Positions 1 to 64,000 of a stretch of 64,000 nt of DNA are shown one piece after another. The notes beneath the pieces are model-generated. The model did not search any database and was not told where the DNA came from. It saw nothing but the letters and a program-made list of their open reading frames with translations. The DNA is from Vermamoeba vermiformis (lineage: Eukaryota). The stretch is taken from NCBI GenBank assembly GCA_045837725.1, contig JBEWZL010000124.1:558001-622000 (forward strand), read 5' to 3'. Each line of letters starts with the position of its first letter. The first letter of the stretch is position 1. A program made the position numbers and the translations under genes.

Positions 1-665
1 GCCGTTTGAATCTTCTTGATTGCTGCTAGAGCGGACGGCTACACCAAGAGTGCCTTGTCGTTGTGCAAGAAACTCGTCAATGGCGCTAAGCAATGCCTCA
101 GAAACTGGATGCGCAAGAATCCGAGCTTTGATATCTTCGCATTGCTGCGAGAAGTCTATTTGAGTGAAAAAGTTAGAAAGCTATTTATAATTGGTATAAA
201 TTTCTTCTTTACATCAGAAAAATTTTTACGGTTCTGAGTTTGAAAAAAGCTAAATTTGTAAAGAAATTTGAAAGTACCTGTAGATCCGTTCTCGGCAGCG
301 GCATTGTTCAACTCTTCGATCAACTCGTCTGCGCCACTGTTGCGGATATGCTCTTCGTATACCCGGGTTGTAACAACGAAGCCAGTCGGAACATCGAATC
401 CGAGAGCTATCAGATTCGACAAGTTCAAGCCTTTGTTGCCCAACAGGCTCGCATCGACTTCAGCAGCCTCTTTGAGTGTAGGAAAGTTAGTAGCAACTGC
501 ATCGATGCGTCGCTGAGGAAGTTTTGGGGTTCGAGCATTGTTGGTACTTCCTCGTCCAAACTTTGATAAGAAGAAGGCACTAACGCCGAGTCCAGCGACA
601 GTAAGTACCTTCTTAATATCAGAGAGTGCGGGAGTGAGTTGAGGTAAGGTTGTATTAGCTTGCAT
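1..665 (-). CDS. PEP/pyruvate-binding (PPDK_N, ATP-grasp) enzyme, PEP synthase/rifampin phosphotransferase-like; 5' part only, runs off the window
   Basis: Exon 665-278 encodes LLGNKGLNL...GFDVPTGFVVTT. After an intron (~277-156), exon 2 encodes VAVRSSSNQED. These are PPDK_N motifs. A hydrophobic stretch (VLTVAGLGVSAFFL) precedes the domain. Confidence 0.8.
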
Positions 666-1131
666 TGGTGACGGTAAGTTGCGATCGGAATGATTGAAAA
701 AAGATGTCGCAGTGAACGTGTATTTAAGGTCGCTTCGGGCATGTGATACGTTCACTGATTTCCTAGATTGACCGGGGTTTGACTTGATTTCAAAAAAATT
801 GGGTAGATCCCCAAAAAATCCCCAAAAATCTTGGTTTGACCCCAAGCGAATTCTATGAAGCCCCAAAATGAAAAAGATAATTTTAGATATTATAAATTAT
901 ATTATTAAGTTCCTAAGCTCGCTAATTTCTGTTTACCAGTTTTTGCCGTAGCGTGCTGCAATCTGCTCAGGTTCTTTTGTAGCTTCTCAATCAAAGAGTG
1001 AGAACGCAGACCCGCTCAATGTCTATAGATAACATCTTTTGACTATTCTGAATTAAACATTGGAGTTGTGTTCAACGTTGGGCATTGTAAATTGTGAATA
1101 ACAATTTGGTATCGTGAACAACAGCTTAATT

Positions 1132-2768
1132 ATGAGCGAGGAATTCACCCAGACATTAACATCATTTGTACTTGAATTAGTTCAAATCAAGTCCGTCAAT
1201 GGTCAAGACTTGGATGGCGAAACAGCTGTCGCAACTCGAATTCATAAAGAAGCAACGAAGTTGGGTTTAGAATCGCAGGTAATTATGAGAATAATTTATT
1301 TAAATAATATCGTCGTAACATAGTTGACTTCTAGAACTTTGAAATAAAAAAATAATATTGACTTATTAAATAAAAGCTCTTAGGCGTAGATCCTCACCGT
1401 CAAAACGTTGTAGTAACGGCTAATATAGACATTATTGTTAATGAATCGAGCTCTCTAGCCTCTCAAAATGAACCCATTGGTCTCATGTTGTTCGTTGGAC
1501 ACATGGATACCGTTGCCATTGGCGATGTAATTAAATTGGTATACCTCCTTATTTACGTTAATTAATATTATATTTTAGAAGTGGACCACGTCTCCTTATG
1601 GAGAAATTCGTGACGGTAAAATTTATGGGCGAGGAACGAGTGATAATAAGGTACAAAGTAACGGTCATGCAGATCTACTTTGCAATTTCTTACAAAGTCT
1701 TAGGCAGGCATCGTATGCGCATTATACGCACTATCTGAGCTACAAAACAGCGATGCACTCGATTTGAGGACGAACACAGGTGCACCAGCCGTTCAAAAAC
1801 GAGCAAAAGCCGTTCTTGCAGGCGTAGTCGATGAAGAAAGTGGAGCTCAGAGTATATTAGGATTGCATTACTTATTATCACATCACTTCGATCTCGTCAA
1901 GGGCTATGTAAGAACTTAATATGATACCCAAGCATCATCTACTAATTGAACACTAGGGTGCGATTTACACTTACCTGAATCAAACGGTGACGATCGGTCA
2001 TCGAGGTCTACAAAGGTATATCGTGGAAGTGACAGGCGAAAGCGTGCATTCGGGAAGCGAGCGATGGAATAATGGCACTGAAGGCGCTAATGCAGTTGCG
2101 GCACTGAGTGAAATGGTGCTTGCACTTGAAGGCGAAAAATGGCCCGAAGATCGAAACGAGAACTTCGGTGAATTGACGTTAAAAGTCACGCCGGGAACTG
2201 TGTTTAACGGAGGAAGCTTTGAAAGTATTGTGCCAAGCAAAGCACAGTAAGTCCAAATTGACGTTTTTGTTCTATTAAAACTAACGATTATAGAATGATA
2301 ATTGATTGTCGTACAATGCCTTCGACAGATATTTCATTCTTGGAAAATAGAATTAAACAAATTGTGCAACAAATTATTGACCGAAGAAATGCCGCGATCA
2401 ACGACAACATTGATAACCAAAATTCGAATGCCAAGAAGAACAAGCTCCAAGCCATAGTTACGAATAAGAACAACTTGCCGGCTGTAGTTATTCCGCAAGG
2501 TCGAGATCATCCTCTTGCACGTGCGTGTGTCAGTGCATTGACGAAGATTGGTCACAAGACCGAGGACATCAAAATCCAAGCGTGTGGACCTGCAAATGAA
2601 TCGTACATGTTAATGACGAAAGGAATACCTACTATTTGTGGATTTGGACCTATTGGAGGCAATCCGCATGGCGCAGATGAATTCGTGGAAATTTCAAGTT
2701 TAGCTGAGACCGTGCAGATTTATCAACAAGTTGTGGTCGATTACATCAAGAATTTACAATGTAAATAG
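1132..2768 (+). CDS. M20 family metallopeptidase (ArgE/DapE-like), multi-exon
   Basis: Spliced exons give GHMDTV, YGRGTSDNK, VVDEESG, IGHRG...GESVHSG and GFGP...HGADEFV. Confidence 0.9.
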
Positions 2769-2778
2769 ATCAATCTCG

Positions 2779-3477
2779 TTACTGCCGAGATTGTAAGTGT
2801 AATATAAAGCCAGGATAGCTCGCTGTTATTTTGTTAGGCACATTACTAAGCAAAATATTGGCCGCACTGAGCATTGATTTTTTCTTGCCTTCAATACACA
2901 CGCTGCGCCAAGATCCTAGTGACTTTCCATTATGTTCTATCTCTATATCAACTTGCTCTATTGACAATGTTTTGCTAGCTTGTGGATCGTTAGGAGAAAG
3001 ATCGCTAAGTCGGATGGACGTTGTCTTTCGTGACTTTTTGAACGTAAATGTTAAATTATCGATTGATTTGCCTTCTAAAAATTTAATACACTCTTCTAAC
3101 TTTGTTTTGAGTTCTGGAGATAATGTTGAAGCGAATTTATGTAATGTTGGAATGACGTCTTCGTTGGATTTGGCAGAGCTTGCTTTTTTCTTCCATAATT
3201 CAACACCAAAATAATCTGAGGGAGCAATTAACATAGATTTAAATAATAACGAATTATTTTGAATTTTACCTGATTCTTTAGTCTTTAATTCGAGCAAGCC
3301 GTTGTTTCCTCCTCGAAATTTTAGTCCAAAATTAGCGTTATTAATATCTATATAATTATCTGTTCGCTTTTCTACTCCGAAACGATCCGCTAAAAAACCC
3401 TTCTTGTACTTTGCGATCTCTGTCCAAACATCAAAGTTGACTGACGACTCGAAGAAAATTCTATACTCTTTGCCCAT
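2779..3477 (-). CDS. CYTH-like (triphosphate tunnel) domain protein
   Basis: N-terminal KEYRIFF, RTDNY, GLKFRG, LELKTK, KKSRK and SVCIEG fit the CYTH pattern. A probable in-frame intron lies at ~3269-3217. Confidence 0.6.
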   Translation of the reverse strand: MGKEYRIFFESSVNFDVWTEIAKYKKGFLADRFGVEKRTDNYIDINNANFGLKFRGGNNGLLELKTKESGKIQNNSLLFKSMLIAPSDYFGVELWKKKASSAKSNEDVIPTLHKFASTLSPELKTKLEECIKFLEGKSIDNLTFTFKKSRKTTSIRLSDLSPNDPQASKTLSIEQVDIEIEHNGKSLGSWRSVCIEGKKKSMLSAANILLSNVPNKITASYPGFILHLQSRQ

Positions 3478-3552
3478 AAGTTGTGCTTGACTTACTTATA
3501 TATTTACAATTGTTTGAATGAAAATTTGTGGAGGTGTTCGCCTTTCAATAAA

Positions 3553-4423
3553 GATAGTCGTCCAACAGTCAGGCGAGGAAAATTTTGCCTTCTTTTTGTT
3601 TTCCTGGCCCACTTTCCAAGGCAGGAAAAAAATTGCAGGATAAATTTACACCGGTAAATAGGAAAATTTACCCACTAGCGATAACGACGAATCCGCCGCA
3701 TGTGGGCTTACTTTTGTTTGTCTGGCAAGAGAAACATTGAGCAGACATGTTATATTAATATACTTTGGCTTGGCACCACGTGTGCATGTCATTAAGGCAA
3801 GTTATTCGTTATGCATCTGTATCTGCTCGAAAAAAAATAAAATTAACATAATTAGGTGCAGTAAAATGCGCAAAATAACCGCTGTAGGTTGCACGTAACG
3901 GTGATCGGAATTATTAACTAAATGGCAATTTTTCTGCGAAGTTTGGCACGAAATGGATGCTTCAGTCCTAACGGCATTTAAAGCAATTATATATTGATAC
4001 ATGATTTAGGGTAGTCCCAGATCAGAGTATTACTGTTACATTTATCCCGTGCGCGATCGAGAGATAAAAGTTGTTGATCGCTGCAGCTAAGTTGGTGAGT
4101 GACGCCGAGGAGCCTTCAACGAGCTTTCCAGTCACGCACTGTATTATTTTCTCTTTGACGACTGAAAAGTAATGACATTGAACGAAGCTTTGGATGGGAC
4201 ACCAGATTGAACGATCCGCTTGTTGCGATAATAATAAAAGTTGTTTAACGTATTAAATAGTAGTATAATGTGCTCATTTAGGTGTTATAAGAGTGATTTA
4301 ACCCCGTGGATGGCAAATTTTGCCTTCTCAATTGGTTAGGCAAATATCCTTGCCTGCCTTGAAAGTGGGCCAGGAAAAAAAATGAAGGTAAAATTTTCCT
4401 CGCCTGACTGTTGGACGACTATC
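3553..4423. mobile_element. Non-autonomous DNA transposon (MITE/MULE- or hAT-like), 871 bp
   Basis: Terminal inverted repeats of ~72 bp: GATAGTCGTCCAACAGTCAGGCGAGGAAAATTTT... at 3553 and its reverse complement ending at 4423. Flanked by the identical 8-bp direct repeat TCAATAAA (3545-3552 and 4424-4431). No transposase ORF. Confidence 0.9.
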
Positions 4424-4451
4424 TCAATAAACTCGCAGCCACGTGTCTTAT

Positions 4452-5344
4452 TTATTTCACATCCATTTCCTTTCGCAAGTGCTTAGCGAGATTTCCTGAC
4501 AAAAACAATAGCTGTCCATTAGGCAGCGTTTGTTGCAGTAGTAAAAGCAGTTCCTCGATCTTCGTCAAAATCTTCAAAAGATTAATAATGCATCTTAAAT
4601 ATGAAATTATGTCTTACCAAATCAATGGTTAGCTGTTGTATCTTAAAATGCTCTAATAGTAGCTTCGGAAATGATTGCAAAAAATGATTGGCCAGCATCC
4701 GGTTCTCGTCTAACTCACAAATGACCGTCCAAGCAATACTATTACGATAATATATTAATATAGCTACGATAGAATACAAATATGTATTTACCCTTGAAAT
4801 TCTCGCCACACGACAATTTTAGGTGCAGCAAACAAATCCGCTTGCGTTGCTCGGAACATGCCTTCAAGTACTGTGCTACGCTCAGTAGAAACTGCTCGTG
4901 TACTAGGAATATATTAATAAGGTACGTATGGTGATTGAAATAATTACTTTTCAGGCTGTGTTTGTTCGCCTCTAATCCGCCTTCGATCCAGTTCCATTTC
5001 TTGTTTGCATTTTACTCGGAACTCGATATCCGATACGACTTTATTAACTATATGCTCTATTCTCCTCGATTTATTTCCGTCGTTGCCTGTCATAATGACC
5101 GTTAATAATCACTTAAAATATTTTCTATAGATCCACGCGGCGTATTTGATCAAAAATATTTTAAATATGTATTATTATGCCATATTTGATTATTGATGGC
5201 ATATTGGATCCTTAATAAGGCTATAGAAATATTCTGAAAAATCGAATGAAAAAGTGTGACGATTGTATTACCTTCTCTATTATAAAAATACGATAAATAT
5301 ACAGTATTACTGTCAGCCGAATGCACTACTATTCCAAAAACCAT
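4452..5344 (-). CDS. AP5S1: AP-5 complex subunit sigma, multi-exon
   Basis: Reconstructed exons give MVFGIVVHS..., GMFRATQADLFAAPKIVVWREFQGIAWTVICELDENRMLA and LQQTLPNGQLLFL. These resemble AP5S1 motifs (GAFRL...VVW...ENLLLA; FLPHGQLLFL). Confidence 0.8.
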
Positions 5345-5583
5345 TTTGTTGCAGATTCGTCAAAAAATTGCCAATTGATCTTTCACCCTTAATACTAATG
5401 GGCTTAAGTATTATACAAATAAATAATATATATTTACAAATAATTATTAGTCATTAACGCGCGGCTCTCTTTTCTCCGTCGCGTTGTTCAGTCAAAAAAT
5501 TGTTTAACTGGCAAATTTATTTTTAATTCGCACCCGACCACCACAATAGAGACCTCCTTTATTATATTAACACTAATATTATA

Positions 5584-9072
<3,489 letters not shown>

Positions 9073-9155
9073 ATATTAATTTGATCCTGCACCAAGGCAA
9101 ATAAATTGGATTTGATTCAATTTTATTTACTAAAATTTACTTTTCTGAACATGTG

Positions 9156-11244
9156 TCAACGTAATTTAGCCTTCTTTATAGGAATGAATTTTGCCTCTTC
9201 AGAACTCCAGTACTCCACTTCAGTGAAGGTTTCATTGTGCCACACATGCAGTAACCTGACATCTTGACTGGTCATTGAAGTGTAGGCATTGTGTTCAGCT
9301 GGTTTTTGCATGGTGAAGTGGATGACCCATGCCTCTTGTGCATTGAGAACCTCTTTGAACTTGACAGCTCTATCAATGTGTTCTTGAATCTTCTCAATAG
9401 GAGCAGTGGCTACTAACTCAAGCAATGTCATGTAACCAGGGTATTTCAACACTAGATTGCAGTATTGTGTATCATTCTTGACATTGATTTCACTGAACAC
9501 TGAGACATCAGAAGGCAGCCAAGTTCTTAGAATAGCAAACAATTCAGTATGGTACACAGCTTCTTGTGGCACAAGGACTGTTGGTAGCCAAGGTACTTGC
9601 ACAATCTTCCCTGAAACTCTTGGTGCTGCTTCAATGACTGCAGAGTTGATACTGGCAATAGCCTGCACTAGCAATTGTCCAACATTAAGTCTTCTCCCAA
9701 TCTGGCCAGGGATGGAATGCCATGGAACTCCAATTGAGGGAATAGGGTGCTTGTCAACTACATTCACACGTTGTAGCAAAAGTAGATGGATGAAAGGTGA
9801 TGGTATTCTGAATGTAGTATTCTTTGGTGGTACTGTTGTCATAGCTCCTTCAGCAGCCAAGTATTTGACCTCATTCCAATTGCCATCAATATCTACTGGA
9901 GCTGTCAGGTTGGGCAAAAACCATTTTCTGAGCACTGCTCTTGCTGCCTTAGTCTTTGGGTCACTCTTTGTTAGAGCTTTCCCTATCCTGATTAAAGTGG
10001 GCCAAGAAGCCACATCAGATAATAGCCTTGACAAGGCATAATCTATCCATGCTTGGTAAGTTGTGATCTGCATGGCAGCAAGTTGTTTGCCAAAAATGCA
10101 AATGAGACCAGGGTGGCCTGCTGTCCTTTCATAGATGTCATCAATGATCTTTGATTCTACTGGGGTGTTGTGTTGTTTGAACAAGTGATGGACTTGTTCT
10201 TTTGTCCAGAATTGAATTTGCATTGGGCTGATGTTGAAAGGAGAAGCAGCTTGACTTGGTAATTCCAGAATGCTGAAGGGTCCAATGCCAATGAAAGATT
10301 GCAGGCAGTATGCCTCTCCTGCTTGCTTGATGGCTTTCAGAGTGTTCACAATTGAGTCAAGCACTTGTTGAGGTGCGTCAAGGAGTGTATCAAATTCATC
10401 AACAAAAAGAACAAATTTCTTTCCAAACAACAGTGTCTGGTTTGCAGATGTGAAAAAGTGTCGAAAATCACTTTGCTGAAGCCATAAGAGGCACCTTGAC
10501 ATGCTTGTTTTCTGCCTGCAAAGCAGCACTGAATTCTTTCCAGAATATTTTGACATTGCTGCTGTTTAAGCCTTGGATTGAAACAGTGAGGCAAATGAAG
10601 TCATCCTTCAACATTTCTTGTGCTCTGAACATTAAGGTTGATTTGCCTGAGGCACAAGGACCATGCAGCATTACATAAGACCCTTTATGAATGTCAGGGA
10701 TGAGAGTCTGCTTAATTTGCAGCTCTGGATCAACATAGCAGTAGTGAAGGCGCTTCTTTGCATCTATGGCTCCATGGATGGGAAGATCTTTCTTTGCAGC
10801 TGGCACTGGAGATTGGGTCACTTTCTGCGAGGATTGTTTGGCCTGTTGTAGTGGCTTGCTTGACCAGAAAGAGCAGACTTTGAGAGAGGAGGGCAATGCT
10901 CTGTTACAACAAGTGAGAACTTATTTATTTGCTTTGCGGAGCTTACTTGCCGAGATCCCTGCGAGAGCGTAATTTGCTCAAGGAACAGAGTTCCAATGGG
11001 TGAACAAGGCGAGCTGTATGTAATATAGTTAGTACACGAACTAGCTGCTGTGTCCTTTCAATTATTAAAATTAATTTGAATTTAATTAGTTTTCTTGCTC
11101 CTTCAAAAAATCACGAGGGCAAAATATTAATAATGTTCCCAAATAATTCAGAACAATACATATTATTAACCTACGAAACTTGCATTTCGATTTCCGCCTC
11201 AGGAATGCACTGGTGAAAATGCAGTGTGAAACTCGCTGGAACAT
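9156..11244 (-). CDS. P-loop NTPase (AAA/STAND-like) with C-terminal PD-(D/E)xK-like nuclease (Crinkler-type architecture); one frameshift at ~10472
   Basis: Walker A GPCASGKST, Walker B FVDEFD and RTAGHPGL. C-terminal EAVYHTEL...CNLVL...LLELVAT...AWVIHFT. Exons 11244-11175, 11013-10947 and 10900-9156 join in phase. Confidence 0.75.
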
Positions 11245-11346
11245 TTGCAAGCCTAAAAATATTGCGTTGTGGTTGGATTCTTCGGCGCCGGGTGTGAAAT
11301 TGTAGGTGTGAGTTATTTACATTTAACGGTAACTCGCTATTAACAT

Positions 11347-12709
11347 CTAGAAGCACTTTCTGTGCACGACTGAGGGCCCAGACTCATCGTACTCTGCCTT
11401 CGAGAGCCACATCTGCGCGTTGCTCGTTATAGAGCCGATGATTGAGCCGCCGATCCAGACCGAATATTTGCGCTCAGGCGGTGCAATAATCTTAATATTA
11501 GCCACTGATGGAGCGAGGGCAGTGATTTCACGCTGCAATCTGTCTGCAAAGCCCGGGAATAAGGTGCTGCCGCCACACAGAACAATGCTGCTGTACAGTT
11601 CTTGGCGGATGGAGGGATCGGTTTTAACGATCGCGTTGTGTACTGTCTCGGCGATACCAGCGCACTCGAGACCATATAAAGAGGGTTGAAATAAGACTTC
11701 GGGGCATCTGAATCGTTCGTTGCCTGAAAATATAAGAAGGGTCGTTAGGAGATTCGTATCTTGGAATTTTAGATCCGTTCAACTTACCCACAGTAACAAC
11801 CTCGCCGGCTGGTAATTCATAGGTCTTTTCTATTATAGACGTTTCAGCAGCTTGTTGCATTGCTACGTCATAGTCTAACGCAACGTAACAGAGTTTTTCC
11901 TTCATATCTCGCGCAATCTCCCGTTCAGCGGTAGTACTGAACGAGATCCCTCGTCCATCGCTCAATATTTTCATTAAATAGTCGGTCAAGTTAAGACCAC
12001 CCAGATCCGTCTTGGTGCACGCATGAGGCAAGGCAAAACCTTCGTAAATTGGCGAGGCTAAACAAAGACCTTCACCGCAGTCTAAAACCACGCCAGTGCC
12101 TCGACCAGATGCAGTTAATGCTAATGTCGCTTGATTGGCGAGGTAATACGCAGGCACGGCGAATGTCTCGAACATGATCTGCGTTGTTTTTTCTTTGTGG
12201 GCACGTGGGTTTGAAGGTGATTCGCTGATTAAGACGGGGTGTTCTTCGGGACTTATACGCAGCTCGTTGTAGAAGGTGTGGTGCCAGATCTTTTCCATAT
12301 CGTCCCAGTTTGTAACGATGCCTATGGAGCTGAAATTAGTAACGTCAAAATCCACCACATCCACCAATTTATGAGATCTTCAAAAATGGTAATAAAAAGC
12401 TATTTTAATATGGCGATAAATTATTTGGTATTTACGACGATGAATTGAATAATTATTATCATCTTTTTTTACGATTTTTTTCATACCATTAACAACGGGG
12501 TATTTATCGACCAATGTGGAGCGTTTGCGTGTAGCCATTTCATCGCCGACATAAGCGTCCTTTTGGCCCATGCCGACCATCACACCGGTGTGGGGAGGAC
12601 GACGTACGATGTTAGGGAAGACCGCACGAGGAGCGTCATCACCAGCAAATCCGGCTTTGACCATGGCAGATCCGCCGTCAATTACGATCGCAGGAAATTC
12701 ATCAGCCAT
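11347..12709 (-). CDS. Divergent actin / actin-like protein, two introns
   Basis: [45 protein letters not shown] and C-terminal VHRKCF. Confidence 0.92.
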
Positions 12710-13238
12710 ATCATATTGTAGTTATGTACAGGCCTGGATTATAGACGAATAATTAATAACGTTGAAAATTTGAAAACGACACAAATCAACCACAAAAATC
12801 CTGGAATTTATCAGAATAGATTCTAAAAATATTGAGCATATTTACGAGCGTATTGATTTCATTATTCTTTTGTTACGGCCATAAAATCAAAACGTTAATA
12901 AATATTTTTCATACCTGACCTTTTAAATGACTTCCTACTGTAAATACAATAGCAGGACTGCGATATAGGTGTACGTCGTGTTATAAGGCTGCTTTGTTGC
13001 TGCGTTTTCCTTTTTTAGATCACGAAAAAGATTCGTAACGGTAAAAATTTTATTTCGTAATAATTTTTGTTCAAACGGCACCACAAATGGCATTTTGGGA
13101 CATACTTCCCGATGCTTTGTACGTAGCATTGATAATTGCAAGCGGATCTGACGTAATTTTAACGTTCAATTCTTTTAAAGCAAAAAGAAAGCACCGAAGA
13201 CATTAAAATTCAAAAAAGATATAAAAAAGGATTCTACT

Positions 13239-14416
13239 ATGGGCACTTATTGGGAACAATTCAAACAGACATTTTCAAAAGCGCCAACAATGCGGTAAAT
13301 TAAAAAATATTAAAAATTATATTTTTTTTGATATGAATTTCAGTCTTTATCGAATCATGCATACTATTAAGCATAGCTATAGCCATATATAATTTATTAA
13401 TACTTTTCTAGCGATGCAATTAAGCTCAAAGACGGATACAGTCGTGACGAATGGCTGGCAATGAACAGTAAGCTTTAAATTCGCTTGAAATTATAAAATA
13501 ATATTTAATTAATCTATTTTTTAGCAATTGAAGCATTTAACACGCTAGTTCTGGTTTACGGTTACGTCAGTGATTTTTGCACGTCGACATCTTGTCCGAC
13601 CATGAACGCCGGTGAAAAGTACGTAAATAAAGCAAGATATACGTCATATATTAATTATAGTGTTAATATTTTTATTTAGGTATCAATATTTATGGGCAGA
13701 ATCTAAGAAAGATAAACCTCAAAAACTGGATGCGCCAAGTAAATTTCAACGTGGTAGTTTAAAATTAATATTATTATACTAATTATACTATATTTAGCAT
13801 ATACGGAAAGATTATTCGAGTGGATTGCAGCGAGGATAGATGATCCATCGATTTTCGTGTCAGGTATATTTCTTGATGTTTCCTTATATGGTAATGACTC
13901 ACCACTGACTAATTTTGCTATTTTTAGACGGAAATTATCCGAAAAAATTCATTTTGACAGTCAAAAAGATATTTACGAGGATGTTTAGAGTGTAAGTTCC
14001 ACGGTGAAACCGTTCAGTGAAAACTTTCGCCCAGATTTCCAACACTATTACCAAATACGGTAATCAATTATAGGAATCATCGCAAGAAAAATGTTTGCAA
14101 AGTAATTTGGAGTTGGATCTGGGTCGAAATATTTTTCACGGTTAAAATTATCGTCTTAAACATTGCATTAATTAACTTCTATTGCCTAATATAGCTATGC
14201 GCATATTTACCGAGAACATTTGACGCAATTGAAAGAACAAGAAGTGAAAGAACACGTGGACAAATGTTTCAAACACTTGTTTTATTTGATAGGTACGAAT
14301 AAGCTCGATATAGTACTATAAAAGGAAATATTAATATTATTACAGACGAATTCCAGTTAGTGAAAGAAATCGAATTTGTGCCAGTGAAAGGACTGATCGA
14401 TCAATTGAAAGAATAA
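13239..14416 (+). CDS. MOB1/phocein family kinase activator, ~8 exons
   Basis: Spliced: DEWLAMN, FCTSTSCPTMNAG, YQYLWA, YPKKF...KKIFTRMFRVYAHIY...H and CFKH. Confidence 0.88.
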
Positions 14417-14859
14417 AAAGCTCTTGATCGCGTCCGAGCGAAAAAAAAATCAATACGTAGCAATTATTTTGTACAAATATAAATTGTATTCTATTTCCCC
14501 ATAAATGGCATGATGAATAATGACTAACGCGCTGCTCGAATGAGCCTGGTACTACCAAAGTATGGTTCCGACAGAGATCGCCCAAAAAAAACCTACAAAC
14601 CTGCTCGTTCTCGGCCCTAAAAATAACGCAGGTATATCCAAGACTAGGCGTACTACTCGCATATTATTATATAATTAATTTCAGTTTAATCAATGACGTT
14701 ACTTCGGACTAAACGAACAGTAAGTGCGATGCTGTCTCGCCAACAATATAATCTCGTTATCGGACAAATATTCTCGTTATTCAATAAATAAATAAATCTT
14801 TTATCTACAAGTGTTCATTGCCCAGGTAGGCACTAGACGGGGAAAGGAAATTTACCAAA

Positions 14860-15445
14860 TCGTCGAAAAATAAAATTTAATTTTAATTGTTGCAAGCAAA
14901 TGCTCTACCGCTTCAGCAATAATTACATTCTTTATTGATTACCATTTAATAATTGCGGATCTAGCAATTTTATTTTCCTGCTTCTCGCTTCCATTCGTCC
15001 CAAACCTCTTCCAAATTCCTCCAATGAGCTGGAACTGGAATATTATGTTGAAGGCACAGCTCTATTGCCTCACCTCCGCCCATATGGACTACTTCGGTCG
15101 TTCCGTCTTCGTACTCGAGAAGTGTGTCTGGATGTTGACAAGGTTCCGATCGATGGCAAATTCCTCTCGGGGTGATGCTCTTTAATTTTTTTCCACTAGT
15201 GACTGACATGTTGTTGTTGCTTATGAGTGATAAAGGAGTAAAACTTCGGTTACTTTTTAAAGATTAGTTTTTTAGCTTTACCAAATACGGTTTAATTTGG
15301 TTATTTTCAGAGAAAAAAAAATTTTTAGAACCCCACGTTGGGTTTTTTTTTTTTTTTTTTTTTTTTTTTGGCAAATGCTGGGGCGTATCAGCGCTTCAAG
15401 TAAAAGTCGTTGTGTTATTACTATAAAAGAACAAAGACCTTAAGT
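14860..15445. repeat. Segmental duplicate (gene plus flanks) of ~17630-18150
   Basis: Flanks match closely, e.g. TTATGAGTGATAAAGGAGTAAAACTTCGGTTACTTTTTAAAGAT and AAAAGTCGTTGTGTTATTACTATAAAAGAACAAAGACCTTAA. Confidence 0.85.
14970..15209 (-). CDS. Small intronless Cys/His protein, copy 1 (79 aa)
   Basis: ATG-to-stop ORF conserved with the paralogues at 17752 and 18314; motif GICHRSEPCQHP. Confidence 0.75.
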   Translation of the reverse strand: MSVTSGKKLKSITPRGICHRSEPCQHPDTLLEYEDGTTEVVHMGGGEAIELCLQHNIPVPAHWRNLEEVWDEWKREAGK

Positions 15446-15863
15446 CATATTACTGGTCAAACTGGAAGCCGTAGTGAGTGGTAAACTGTTGTCGTTAGTA
15501 AGGCGAGCAATTAGAATAGCTGGCAGGGTTACCCTGTATATTTGATTATTTTTAAACCCTACACGTTCGATGCGCAGAACGAATAATTTTTAATTAGCAA
15601 TCCGATCGATTTTTATTGCTGGGCGCTTGAAAACAATTTTTCAAAATGAATCTGCTTTTAAATAAATTTAGCTCCTGGTTTCTTTGTTCAAACCTTCAAT
15701 ATAAAATTGAGATTGATTATGATTAATATTAATCGCTGCTTATTTGTAATTTTAAAACCACTCTGACTGATTTGCTTGACACAGATCTATAGAAATAACT
15801 TACGGCAAATGCAGACCGAATTACGGCGCGTAACAGCCATATTACGCCGATGTTAGCAAAAAT

Positions 15864-17289
15864 ATGGTCATTCTGTTAATTTCTGCGCTTTATACGGTAA
15901 GAACCGGATTCGATCGAGTCAGAAATTTCATTCTAGCCTTCCGTTAGGCGCAGGTGGCTCAGAATCCAGTGTATTGATGCATATTCAAGGCGAGTAAGTT
16001 GTTGCCGCTAGTCGAAGATGCGAAACAATCTCGATCCAGCGCTGAACATCGCGTTGACAAGCAGATCTGGACAGTGGCGGTGAATTAAGGATTCGAGAAG
16101 CGATTCATAGAGCAGGTAATATATAATACTATATTTTACACAAGATCTCTAATAGATTGAGTTGGGCTTAGTGTTTACTTTAGATCAAACTCGATCGTGT
16201 TTTGAATTCAAAGTGGCGTATTGTGCCAACAAGTCAGTAGAAGAGAACTATTAAAATATTTCTATTATTATTCGCTTATATAGTGGTAATTTTACAATGA
16301 AATTAAGCCGCCCTTTGCAGATTTGATTAAACCTAAAAAATTTCGGTTCATTCGTAATAATACCACTGCTACAGAACTCGACAACAATGGAAGAAGGTAT
16401 GTTAAAATGACTAACTATGTTCGAATCAAACATTAATCTTTCCGCTTATCGGTCACAGGCACCACTAATAATACTAATCGAAACGAAGTACCAAAGAAAG
16501 GTAAGCGAATAGTTATTTTGGATTTGTGTCCGTTTTCGTGGATTAATTAGTCTTTAGATTCACGTAAAGCGAATTGTTCATTCAAATTATCATTTAATCA
16601 AAACTTGATTTCGAATCCGGCAGTAGCGAAACCACAACTACCGCCAGAACTACAAAATGCAGAGCGACTAGAAGAAACGCTCTTTAGTGCTGCTCAATTA
16701 GCACAAATAAATCAATTAGTGGAGGAAAAAATGCAATCCCTTACTAAAGGTAGAGAAGACGTTAATTCTCTACGAGAAGAAAGTAAATCCATTCGAGCGG
16801 AAATTACATCTCTTATAGAAGACACCAAATCGCTGCGAGAAGAAAGTAAATCCATAGCAGAAGACACCAAATCCCTGCGAGAAGAATTGGCAGATGTGAA
16901 AACAATTCTCGGATTCTCGGCAAATCGTCACCGCCGAGCCGTAATTCGAGAAATGTGTCATTATTTACGCTCTCAGGTAAGATTATTATATATATCCAGA
17001 TCCAATTACTGACGTTTGACAGATTATCACCAGCGTCGATGCCAACAAGTCAATTACGGCTAATGCTCCGAAACTTTTATCGGATCTGCAGCGAAACGGA
17101 TGGTGGCAACAAAATGGGAACGAGTCTTATGCCCATAGTTTTACGCTGGACGAGCTATGGGACGCAGTGTACACGTATTCACGACAGGAAGCGGATCTCA
17201 TCACTGCATTCGACCTCACCGCAAAATTAATGGGTGGAAGTGATTTCGTTTCAAGACCTAAATACAAGACGGTTGAGCCATTGCCTTAA
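15864..17289 (+). CDS. Uncharacterised multi-exon coiled-coil protein (5' exons uncertain)
   Basis: ORF 16605-16976 contains the heptad repeat EDTKSLREESKSI. It splices to a last exon ending in TAA at 17289. Several upstream GT-AG exons are present. Confidence 0.45.
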
Positions 17290-17751
17290 AATTTATTTTT
17301 CAAGTTTCTTGAAATTCCTTGCGGATCTCTGTAACACACGCGGTTAAGCAAGAATAAAGTCCTCGGGACAGATCGCAGTTTTCACGCATCTTCGTCTTCT
17401 TATTTATCATCGCAGTTTTCACTGTAATCGTTTGTCGTTACTTTTGTATCGATGTTGTCAGCACCGATTAATCCTTCGAGTGAAAAGACGTTGATTTTAT
17501 GGACGTACGAATAATTATTTACGTTCCTCGCCACAAACACAGTAATCGTCGTTACAAATAAATTTGTTACATAGCACCGAGTGCCCTAACTTGACCTTAG
17601 GCATGCGACAAACGGAAATTTTAAGCGAAATTGTCGAAAATTTAATTTTATTTTTAATTGTTGCAAGCAAATGATCGAATGCTTCAGCAATAATTACATC
17701 CTTTATAAATGATTACTCATTTAATGACGGATCTAACAATTTATTTTACCG

Positions 17752-17991
17752 TTATTTTCCTGCTTCTCGCTTCCATTCGTCCCAAAGCTCCTCTAAATAA
17801 CTCCAATGAGGTGGAATTGGAATATTATGTTGACGACATAGCTCTATTGCTTCGCCTCCGCCCATGTAAACTACTTCGGTCGTTCCATCTTCGTACTCGA
17901 GAAGTGTGTCTGGATGTTGGCAGGGTTCTGATTCAAGGCAAATTCCTCTCGGGGTGATGTTCTTTAATTTTTTTCCAGTTGTGACTGACAT
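17752..17991 (-). CDS. Small intronless Cys/His protein, copy 2 (79 aa)
   Basis: Highly similar to copy 1; motif GICLESEPCQHP. Confidence 0.75.
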   Translation of the reverse strand: MSVTTGKKLKNITPRGICLESEPCQHPDTLLEYEDGTTEVVYMGGGEAIELCRQHNIPIPPHWSYLEELWDEWKREAGK

Positions 17992-18313
17992 GTTGTTGTT
18001 TCTTATGAGTGATAAAGGAGTAAAACTTCGGTTACTTTTTAAAGATTTTAGTTTTTTGGCTTTACCAAATACGGCAATGCTCTCCTATATCTATCAACGC
18101 TTCAAATAAAAGTCGTTGTGTTATTACTATAAAAGAACAAAGACCTTAAACAACATTTTTGATCAAAATGGAAGAAGCGGAGTGGCTGTCTTCGCCACGC
18201 CTTAGGGAAAGTGTGTCTATTGTCGAAAATTACTTTATAAATTCTAATTTTAATTGTTGCAAGAAATGCACGACACCAGATTCATTTCCTGACGGATCTA
18301 ACAACCGTTTTTT

Positions 18314-18542
18314 TTATTTGTAATTATTTCGTCTAGGTCTCGCTACATAACTCCAATGAGGTGGAACTGTAATATTATGCTGACGACACAGCTCTATAGC
18401 CTCACCTCCGCGCATATAAACTACTTCGGTCGTGCCGTCTTCGTACTCGAGCAGCGTGTCCGGATGTTGGCAAGGGAGTGATGTTAGGCAAATACCTCTC
18501 GGCGTGATCTTCTTCAATTTTTTTCCACTTGTTAACCGACAT
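18314..18542 (-). pseudogene. Small Cys/His protein, copy 3; 1-nt insertion after codon 3 and altered C-terminus
   Basis: The ATG at 18542 is out of frame by 1 nt with the conserved body (GICLTSLPCQHP). This could be an assembly indel. Confidence 0.55.
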
Positions 18543-18627
18543 ATTGTCGTTGCTGTTAGTCTTTAAGAAACTCTACTTCGATTAGTTTTTTAAGTTTCTT
18601 CAATCCGACGCCACTTATTCCAACACA

Positions 18628-19419
18628 ATGGAACAGCAACAAGCTACTAATCTTTTGTAAGTGGGATACTTCCTAGTCGTTAAATGTAAAATATCATTGA
18701 ATGTTCGTCTTTTGTGATCAAGCTATTTTGTCTAGTCTTTGCTACGAAATTCAATTTCGTTTTTAAAAATTAGAAAAAATTATTTAAGGCCAGTATAATA
18801 ATATAATAATGTTATTATATCATCTAAATGTAAAATACATCGTGTTGCTAATTAATTTTAAGACCTTACAACGCAAATCTCGATCTAACAATTCCTTTCC
18901 CTAAAGCGAACAAGCCAGCTTCAGTTTGATATCGTGCGGATACCTCAGAGATCCATTCAACGTAGTAGTGTTGAATAGACCAATCCCCGTCTCTTTAAAA
19001 TTCAACGATCCAAACCGAACGCAACAAGATGCGATTAACTGGGTGCAAAACAACTTCGATATTCAACCTGGTCAATATAATAAGGTTGTTAATGGTGCGC
19101 AAACACAACCAGATGGAACTATCACCGTTCAACTCACGTTCAACGATCCGAATCTGAATATCAATGCTCCTGTTCCAGTTCGTCAGCTAGTAATCGCTAA
19201 TGCAGGATCATTTCCTGTTCAAATTAGGACGGAGTATCCTGCCGACTTTGAACAACCTTATGAGGCGAATCGATGGTTTGGTACGTTTTTCAGATCGAGC
19301 TCGAAATAATTGCTTAAACTTGCACTGCTAATTAGTGTTCTAATACTATTTAATATAAATTAGTGCCCATGGAACAAAGAGAAGTTTTTCGTGGAGAGAT
19401 AGAGGAACGACGTATTTAA
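18628..19419 (+). CDS. Uncharacterised Asn/Gln/Pro-rich, probably beta-rich protein; 3 exons, frameshift at ~18925
   Basis: MEQQQATNL|LPYNANL... continues in another frame into the 127-aa ORF. Canonical introns; internal xFNDPN repeat. Confidence 0.55.
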
Positions 19420-19486
19420 TAAATTCAGAAAAATTGGATCTTGTTTTAGTTCTTAATATAAATGATTCGTATTTATTTACAATAAA

Positions 19487-24773
<5,287 letters not shown>

Positions 24774-25477
24774 GTTGAACAATAAATTAAATGCTTCATG
24801 AAAATCAGATCAAAAGTTTTTATGGCAGCTCTCCGGCCGGAGATCGGCGCTTCGAATCCAAAAAAGGAAACTTCGAAGCTTTCTTTTGCAAGGCCCTTCC
24901 CGCGGCCGAATTATAAATACGCAACCGAAGGTTTTTCTGTCCGAACATTGCCCATCTTGTTTGTTTTGAGCTGTCAAAGAGAAGCAAAAAGAAGCAAAAA
25001 AGAAGATTCGATCCAATAAAATTAAATAAATAAATAAAAGAAAATTAGCAAAATATCTACTATCCAACACATAACTAGTTGTAAACTTGTTTGGACGGAA
25101 CTGCGACAAAATAACTGGATTAACAGATGCAGCTTACCCCGTTGTTTTTAAGCTTCATATTTTGCGTTGTTAGATAACAATTATAAAAATTCAAGGCCAA
25201 ATGTATGCTTCAGACAAATAAGATTTGTTGTCTCAATGAAGCACGAGATAAAAATAAAAAATTGCAAACCAAGCGAGAAACGAACCACTCGTTTGCTGCA
25301 ATGGCAAGTACGGTGTCGTCCACTAGAGGACGTTATAATATATAGTTTTGAGTCGAACTTGATATAAAAGTTACATGGTTCCTACATGATAGCAGCGTAC
25401 GAATGTCTTCTTTTTCCTAGCGTTTCCAGTCCTCGTTAGAAAAAACTATGTTGACACAATTTGTGTGTAAATAAATA

Positions 25478-27286
25478 TTAATTATCGATCTGCGTCGCAT
25501 AACAAACGAATGCGAGCAGAGGAATGGGAATGAACCCCGTGACAGTCATGCGCAAGAAACCGCCAGTCAACCTTGAGATCTGCCACTCTGCGGGGAACTC
25601 TTTCACAACTTTTGTGTTGAACCAACTAAATACACCATTGGCGAAGCACTGGAACGACTTGGAGTCCGGTGAAAACGTAACACTTCCTTTGTTCATGCCG
25701 AAACTCCTCTGGAAAACCATTCATGAATCAGAAAAATGCGACACTATTACTATATTTGGTAAAATTTTCGCTTACGAGGGAATTCCCGGACCAATAATAA
25801 CTTCCTGAGCCGCCAGTAATTCGGCTGTCTTTGGTCAACGTGAACTTCTGTGGCAAGACCCCTGCTTCATAGTCAATAACAATAATACTATATGCTTCAA
25901 TAGAGCGACTTACCAGGCATGTTTCTCGTGATCGTCCTCGTGCTGTGCGAGTAGGTCCATCTGACTAAACGGATTGATTGGATGTTTATAGCACCGTTCA
26001 TTTCAACTCCGAACGCTGTTTATATAGACATGTGTTAATAAAAGTTCCGTAGTATTGCTATGTAAGCACGTACCATCTCGGTAATTTTGCTTCCAGGTCC
26101 TATCTTCTTTAAGTTTCTTCGTGGACTTAAAATCTTTTGCAAATTGTTCGCGCCAAATGACATCTGATTCACTTATCTCTCTCATATCTTTGCTACACTG
26201 CGCTAGCGTACAATTTACCTAAAATAGGTAAGTTAGATCGCGATCTGAATTTTTTCCGGAATACTTACAAAAGCACTTGTTTGATTAAATATAATGAATA
26301 CGAGCTCTTGGGGCAACACGCTGAACATTCCGAGGTTCTTGTTCGTTAATTGTACGTCGCTGAGTCGTTGCATAGCCTCTTGCCAATCGGATCTGGTCGT
26401 GACGTATTTATGGATCATTTGAACCACTACTTCAGACATTCCTTCAACCTGCCACATAACTCCGTTGTTGCAACATGTCCACGCATGCTTTAAGTGATTT
26501 GCAACCTGCTCGGCAGCGGTGGCGCGTTGATCGTCCCCCACGAGAGACAAGATCTCTTGAACGAAAGATCCGCGTAACTCGAGCTCATAATAGCTCTCTT
26601 GATCTTCGAAGGCATTGAGCCCGTCGGGTAGGACCGCTTTAGGAATTATCACGGGACTTGATTCGATTTTCTGGTTCGCAATTTCTTCTGAATGTAGCTG
26701 CACGACCGGTGCTTGCGGATTTGGGTTGCTTGCCTAATAAAGCAATAAATATAATCAGTAAAAATAGGAAACTAAGAAATCAAACTTTTCCGATGCGCGT
26801 TATGCCCAAAAGCCGAAAATAAATCGAATCTTTCTCAAAATATTCTGATCAGTATTTCAATCCGTGCATCTGAGGGGATTAAATCTTTTACCTCTTTTCT
26901 TCCGTATATATTATTTATACTCGATAATAATTGTTGATAATCGTGGTCTAATCCATCGTCCACGTCGAGCTGATAGGGATCCGGATCTGCCCATTTACTT
27001 GCGTGGAGTTGAGGGTTTGAATGTCGAATATTTCCTGGCTATTATATAAAAAACAATGAGCTTTTAATTTTTCTATTATGCATCTATTTTTTCATTGCGT
27101 TGCCAACAACTTTGAATTCCAATTCAAAATTAAATCTTTAATTTGATTAAATCTTCCTAGCGTACATGTTTAAATACGTGCCTGGTATGCAACGCTGTCG
27201 CTGCTTGAATTGGCCAAACAAAGCTCAACGTGCATCTCGATCTCGCTGAGCGGATACGCTTTGAAACAAACCGGACAATCTGTCAT
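25478..27286 (-). CDS. F-box protein with N-terminal UBZ4-type zinc finger
   Basis: Exon 1 reads MTDCPVCFKAYPLSEIEMHVELCL. F-box: FSVLPQELVFIIF...LAQCSKDMREISESDVIWREQF. Linkage of the middle exons is approximate. Confidence 0.65.
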
Positions 27287-27441
27287 GGTAATACTAGCTC
27301 TATCTTATCACTAGTTAACCTTGACGTATTGTGCTCGTTTTGTTAATGCGGTTTATCATCACAAAACAGGACAAATAGCTGACAAAAGAGTTTCTTTCTC
27401 GAGATTTATTTACAGTCCTTGCAAAAATTCTATTGTACATT

Positions 27442-30337
27442 TTACTCCTTTTTCTCGGGAGTAACGTCGAGTTTGGCGTTAGTAACGTCAATATAATTTA
27501 CAAGACCACGATCAGGCAAGTTTTCGGTCGGGGCGTTCGGATCGAGTTTGGTCTCGGTTGGTACTGGTACCTCGGCCTCCTTAGACTTAGGCTCCTTGGC
27601 TTAGGCTCCTTAGGCTCCTTAGGCCCCTTAGGCTTAGGCTCCTTAGGCTTTTCCTCTTCTTCGTCTCCCCAATTTCCACAGCTTTCTTCGGTCTTTTTCT
27701 CTTTCTTGGGTGCATCCGAGACCAAGTACTGGTAGTAGTGGCGACCAGCGGTGAGAGGCATCTTCAATGTATTGGTCTTGAGTTCAGAAGACCAAGGCAT
27801 GTTAACAGGACGCCAGTTGGTGAACGAGGCAGTGAGCGAGACCCTCTTGCCTTGTTCAGACTTGTAAGCAAACGTAACGGCTTTAGGCTCCTAAAATAAA
27901 CCACGTAAGCAACTATAACACGCATTAAAAATCAGATCTGGTACTTACCTCGAAGGTTTGGCTTTCCAAGGCCAAGAGACCGAGCCACGAGTCAACTTTG
28001 GTCAAGTCAGGTCGCGTCAAGTTCAATCTGAACTGCAAGGGCTTCAAATCGAACTCAGGCTTGATCGCCTCGCGGACCATCTGACCAGGCTTCTTAGGAT
28101 CGCGCAAGAACGAGACGTACACGAGCTTGCAGTCAGGCGCGACCTCCTCGCGGTACTTCTTGAACAGCGCGTTGAAGCGATAGCCGTGCGCACTGCCGTT
28201 CTCTTCTTCGTCCGTGACCATGAACACGAACTTCAAGGGGATCTTGCGCTCGTAGTACTTCCACAAGCCGATCGCGTTGTGGGTCGAGCCACGAGTCCTC
28301 ACCTTCTCAGCGACTTCGAGAACTTGCGCCACGTTACGTGGGATACAAGGAGGCTTGATGACTTTGTTGTCGAAGAAGACCAGATCTGCGTTGGAGACCG
28401 CGCAGACGATCGAACTGAGAATAGTCGACGTCTTGATAGCAACTTGCATGCTACCAGAAGCGTCACCAATAACACACGCGGGCGGTGAGATTGGGACGTT
28501 CAAGCCCGAGAGCTTCTTCTGAGCAATGGTCAACAAGTTGTCGTAGAACAACTGGCCCTTCTTGCTCTCTTTGAAGTACAAGACACGCTCCATAATCTTG
28601 CCGTAGGACAGCTTAGGGAAATCACCGTACGCGAAGCGACTAATAAGTAGGGTTAGTTTAGAATTAATATGAATGTAATTGATTGCGCGTTGAGACTTAC
28701 TTAGCGATGATTTTGTCACCTTCGTCGCCAATGTGAAGCTCGTCGTACCACCACAACACGATGTCAATCGTCTCGTAGGTCAAGACAGCACGACGAATGC
28801 GCTTCGAGAGCTTAGTGCGCTTAGGCAAAGGCTTGCTGACCTTCTTTTTCTTGGGCTTCTCGGCCACAACAACTGCACCAGGTTCAGGAACGGGGTTGGG
28901 CACTGGTGCCTCGCCAACAGGTTGTGCAGTCGGTGTTGCTGCAACGACAGGCGTGGCCGCTGTGGCTGCCTTTTTCGCCTTCCTGTTCTTTCTGTTGTTC
29001 TTCTTGTGCTTCTTGGCCTTTTCTTTAGCAGCAGCGGCCTCTGCATTGACAGCCTTGGGTGCGCGAGGAATAACAGCTCCACCACGACCTCCGCCTCGTC
29101 CTCCGCGGCCTCCTCGACCGCCACGTGCTCCGCGAGCAACAGCTCCACCACGTGCTCCACCACGACCTCCACCTCGTCCTCCGCGGGGTGCAGCAGCGGG
29201 TCTGCGGGCAGGTTTTTTCTCGTCGTCTTCGTCCTTATCCTTGTCCGTACCTGCCAAGAAAACGCGTCGCAAAAGCGAATAAGGCACGTTACGACGACGC
29301 AACAAATCAACCAGCTCGCGCGTACTGAGCTTTTTCAAGTCAGTGCACTCGCCTAGAACGGTGTCTTTCCACTGATCGGCTTTGTCGGTACGATCGAAGA
29401 CGTAGTCCAAGAACCAAGTGTGCTGGAAGTCTGTGGGCTTCAAGTGCACTAAATCAGCCAAGTCTTTCCAAGGCTGTTTTGGCATGCACAAAGCATAGAA
29501 TTCGAGCTCGTGCTTGGGGATCGAGGCAGTCCACCGAGCTGAAAATATTTGAGTATTTCAGGAGTATAAGAAAATGCATAATTGTATAATAATTACCTGC
29601 CCAACGAGAAACGGATCCACTAACGGAACCAATTGGCACTTTTTCCTTCTCGATTAAACTGTTCAATAAAGTCTTGACTGGCGCGATCTCGCTCGGGGCA
29701 GCTATAACATCGTTAATTATTGCTTCTTAATTATGAAATTATTATAGAACGTACCTTTTCGTTGCTGTAAGCGAAGCAGTTTCTTTTCAAGGGCCTTGAT
29801 CCTCCTTCGCGTGTCAAGGACTGAAAGTGCTTTAGTAACTTCGGCAATACCGAACGTGTTCGATAGAGTGAAGTTATATGAGCTGCGTGACACCAACTTG
29901 TTGGCTAACTCGTGATTGTGCATGGCAAGACTAAGATCCAGATGAGAAAAAGCGTGGAAAGATTAAAATGACCGTAAAAAATCAATTTATTTATGGATAA
30001 ATAGTCCTTAACTACTCGTATTAAGTGTTATTGATCAAAATATTCGCTAAAGGTTAGCGGTTCAGAAATGAAATTTAATTTCGAGATCCCGCGTGATTAA
30101 TCCTTACCTAGCAGCTAGTACTCGTGCCTTAGTTCCCAATGATAGATCGACATTGTTGTTCAATATTCGGTTAAGCATTTGAGCGTATTCATTGGGATAA
30201 GTCTTCATTGCCTCGATGTGATCGGCAAACAGTTTCTCTTTTTGATTGAGGCCATCGTTAATAAATAACCCCCTAATATCCGCAAAACTAGCGGGAGGAG
30301 GTTGAGTAATATTAATCGTGGCTGTATTGTTTTCCAT
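27442..30337 (-). CDS. TROVE-like/vWA protein with RGG-rich insert and C-terminal CBM48 (AMPK-type glycogen-binding) domain
   Basis: vWA MIDAS VIGDASGSM...VTDEEEN; RGG tract at ~29080-29190; C-terminal VTFAY...VSLTASFTNW...LTAGRHYYQYLV...DPNAP...NYIDV, the last part after a 1-nt indel at ~27598. Confidence 0.7.
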
Positions 30338-30501
30338 TTGTGTGTGGAACTTTTGAATAAGATATTCTTTACAATAATTACTATTTAAAGCACCACAAAG
30401 TGCGCAAAACTGAGAAATTTGTCTGAACGACACGTCAATGTTGCTGGCATAATTGTCCCTCACGTAGAAAAGTAGATCTTCGGTTTTTTTACCCCGAATC
30501 C

Positions 30502-32293
30502 ATGTCCGTAAGTCACTATAATATTTTTGCAACACCAATATCTTTACTATAACGTTCCTAAAACCTTTCACATAGAATTTAAATCTTGTAATAATTTGGT
30601 GTCAATTTATTTACATTTTTTATTATTGACAGGGTAGAAAAAGGCGTGCATCCGAACCAGAGCCGCCACCAGCTAAGAAAATTAAATTAACAATTACTCC
30701 TGAGGCCGCAGCAGATAAAGACAACTTTAAACTGATCAGATCCCTTGACCGGAACGCACTAAAACCTGAAACAATTGCTGCTTTGAATAGGCACAACTAT
30801 GATCCATTTGCTAAGGAGCCCCAAGGTACTTACTATACTTAATAAATATGAAACATTATTGATTAATATAATTCCGTTCAGTGAAAGATATAATCCGAAG
30901 CGGATCCATTAGCTCCAAGTGCGAGCTTGTCGAATCAGAAGGCACCAAACGGCCCTATAAAATCGTTGCCAAGGCGAATATAGCCAAGGAAGAATGTGTA
31001 GGCGTTTATATGGGCACTTTGATTGAAGAGAGCAGATGCATAGGTACGTTAACCCGAACAAACATTAAGCTTTACTTTTTTGTCCTAATTGTGCCGAATA
31101 GAAAAAAATATGTGGCAGTATAATATACCAGCCGGACGGTTTCCTAAGAAGACAAGAATACCGTCATTAGTCCTTGACGGTTCAAAATCTGCAAATGAAA
31201 CGAGATTCTTCCACAACTCTGAGTGGTACAACAAAGCTCGTAAGTGAAAAATAATAGCATTATATTAATTTAATTAACGATTATTCTCGCAGCTAATATT
31301 TTACAAGTAATTGTATGGGATGTCGCGACACATCTGCCACACATAATTTTTCGTGCGATCCGCGACATTGAAGCTGGAGAAGATTTACTGCTGTTTTGGA
31401 ACGTACATGAGTCACCACAGCCTGAAGACAATAATACCAACCAATCGGATCCGACTAACAAGGAACGCGATCAGAGCAACCAAGAAGAGTCTTCCGAAGA
31501 AAATGAGAAACAACGTGCTGCAAAATTGAAACGTCAGGCAGAAGCGGAGAAAAAACGTCAAGAAGCAGCTGCCAAGAAAAAGCAAGAAGTCGAGAAAAAA
31601 CGAGCCGAACAAGAACTAGCACGATTAAAACAAGCAGAAGTTGATAAGAAACGACAAGAAGAAGAGAAGAAAATATTAGAAGAAAAGAAGAAACTTGACG
31701 AAGCAGCTGAAAAGAAGAAACAAGAAGCTGAAAAGAGACAAAAATTACAAGACGCGGTTAGAGAAACAAAACAAAAGCAAAATGAAGAAGCTGAAAAAAG
31801 AAAAGCTGAAATCGCACAGAAAAAGAAAGAAGCTGAAAAAAAGCGATTAGAAGAGAAGCGTAGAGCCGAACAAATAGCTAAAACAAAACGAGAGTTAGAA
31901 GAGGCCGAAAAACGGATCGAGAAGATCCGACAAAAGAAAGAAGAAGAAGCGAAGAGAAGAGCAGACGCAGAAAGAAAATTGCAAGAAGAAGTTTCCAATG
32001 GATTAACTTCAAAGAAAGCACAGTATGGAATTGTTAAAGTAATACCGAAACATACGACAAATTTGCTCAGATCGCACCAAGATGATGACCTGGACGACGA
32101 AGAGCTTGAAATTGAACCAGTAGAGATATCCAAGCCAATGACGGAGATTAATTTCTTCTCAGAAGAGCCTGTCATTAATAATTCTAGTAATTATAATTCA
32201 AGTCCGACGAAATCTCAAATCAACTCGACAATGGACATCTCATTTGACTTGAATGCAATAGTGTTATCAGATGAAGAGGAGGAGGTAGTGTAA
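30502..32293 (+). CDS. SET-domain protein with long K/E-rich coiled-coil C-terminus
   Basis: IVAKANIAKEECVGVYMG, LDGSKSANETRFFHNS and IIFRAIRDIEAGEDLL; N-terminal NLS-like basic motifs. Confidence 0.8.
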
Positions 32294-32329
32294 TATAGTA
32301 AATAAATAGAGGTTGTTTTACTTCAATTT

Positions 32330-33545
32330 TTAGTAGATCCAGAACGGCTTTACACCAGGCTCGTACGTGATCTGATTATAGAATCCCTTCATCGGATTGA
32401 GATTAGCGTACATCCAATCACGTGTAGCCCAATCAAGCGGAGTTACGCTCGATACTAAGAGCACGTGATTAGGATCGTCGGTAATAACGCGCATCCACTT
32501 CCATGAACCTACGAGCAAATCCAATTAATATTTATACCTTCAAATTCTGATAAAAATAGCTACTTACGAATGATCGAATGTACTTCTACTTCAAGAGTGA
32601 CCATTTCGTTCGGTTTCAGGTAATATCGGTCAGCGTAGTACAACATATCATTGACTTGTTGTTGCGTGAATTCAAGACGCGATTCATTCATGCCAGTGGT
32701 CCAGCCAAGCGACAAGAACGCACTTGGCAACATCTCACGGCACTTGCGAATGAACCAATCCGGATCGAACTTCGCGGGAATGCCACCTTCGGCACCGACG
32801 TAAGTAAGCTTCAATTATTACTAAATATGGTAATAAGGGACTTACCAGGGCCTTGCATGACTTTAGCACCGAGCCAAATAGGCATTGAGCTGATGTTTCT
32901 AAAATTTGAAAGCAGATGCAGCACGGGTGTCACGTCGGTAGGCTCGTGGAATCGAAGATAGATGCCTTTGCGTGTGACATTTGAACGGTAATTCATAATG
33001 CGGGACACGGCATCGACAAAAGTGATATTATTGACCATGTTATAGTGCTCATCTAACAGCACCACAGCTCCGCTATGTGTCGATCCGACATTGAATTGAA
33101 CCACTTGCAGAGATGAATCATTTAAAGCTCGCACAAGCTGTGATGGCGATGTAATAATATTGGTGAAATTAACTTCGGTAGTTGAATCCAATTCAAAGTA
33201 GTCGAGTAATGTCGCAACCTCTGGATGTGGCTTTGGATCTTGGATTCGGAAAATGTTAATAACAAGAATTGGGTTATTTAATAAATATTAAAATTTACCT
33301 GAGTGCACTGTAGCAAAAATAGCCGTAAAAGTAAAAAAGAAAGCTATGATCAGCCCACCAATTAAAGATAAATACACCTTCTCTTTGTATGTGCTAAAAT
33401 ATAATTCGGTTAATAAATATAATATTTCCACAATAAATATTTGCTGAATAAGCTGTAATGAATTTTCAGATCAAGTCCAACGGTTATTTGAAAATAGATG
33501 CAAGACATACTAAGGGTCTGGCCTGCGCGGTTGACTAAATTCCAT
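32330..33545 (-). CDS. Menorin/FAM151-like single-pass membrane protein
   Basis: N-terminal TM helix; PIWLGAKVMQGP and LSLGWTT motifs. Confidence 0.7.
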
Positions 33546-33804
33546 TATGGATATTTAATAATAAATAAATATGTGTTATTTAACTATGTACAAATTGAAC
33601 AATATGAAAACTAATGTCAAACGCACTTTTTGATCTGAAAATTGTTTAGCACGTGTCTTGTTTTGCTCCCGAAAGAAGAACAACAGCTCATAATATTATT
33701 AAATACCGAGCTTTACCCAAACAATACATTACGGGGAGTAATCCTTTTCGAACCGAAAGACAGTCGATCGAGCAATCGTCGAATAATTAAATGATGTCCA
33801 GCAA

Positions 33805-36680
33805 ATGAATGAGCCTCATCATCCTCCTAGTCAAGAAATAGACGTACAACTTGTTCGAGAGATAGGCGAAAAAGTATATACGTATCTTGAAGAGTAAGAA
33901 TTAGAATTCGGAGTACTTCCCAATCCAACTCAGATCAGCGCATTTATGTTTATTAATATTTTTAAAATAGAATCCATAAAGGAAAATTCGATCAGGAATC
34001 ATTTCCTGAGTTAGAAGTCTTATTATTATGGATAAATGAACGACATCTGACTGTTGCGCAAACAAGCGCTTTACTCGATGCTCTAATGATGAAAAGTGAG
34101 TAATTTTAATCGCAATATAGCAAGAATAAGGCTTATAGATCATTCAAAAAATCAAATAAAATTTTTTTAAACGGTATCCCAATAATATCTTTTACGTCAA
34201 CAAAATAAATCATAATAATTAACAAGAATAAATATTAAATCACAGTTGTATATCTGACTTATAATTATGTTCGCAGAAAGAGGCTCAATTCGTGTTCTTT
34301 TCCCGCACCTATTTACGGTTCCACTCGTGACAGTAAGTAAAACTACGACTATAACTATATTTACTATTATCGAGTATCAATATAATACCTATTAATAGTA
34401 AAGTCACAATATTGCATTAATTCTGAACGAATATATTTGACCCTCGCTAACCAGTACTTTGCGGCGCTTGTGTAGGTCTCGAAATTTCATTTAGATTTCG
34501 ATAAACCGGCTGGCACGAAGCTACCCGTGTTCCAACAGCTCTACGATCACATTACACTCACGTGCTCTGACGGCAAAGTCGAATTTGCTTTTGAAAACAT
34601 TCAGAGTCCGCACATGGCTTACACGCTGCATTTTATTCCTGAACACGTGGTCGTACGAAAAGTACGTTAAATTCATATTCTTAATTATCATTATCTATTT
34701 ATTGGCACAGCCAGAATCGAGGTGAAGTTTTTTCATTGTCTCCTAATGACGTGATGTATTTTTAGGATCCGGTTGTAGTCCAAGTACGATTATTTCTTAA
34801 AAGCACAACAAAACAACGGCGAGTGTTGCCCGTGCAATTTCACAGCTCAAAACTCGATTTTTCATCGCAATTGTTCCTGCGACTTGACTTCGAGTCAGAA
34901 ATGGTAGAAGAGCTTGATTACAACGAGCTTCTATTCCAAGACGTCATAGGCGAGGGCAGCTATGGTCGCGTAAGTTTATATAAAAATCTGTGTATTTGTA
35001 ATTGTCCTAATGAATCGTTTTTCAGGTATGGCGCGCACGTTGGCGTGGAGATTTAGTTGCTTTAAAAGAATTCAAATTTGAACCTGACTTTGAAAAAGAA
35101 CGTTTTATATCAAGGTAATTCATCCCTATTCTTAAATCAGTAATTCCTATAATTCTACTTTGTTCTGAATAAAATTTAAGGATCGAGATCTTTTCTAATT
35201 TTTATAACAACAGGCTCCTTCCAGGACATCCTAATGTTGTTAAATATATCGGCGCATGCACTTCACCGCCACAACCAGCATCACCATGTATAGTCACTGA
35301 ATTCATTCCCGGCAAAAGGTACGTGGCCACATCCAGAGTTGACGCCCTTGTGGCATATTTACAAGCCTTACTAACGCCTTCTAATATTAGTCTCGATCAT
35401 TACTATGGCGAGAACAATCCCTTGCCATTAGAAATATGTATAGAAGTAGCGATTGAGATCTGCCGTGGAATGAGTTTTCTGCATCAAAGCAGCTTTTTGC
35501 ATTTGGATCTCAAACCTCAAAATCTTCTTGTAGTCTCATTAGATATGACTACAGTAAGCTAATATTACACATATTTACAAATTAACTAACAATCTTAATC
35601 AGCCTGCTCCTCACATTAAGATCGCGGATTTCGGCGTCAGTCGATTATTAGGACAAAGACTAAGCAGAGCTAGTAAGTATACAATAATACTTATATATTC
35701 GTTATTACCAGTATATAATATGAAATATTTTAGCTGTTCAAGGAAGTCCGATCTACCAAGCACCAGAAGTTTTTTCGGATTTCGCTTTGACGAGGCCAGC
35801 GGACGTTTACAGTTTTGCCGTAACATTATGGGAAATGACTACTGGTCTCAAGCCATTCGATAAGCACTCACATTTGGATTATTTCAAGTTTTTGGACATG
35901 CGTGCATCAGGCGAGTTACCAGGCCCAATTCCGGCTAATAACCCGCTCAAGGACATCTTGAATCAATGTCTCGATCCCAAACCTGAAAACAGACCGTCGT
36001 TCTCAGAATTAATCAACCAATTAGAAGCTATAAAACAAAAACCTGCGCCCAGCTGGCGTGCGTCAAGTGTGCAGCGTCACTCGATCCAGAAAGTTTATCT
36101 GCGACATTTGCAAGACTTTGAAGAAGCGAAGAAAAAGGCTCTATCAGCTCCTAATAATACAAATGTTAAGCCAGAGAAGGTTGCGAACAAATTTCAAGTC
36201 GGCGAAGACGTTAAACAGATCTTCCAGCGGATGCGGGTAAACGAAGACGAAAGCGACTACGCAGTGTTTGAATATGACGACACGAACTCGTTGAAAGTTT
36301 CTACGAGCGCTAAAGATGGAATGGAAGGTCAGTACAATTAATTTTCTGGAAAGTGATGTTCGATCGAGATCTAACTTTCGTACTTAGGTCTCAAAAAATA
36401 CTTACAAGAACGAGAAAATCAACGACTATATGTTTACTATCGCGCAAGGTTTACAGACGAGTATTCGAGCCAATACAAGTTTGTATTCATTACCTGGGTC
36501 ACTGAAAAGGTCCCTGCCTTCAAACGCGCATTTGTTTCTACGGACAAAGCCATCGTTAAACAAGTCGTTAAAGACTTTACGCTAGAATTATTTATTAGTA
36601 GCACTGATGAGCTTGATGAAGGCAAAATTGTACAGAAAGTCAAAGACATGTCAAATAATAACACCAATATTTCAATGTAA
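33805..36680 (+). CDS. TKL-type protein kinase with C-terminal ADF-H (coactosin-like) domain
   Basis: IGEGSYG, VALK, HLDLKPQN, KIADFG, YQAPE and DVYSFA. The C-terminus reads YKFVFITWVTEKVPAFKRAFVSTDKAIVKQVV. The start codon is uncertain. Confidence 0.85.
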
Positions 36681-36814
36681 AAATAAACAATACACCGTTA
36701 TTTATTATTGTAATTAAACTTGACTGCAACTCACAATAATTGATAAACAATAATTACTTCGGTCAAAAAAATTCGTAGTAATTCACAACAAGCACAGTTT
36801 ACGATAATAGTTTT

Positions 36815-38099
36815 TTATGGAGACCACTCAGCGTATTTGAAGCCGCATTCGCTCTTTGCCAAGCGAGTATTTCCATCGACATAACCAGTACGGCAAGCGA
36901 AGAAGTACAGTCTGCCATTATCGTAACCGACTGCTTGATGCAATCGCGCGTTGTCAGGCGATGCTTGAACGAACTTTGTAACGAACTGCCACGAATTATC
37001 ATTTTGCCTTTTGAGCACGAAAGCAGATCCACCGTTCTGAACTCGGGTAAAGTTGTAGTTGTCGTACGGAGCAGAGACAATAACAGTATTATCATCAATA
37101 TATAACAAGTCGTATCCTAATCCACCACTCGGCTTCAAATCACTTCCCATATCCTCTTGCCCAATGCTCGTCGTTACCACCCACACGTCTTGTCCACCAA
37201 TTCCGTACTGAAGGGCCAATACGTTGGAACTCTCATATTGATGAGCATTAATATAATTTGGGGTTGTTGCAGCCACCAGTGACAGATCGCCAGTGTACAC
37301 CAGGGGATTGCCAAATTGGTAGCGACCACTCGTGGAGAATGAAGCAGTGACGTTCCAAGAATAGTCAGGCTGGCGTATGGCAATGGAGGTAGTAGAGGGG
37401 CTATATAACACCACCCAATCTTCGTTGATGCTAACGCTGGATCCGAGCGCATCTTGAGACGCAATTTCTTGCCATTCGCCATTCACTTTCCCATACGTAA
37501 GGAGATTTCCGGTATCACTACTAGGCCAAACAATAGTATCATCTTTCATTACTCGTGCACGGTCGCTAGTAAAAGCAGTAACGTTTCGTACGCCAATAAC
37601 GTTGCGCGATCCGTCGACTTCGAAAACAGTTTGGAGGCACAGGAATATCTTGCCGTTGGTAGTGGCTCTTCTATGAATATATCCAATGGACCAGGCACAA
37701 GTAATAGGCGGTTCTACGGTGCTGTAAGTTCCATCGTTATTTTTGAAGATCAGAATGGGCGAGTAACCGTTGAGTATGATCCCCACGCCGTTCACAAACG
37801 ATGCACCGGGATAATTAGGGCGGCCAAAATAAGGATCTGGCCATTTTCCAGCTTGCCATACAGGCGTGTGGATAAAATCGCCAACAGTGATGGTCTAAAA
37901 TATTAGCTTAGAACCAAAAATGCAAATTTTCTATATTGAGGGTTGGGAAAATTTTTTTTTTATATTATATCTTTGAGTTTCATTCGAATTCATAACGAGT
38001 TATGCAAGAAAAAAAAAATTGCCTCAGATTAGTACTTACTGCAATACCAAAACAAGCGCTGAAGAAAGTAAAGATTAGAAAAACCACTGTCGTCTTCAT
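36815..38099 (-). CDS. Secreted beta-propeller (FG-GAP-like) protein
   Basis: Signal peptide MKTTVVFLIFTFFSACFG; repeats LGSSVSI and LGYDL...VIVSAPY...GGSAFV. Confidence 0.65.
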
Positions 38100-38203
38100 A
38101 TGTTGCTTAAGTAACAGGTTAATACAAAGATTAAAAAGTGTAAAACAGTTCCGCCTATTAATAGCAACAAAAAAAGTTAAACATTTTATTTTAATCTTTA
38201 CTC

Positions 38204-39757
38204 ATGATGAAAGCAGCAGCGCGCATTTTTCTTGCTATTTATTTGTGGAGCGTTGCGTCCGCAACCGCAGCGGATGTGCCCGTAAGTGCTGCATTGAATT
38301 AATGATTTATTTACGTTATTAATAATTCGCAAGGTTGTGTACGCTAAATATGCTAACGCTACTTACTCTGGCAATCGACCTTCTTTGGATCTATTTGGCG
38401 ACGCTCTTTTTATTGGCTGCAATCCGCCTTTTGGTAAAGCTAGCGCAATTTATGTTCCAAGATCTGATGGAACCTATCAAACAATTAACAACGTTGTTGA
38501 AAACATGCCAAATGGTACAGAGTACTGCAGAGGCCCAATTTCCTCCGAGTTTTTTTATTTCAACTCTGGAACTACCGGCAAGATCTTTTTCAACTCGCGT
38601 GTTGACGGCAACACAGTCAATTCTTTAACGGTATTCTTTACTCTCGACGAGAACTATCAACCAACAAATATCAAAGAGCTACCTATCGGTTTCAACAAAT
38701 TTCAGGCCTTGCCAACCGGAGCTATCTACGGTAGTCTGGTTGGCCTTGACTGGAGGCAGCGCCCAGGTAGTTGTTGACTTTACAAACGGCGAATGGACTT
38801 ACGAATTTGTGAACAAAACATTGCCGAAGAATGTGAGCACCACTGGAACTTGTTCTTATGGAGCCTATCAAGTGAACAGTAGAACCGTAGACAACAACCT
38901 GCAGCCTCAGGTGTACTGCATGCAGTCTGATTTGACCTGGGCCTTCATTCAACAACCTGTGTATACTGATTTGGACCAATACGACAACACTACACTAGAT
39001 TTTTATTTCAACGGTGAGGACATTATTAGCTTCACTGGCCGCAGTAAAGGTTTGGCAACTGGAGGCACACTTTATATGGGTCGATTGGATGGCACTGTGG
39101 TCACTAGTTTTAATATGATAGACTACGGTGAAAACTTCGATTATGTCCGAGAGGACACTTACTTGTGGGCTGATGATATTGTTATGGATTAACAAAGATT
39201 TGGCAGTGATGATTACCTTAGAATTGCCAAAGATATTCGATGACGTGGGAGGCCAAAGCGGCGGCAGTATCGGCATCGTGGTCCGTGACGAGAACGACAA
39301 TTGGAAACTTGGCGGAAAAATCAAGTTGGACGATACATTGCCTAATATGTATTTAAATCAAATGGGTGTGACGAAATCTTCTATTATGGCATTCGGTAAT
39401 TCGTTAATCCCTGGAAACAGAACCATCTACACGTACCCGGTGTGCTTCAAAGACCAACTTAATGTGACCTGCAAACAGAACGTTCAACTCAACAGCTACG
39501 ATCAGAACAATCCTCCCGCCCTCACTGACGCGTACTCATACGAGGACGATGGATGTGGCAAGCCTGACGTGAGTACTCAAAGCATCAACTTCGCAAATGA
39601 AGATAGCTCGGCTGTTATGCGCTTCGAACGACTTGGCGTGAAGGTCGGTCAATGCACTGTCACATTTACTTGCCCAAGACCGAAAACGTCTGTTGGTGAC
39701 CAAGGAGCAGTGCAGTTTGGTGGCATCGTTGGTCTTCTCGCTTTGATTTTTCTCTAA
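38204..39757 (+). CDS. Secreted, probably GPI-anchored beta-rich surface protein; two apparent frameshifts
   Basis: Signal peptide MMKAAARIFLAIYLWSVASA; three successive overlapping ORFs; hydrophobic C-terminus GGIVGLLALIFL. Confidence 0.6.
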
Positions 39758-39801
39758 TATAATGGCCTAATTCAATAAATGATTAAAAAAATTATTTACT
39801 C

Positions 39802-39996
39802 AGTGATTGTAATGGCCTTTCAATTGCTCGAATAATCCGTCACTGAGGTTGTTGCATCCGCGTAACTTCAATTGCGCGCAATCTCTCAATTATTCCGCTG
39901 CGCAAGAACTCCACCAATGTTCAGCCAGTCTTCATAATGCCGTCGTTAATGGATGGTAAATAAGGATAAGCCTTGCATTCTTAACGTTGTCTTTTG
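39802..39996 (-). pseudogene. Diverged, internally deleted duplicate fragment of the F-box/LRR gene (42303-42422 joined to 42563-42630)
   Basis: Direct nucleotide similarity to both source segments, with substitutions and indels. Confidence 0.85.
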
Positions 39997-40100
39997 TACT
40001 TTTTAATCGGAATTTCGTTAAAATTCGCTTCAAGAATAGACTATCCGACCTAAAAGGCTCACGCACTCGTTGGCCCTTCATTCTTGAACACATCGCGACA

Positions 40101-40608
40101 ATGGTGCAACTTAGAGGACTTCTACCGCGCTTGTCTGCCTACGACGAAAAATTTAGCAAAAAAACTGCGAACTCGTACGCATCTGCTAAATCTGGAGCAA
40201 GCTCTCTACTATCAACAGGATTAATCGTCTCCTACATTCTAACAGTAAGGTAGGTATTGATTATGGTTATAGAAAGAATATACTTAATATTTAAATAGGT
40301 CTCTGGCAATGCAGAATTCTTTTGGGTTTGCGTTTGCGATGGCTCTTTGTGGCTTACTATTCTCGTTCACGAAACTAATTCTTGGTGTCATTCTGAGCGC
40401 TTCGGACCTTACTGCTCCCCGATCTTCAGGGCAACAAGACGCAGAAACAGGTGCTAATGAGCGATTATCAGATGGCCCGGAAGAAGAGCCTCAAGTGATC
40501 CGAGGAGAAATTCGAGCCATAAACCTGGCTCTTTTGATCACGGATGTGTTTCTCTCGGTGTGTACAGGATCTCTTGCTGGTGTAGGTTATACCATCAATA
40601 CTGCATAA
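40101..40608 (+). CDS. Ninjurin-like membrane protein (152 aa, one intron 40250-40298)
   Basis: NSYASAKSGASSLL...QNSFGF...ILGVIL...INLA aligns with NINJ1 as recalled (NHYASKKSAAESML...QGPSFAF...VGVLL...LNNLA). Amphipathic helix followed by two TM helices. Confidence 0.65.
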
Positions 40609-40791
40609 ATTTGTTTTTACTTGCATGCTTCCGAAGATTGTTTTGATAGTTCTTTCATTACGCTTAATTCTCGTTTTACGTGATTTTGCCAAAGCAGGCA
40701 AAAATATTAGCTTGGAATTTCATAGCAAAAGTGGACCGGTGCAGCGTATAACATACTTTTAAAGACAAATTTACAAAATATTTACATTAAT

Positions 40792-43700
40792 CTAATTAGA
40801 GTAATCTAGTACTTGAGTATTCGGCAAGGAGCTTTGAGATCCGGTTTGATTGGTATTATTGGTGCTATTATCTTCGTCTATATTATAACTCCAGCCATCC
40901 CAATGCAACTGTGACGAATTCAACGAGCTTTTTAGACTTGAGCCACTAGAAATGATATTTTGTTTAGTCAATGCGCTCGGTACTTGTTCGTTATTTTCTT
41001 CATCGTTACCATTCTTAGCAGCCTCATCTTCGACATGCTGGCTGTTGCTCTCGACAAATTTCAGTACATCAGCCATATCCACGTTATCACTAGTGTTGGT
41101 CTCGCTTAAAGGCAAGTGAGATTTGAGCGCGTCATCGACTGGCAACTCTTTCTTGATCTCGTCAAGTAGTGCGTCAACGTCTTCGTGTTTGCTGGACTTG
41201 AGGCTACCATTGCTCTTGTGGAGATTGGAATCGACTTGCATAGCTTCAGTGGGCTGCTGGGGCTTAGTTTCAGCTGGTTCTTGCTTCACCTCACCGGTAC
41301 CAAGCTCGCTGATGCGCAGCTCTTGACTGCGTGTCAACATAAACTCGCTCATATCAATGCCATCCAAGGCCTCAGCAAAATCAGCATCGAGTGGGGCTGG
41401 TGCTGGTGCGGGTTGTGGTGCCGGCTGCTCTTCTTCTTTCGGGAAGGCAAAGGCTTCGATTCTCTTGGGACTCTTGGGCTTTGACGGAGATGGGGGCGGG
41501 AATAACGATCTCTTGGCAGCTGAAGGGGCTGGGGCAGGTGACTTGGGCTGTGCGGCGTGTCCATTAGGCGTTGCCAGGTGCTTTTGAGGCGTGCTGGACA
41601 AGCTGCGTGGCGGTGATCTGCTGGGACTTCGTGCAGGTGATTTGGCCTTCATGGGTGTCGTGATAGGCTTCAACAAACCAGCGGCCTTGAGTCGGTCGTG
41701 AAGACTTTGCAACTCTTTAATCGTTTGGATCTTGCAGCTGGCCTCGCCGACAAACTCCGACTCTTCCACTGAATTGACACGATGATCGGACAACGTGCTG
41801 GCCACGACAAAGTTGTGACGGATGAAGGTGACTTGTTCGAGAATTCTGTCGTACTCGCGGATATTTGTCTCGTAGATGGCTTTGAGCTCCTGCGCTGGTC
41901 TGCGGAACAAAGTTTTTCCGACTGAATCGAAGGCAGTGACGTTGCATTGGCCAGTGTGATCGCCAATCAACATTTTCAAACGGTAACTTGTGCTCGGGAC
42001 GTCCAACTCAATAAAGCAATGTTCGCAGAAGAATTTTCCGTCGCCAGCACCAGTCGGCAAGACACGTCTGTTGCACTGTGGGCACGAGCTGTACCAAGGC
42101 ACTTGACCGCTCGGCATCACTGTCTTGATGAAGGCTGACACCAAGTGATAGCCCTTCACAGCTGAGATGTACTGGCGCACGTCGTTGACCGTGGCTTTCT
42201 TGACGAGTGGCTTCTGGAACTCGACTTTTTCACGCACGATTGACTCGAGTGTGGTCACGAGATCGAGTGACAAGTGACAGTGAACCAAGTCCAATTTTGG
42301 CAAGTGATTGTAATGGCCTTTCAATTGCTCGAACAATCCGTCGCTGAGGTTGTTGCATCCGCGTAACTTCAATGCGCGCAATCTCTTCATTATTCCGCTG
42401 CGCAAAAACTCCACTAATGTTCCGTCGTGCATTTTAGGGTTGTACTGAAGTTCCAAGTTTTTGACGTGTGGTAAACGCGAGAGGCACGACACGATGGCTG
42501 CTGTCGAGATAGGACAGCTGTCTAAGCGGAGATCTACCAAATTAGGAAAGTGGTCTGGCAAGGTCTTCACAATGTCGTCGTTAATGGCTGGCAAATAAGA
42601 CAAGTCTAGTGTTCTTAAAGTTGTCTTTTGCACGCCATCGAGTGCTTCGACCAGGGCTGTTCTATCGATATTTTTGCAACGTCTGAATGTCAGTTCTTCC
42701 AAATTAGGCAATGTTCTGATTATATTCTTGAAGATCTTAGCAGAAACGTTGCAATCAGAAATGATTATCGTCTTCAAGTTGGTGCATTTGCTGACCAATG
42801 TGTTGATGCCCTTGTCAGTCACGGCATTGCAATCGAACAAATCAATCTTTGCAAGTGTTTTTTGCAATTCTCCGGCCACGAGAAATGCGAGGGTTTCATC
42901 AGTGATCTGACATCGACGAAGCGAAATTTCTTCGAGTACTTTCATCTCGGACGCAATCTGCTTGATAAGCTACAAACATGAGCAACATTAGTACTTGCCT
43001 AACATATTAACTTTTCGAGGAAGATCCGATCCAACAATGAGATCCAGATCAAAATTATTACTTACCTCGTCGTTGATCTTGCACTCCGTCAAGTTCAAAA
43101 ATTTCATGCCGGTGAATTTTGCAATGACGGTCAAAGTGTCGGAGGTGAGGGTAGAATTGCCCCACAAATCGAGTTCAGTCAAGTCAGTGCACTGATCCAT
43201 CAATAGCTTGAACTTCTCGGGCACGATCAGACCACGACGCAACGACAATTGTTTCAGTGAATCACCGCTATTCTCGAATATCTTCTCCCAAGGAGCCACG
43301 TTCTCAAGCACGACCACATCCGTAAGATCCAACGAACGGAATTGGCGTTTGCTGAATAGCGATTCGATGATGGCGGTAGGTCCCATATAAGTACCCCACA
43401 TATCAATCTCGACGACATTCGGCGTGGCAGCAATGATCTGTTGGATCGCGTCGAGCGGAATAAATGTTTTGTGGAGTGACAAGACTTGCAGCTTTTCATG
43501 AACGAATGCTGTCGTGTCGCTATTTTCAGTTTTAACTGCCGGCTGTTGCTGTTCTTTGATTTCTTCGGTCGGTACTTGCAGAGATTTCATGCGGATGCGG
43601 ACTTTGGCTGCTTGAAGATTCTCCAAATTGGGACAAAGCTTCAATATTCTTATAAGTGCTAGTGGATCGTCGAATGTTGATTCTGAGATGTCCAAATGTC

Positions 43701-44166
43701 GTAATTTTGAAGCGATTGGGGTGAGAAGTTTGATCAGATCGTCGAGCGAAAAGTTGCAGTTTCGTACGTTAATCCACTCGAGGTTCTGGCACTTCGAAAC
43801 CATATTAAATACTCTTAATCTAGCCTCTTTGTTGTATAGATTGTACGGGCGGCACAAGCGGAAGCTGAGATGCTTGACGTGGCTGAGAAATTCTAACGAG
43901 TGCACGATCTTCGACCAAGAGCGCGAAAGTTGTGCCGCGATGCCAAAAGTTGATGGGAATGGCAAAAATGATAATATATAGGCGATTACATCGTTCGTTA
44001 AAAATTCAGTTTGATTTTCTTCGAACTTTTGTCGTTTGGCGGGAGGTCTAAAATAACGAAATTAATTTACAGAATAATTTATTATTTTGAGTATAACTTA
44101 CTCTTCAACCGATCCTTCATTTGGCGTTATTTCCTCAATTTTTCGTTTTTTTGTTGCATTTTCCAT
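40792..44166 (-). CDS. F-box/LRR protein fused to RPA70 C-terminal (Zn-finger OB-fold) domain and disordered tail
   Basis: F-box LTNDVIAYILSFLP...LSRSW; many cysteine-containing LRRs; WYSSCPQCNRRV...FFCEHC...YRLKMLIGDHTG...TAFD. Confidence 0.85.
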
Positions 44167-45228
44167 TTGGATGTCTTTAATCTGTCAAACAAAGTTTCAT
44201 TAATAAGGGTATCGAGAATGCAATCATAATGTGTTATCAAAATCATTGTCATAATTATTTTTCCATTATTCGCTGTAATCGATGAATTTCTAAGCTGGGA
44301 AGATTTTCAGATTCGACGAAAAGATCTCGGGTCCAAGGGTAATCATTTACGAACCTCGATATCCATTGTTGGGCTGTTGTGTAGTGCAACGAAGTAAATT
44401 GTGTGAAAATGCAGTGTGAGCGGCGACAAGGATTTTGCTTTTTTCACGAGCGAAAATATATAACAGCCCGTGCATTGTTCCAACAACAGGCGTGTAACAG
44501 GCAATAATGCTCTTTATTTGTTACTAAAAGCCGAGTATATAACGGCTTACTAGTAAAGCATTATTATTAGGTTATTCTGAGTCAAATTTTAATGATCAGT
44601 TTCATCTAGGTAAAGCTGGATTTTTCTGGGTGCAATCAAACCTAATATTTGCTTTTAAATATTGATTTACCTCGTATTTTCATTAAGCTGGTATTTTTAA
44701 AGCTTCGGTGTAATTTTGAAATTATTTTGGCGATCTTGATTACTCTCAGACTAGAACGGACTTACACCAATGGCGCTACAAGAATCATCGGTTGCATGAG
44801 CGAAGTGAAGTACGTAAGCCTGACGTCAGGACGTAGGTGAGGCTAGATGCTCAGGCCAAACTAGTATAGCAACTCCGTGGCCATTCGCTTCGTGTACGAG
44901 AAGAAAACTTGCTGTTGTAATGCTTTCTAACTGATAATTTCTTGTTAGGCATTGTATTCAAGTGTCGCTTCAATCACATCATGTTGTCCTAATGCTGTCA
45001 ATTGGTTTTCGTAAGCTGCCACAAATAAACAAATGAAATTCAACTGCTAATTAAGTCCCTTATTAGGCAAGACTGATAAGCGCATCTAAGCTTCACTTCC
45101 TTGGACGCTATCTGTCATACATCAAAGATTTTTTCAGTGTCCGTTTTTGGGGTTGATACTTGTCATTATTACCAAACAATATTACACAACAACAATTCAT
45201 AGATTCGATATTGCGATTAAAATTAGCA

Positions 45229-46823
45229 ATGAAGAGACCCAGCGCAATCTTTTACGGATCTGTCTTTGTCTTGTTGTATCTCTCAGGCCTTTTACTTGCT
45301 AGCGTTTGGATTATAGTACTATCAACTATAGTCGCATATTTGACGCGAAGGTAAGTTGCTAAATTAACCGCTGACGATCTTATTTTTTTAATTTATTGCT
45401 AAATGCCTTTCTAACATAAAGAACAGAACTATCGAAGTTTACCTAATTGGCTAACGCTAAAGCTAGAAAGATACTAACCCCATTTTATATTTACGTTAGG
45501 TTCTTATTTGAGACCTATTGGCAACTTCCAGTGCCTCAAAATGGCGCTATTCTTATTACAGGCACCTCTACGGGCATAGGAAAAGAGCTCTCATTTCATT
45601 TTGCAAAGCGTGGATTTATGGTAGGTTGAAATTCGTAATTTGGTTCAGAAACATGACAGATCTGAAATAAAAATTTGGTAGGTATTCGCGACTGTACGTA
45701 AGACTGAAGATGCCGAGAGGTTACATCGAGAGTGCCCTGAGAACAAGCAGTTACTCAAGACAGTCATTATGGGTAAGCAGCATAGATCTTCGAATTTCCT
45801 TTTTTGGAATTATTGAACAGTGCTGTATCTATTAATTTCGTGTCAATCTAGATACTACCAATGAAGATCAGGTTCGCGACGCAGTAGAAACAGTACGATC
45901 AGAGCTGAAACAAGCGAATAAACAATTATTCTGCGTGATCTGCAACGCTGCTGTGGCGGAGTGTTTTCCAGTGGAAACAACTACTAAGCAGGATTACGAG
46001 AAGACTTTCGGAAGTAAGCTCATAGCCATATTGCTTTATTGTACTAATTCGATTCATTTAAAGCGAACGTCTTCGGCACGATCTCGACGATAAAAAGCTT
46101 TGCTCCCTTACTGCGCGAATATACAGGTCAAGGCAGCCCTAGAATCATGTAAGCAATGATTTGACGGCGATATAAAGGAATTACTTAGATTTATATTCGT
46201 TACTAACAATACTAAATTAAGCATTACTTCGAGCTTGGCTGGATTCCTTTCAACACAAGGATTAGGTCTCTATTGCGCCTCTAAGCACGTAAGCGAACGT
46301 AGTTAATTAGATCCATATTAACGGGGCATCATTTAGGCTATTGAAGCTCTGGCGGATGCGTTACAAGTTGAACTCCGGTACTGGAATATTAAGGTCTCGC
46401 TTGTTCAGCCTGGTACATTCGACAGTCCGATGATAACCGATATCCAAACGGGCCCTAAATACGAAACCGAACAATACAACCAAATGATACAAAATTTCAG
46501 AAAATCTTTTGGATGTGAGTACTGAATTCATCGGTTAAGTTGCCTTATTTAGTAATAATGATGTACGTTTATAGCTATGTTAAAGCTCCTCGGAATGAAA
46601 GAGTTGAAGCCCTTAGTCGATGCATTTGACAAAGTTGTCCTCGCGAAGTATCCTCCGGCGAGAAGATCCGTCGGTACGTCCTCAAATTACTTTAAATATT
46701 AACGGATCTAACCTTCTATCGCTAGGCATGGATGTTGACGCTAATTTCGTTACGCATTGCATGCCTGATTCGGCTATTTACTACACTTGGGTCTTTCTTG
46801 ATACTCTTGCTGCGAAGCTCTAA
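45229..46823 (+). CDS. Membrane-anchored short-chain dehydrogenase/reductase (RDH/17beta-HSD-like)
   Basis: ITGTSTGIG, CNAA, YCASK and VSLVQPG. Confidence 0.9.
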
Positions 46824-46971
46824 AAACTTAAAGCTGATAAATAAATTAAGCGATAACTCTGTTCTTGTTTCCATTTCGCCCACTAAACACGAGGCCTCAG
46901 GCTGATCGGTTTGGATTTTTTTTTTGCTGCTGATCCATTTTTTACTGTCAGTTGTAAATAGATAAACACAC

Positions 46972-49900
46972 ATGTCTGACGATTCTCGGAGGTCAACGCG
47001 CAGACTATCTAGCTCTAGAGATAGAGCTGAGTCAGTGCGCGACCTAAAAGGATCCAAAGACAAAGAAGATCGCGACAAAGATAAGGACAAAGAGAGCCGC
47101 GATAAAGATCGAGATCGACGATTAAACCGCGCGGAGAGCGTGCGCGATACTCGTGATAAGGACAGAGATAGAGATAGAGATAGAGACCGTGATAAGGATA
47201 AAGATAAAGATAAAGAAAGCCGAGACAAGGACAAAGATAAAGATCGAGATCGATCTGACAAAGAATCGACTCGAGAGCGTTCAGGCAGCGAGTCTAGGTC
47301 ACGAGATAAGAAGTCTAGTGGAGGAGGCAGCAAAACACTCGATCCATTCGATGAAGAAGACGTTGAAAGTTCGTCGGCACTAGATGAGTCAGAAAGCAGA
47401 CGAAGTCACCGTTCTTCACGCAAAAAAAAGCGACATACTACTTCTTTACAAGGTACATAATATTTAGTGATTATTGTATTGTTGAAATAGCATTCGGGCT
47501 AATTTTATTTCAAATAATTAGATCAGTATCCCAAATTCAATTCAGTTTAAAAAAATTAATTTAATTTTGCACGTTGAGAAATAGCTTAATAATTAATATT
47601 CTATGCTCGAATACGTCAAAATAATTTTTCTACGTTCCGATCTGTAAACTAACGGCTGTCAATAGACAAAAGTGAGCCTAAAACGTGGGCAGAAGTAAAA
47701 GAATTTGAAGAATCTGATGCTTGGATTAATGAATATGCTGACGACGATGTAAGCAAATTACAATATGATATTATTTCCGTAGCAGATCTAATTGAAATGT
47801 TAGGTCGATGATTTGCTTGCTGATAGCGATATTAACTTAAAATCTGTCGATGAAGAGGACCCTTATGGCCTAAAAAGGTATAATAATCCTTAATTATAAT
47901 ATTTAAATATTAATTTACAATTTTTATCGCTCAGCTCGCGTCACGGCAAGTTGAAGAGTATTCAAGGCGCTGGTAATATTACTATAATACTATTAATATT
48001 ATTATACATACCAATGATGAGCTTTTGCAGGCCCTGATGTGGACATAACAAAAGAGGAGTTTGTAGCGCTGAACTGTCTCGTACAAGTGCACAAGAACAC
48101 GCCCCTCAACGAGCTCATGGCCGAAAAAGCATATTTACAAGAAAAAGTTTACTCGCGTCAGGAACAAATGAAAGTGCTTGTCAGAGACAATTTTGCACGA
48201 TTTGTAGGCTGCAAAGATTTACTCGATGGTACGACCATAATTATAGGTCCCTAGTATTCCGACCTCGTTCTAATATGACCCCTTTATTATAGATATGAGT
48301 GGAAAGATTGAAGGCGAAAAGAATGCGGAAGGACCAATCATTGAAAATTTGGAATTGGCCGTGAAGGATATTTTAGCCAAGGCCGGCATGGCGTTTGACA
48401 AGTTATTGCAACGACAAGAAAACATTGACACGATTAGAAATGTGTTGAATATTCTTAAGAGATTTCAATTCGTGTTCAACTTGCCTCGTAGAATGCGTGA
48501 AAATATCAGCAAGGTACGTGTAAAAACGGATCTGCTCCGCCTATCCATGAACGTTTTATAACACCACTTTAGGGCGAATATAGTCGCGTTGTGCTTGACT
48601 ATAAGAAGGTCAAATCGTTGATTGCAAATACCTCCGTCATTATGTTCAAAAAGATATTGAACGAGGTCGAATCAATCGTCAAAGAACTTCGTGACCAATT
48701 ATTCAAATCATTAGAAAACCCTAATCTCGTGTTAGAAGAGATCGAAAAGACTATCAGGTACGTGTTGTTATACTTGTATTAAATGTTCTAACGTGGGTCC
48801 AGGTTGTGCGTGGATCTGGGTTCACCCGATGATCCAGCGTGGTACTGTATTCTTCAACGATATAAGAAATTGTGCGCAATGCTCAAGGATGGCAACAACC
48901 TCCCCTCCTCACTGTTGCACACACCGCTGCTTGCTCCACGCAATACTCACTCGAGTGGGCCTTCGTCATTGTCGGGCTCGAGCGGTCCCGGCTCGTTGAC
49001 AGCACAAGGCAACAAAATCAAGCAGTACTCGGCACTGTTGCAAGAACGCATTCCTGACATGTGGATAATAGCTCATTCATTCTATACCGGTGCCTATCAT
49101 AAGGTGAGTTGAACTGTATAAAAACGATCAGTTGGATCCGCTCACGTTGCTAACTCTGCCTACGAACAGAACTTGCCTGAAACTAAGCGCAACGAGATCA
49201 TTCAAAAATACGTAAGTTATCCTTAGCTTACAATAGGCCATTATTAATTAGCTAATGAAACATTGTTTTTTTAGCCCGAATCAACATTCGCGCGGTACAT
49301 GAGCGAGATTTTGAGTCTTTACGCAGAAAGCATTAGCTCGTTGTTCTTCAACGACGTCGTGAAGGGCGGTTCAATGTACGTATATGGCTTATGCTAGTAA
49401 CTTGTGCTTATATTAACCTTTAATAGGAATAATTCGAACGACAGAATGCTGAAAACAAGACTTGACATGACAGCGCTCAATTTGAACAAGAATAATATGC
49501 TCAATCGAATGAAGTTCTTGACTAAAGTAAGCAAGTGATAACAAAAATTAATATGCATCTAATGTTGTAATGATAGATTGAAGAAGAAAAGGAAAAAGTT
49601 AAAGCAGTGCTCGAGACGTACAAAATATTGACCTCGCACAATATTCCCGCCAAATTTATGGAAAATTTGACACGTCTTCTGGATCAAATGACGCGTCAAT
49701 TTGTCAAACACACTTACGAGTCTGCCATCGATGGTAAACTAAATTTATTTCATTTCTATTTATGGCAATAACGATCTAATCAATATTTCTATAAATAGAA
49801 TTGAGCAAATTTGGCAAGCAAGAAGATTGGATAATTGCCGATGAAACATGGACCATCACCGCTTTGCCGAACAAATTTGCAACAGCTGTAAATAGTATAT

Positions 49901-50951
49901 TAATTAGCTTATTTGGCATCGTACAGGCCGATGACGTAAGTCAAGCACTAAAAATTATTATTACCAAATAAGGAAATATTAATTTGTTTGTTTTTTTTTG
50001 TAGCCGCTGCTTTTCAACCTTCGCAAAAATTTCATCGAAATTGCGAATTCATTTGCAGATTGCATGTATCAATTAGCATTCAGCGCTGAAGCAAATGACG
50101 AAGAGCTAGAAAACTATTATCATGGAGTAAGCTGAAAATAATTGTCAAATTATTGCCGGATCTGACCTTATTTTTCTTTAGGACTCAAAATTGCTATTAA
50201 TATTGAACAATAGCGTATACGTCAAGACGAAAATCCTCCCTAATTTAATCAAACAATTCAACACGGAGTATCCAGGCACTTTAGTCGAGAATGAGAAGGG
50301 CATTTACGATGTATATGACCAATTAGAAAGGCTCGTGTTTGACAAGTACTTGAAGAACAAAATTCTCGTGCTGGATGCGCACATTAAGAACGGCATGTTG
50401 CTCAGTGCATTCGATCCGAAGACTGTATCGCCACCGTCAAGTAAGATAAGACCCTAATGATATATATTCAGCTTATTATAACTATTATTGTAGGCATTCG
50501 CGATTACGTAATGGATCTGCTGCTACATCTGGTCTACATCCACGACGAACTGTCGAGATTTAGTCCTAACTCGTCAAAGTCCGTGTTGACGACACTAGTA
50601 GAGACTATATATCAAGAGTTTATAGACAGTTTGAACAAGATTACGGCTAAAAATTTCTCGATCATGGGCTTGTTACAAGTAAGATCCGATTTTAAGGTCT
50701 GATTTTTCAATATTTGCTTAATTTCGTATTAGATTGGTGTAGAATTAGAATTTATCTCGTCTATTGTCAAAGAATATCATACGCCGATTGCCACACGAAG
50801 CTACAACCAGATGGATGCGCTGTTGGAATACAAAAAGCTCAAAGAAGGCAAAACACCCGAAGTCTCAGCGCGGCTCGTTGACTCGATTAATAACGTGCTG
50901 AAAGAGTCGTTGAACAGCACCAAGATGCTTTTTGAATGCTTTTCAAAGTAA
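46972..50951 (+). CDS. EXOC2: Exocyst complex component Sec5
   Basis: VHKNT...LVRDNFARFVGCKD, RFQFVFNLP, DYKKVKSL, DPAWYCI, IRDYVMDLLLHLVYIHDE and C-terminal TKMLFECF. Confidence 0.85.
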
Positions 50952-51013
50952 AAATTTTATTTTGCAATTTACTGGCCTAAAAAAGATCCATACAAGGTAA
51001 GTTCTATAGGCTA

Positions 51014-51472
51014 TTATGCAGCATGGACTTTGGCGGCGTCAATTATAGGCTCCGGTGCGAGGCTCTTTGTTGGCGGCACGGCTCGTTCGAGTGATTTGGA
51101 CCATCCACCAAGGTACGTCAAGATCGAACCAATTGTCAGAGAAACGATGAAGCTGCTCCAAGAGCTAGTGCTATATAATGCTCTGTCCTTAATCAACCAC
51201 AGGAAGGTAGCGATATAAGGCACGAGCATACATCGCAGGAAGCCTCGTTTGGATTCGGATGGCAACTTTAAAGCCCATATGCACATGACTACGAAACCTA
51301 ATTCAAAGCACGATGCAGCGCGCCATCCTTGATGATCAATGGGCGTTCTATCGCCGCGACCATATTTCCAGTTGTGCATCTTCAAAGCGTCTGTCCACAT
51401 CTGGACGGTCCAGAAGCCCCACCAAGCCACATTATAGCGGAGAACATTATTCGCTGTTATAAGCGCGTTCAT
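51014..51472 (-). CDS. Uncharacterised 4-TM membrane protein, tandem paralogue A
   Basis: Intronless ORF; shares GDRTPIDxQGWRAAS and C-terminal HAA with paralogue B. Confidence 0.7.
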   Translation of the reverse strand: MNALITANNVLRYNVAWWGFWTVQMWTDALKMHNWKYGRGDRTPIDHQGWRAASCFELGFVVMCIWALKLPSESKRGFLRCMLVPYIATFLWLIKDRALYSTSSWSSFIVSLTIGSILTYLGGWSKSLERAVPPTKSLAPEPIIDAAKVHAA

Positions 51473-51751
51473 TTTGAGTGATTTAGGCAAATGCGTGTTT
51501 ATGAAATTGAATCAGACAAGCATTTTTATTCAAACAACAAAGATTTTGTTCAAAGAACGGGCTGAGAATTTTTACCGATTTAAGAAATTTGGCTTACTTT
51601 CATATACTTGTACTATTATGGTGCTTTAATCTTCCGCTGGAACCTCTCACTGAACAAATAGTCAAAGCAGTACAGAAAGATTTGCGTCATGTCATTACAA
51701 AAAGTACTTTGGAATTAGGCGTTTATTTGGAAGATTCTTCTCACCACTAAC

Positions 51752-52211
51752 TTAAGCAGCATGTATTTTTGAAGGCTCTACTCCAGACTCGGGCACAACG
51801 CTCTTTCTTAGAGGGACAATTCGTTCTGGTGAAAAGACGAATCCGCCGGCAAAAGTCAAAACTGTACCAATGCTGAGGGCAATAATCAGAGCGTTCCAAG
51901 CCATGGGGATGTACACGTCCTTGTCGTTCAGCAAGCATAAGAAGGTGGCAAAATACGGAGCAATCAGACACTGAATGAAGCTTCTCTTGGATTCAAAGGG
52001 CAAGCGCAGAGCCCAAATACAAAGCACAAAATATCCAAAGGCAAAAGAAGAAGCAGCGCGCCATCCTTGCGTATCGATCGGAGTTCTGTCGCCTTGGCCG
52101 AAGTTAAAGCTGTGCATCTTGAGAAAATCGCCCCAAAACTGCACAGTCCAAAAGGCCGCACCAGAACACGTTGAAGACCAGGACGTTGTTCATAGTAAAT
52201 AAATCGTTCAT
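51752..52211 (-). CDS. Uncharacterised 4-TM membrane protein, tandem paralogue B; 1-nt frameshift at ~52152
   Basis: Colinear with paralogue A across the frameshift. Confidence 0.65.
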
Positions 52212-52472
52212 TTTGAGTTGTTTGTCGATGAGTAGCATTTGTGCGAATGAATAAAATTGCTCCTCAATTATCTTTTTAAATTGTAGCAAATCTGCAGATA
52301 TTTCAAAAAGAATTCTGAAGCAATTTCGTATTGGTCTTGAGAGAGTCCTGGCACATTTTAGTTCGATTGTACTTAAATGGCTATCCTTCGTGAACGAAGT
52401 GTGCTCAGTGCCTGCAATGAAATCCAACACGTGTTTACTCGGACTGGTATTACACGTACGCGAACACGACGC

Positions 52473-54002
52473 TTATTTCTTCGGAGTAGGCGTCTGCGGT
52501 GACTTGGGCACGTAATGAGGGCTCTTGTTCTTCTTTTTCTTTGAAGGCGAGTCAGTGACTTCAGCTTTCAATGCCTTGACCTCTTGCACGGTGTTAGCTT
52601 GGTTGAAGTATTCCTTGGGATACATCTTAATCGAGGCAACGATTTGGCCTGTAAGAGTGATTAGTGGTTGTCTCGCGTAGTGTTTTTATATCCGTACCGT
52701 GATCTGACTTAATGTTGTCGCGTTTTTCTTCGGTGAAAGTCTCGTCGACCACGTGATCATTGAACATCTGCAAGTACTGGACGTAACCGATGTGGTTGGG
52801 ATTGGTGCGCACGAACTCTTGTGACACGAGCACGTGATCGAGCACTTCGTAACGACCGTTGTGGATGTGACTGAAGAGAGGTTAGTATCACTCAAAGCGT
52901 CGTGTCAAGTGTCAACTGTGTACCTGTAAGTGACATCTCGATCGGAGTTTCTGACTTGAATGTCGTTAGTGCTCCACAACAATACGTCCCAGATCTCTTC
53001 TTTCTCTCTGCGAGGCAAAATCTTCCATGGCGGAGTACCAGTCAAGATCTCGCCAGTCACGCTGTTCATGACACATTAGACGACTTGTTATCCATCATAT
53101 TACTCTTACCTATGAATACTGTCGTTCAAGTCGCCAAGTACGATTACAGGACGTGAGTTGTTGCGCATTTCGTCCACCAGAATGCAGCGAACAGCAGCGG
53201 ATTCAGCGGCACGAATGATGAGCGAACGAGCATGTCCAAGAGCCTATACATATCAATACTGAGTACATTGTTTGTTTGTTAGTATCGATATTATTTTTTA
53301 CCTTTGCCTTTTGATCGTGTCTCAATTTGTCTTCGACGATAGGTCTCTTTGATTTTAAGTGCATTACGAATACTGTTACGTCGTGACCACCAGGTACCCT
53401 AATCACGCAACGCAAGATTGGGCGAGAAAATTTAGTGATAGGGACTGCAGCTCCTTCGATTGATAACAAAGATTCTTTAGGAAAGTCTGAGATCGATTCC
53501 TTGTGAAGACTGGGAACATCAATTAGAAAAAATGTATGGTTGGAAATGTTGAATACTTACACTTCATACTGAGAAACCAAAGCGACGCTCGGACCTAAAA
53601 TTAATCATGAAAATAAAAAAAAAATCTCTTCAAAATTTCAAATTGGAATTCAAACGACATAAAAATCAATACTAATTACTATGTTGTTTATTTTAGTCCT
53701 TACTTACCACTACCATCGCCAAAACAAACTACGTGAGCGCCTTTGTATAATCCAGATTCGTCGATCGCTCTTTGCAAGACATCAGCGTGGAATACTTCCT
53801 CGAAGCCCACAATTCCAGCATCCATATTCTGCAATTGATGAGCAATCCAGCTGACCTTTTTTTTGACCAGCTCTTCGGAGTAGCTATTGTTGCCATAGAA
53901 CTTGACTCCGGCGCGAACCAAGTTGAGAACGTTAAATTGGCCAACGCGCAATTTAATCTTCTTTGGCTTATCTCCTTGTGGTTTGTTGTTGTCTTTCTCC
54001 AT
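52473..54002 (-). CDS. Endonuclease/exonuclease/phosphatase (EEP) family protein
   Basis: FNVLNL, GFEEV, HLKSKRP, LGDLND, LDHVLVS and SDHG. Confidence 0.9.
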
Positions 54003-54044
54003 TTCGTGGTGGACTTATGACAACAAAAATATCTGAAAATTTTT

Positions 54045-55470
54045 TTATTGCAACAAACTCGCTAGAATTTTACTCTCATCCTCGCTATGTAATATTTCGA
54101 GTAATTCCCACGCAGGTTTTTCGCTGATCTAAAAATTGAATTAATCATTATCGGTGAAAAGTTTTGTTCGATCGGATGTGGTTACTTACGACGATGTACT
54201 CGTCATCTGGCTTGCTTATTTTCGAATTCGCGGATACAATAACCGATGTAGTCAATCTTACTTTGATTAGCAGCGGTATTAACGATAATTCTTGTTCGTT
54301 CAACTCGAGCTTACTGCGATACCCTGTTACGTTTGGTTAGCTCAAACTCACATTGCTGCCACTCAAACACATTACTTGCCTCGCAATACCGCAGCACCAA
54401 CTTGTTTATATCGGTCAATATTAGTTAACATGGCATAAGCCATAGCTGTGAAAGGAAAGGTAAGTGAAGTTCTTGCACGTTTTTATACGCGTTGACGTGC
54501 GGGCATGTACGTACCAATAGCTATATTACAAACATAATAAGACATGCAAACGTCTCCGTAATCAATCAGTGCGACGACATTGCTGCCAGTCTCGTCTGTG
54601 AGGATGTTTTGATCGTTAGGATCGCAGTGTATAATCCCAGCTTGACAGTGCTTGGTTAAAATAGGAAGGGCACGATCTTCAAATGACCGAAGGGCACTCT
54701 TGACAATGGCTATATGTAAATGATATTGGTTAATAGGTAGACAAAAAGTTGTTGTCGGATGTGGCACGTACCACTTCTCTCGCTTGAAGAGAATTTGTCA
54801 ATTGCGTCTGTCATTTTCCAGAGTAACGCTGCGTTTTGCATTACCCATATCAAGTCGGGTCTATGGGCACGTGGTTCAATGAAATCTCTGAAGGCCTAAG
54901 CACGAGTACAAAGGTTAAACATGCCTGCAGGAGCAGGGCACGTACATTATCTACAGTGGCTAGCAGTCGTCCCAAGCTCTCCATAAGAGGAAGACTTTGC
55001 GGTTGAAAGTCACCGAACACGCGCCCTTTGACCCAGGAAAGCATTCGAACGCAGCAACTACCAGAATGAGCGCGATCGGGGATTGAAAATATTGAAACAG
55101 AGTCACGCACAATTAGACGCGGCGCATGGACTCCTTTTTCTCAAGGTGAAGTAGTGCATTATTTTGTAGGGTCAATAGCTCTAAAGAAGGCAATAAGCGC
55201 TAGTTTTACTGCAGGAGCAAAAAAATTCGAAATAAATAATCCTACGAAAATTGCGTGCCGATTTGCCAATGAATCATCAATACCTTTATCCTCTTGCATA
55301 TTAGAAATTTTAAAAACGTATTCCTGGCCTTGGGGCGTGCGGACATAAAAATTTTGATCCACGTAACTCGGCAGCAGCTTGATAGTTGCATTTACGATGC
55401 CAAATAATTCGTTCAAGTACTTTGAAACGTCATCTTCAGTAAACTCGGGACGTGTGTCGATAGCAGTCAT
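54045..55470 (-). CDS. Hydroxylysine kinase-like aminoglycoside phosphotransferase-family protein
   Basis: LPSYVDQNF, YVFKISN, GIIHCDPNDQNIL and LIDYGD. Confidence 0.82.
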
Positions 55471-55652
55471 TATTTGGACTATTTGTGTTTTCGCGCCCAG
55501 ATTTTTTGTGACCGTTGTGCCCTGGTTGACGGCGATTTTATTCGAGTAATTATCGCCCTGTCAAAATAATTCCAAAAATCGCTTGAACACCACAACACAG
55601 CACTGTTGTTATCACAACAAAGCTTATTTTAATTGTTTATAATAATCTCAAG

Positions 55653-56717
55653 ATGCCCCGCGCCCCATCTAAAAACACCAACAACTCATCGCGCCCTTCT
55701 CGTGTTCACAAGGCTCCCGTCATCTTCAACGTGCCCGTAGAGCTTCCTAGTAAGGAAAAGAAGGAGCCACAATTCCTTACTCAACGACAGAATGTTAATG
55801 GCCTCAAGACAAAGCCTACTTACGCAGCTATGATCGCGAAAGCTCTTTACGAATGCAGAGATCCTTTTCACGGAATGAAGTTCAACGATATTTGCAAATA
55901 TATCGAGACTAATTATCCCGTGAAACCGGAGTACAGACGCTTCGTTAAGCTTGCTCTCGCTGTTGCTGTCAAAGATGAGCTTTTCGTCCAACTCGGTCCC
56001 AGAAATTACAAGCTGAGCACCGAAGAGCGCCATCGCATGAAAAACGGCAAGTCCAGAAGAAAATCTACCAAGGCCAGCGCTGAAAAGAAGAAAGTTAGCA
56101 CCAAGAAACGATCTTCCGCGAAAAAAGAGGGCGATGAGAAGAAAAAATCGCCAAAGAAGAGAACCACCAAGAACTCAAAGAAGGAAGGTGAAGAGAAGAA
56201 AAAAGTCACCAAAGAAGCGATCTACTTCAGAAAAAGAGACCAGCAAGTCCAAGAAGCGAAAGAGCGTCGGTAAAGTAGATGACGACGAGGATGCTCCCAG
56301 AACCAAGAAGGCCAAGAAAGCCAGCAAGTCCGAAAAGTCATCTGGCGACGACAGCACTCTTATTTGGGTAAGTTGATAGCCTTGAAATCGTGTGCTACCA
56401 AGCAAAAAGTAACCGTTTTTTTTTTTCACATCCAGTTCTGGCAATACTACCACGACGGTTGGTGCAACTACCATCCTCAGGCCTCTGAAGTTGTCGAGGC
56501 CACTTACCAAGAGTACCTCAGAAACCCGGGTATCACTGACGTCCGTTCAGTCGAATCCGGCGAGTGGAACTACATGGTCGACTTCAGACAAATGACACAA
56601 CAGAATGTGGCTCACGAGGCTCACACTGTCAGACGCATTCGTCGTGTACAAATCCCCAAAAAGGACGCTATTTACCGAAAGAAGTTCCCTGGTACTGAGA
56701 ACGACAAGACCCTCTAA
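55653..56717 (+). CDS. Linker histone H1-like (H15) protein with C-terminal WWE domain; indel in A-run 56199-56204
   Basis: KPTYAAMIAKAL...ICKYIETNY...VKLALAVAV...YKLS; Lys-rich tail with SPKK; after intron 56368-56434, WFWQYYHDGWCNY...VEATY...YMVDFRQMTQQN...RRIRR. Confidence 0.85.
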
Positions 56718-56823
56718 AGGGCATCCGTGTAATTTTTTATGTAGATTTTCTATAAATAATAAAATAAGGTGTTTATTTCAACAAAAGAAAAATAAATTAG
56801 CTAAAAAACATTATTTAACGGAT

Positions 56824-59765
56824 TTAGTGCTCGCCGTGTTCGGGCATGTCAGTTCCGTCATTTTCACCACGTTGAACACGATCTTCAACGAAAGTGACGG
56901 CGTCATCGGTAGACTCGAACAAACGAATGTCGCTGTGAGCGTTCTCAATGATGTGAGCACGCACGAACAAGTGACGAAGCTTCTCTCGCAGTTTGACGAA
57001 GCAAACAAAAATGCCGCGCTCGTGGTACTTCTCAACCATTTCAGCCAAGACTTGAATAGCACTGGCGTCCATATCGGGGATGTTACGCGAGTGAATGATG
57101 ATTGAGTGGAGCTTCCAACCACGTCGCTTATCACCAGGGTGAGCCTTGGGGTTACCGACTCTCTCGATACGAGAAAGCATTTGCTTGATCATTTCGACGT
57201 TGGCAAAGTAGAGAGCTTCTTCAATACGGACAATAAGAATACCCTAATTAACAAGTAAGTCTTGCGGTCCAATAGCAGGCATGATTAGAACTTACTGGAA
57301 TGACACGGGCTTCAGCGACTTGCTTAATGTCCTTGTACTTCTTGGTCTCGGGAACACGACCCAAAATGCCCAAGTGAGGCAAAGAGCTGTACTTGACGAC
57401 GAAGAAGAGGGAGATACCGATGGACAAGAAGATACCCAAGTCGACACCCAAAATGACAGTCATGCCGAAAGTCAACAAGAAGAGGAACAAGTCCTTCCAA
57501 GCCTTAATCTTCCACATAAACTCGACGTCTTCAAATTCGAAGAGACCAGTGGCAGCAACGAAAATGATGGAAGACATGACGACCTTGGGCAAGAATGAGA
57601 ACAAGGGGCCCAACAAGAAGATGGTGAGCAAAATGACAAGACTGGTGATGAGAGTGAACAATTGAGTTTGAGCACCCATCATGTCGGCGACAGAAGATCT
57701 ATTGGATGGACATTAGCAATGGGCTAGTTAATGCGACTACGAGCAAGCGTACCTAGTCAAACTACCGAAAGTAGGGAATGTTTGGAAGAACGAGCCGACA
57801 AAGTTGGACAAACCAATGGCGACCAACTCTCTGTTCGGTGACACGTAGTAGTTGTTCTTGTTAGCATAAAGCTTGGCTACGACGATACTTTCAATGAAGC
57901 CGATAACGGAGATGGTACCAGCTGCAGACAAGTCAATCTTGAAGTTGGCAGTAGATCTGAATCGAACACGATTAGTACCGTGACATTTCCAATTTTTGTC
58001 AATTAAAAATTACCCGAAGTGAGGGAAGTGAGGTGTAGGGAACTTGGCATCCATATCACCGAGAATCTTCATGTGGTAGTTCTCTTCCAACTTGGCGCTG
58101 TAAGAAACAATGATGGCGATGATAATGACCAACAAGTTCTCGGGGACGAACTTGATCCAACCCATACCGTTCAATTTTCTACACGTATGGGATTAGTATC
58201 GAAGTGTCACAGATAATTTACGAATAAAACTTACCCGGTATATTTTTTGATCATACGAACACCTATCATGAACGAAATGGAAATAAACGCTGCTGTCATA
58301 GTCGGCAAGTGAACGCAATTTCCCAATAATAGATTATTCGGACAGTGTTCTCCCAAGTGCTCGAACAAATATGGCAGTTTCTTCCAACCGTGGTCTTCTG
58401 GTCCCGCATCCTTGTCCTTGATTCCAAACAACACGTCCAATTGCTCGAAAATAATAATAAGAGCGACGGCATTGACGAAACCACTGCAAAGTGTTATTAA
58501 TAACGCGAAATATTGTAAATTAGACGGTGCATGACTTACCCCAACAAGGCACGAGAGAAGATGTTGTCCAAGAAACCCACACGTATCAGACCTGCGGCAA
58601 ATAGGAATATGCCGACAAGGAAAGACAACGCGTGAGACACCAAGTTAGGATCGAATTCTTGCGTCTCTCCTCCGTGACCAACTAATTCTTCGCTTCTTTC
58701 TCTGAGGTGACTCAATTCGAGAGCAACCAAAAGTGCAATCATAGCATCAGGACCGACTGAAAGTTGTCGAGAAGTGCCCATAAGAGCGTAAATAAGACCG
58801 GGGAACTATATTCATAGTTACGGTAAATATTCAATCGTGTCAATAATTAAATTGTCGTTTGGCTTACCAAAGCGGTGTACAAGCCGTAAATAGGATCGAC
58901 AGTGGCCAAAATAGCGCAAGCCAAAGATTGGGGAATAATCATAGAAGCAACACCAAGGCCTAAGAGGTGAAAATGTGAGCCAACACGAGATGCAGGTTTG
59001 GATTTCAAAAAAGATCGCGTGTGTTGCAAAATTAAATAAAAGTGGTCGCTAAGGTGCGATAAAGAATATTAATTAATATAATGTGCATATAATGCTCCCG
59101 AATCAATTACTAAATGATTTCAGATCGAGTAAATCTACCCGCATAATTAAAATTAATTGAAAAATTACCTGCTACCAAGTCCTTAGTAAAGTCACGCTTC
59201 CAGTTGTAGTGAGGCAGCCAGTAAAAAATAGGAACATAATAAGGGAATCGCTGTTTAAACTTCTGCCACTTGGTGCGGTTAGCGTTTTGATCTGGTTCAG
59301 TGCTTGCGCCCGATGCTGTGGTTTGATTCCTAGAGGATAGTGGTACTGCGCCATTAGTAGCAGGATGCAAATGGTCTTCGTCCTCATCTTCATCACCGAA
59401 CATAATAGGATCCGCCATCGGATCTGCATGCTCCAGTGGGTTTACTAATAGCAGGAAAAAATTAGCAAAAAATGGTACGGTGATCGGGAATTATTGTACT
59501 ACGTAATCTAGTGATAGCAAGGCTTAATGATTATTACGAGTCATACAATAACGGTTTGGTGGGTAATAGAAAATGGTCGTTTAATTTCCGAAAGATCAGT
59601 AATTAGAAGGAGGTTAATGCTCTTACATGGAGGAGGACCATTAGGGTCTGTTTCTAACTCGACTTGGTATTGGTCCGAGTGAGGTTCCTCAGGATCTTCA
59701 ACCTGCTGCTTCTCAACCACAGCAGATATGTAGTTCTGCGTCCACTGCCGGATCTGGTTGTTCAT
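56824..59765 (-). CDS. SLC26/SulP anion transporter with STAS domain
   Basis: DLVAG, IPQSLA, YGLYTA, GTSRQLSVGP, NRELVAIGLSN and STAS DMDASA...FVKL. Confidence 0.95.
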
Positions 59766-60093
59766 TTTCTATACCAGAATATAGGTACAGTCCTGTATAT
59801 TGGTTCAGGAGTGCAGTGTAAATAAAACGAGTCTTGTGGGTCAAAAAAAACGCCAAACTCGTGACACAAAAAAACAACCAAAATAACTCGTGGGACATTA
59901 TTTTACGTCTTGATTTGCGTAATAGAAGGTGGATAGCAAGGTAATTAATTTTGTTAAAGCAAGTATATGGAGACATTCAGACAAATCTGTGCCAAACAAA
60001 TATTTATTTCTTTTGGCGGTATTATTTACATCAAAATTTGTCGGTAAACGACGTAATAAATTATTTACAAATACACATAAATAAGTGGCAGTC

Positions 60094-61042
60094 TTATTCG
60101 ATGATCGAATAGGACAACTTGCGAGAAGAGCTGACTTTCTTCATGCTGGCGGAAGAAAGCGAGTTATTGCGACGAATGTGTCTGTCATTAGTAGTAGGAG
60201 CTTGAGAGACCGATTTAGAACGAGGTCTAGTAGTGGGAGCCACGGTATCGATCGGATCTCTTAAATCTGCCAAATTAGGAATGGATTTTGATTTGTTTGA
60301 GTTGAATTCAGCAGAGGTAGACTTTCTTTGCTCAGCCTTTCTCTTTTTCTCAGCATCTCGAAGAAGCTTCTCGTTAATCACAACCTTCAAGCAGTGGATA
60401 ACATCCGTGAAGTACTGCAGGTCAGGTATTAGTAAAAACTGTGTATATATGGCATATTTTTAATACTTACAGAGCCACACTTGAACAAAACCACCTTCGC
60501 TTGGAAGTCAAGCTTCTTGTTGTCGTACTCGAATCCGAAAACCTTTCGATCTGAGCGGTAAATGAATTTTCTGATCTTAGACCATCTGTAGACTTGTAAT
60601 TCTTCCTATACAAGCATTCGGATATTAATACTTTGATTCAGTAGTAAATTTGGCTCTATTCAATTTCGATCGAGACTCACCTCAGTACCAGGCATCAAAA
60701 CTCGGATTGATTTGCGACCGATAGCGATGATTCTCTCTTCCTTATGCTTATATAATTTCTCCTAAACGATACTAGCGTAAGTAATCGCGATTCAGAATCA
60801 GCAAGATTTCGTAATCTTTTCGCGGCCATACTGCGAGCTATCTGATGCGTACCTTAACAATCCAATGTCTTTCTTCTTCAGAGACACCATATTTCTTAGT
60901 GTGGGTCTTCTCTTTTTGCTTCAATTCTAACAAGATTCTCAGTCAGTACGCGCCATGGACGATAGAGAATTAAAGTCGACTTACTCTTGCTGTCGTTAAT
61001 AGAGAAGGTAGGGACGTTGTTGAAGTCGACAATGGCAGTCAT
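60094..61042 (-). CDS. Uncharacterised protein, possible FERM-C/PH-like domain
   Basis: Spliced exons RIIAIGRKSIRVL...YRWSKIRKFIY...FGFEY, followed by a basic/Ser-rich tail. Confidence 0.45.
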
Positions 61043-61735
61043 ATTGTTGGATCGGAAGAGGAGTGGTGGTCGTGTGGTGTTGTTCGTTGGGTTGTCTGAA
61101 TAAATTTGTTCTCGTTGACGAGCTCTTTTTAGGTTCGAACCAAAGATTGACAGGAGAATTAGCTCGAGTGATTTCCTGGTAGAATTCACACCACGTGAGA
61201 TTAATATCAGTTCTCGCCAAAAATTACTCGACCGAACAATCGCGATTAAATCACACACAAATTGTCGACATCCACGCGAAAATAGACAGAAAACTGGCAC
61301 TACCGAACAAACGTTGCGATCGCAGTGTTTACGCCTTTATCCATCAGATTAGTACATCTTACCTTTTGACAGCATTTTATGATAATTTAGCTACAGCTCA
61401 GCGGATGCACGTACGAAGCAGATCTGACGTGTCATCTTGTACCATCAACGTGTTTAAGCAAAGCAAGCTTTTTTAAACGAACAATAAATTCATTGAGGCT
61501 TACAACGATTTAATTTTATCGTGGATCTGGGGATTTTTATTTCAAAGTTTTGGCTATTTTTTTATTTTCGCGCAGCCCGTGGAACGAGGACAAGAGACGT
61601 TTGTTGTATTTGTTGAACATCGATCTCTTTGTCTTGCAAACTCGATTTTGCTCGTTACCAGTGTCCTGCAACTTCTTTCAGACTCAATTGAATCCTGATC
61701 GAAGGCGGTTAATTTAAATCCAAGTAGATTCGAAA

Positions 61736-63657
61736 ATGCGACCATTATTTAAGGGTCTCTTGTTTGTAACAATATTCTCTATAGTCATTTTATACTCTTC
61801 TATCTATTATTTCAATCGGTAAGCAGCAGTTTCATTTTTTCGATCTTCAGTTACTATTTTTTTGATAATTGTAAATTATTAGAAATCCTAATCATAATAA
61901 TAGGGCCAATGGAAGAATAGTGGAAGAAGAGCGTCCATGGTTTGACAAGACCGGAGAAAAACTGGCGGTTATTGATGAGGGAGAATACAAGCCTCTCAGA
62001 CTTGCTATTTTGCTCATGGTTCATAGTATTGATACTGCCATTGGAATTGAACGAGTAATGACAAGATTGTACGATCCTAGACACACTTTTGTCATCCACG
62101 TCGACGGGTATGAATCTGAGCGTTATTATATTTATTTAATTAATTCCTTTCGGTAATTATTAAAAATCAAGTATTAACATATTTTTGCAATTGTAGAAGC
62201 GCTGATTTCAGGACTTTAACTCTGATGCGCACAATTGTCCGTCAGTTCGATCCACAAGGAACAAATACGTTCATTATCAGAACTCAACACAACCTTTGGG
62301 GAGGTATTTCTTTGGTACGTAGCTTTATAATAATTACGGGTAATAGAAAAAAATTTAATTTATCCTAATTTTAGATCCAAACTTATCTTGACATGGTAAA
62401 CAAAGCCTTGACCTCTGGTCGCGAGTGGGACTTTGCTATTAATTTTAGTGGCAATTGCTACCCGATCAAGACTTTGTATCAGATTGAGACTCGGTTGAAC
62501 AATTTAAAGGGTCGCAATTTTATGGATATTGACGGTAAGTAACGGCCTTAATCGTGGCTATGTTTTTTTCTGCAAGGTACTTAGCTAAATGAATCTTGCA
62601 ACAGGTTTGTCTGGCTACCAAGACCTAGGTAAGACTGACGACCGATGGGGCCGATTTTGGATCGAAGTCGAACGAATGCCTTCACTGCCCAACACTCATC
62701 GTAGCAGCACTCTTCGTGTCGAGGACATTTGTCCCTCTTGCTACAAAGAGCAAGCTAACAGCTGGGGATGGGTCAGAACGGTGAGTGACACGCCTGACGT
62801 TGACTGCACGGAGCAGTTCACTGAACAAATCCTCAATTAGGTTACTGGAGCTGATTTCAAGCGCATTTATCCCACTTCTCCGGGTTTGACGCGCGAAACT
62901 GTGCGTCAAGGCTCTCAATGGGTGACACTGACTCGTGAGTTCTGCGAGTTCATGATGAGCGGTATGTGTCCATAGAAATAAGTGTATTTAAGCACTAGTA
63001 TTCTTTATCATGATGTTTTGTCGTGTGTCCTGACCTCTGAAATACCTTGAAGTCGACTTTTACACGTTCTGATCCACCTAAATTATGCACCCGTTGCTTT
63101 CATTCTAAATGCCGTTCTGTTGCTAATATTGTTCTTTAGACCCTCTCGCACGTGACTATTTGGTCGCTTTTGGTACCACCTTCGTTCCCGATGAGTCCTT
63201 CATTCCAACTTTGCTTTACACTACGGAATGGAACCGCACTTTGTTCGATGCCGCCACAGCTTCTGCAGCAGAAAAGAAACAAGCACTGATGCGTCACATT
63301 GTCTGGACCCCCGGTCAATGGCATCCTGACGTGCTCAAGTCCAAGGACTTGCCCAAGATCTTCGCTAGCAATGGTCTCTTTGCACGCAAATTCGATCCAT
63401 GGGCTTCGCGTGTCTACGAAGATATCGACTTTGTTATTGACTCTACGGTACCTGAGCACAGCAGGTACTCAACCTACAATAGTACTATTACTATTAAGAA
63501 GCCTGATATCGATGAAGAGAACAAGAACAATAACGGCGAAGACAACAACGGCACGGGAAATAATAACGGGCACGGAAATGAAGACGTTGATGTGACGTAC
63601 CGCAAAGAAAATACGCGGTCTAGAAGGAAAATTCATTTTGCTGGGCGATCCGAGTAA
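61736..63657 (+). CDS. GT14 glycosyltransferase (core-2/I-branching/xylosyltransferase-like), type II membrane
   Basis: LAILLMVH, FVIHVD, WGGISL, INFSGNCYP, GSQWVTLTREF, PDESFIPT and FARKFD. Confidence 0.92.
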
Positions 63658-64000
63658 ACAGAGAGCTCCTTTTCTGGTTCGGATGTAGATTTGTAAAGTA
63701 GTCGCGCGAATAAATTTAGCTGGTAAACTAGCATCATATAAATACTAAGGCTATTCTTATTGTTGTTTTGAAACGTTGCAAACTCGGAAGAATTTTATTG
63801 GAGCCCGGCCGGTGATTTAAATGAAAAAAAACCCGAAAGAAATAAAAGATAAGATTAATTCAATTAAAGCAACACGTCAACACTTAATCGGACTTAACCT
63901 GCTTGGTATCAACGTAAATAGCAGGTAGTGAAGGTAGTCGAAAGAAAGAACTCTGATCGACGACGTTGCACCTACGAAATACGTTGAACAAGCAGATCGA

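Follow-up and report, generated by a model that had tools for sequence, protein, structure and literature searches.

The genomes of vertebrates and the gene-body-methylated genes of invertebrates are depleted of CpG by deamination of 5-methylcytosine (5mC), and fungal repeats are hypermutated by RIP and RIP-like processes which, in some basidiomycetes, reportedly direct the mutation of repeats to CpG. CpG methylation that is sparse and repressive, and that falls on silenced or foreign genes and on young transposable elements (TEs), has been described in Acanthamoeba castellanii, Cyanophora and other unicellular eukaryotes (Sarre et al. 2025, PMC12344493), with Amoebidium as a further case (PMC11244446). 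In Acanthamoeba, 1.3% of the CpGs are methylated (PMC12344493), and the methylated regions of Acanthamoeba Neff and C3 are sharply delimited and methylated at nearly 100% (Blais et al. 2025, PMC12210455). In the parts of these papers considered here, genes acquired from prokaryotes by lateral transfer (LGT) are reported to be less likely than viral genes to be enriched among the methylated ones (PMC12344493), and CpG deserts are not described (PMC12344493, PMC12210455). Given that 5mC is mutagenic (PMC12344493), such methylation is expected to leave a CpG>TpG footprint in the long term.

The window analyzed here, that is, the whole 64,000-nt stretch of Vermamoeba vermiformis DNA, contains a gene for a predicted STAND-type NTPase with a C-terminal nuclease-like domain that is almost devoid of CpG. 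As in the CpG decay of vertebrates and invertebrates, CpG is down and TpG and CpA are up on both strands, with hotspots of replacement of Arg (CGN) by Cys, His, Gln or Trp; however, that decay runs through whole genomes or concerns housekeeping genes with broad expression, whereas here a single gene has an observed-to-expected ratio (o/e) of 0.06 and the housekeeping-type neighbors, a USP gene and an actin-like gene, are untouched. With fungal RIP, the locus shares the sharp, unit-wide C>T change of one defined segment, but the target is CpG rather than CpA, no duplicate is known, and the reading frame is preserved. The likeness to Acanthamoeba would consist in a near-unmethylated genome with sharply delimited islands on particular genes, here read from the footprint alone, and in a likely amoebozoan host; by this analogy the desert would belong to a type of targeted, repressive methylation already known from amoebozoans. 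Unlike in Acanthamoeba, the target would be a single resident-looking gene of 1.9 kb, with a STAND NTPase ancestry of bacterial type, rather than a giant-virus island or a TE. Furthermore, the methylated genes in the published accounts considered here are silent (PMC12344493, PMC12210455), in contrast to the present gene with its signs of selection during decay, and, the gene family looking bacterial in type, the trend reported for LGT (PMC12344493) counts against methylation.

The CpG desert and its borders

The sequence-only reading had noted a CpG desert at positions 9181-10920, between CpG-normal USP and actin genes, and direct counting bears out both parts of this description. There are 5 CG in these 1740 nt at a GC content of 0.433, which corresponds to a CpG o/e of 0.062 compared with 1.157 for the 64-kb window, whereas the o/e values of TpG, CpA and GpC are 1.55, 1.65 and 1.28, respectively. 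Such a value lies outside the normal range: sliding segments of 1740 nt that are clear of the desert each contain 61-137 CpG (median 85; o/e 0.90-1.67), never fewer. The only CpGs between 9039 and 10937, the nearest ones beyond the desert, are those at 9160, 9769, 10376, 10462, 10751 and 10828, and the desert contains the three CpG-free gaps that exceed all others of the window in length (609, 607 and 289 nt), the fourth longest measuring 159 nt. The maximum-likelihood low-CpG segment has the C at 9047 and the C at 10932 as its ends; within these limits, C is followed by G in 6 of 369 cases versus 238 of 895 beyond them (log-likelihood gain 71), with a binomial P of 1e-36 for 6/369 at the outside rate. 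On the 5' side, the block agrees to within 17 nt with the minus-strand ORF at 9156-10920. Against o/e values of 0.06-0.07 in the block, the USP gene (6702-9072), the 5' flank (10937-11346) and the actin-like gene (11347-12721) show normal values of 1.06, 1.12 and 1.23, respectively. Because the CpG o/e of the whole window exceeds 1, any methylation system in this genome must be very sparse.

Dinucleotide and codon signature

Fifteen host ORFs served as the reference for dinucleotide and codon comparisons. Only three of the 16 dinucleotides deviate from this reference, namely CG (z -6.2), CA (+3.7) and TG (+2.7), the other 13 being within 1.6 SD. The mass balance over 587 codons closes: CGN, NCG and C|G are observed 4, 1 and 1 times versus 19.5, 28.2 and 57.8 expected, and the CpG deficit of 99.5 (94% of the expected CpGs) compares with a summed TG and CA excess of 100.1 in the same three codon contexts. 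On the coding strand, the o/e is 1.63 for TpG and 1.54 for CpA, that is, the change is strand-symmetric. The check for TpG and CpA excess that had been proposed from the sequence alone accordingly yields a CpG-specific deamination signature (CpG>TpG/CpA). Strand-asymmetric deamination, transcription-coupled or APOBEC-like, was rejected on the equal rise of TpG and CpA; classical ascomycete-type RIP (CpA>TpA) on the low TpA o/e, 0.46 in the gene versus a host ORF mean of 0.66; and general AT drift on the GpC value of 1.29 and the preference for C-ending codons away from G.

The same signature is seen in codon choice. Two-fold Y-ending codons have a C:T ratio of 64:25 before non-G and of 1:36 before G, compared with 370:310 and 217:119 in the reference ORFs, and the AGR:CGN ratio of Arg codons is 14:4 versus 62:132 in host ORFs; four of the six surviving CpGs are in Arg CGN codons, which have no synonymous escape. 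Codon choice that does not depend on CpG is host-like, with an xAR value of 0.62 (0.27-0.69 in host ORFs) and a Y-ending value away from G of 0.72 (0.24-0.81). The excess is distributed unequally among routes, with NCA at +30.6 versus NTG at +0.7 and T|G at +31.4 versus C|A at +14.7, but these classes scatter widely between ORFs (SD 11-17), so that the asymmetry in favor of synonymous routes is suggestive, not proven. The dominance of synonymous routes indicates that the protein was probably under selection during the decay.

Gene structure around the desert

The gene is spread over two frames of the minus strand (Table 1). The N-terminal frame has a TAA (10921-10923) directly upstream, and in the reading frame of the window there is no in-frame ATG before codon 1 or before the conserved NGAI..DP block. 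The apparent shift between the frames sits in an A run near 10470-10475: in the window, ..MASAK* ends one frame and SDFRHFF.. belongs to the next, whereas the closest relative, P0001 (90% identical), is unbroken (..MASASNFRHFF..). This shift may be a real lesion or an assembly error.

The ORF is intronless next to a USP gene with three apparent introns of 58-64 nt within 0.5 kb, as the earlier reading had stated; the CpG-normal 5' exons that it had claimed in the plural reduce to one candidate. This candidate exon contains 3 CpG in 70 nt, a normal density, and joining it to an AAG acceptor at 10921/10920, which is weak, keeps the frame. The implied intron (10921-11174) is 254 nt long, compared with 58-64 nt for the USP introns, and contains 7 CpG (o/e 0.92). 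An intron of 27 nt at 10920-10946 was rejected as far shorter than those of the USP gene, and a coding exon directly upstream in the same frame was rejected on account of a TGA at 10978-10980. If the candidate exon is real, the border of the desert lies inside the transcription unit, with exon 1 and the intron spared; a 5' border of this kind fits the edge of inserted DNA as well as a chromatin domain.

Table 1. Features of the CpG-poor locus, in window coordinates
Feature	Position	Strand	Remarks
CpG desert	9047..10936	.	maximum-likelihood low-CpG segment; 6 CpG in ~1.9 kb
Inverted repeat, left arm CAAGGCAAATAAAT	9093..9106	+	14 nt; 21 nt past the USP stop TAA (9070-9072); contains AATAAA
Poly(A)-signal-like motif GTAAATAAAA	9121..9130	-	26 nt past the stop codon of the gene; type seen after other ORFs of the window
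Second frame, same gene	9156..10472	-	438 codons and stop TGA (9156-9158); Walker B, remainder of STAND-like module, C-terminal nuclease-like domain
C-N-L at the conserved C-D-[LVM] of the family	9453..9461	-	codons TGC AAT CTA; second strand of nuclease-like domain
Walker B FVLFVDEFD	10389..10415	-	nearly invariant in the homolog alignment
Apparent one-base frame shift	10470..10476	-	one extra A relative to P0001; in-frame stop TGA (10468-10470)
N-terminal frame, NTPase gene	10474..10920	-	149 codons; presequence-like stretch, conserved NGAI..DP block, Walker A
Walker A GPCASGKST	10636..10662	-	Cys codon TGT at 10654-10656; fits GxxxxGK[ST]
Inverted repeat, right arm CAAAGCAAATAAAT	10923..10936	-	spans the gap between the CpG at 10937 and codon 1 (10920)
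Candidate 5' exon	11175..11244	-	ATG at 11244; GTAGGT donor at 11174

Protein family and domains

Both the Walker A (GxxxxGK[ST]) and the Walker B (hhhhDE) motifs are present, and the Walker A variant with its Cys (TGT) and the C-N-L (TGC AAT) of the nuclease-like domain are found as the sequence-only reading had described them. Compared with the Pfam family AAA_35 (PF14516; threshold 27 bits), the second frame of the window alone scores 21.9 bits, below threshold, and the scores of its relatives are 27.8 (full-length P0001), 29.1 (P0003) and 32.5 bits (P0011). The atlas neighbors of the family are all bacterial AAA_35 clusters; NCBIfam gives only sub-threshold matches to the Sll1717-ATPase, and PADLOC matches none of 5 proteins. 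The AF2 model of P0001 (pLDDT 77.3) retrieves, in Foldseek at E 2e-9 to 1e-7, NLR resistosomes, CED-4, Apaf-1, SSO1545, PAB2304 and ORC/Cdc6, so that this relative, in place of the broken copy of the window, is predicted to adopt the NOD-type fold of P-loop, helical and winged-helix modules.

These matches cover the NTPase part. The predicted C-terminal elements of the P0001 model (H456-470, E476-482, E489-496, E499-507, H511-528, E532-539) come in the right order for the alpha-beta-beta-beta-alpha-beta core of PD-(D/E)xK nucleases. The catalytic Asp is, however, absent at the second core strand, where both the window and P0001 have Asn; the Lys of (D/E)xK is absent family-wide, the third-strand motif being E-L-V; and no Pfam nuclease family matches the C-terminal domain in the window frame or the relatives. 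The gene has the Walker A and B motifs in common with bacterial AAA_35 or ATPase_2-type NTPases fused to DUF8371 or PD-(D/E)xK but, unlike these, belongs to a eukaryotic family found in Nolandella and in intron-bearing metagenomic loci. The P0001 model likewise resembles, in Foldseek, the NOD modules of STAND proteins (NB-ARC, CED-4/Apaf-1 and archaeal SSO1545/PAB2304), and from both groups the gene differs by a presequence-like N-terminus and the lack of a repeat sensor domain.

Homologs and polarity of the changes

Apart from P0001, the homolog search detects nothing closer than 47%, and the sole named homolog is from Nolandella. P0001 looks like the ortholog from a divergent strain, given that the actin-like protein, which otherwise matches generic actins, also has a 98% relative from the same source, encoded on a short contig. 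The best named matches of the USP exon are from Balamuthia (70%) and Acanthamoeba (69%), barely above those from animals.

Nine more distant homologs were used as the outgroup for polarity, with P0001 set apart. From the bare sequence, it had been guessed that the Walker A motif was originally GPR (CGT>TGT) and the nuclease motif CDL; the outgroup agrees on both counts. The position of the Walker A Cys is occupied by Arg in all nine outgroup sequences and by Cys (TGT) in the window and P0001, and the position of the nuclease Asn, which lies in TGC|AAT in the window and is Asn in P0001 as well, reads N D T D D D D D D in the outgroup (Asp in 7/9). Of 17 outgroup-conserved Arg columns, 6 retain Arg (5 as AGR, 1 as CGC), and 6 of the 11 replacements are C, H, H, W, Q and Q. 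Among the first-position G>A replacements, 7 of 12 follow a C, compared with a background of 22% (binomial P 0.007). The C>T bias anticipated for a polarized comparison is present: deamination-type and reverse replacements stand at 14:1, versus 73:39 pooled over the nine other family members (Fisher P 0.036). P0001 agrees with the window in the Cys, in the Asn and in each of the six C/H/Q/W replacements; these changes, shared with a 90%-identical relative, are therefore not recent but predate the split from P0001. The differences accumulated since that split fall in 20 of 236 conserved versus 32 of 287 variable columns (P 0.38), which gives no evidence of neutrality.

Low CpG content is not intrinsic to the family, a possibility that was rejected because two homolog loci, L002 and L003, have CpG o/e values of 1.15 and 1.22, like those of their own flanks. 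The closest metagenomic relative (L001, 41% identical), represented by a locus without flanks, is likewise poor in CpG at its synonymous sites, with a C:T count of 1:12 in the Y|G context.

Inverted repeat and possible marks of insertion

The two arms of the inverted repeat are the sole exact matches to its pattern in the window, and 2-14 of 3000 border-zone simulations reach the observed match of 13/14. The core of the repeat is similar to the local poly(A) signal, an over-represented motif with 31 matches in the window versus 12.3 expected. Neither a target-site duplication nor a poly(A) tail is found at the flanks of the block, and a Pfam scan of the window frame and the relatives detects no transposase domain. 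A DNA transposon with terminal inverted repeats was accordingly rejected: the 14-nt repeat comes with neither duplication nor transposase and has a core like a poly(A) signal. Of the traits of a processed retrocopy, the block has the lack of introns but neither of the two flank marks.

Possible origins of the desert

The conversion is CpG-specific, mass-balanced and polarized, has sharp borders and is older than the split from P0001. We consider it about an even call that it resulted from strand-symmetric, long-term deamination of 5mC in a sharply bounded methylated block, with the flanks and the rest of the genome unmethylated. Under this scenario, a block of ~1.9 kb, the intronless main exon of the STAND-type NTPase/nuclease-like gene, would have been CpG-methylated on both strands over the long term, the flanking DNA being unmethylated and the genome otherwise free of methylation, and spontaneous deamination would have converted ~100 CpGs in situ to TpG or CpA. 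Selection on the protein would have steered most of the losses to synonymous changes, while some replacements of conserved residues, including the Walker A R>C and the nuclease D>N, would have been fixed regardless. The block was perhaps targeted by a silencing system as an intronless or foreign-looking copy. We infer that 5mC was probably the mutagen, that a silencing system has, or once had, this block as a discrete target, and that its methylation may be ongoing today. The dominance of synonymous routes suggests that the gene was functional while decaying, which fits badly with simple permanent silencing. Among the 16 large ORFs of the window that were scanned, there is no match to a methyltransferase family and no TE domain; Rfam has no match in the whole window.

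Alternatively, the intronless block could have been shaped by purifying selection in a CpG-suppressing genome or element, for example that of a relative with methylation, a virus or a mobile element, before its insertion between the USP and actin-like genes, which are convergent; the desert would then be inherited donor composition. We regard such an import as unlikely, if a serious contender. It would account for borders that follow the ORF closely, with a margin of no more than 17 nt at its 5' end and of about 50-115 nt at its 3' end, for the absence of introns next to the intron-rich USP gene, and for the inverted repeat that exactly brackets the block at a match rarely reached in simulations, although the resemblance of the repeat core to an over-represented poly(A) signal detracts from the latter. 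Dominance of synonymous routes is expected from long evolution in a CpG-suppressing host, the CpG poverty of L001, which comes without flanks, leaves room for an inherited or donor-side cause, and, by a rough estimate, the six surviving CpGs are about what new mutation would be expected to have produced since the P0001 split. However, with 13 dinucleotides and the xAR and Y-ending codon choices host-like, and with a CpG deficit that equals the TG and CA excess relative to host ORFs, the donor must have been a compositional twin of the host. To our knowledge, an o/e of 0.06 is below that of the coding DNA of nearly any natural genome. Also against import are the host-type poly(A) motif in the 3' tail, the missing target-site duplication and poly(A) tail, and the lack of any homolog beyond P0001 above the 47% level; in viral contigs, none of 26 pattern candidates was confirmed, and the 26-nt border stretch had no exact match. 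For a recent acquisition from a CpG-depleted donor, which the earlier reading had offered as an option, we find no support: the composition and codon choice are host-like, and the changes are not recent.

A RIP-like, repeat-induced burst of CpG-directed hypermutation upon duplication of the gene would dispense with long-term methylation and would produce near-total loss (94%) with razor-sharp borders, as for a homology-defined unit, the intronless copy being a potential duplicate. We rate it as quite improbable: no second copy is known and P0001 looks orthologous, classical RIP is excluded by the low TpA, and a burst should strike synonymous and non-synonymous routes alike, whereas the former are favored here; moreover, ~5 CGA codons expected from the reference (36 CGA among 132 CGN) should have become TGA, and no such stop is present. 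Selection against CpG itself, in which copies with CpG are silenced, cut or penalized and CpG-free variants are favored, for instance as an escape from silencing, is of similarly low probability. The full avoidance at synonymous sites combined with a strong preference for C-ending codons elsewhere, the shift of Arg codons to AGR and the maintenance of the ORF are in its favor; but conserved residues were lost in the manner predicted by deamination (R>C/H/Q/W and D>N after C), a sign of mutation pressure and not of recoding, the neighboring genes show no such avoidance, and we know of no mechanism for purging CpG from a single nuclear gene. Because this explanation presupposes a CpG-directed system, it can be considered a variant of deamination in a methylated block. 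The location of the frame shift within an A run is what an assembly chimera or systematic base-calling errors at methylated sites could explain, yet an artefact of this kind is highly improbable, given that the independent record P0001 has the same Cys, Asn and six C/H/Q/W replacements and that the borders match the reading frame, to which chimeras are indifferent. Contigs of four runs from one sample contain 0.41-0.79 of the words sampled from 8700-11400, a region that includes both borders; this is a weak argument, as it may be the source sample. Water and aquifer metagenomes, for their part, contain small shares of the sampled words (0.13-0.21), and no RNA run is listed among the carriers.

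Implications

If the 5mC reading is correct, the bare sequence identifies the one gene that a sparsely methylating protist kept methylated through evolutionary time, and the precision of methylation becomes readable, with borders sharp to about 20 nt. A cheap genome-wide screen for the targets of repressive methylation, based on per-gene CpG o/e and TG/CA mass balance, would then be available for lineages without methylomes. The locus would also be a case of methylation eroding motifs of its own target gene, namely the Walker A Arg and the nuclease Asp. Because the protein shows signs of having been under selection while the CpGs were lost, the simple equation of methylated with dead is called into question, and the gene offers a test case for the way sparse methylation systems choose and delimit their targets. 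A bolder version, to which we assign only a slim chance, is that a STAND NTPase-nuclease maintained by selection, possibly organelle-targeted or an effector of the immune or suicide type, has long been locked by 5mC with exon-exact borders while the amoebozoan genome around it is unmethylated, the borders being set by recognition of the sequence of the block that the inverted repeat brackets. Such a lock, if true, would amount to gene-specific, heritable and facultative methylation of a functional amoebozoan host gene that can be read from the sequence.

Extent and composition of the CpG desert

The CpG desert is real, striking and well delimited. A recount of 9181-10920 agrees exactly with the earlier estimate of about 5 CG in some 1.74 kb (5 in 1740 nt); the GC content of this stretch is 0.433 and its observed/expected ratio (o/e) for CpG is 0.062, compared with 1.157 for the whole 64-kb window, with o/e values of 1.55 for TpG, 1.65 for CpA and 1.28 for GpC. 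Each 1740-nt window clear of the desert region contains 61-137 CpGs, and the three longest stretches of the whole window that lack CpG altogether fall inside 9039-10937. Within the low-CpG segment delimited by a two-rate likelihood scan, C is followed by G in 6 of 369 cases vs 238 of 895 outside (binomial P 1e-36). The desert has the same extent as the minus-strand ORF of the NTPase gene, and the normal CpG content that the sequence-only reading attributed to the adjacent USP and actin genes is borne out.

Features of the NTPase locus (window coordinates)
Feature	Coordinates	Strand	Remarks
USP gene	6702-9072	+	CpG o/e 1.06, normal; TAA 9070-9072
Low-CpG segment	9047-10932		likelihood scan
CpGs within 9039-10937	9160, 9769, 10376, 10462, 10751, 10828		the only ones
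Inverted repeat, left arm	9093-9106	+	14 nt, 13/14 complementary
Inverted repeat, right arm	10923-10936	-	
NTPase ORF	9156-10920	-	
First frame	10920 to ~10474	-	presequence-like stretch, conserved block, Walker A GPCASGKST
Second frame	10472 to 9156	-	Walker B FVLFVDEFD and remainder of protein; TGA 9156-9158
Antisense open frame	9436-10041	+	201 codons
Candidate intron	10921-11174	-	GTAGGT donor 11174, AAG acceptor 10921/10920
5' flank of NTPase gene	10937-11346		CpG o/e 1.12, normal
Candidate 5' exon	11175-11244	-	ATG 11244
Actin-like gene	11347-12721	-	CpG o/e 1.23, normal
Motif [GA][TC]AAATAAAT, examples	32298-32307, 63706-63715	+	
Motif [GA][TC]AAATAAAT, examples	9121-9130, 11313-11322	-	

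Against a host reference made up of 15 long window ORFs (3972 codons), only CG (z -6.2), CA (+3.7) and TG (+2.7) deviate, the remaining 13 dinucleotides staying within 1.6 SD. CpG occurs 4 times in the CGN context, once in NCG and once across C-G codon junctions, where 19.5, 28.2 and 57.8 are expected, and the proposed check for a TpG/CpA excess came out in favor of deamination, with a summed TG and CA excess of 100.1 vs a CpG deficit of 99.5 in the same codon contexts. Reverting these changes would yield an ordinary host-like gene. The CpG avoidance is strictly contextual: the C-ending ratio of two-fold Y-ending codons is 64:25 (host 370:310) ahead of a codon beginning with A, C or T and 1:36 (host 217:119) ahead of one beginning with G. 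Codon choices independent of CpG fall within the host per-ORF range and show no sign of foreign composition. AT drift is disfavored by this contextual avoidance and host-range codon choice, strand-specific editing by the equal rise on both strands (coding-strand TpG 1.63, CpA 1.54), and classical RIP by the TpA o/e of 0.46.

Gene organization and borders

The two frames of the NTPase gene fail to line up because of one surplus A near 10470-10475, as judged against P0001, a protein 90% identical to the gene product; P0001 is unbroken at this point and runs uninterrupted across 590 residues. A TAA immediately precedes codon 1 of the ORF, and no in-frame ATG is present ahead of the conserved N-terminal block. 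The single candidate 5' exon from a script search would restore a start codon and encodes a basic, acid-free peptide; the candidate intron, at 254 nt, is 4 times the size of the neighboring USP introns (58-64 nt) and has a weak acceptor. CpG is normal in both (3 in 70 nt and 7 in 254 nt, respectively), and if this exon is real, the desert starts at the exon 2 boundary. The USP gene is convergent on the NTPase 3' end and, because the two stops are only 83 nt apart (9070-9158), the 3' UTRs must abut or overlap; antisense read-through transcription over the NTPase exon is conceivable. Rather than a gene, the antisense open frame is most likely a side effect of the skewed dinucleotide composition (TpA o/e 0.46, CpG absent).

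The inverted repeat brackets the desert exactly. Its arms are the only two exact matches within the 64-kb window, and a chance pairing this good is rare, arising in only 2-14 of 3000 simulated border zones. The left arm lies 21 nt past the USP stop, and the 10-mer repeat core, listed above as motif [GA][TC]AAATAAAT, is over-represented window-wide (31 occurrences, one mismatch allowed, vs 12.3 expected) and tends to sit just downstream of ORF ends; from this distribution, it is probably the polyadenylation signal of the organism, so that the arms may simply be poly(A) signals. No target-site duplication was found at the desert borders.

Identity of the protein

Pfam AAA_35 gives a weak hit to the second frame (21.9 bits, under the threshold of 27) and a match at threshold to the intact P0001 (27.8 bits). 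The ESM Atlas neighbors are exclusively bacterial AAA_35, DUF8371 and PDDEXK clusters. The AlphaFold model of P0001 (pLDDT 77.3) resembles NLR resistosomes, CED-4/Apaf-1, the archaeal ATPases SSO1545 and PAB2304, and ORC/Cdc6 (E 2e-9 to 1e-7); the modeled NTPase part is accordingly a STAND/AAA+ NOD module. In the same model, the C-terminal 150 residues show the strand/helix order of the PD-(D/E)xK core. 'Nuclease' denotes this resemblance, not demonstrated membership, because a nuclease profile search returned no match for the C-terminal domain, the family motif is E-L-V, not ExK, and the window copy has Asn at a site where most relatives carry Asp. Homologues are few (14 proteins in the search); the sole named one, from the amoebozoan Nolandella, has a long presequence-like N-terminus. 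Two metagenomic homologue loci contain introns, and no homologues were found in the viral contigs searched.

Polarity of the changes and selection

Both motif anomalies that had been ascribed to deamination are supported by the homologues. The Cys (TGT) of Walker A GPCASGKST, taken for a former GPR (CGT>TGT), is Arg in 9 of 9 more distant homologues, and the Asn (TGC AAT) of the nuclease-like CNL, taken for CDL, is Asp in 7 of 9. The window protein retains Arg at 6 of 17 outgroup-conserved Arg columns (5 AGR, 1 CGC), and 6 of the 11 replaced ones hold C, H, H, W, Q and Q, the exact products of CGN deamination. Of the 12 G>A replacements at first codon positions, 7 come directly after a C (background 22%, P 0.007). 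The ratio of deamination-type to reverse changes is 14:1 for the window protein and 16:2 for P0001 vs 73:39 in nine other members pooled (P 0.036). P0001 has every one of these replacements too, which places the decay before the two lineages separated. Because the neighboring actin-like protein has a 98% identical counterpart from the source that also yielded P0001, P0001 is probably the orthologue from a diverged strain or a sister species.

That counterpart (P0111) is an NCBI record on a 2.4-kb contig; the actin-like gene encodes a divergent paralogue that shares 66-69% identity with standard actins in the 180-residue exon used as query. The USP exon at 6903-7490 (+) matches a JGI metagenome protein at 92% identity (P0136, 27 member sequences), so close relatives of the organism are common in sequenced environments. 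Elsewhere, at 40792-44061 (-), two adjacent large ORFs join F-box/LRR repeats to the OB-fold C-terminal domain of replication factor A, which is an uncommon combination.

The loss of CpG is chiefly synonymous (NCA +30.6 vs NTG +0.7; T-G junctions +31.4 vs C-A junctions +14.7), 4 of the 6 surviving CpGs are in Arg CGN codons, without synonymous escape, and no CGA>TGA stops occur in the NTPase gene, where host usage predicts about 5 CGA codons. These patterns are suggestive of a protein that was functional during CpG decay, and are graded no higher because the host-ORF scatter is large (SD 11-17 per codon-context class). The 65 of 587 residues that differ between the window protein and P0001 are spread nearly evenly over conserved (20/236) and variable (32/287) columns (P 0.38).

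Origin of the desert

A sharply bounded block of an otherwise unmethylated genome could have been CpG-methylated on both strands over a long time, the desert then arising from 5mC deamination whose products were screened by selection on the protein; judging from the sequence, we favor this scenario and consider its chances about even. Repressive methylation of this kind, sparse and confined to islands on particular genes, has been documented for Acanthamoeba and further protists (PMC12344493, PMC12210455), and the window organism is probably an amoebozoan. Weak points of the methylation scenario include the desert border, which may cut through the transcription unit, and the evidence of selection, which is hard to reconcile with permanent silencing. 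Import of a CpG-poor coding block, which would fit the ORF-exact borders, the intronless block and the inverted repeat, appears unlikely given the host-like composition and the exact balance between the CpG deficit and the TG+CA excess. A single burst of CpG-directed, RIP-like mutation in a duplicate is improbable, as is selection against CpG itself, and an artefact is scarcely credible considering that P0001, an independent relative, has the same changes.

At L002 and L003, the homologues (31-34% identical) show CpG o/e of 1.15 and 1.22, like their own flanks, so the NTPase family is not intrinsically CpG-poor; the L004 homologue (0.45, flank 0.38) lies on a contig that is CpG-poor in general. 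The closest metagenomic relative (L001:62-1333, 41% identical; CpG o/e 0.58) avoids synonymous-site CpG (Y-G junctions: C 1, T 12); this locus comes without flanks, so its CpG poverty lends itself to either interpretation. The reading frame of L001 is interrupted, and 236 of ~417 matched residues are the most that a single ORF spans.

At its boldest, the footprint would record lasting epigenetic locking of a functional STAND NTPase gene to the exact limits of its exon, which is improbable. Most likely, the footprint belongs to a known kind of process, targeted 5mC followed by deamination, which here would have acted on an unusual target.
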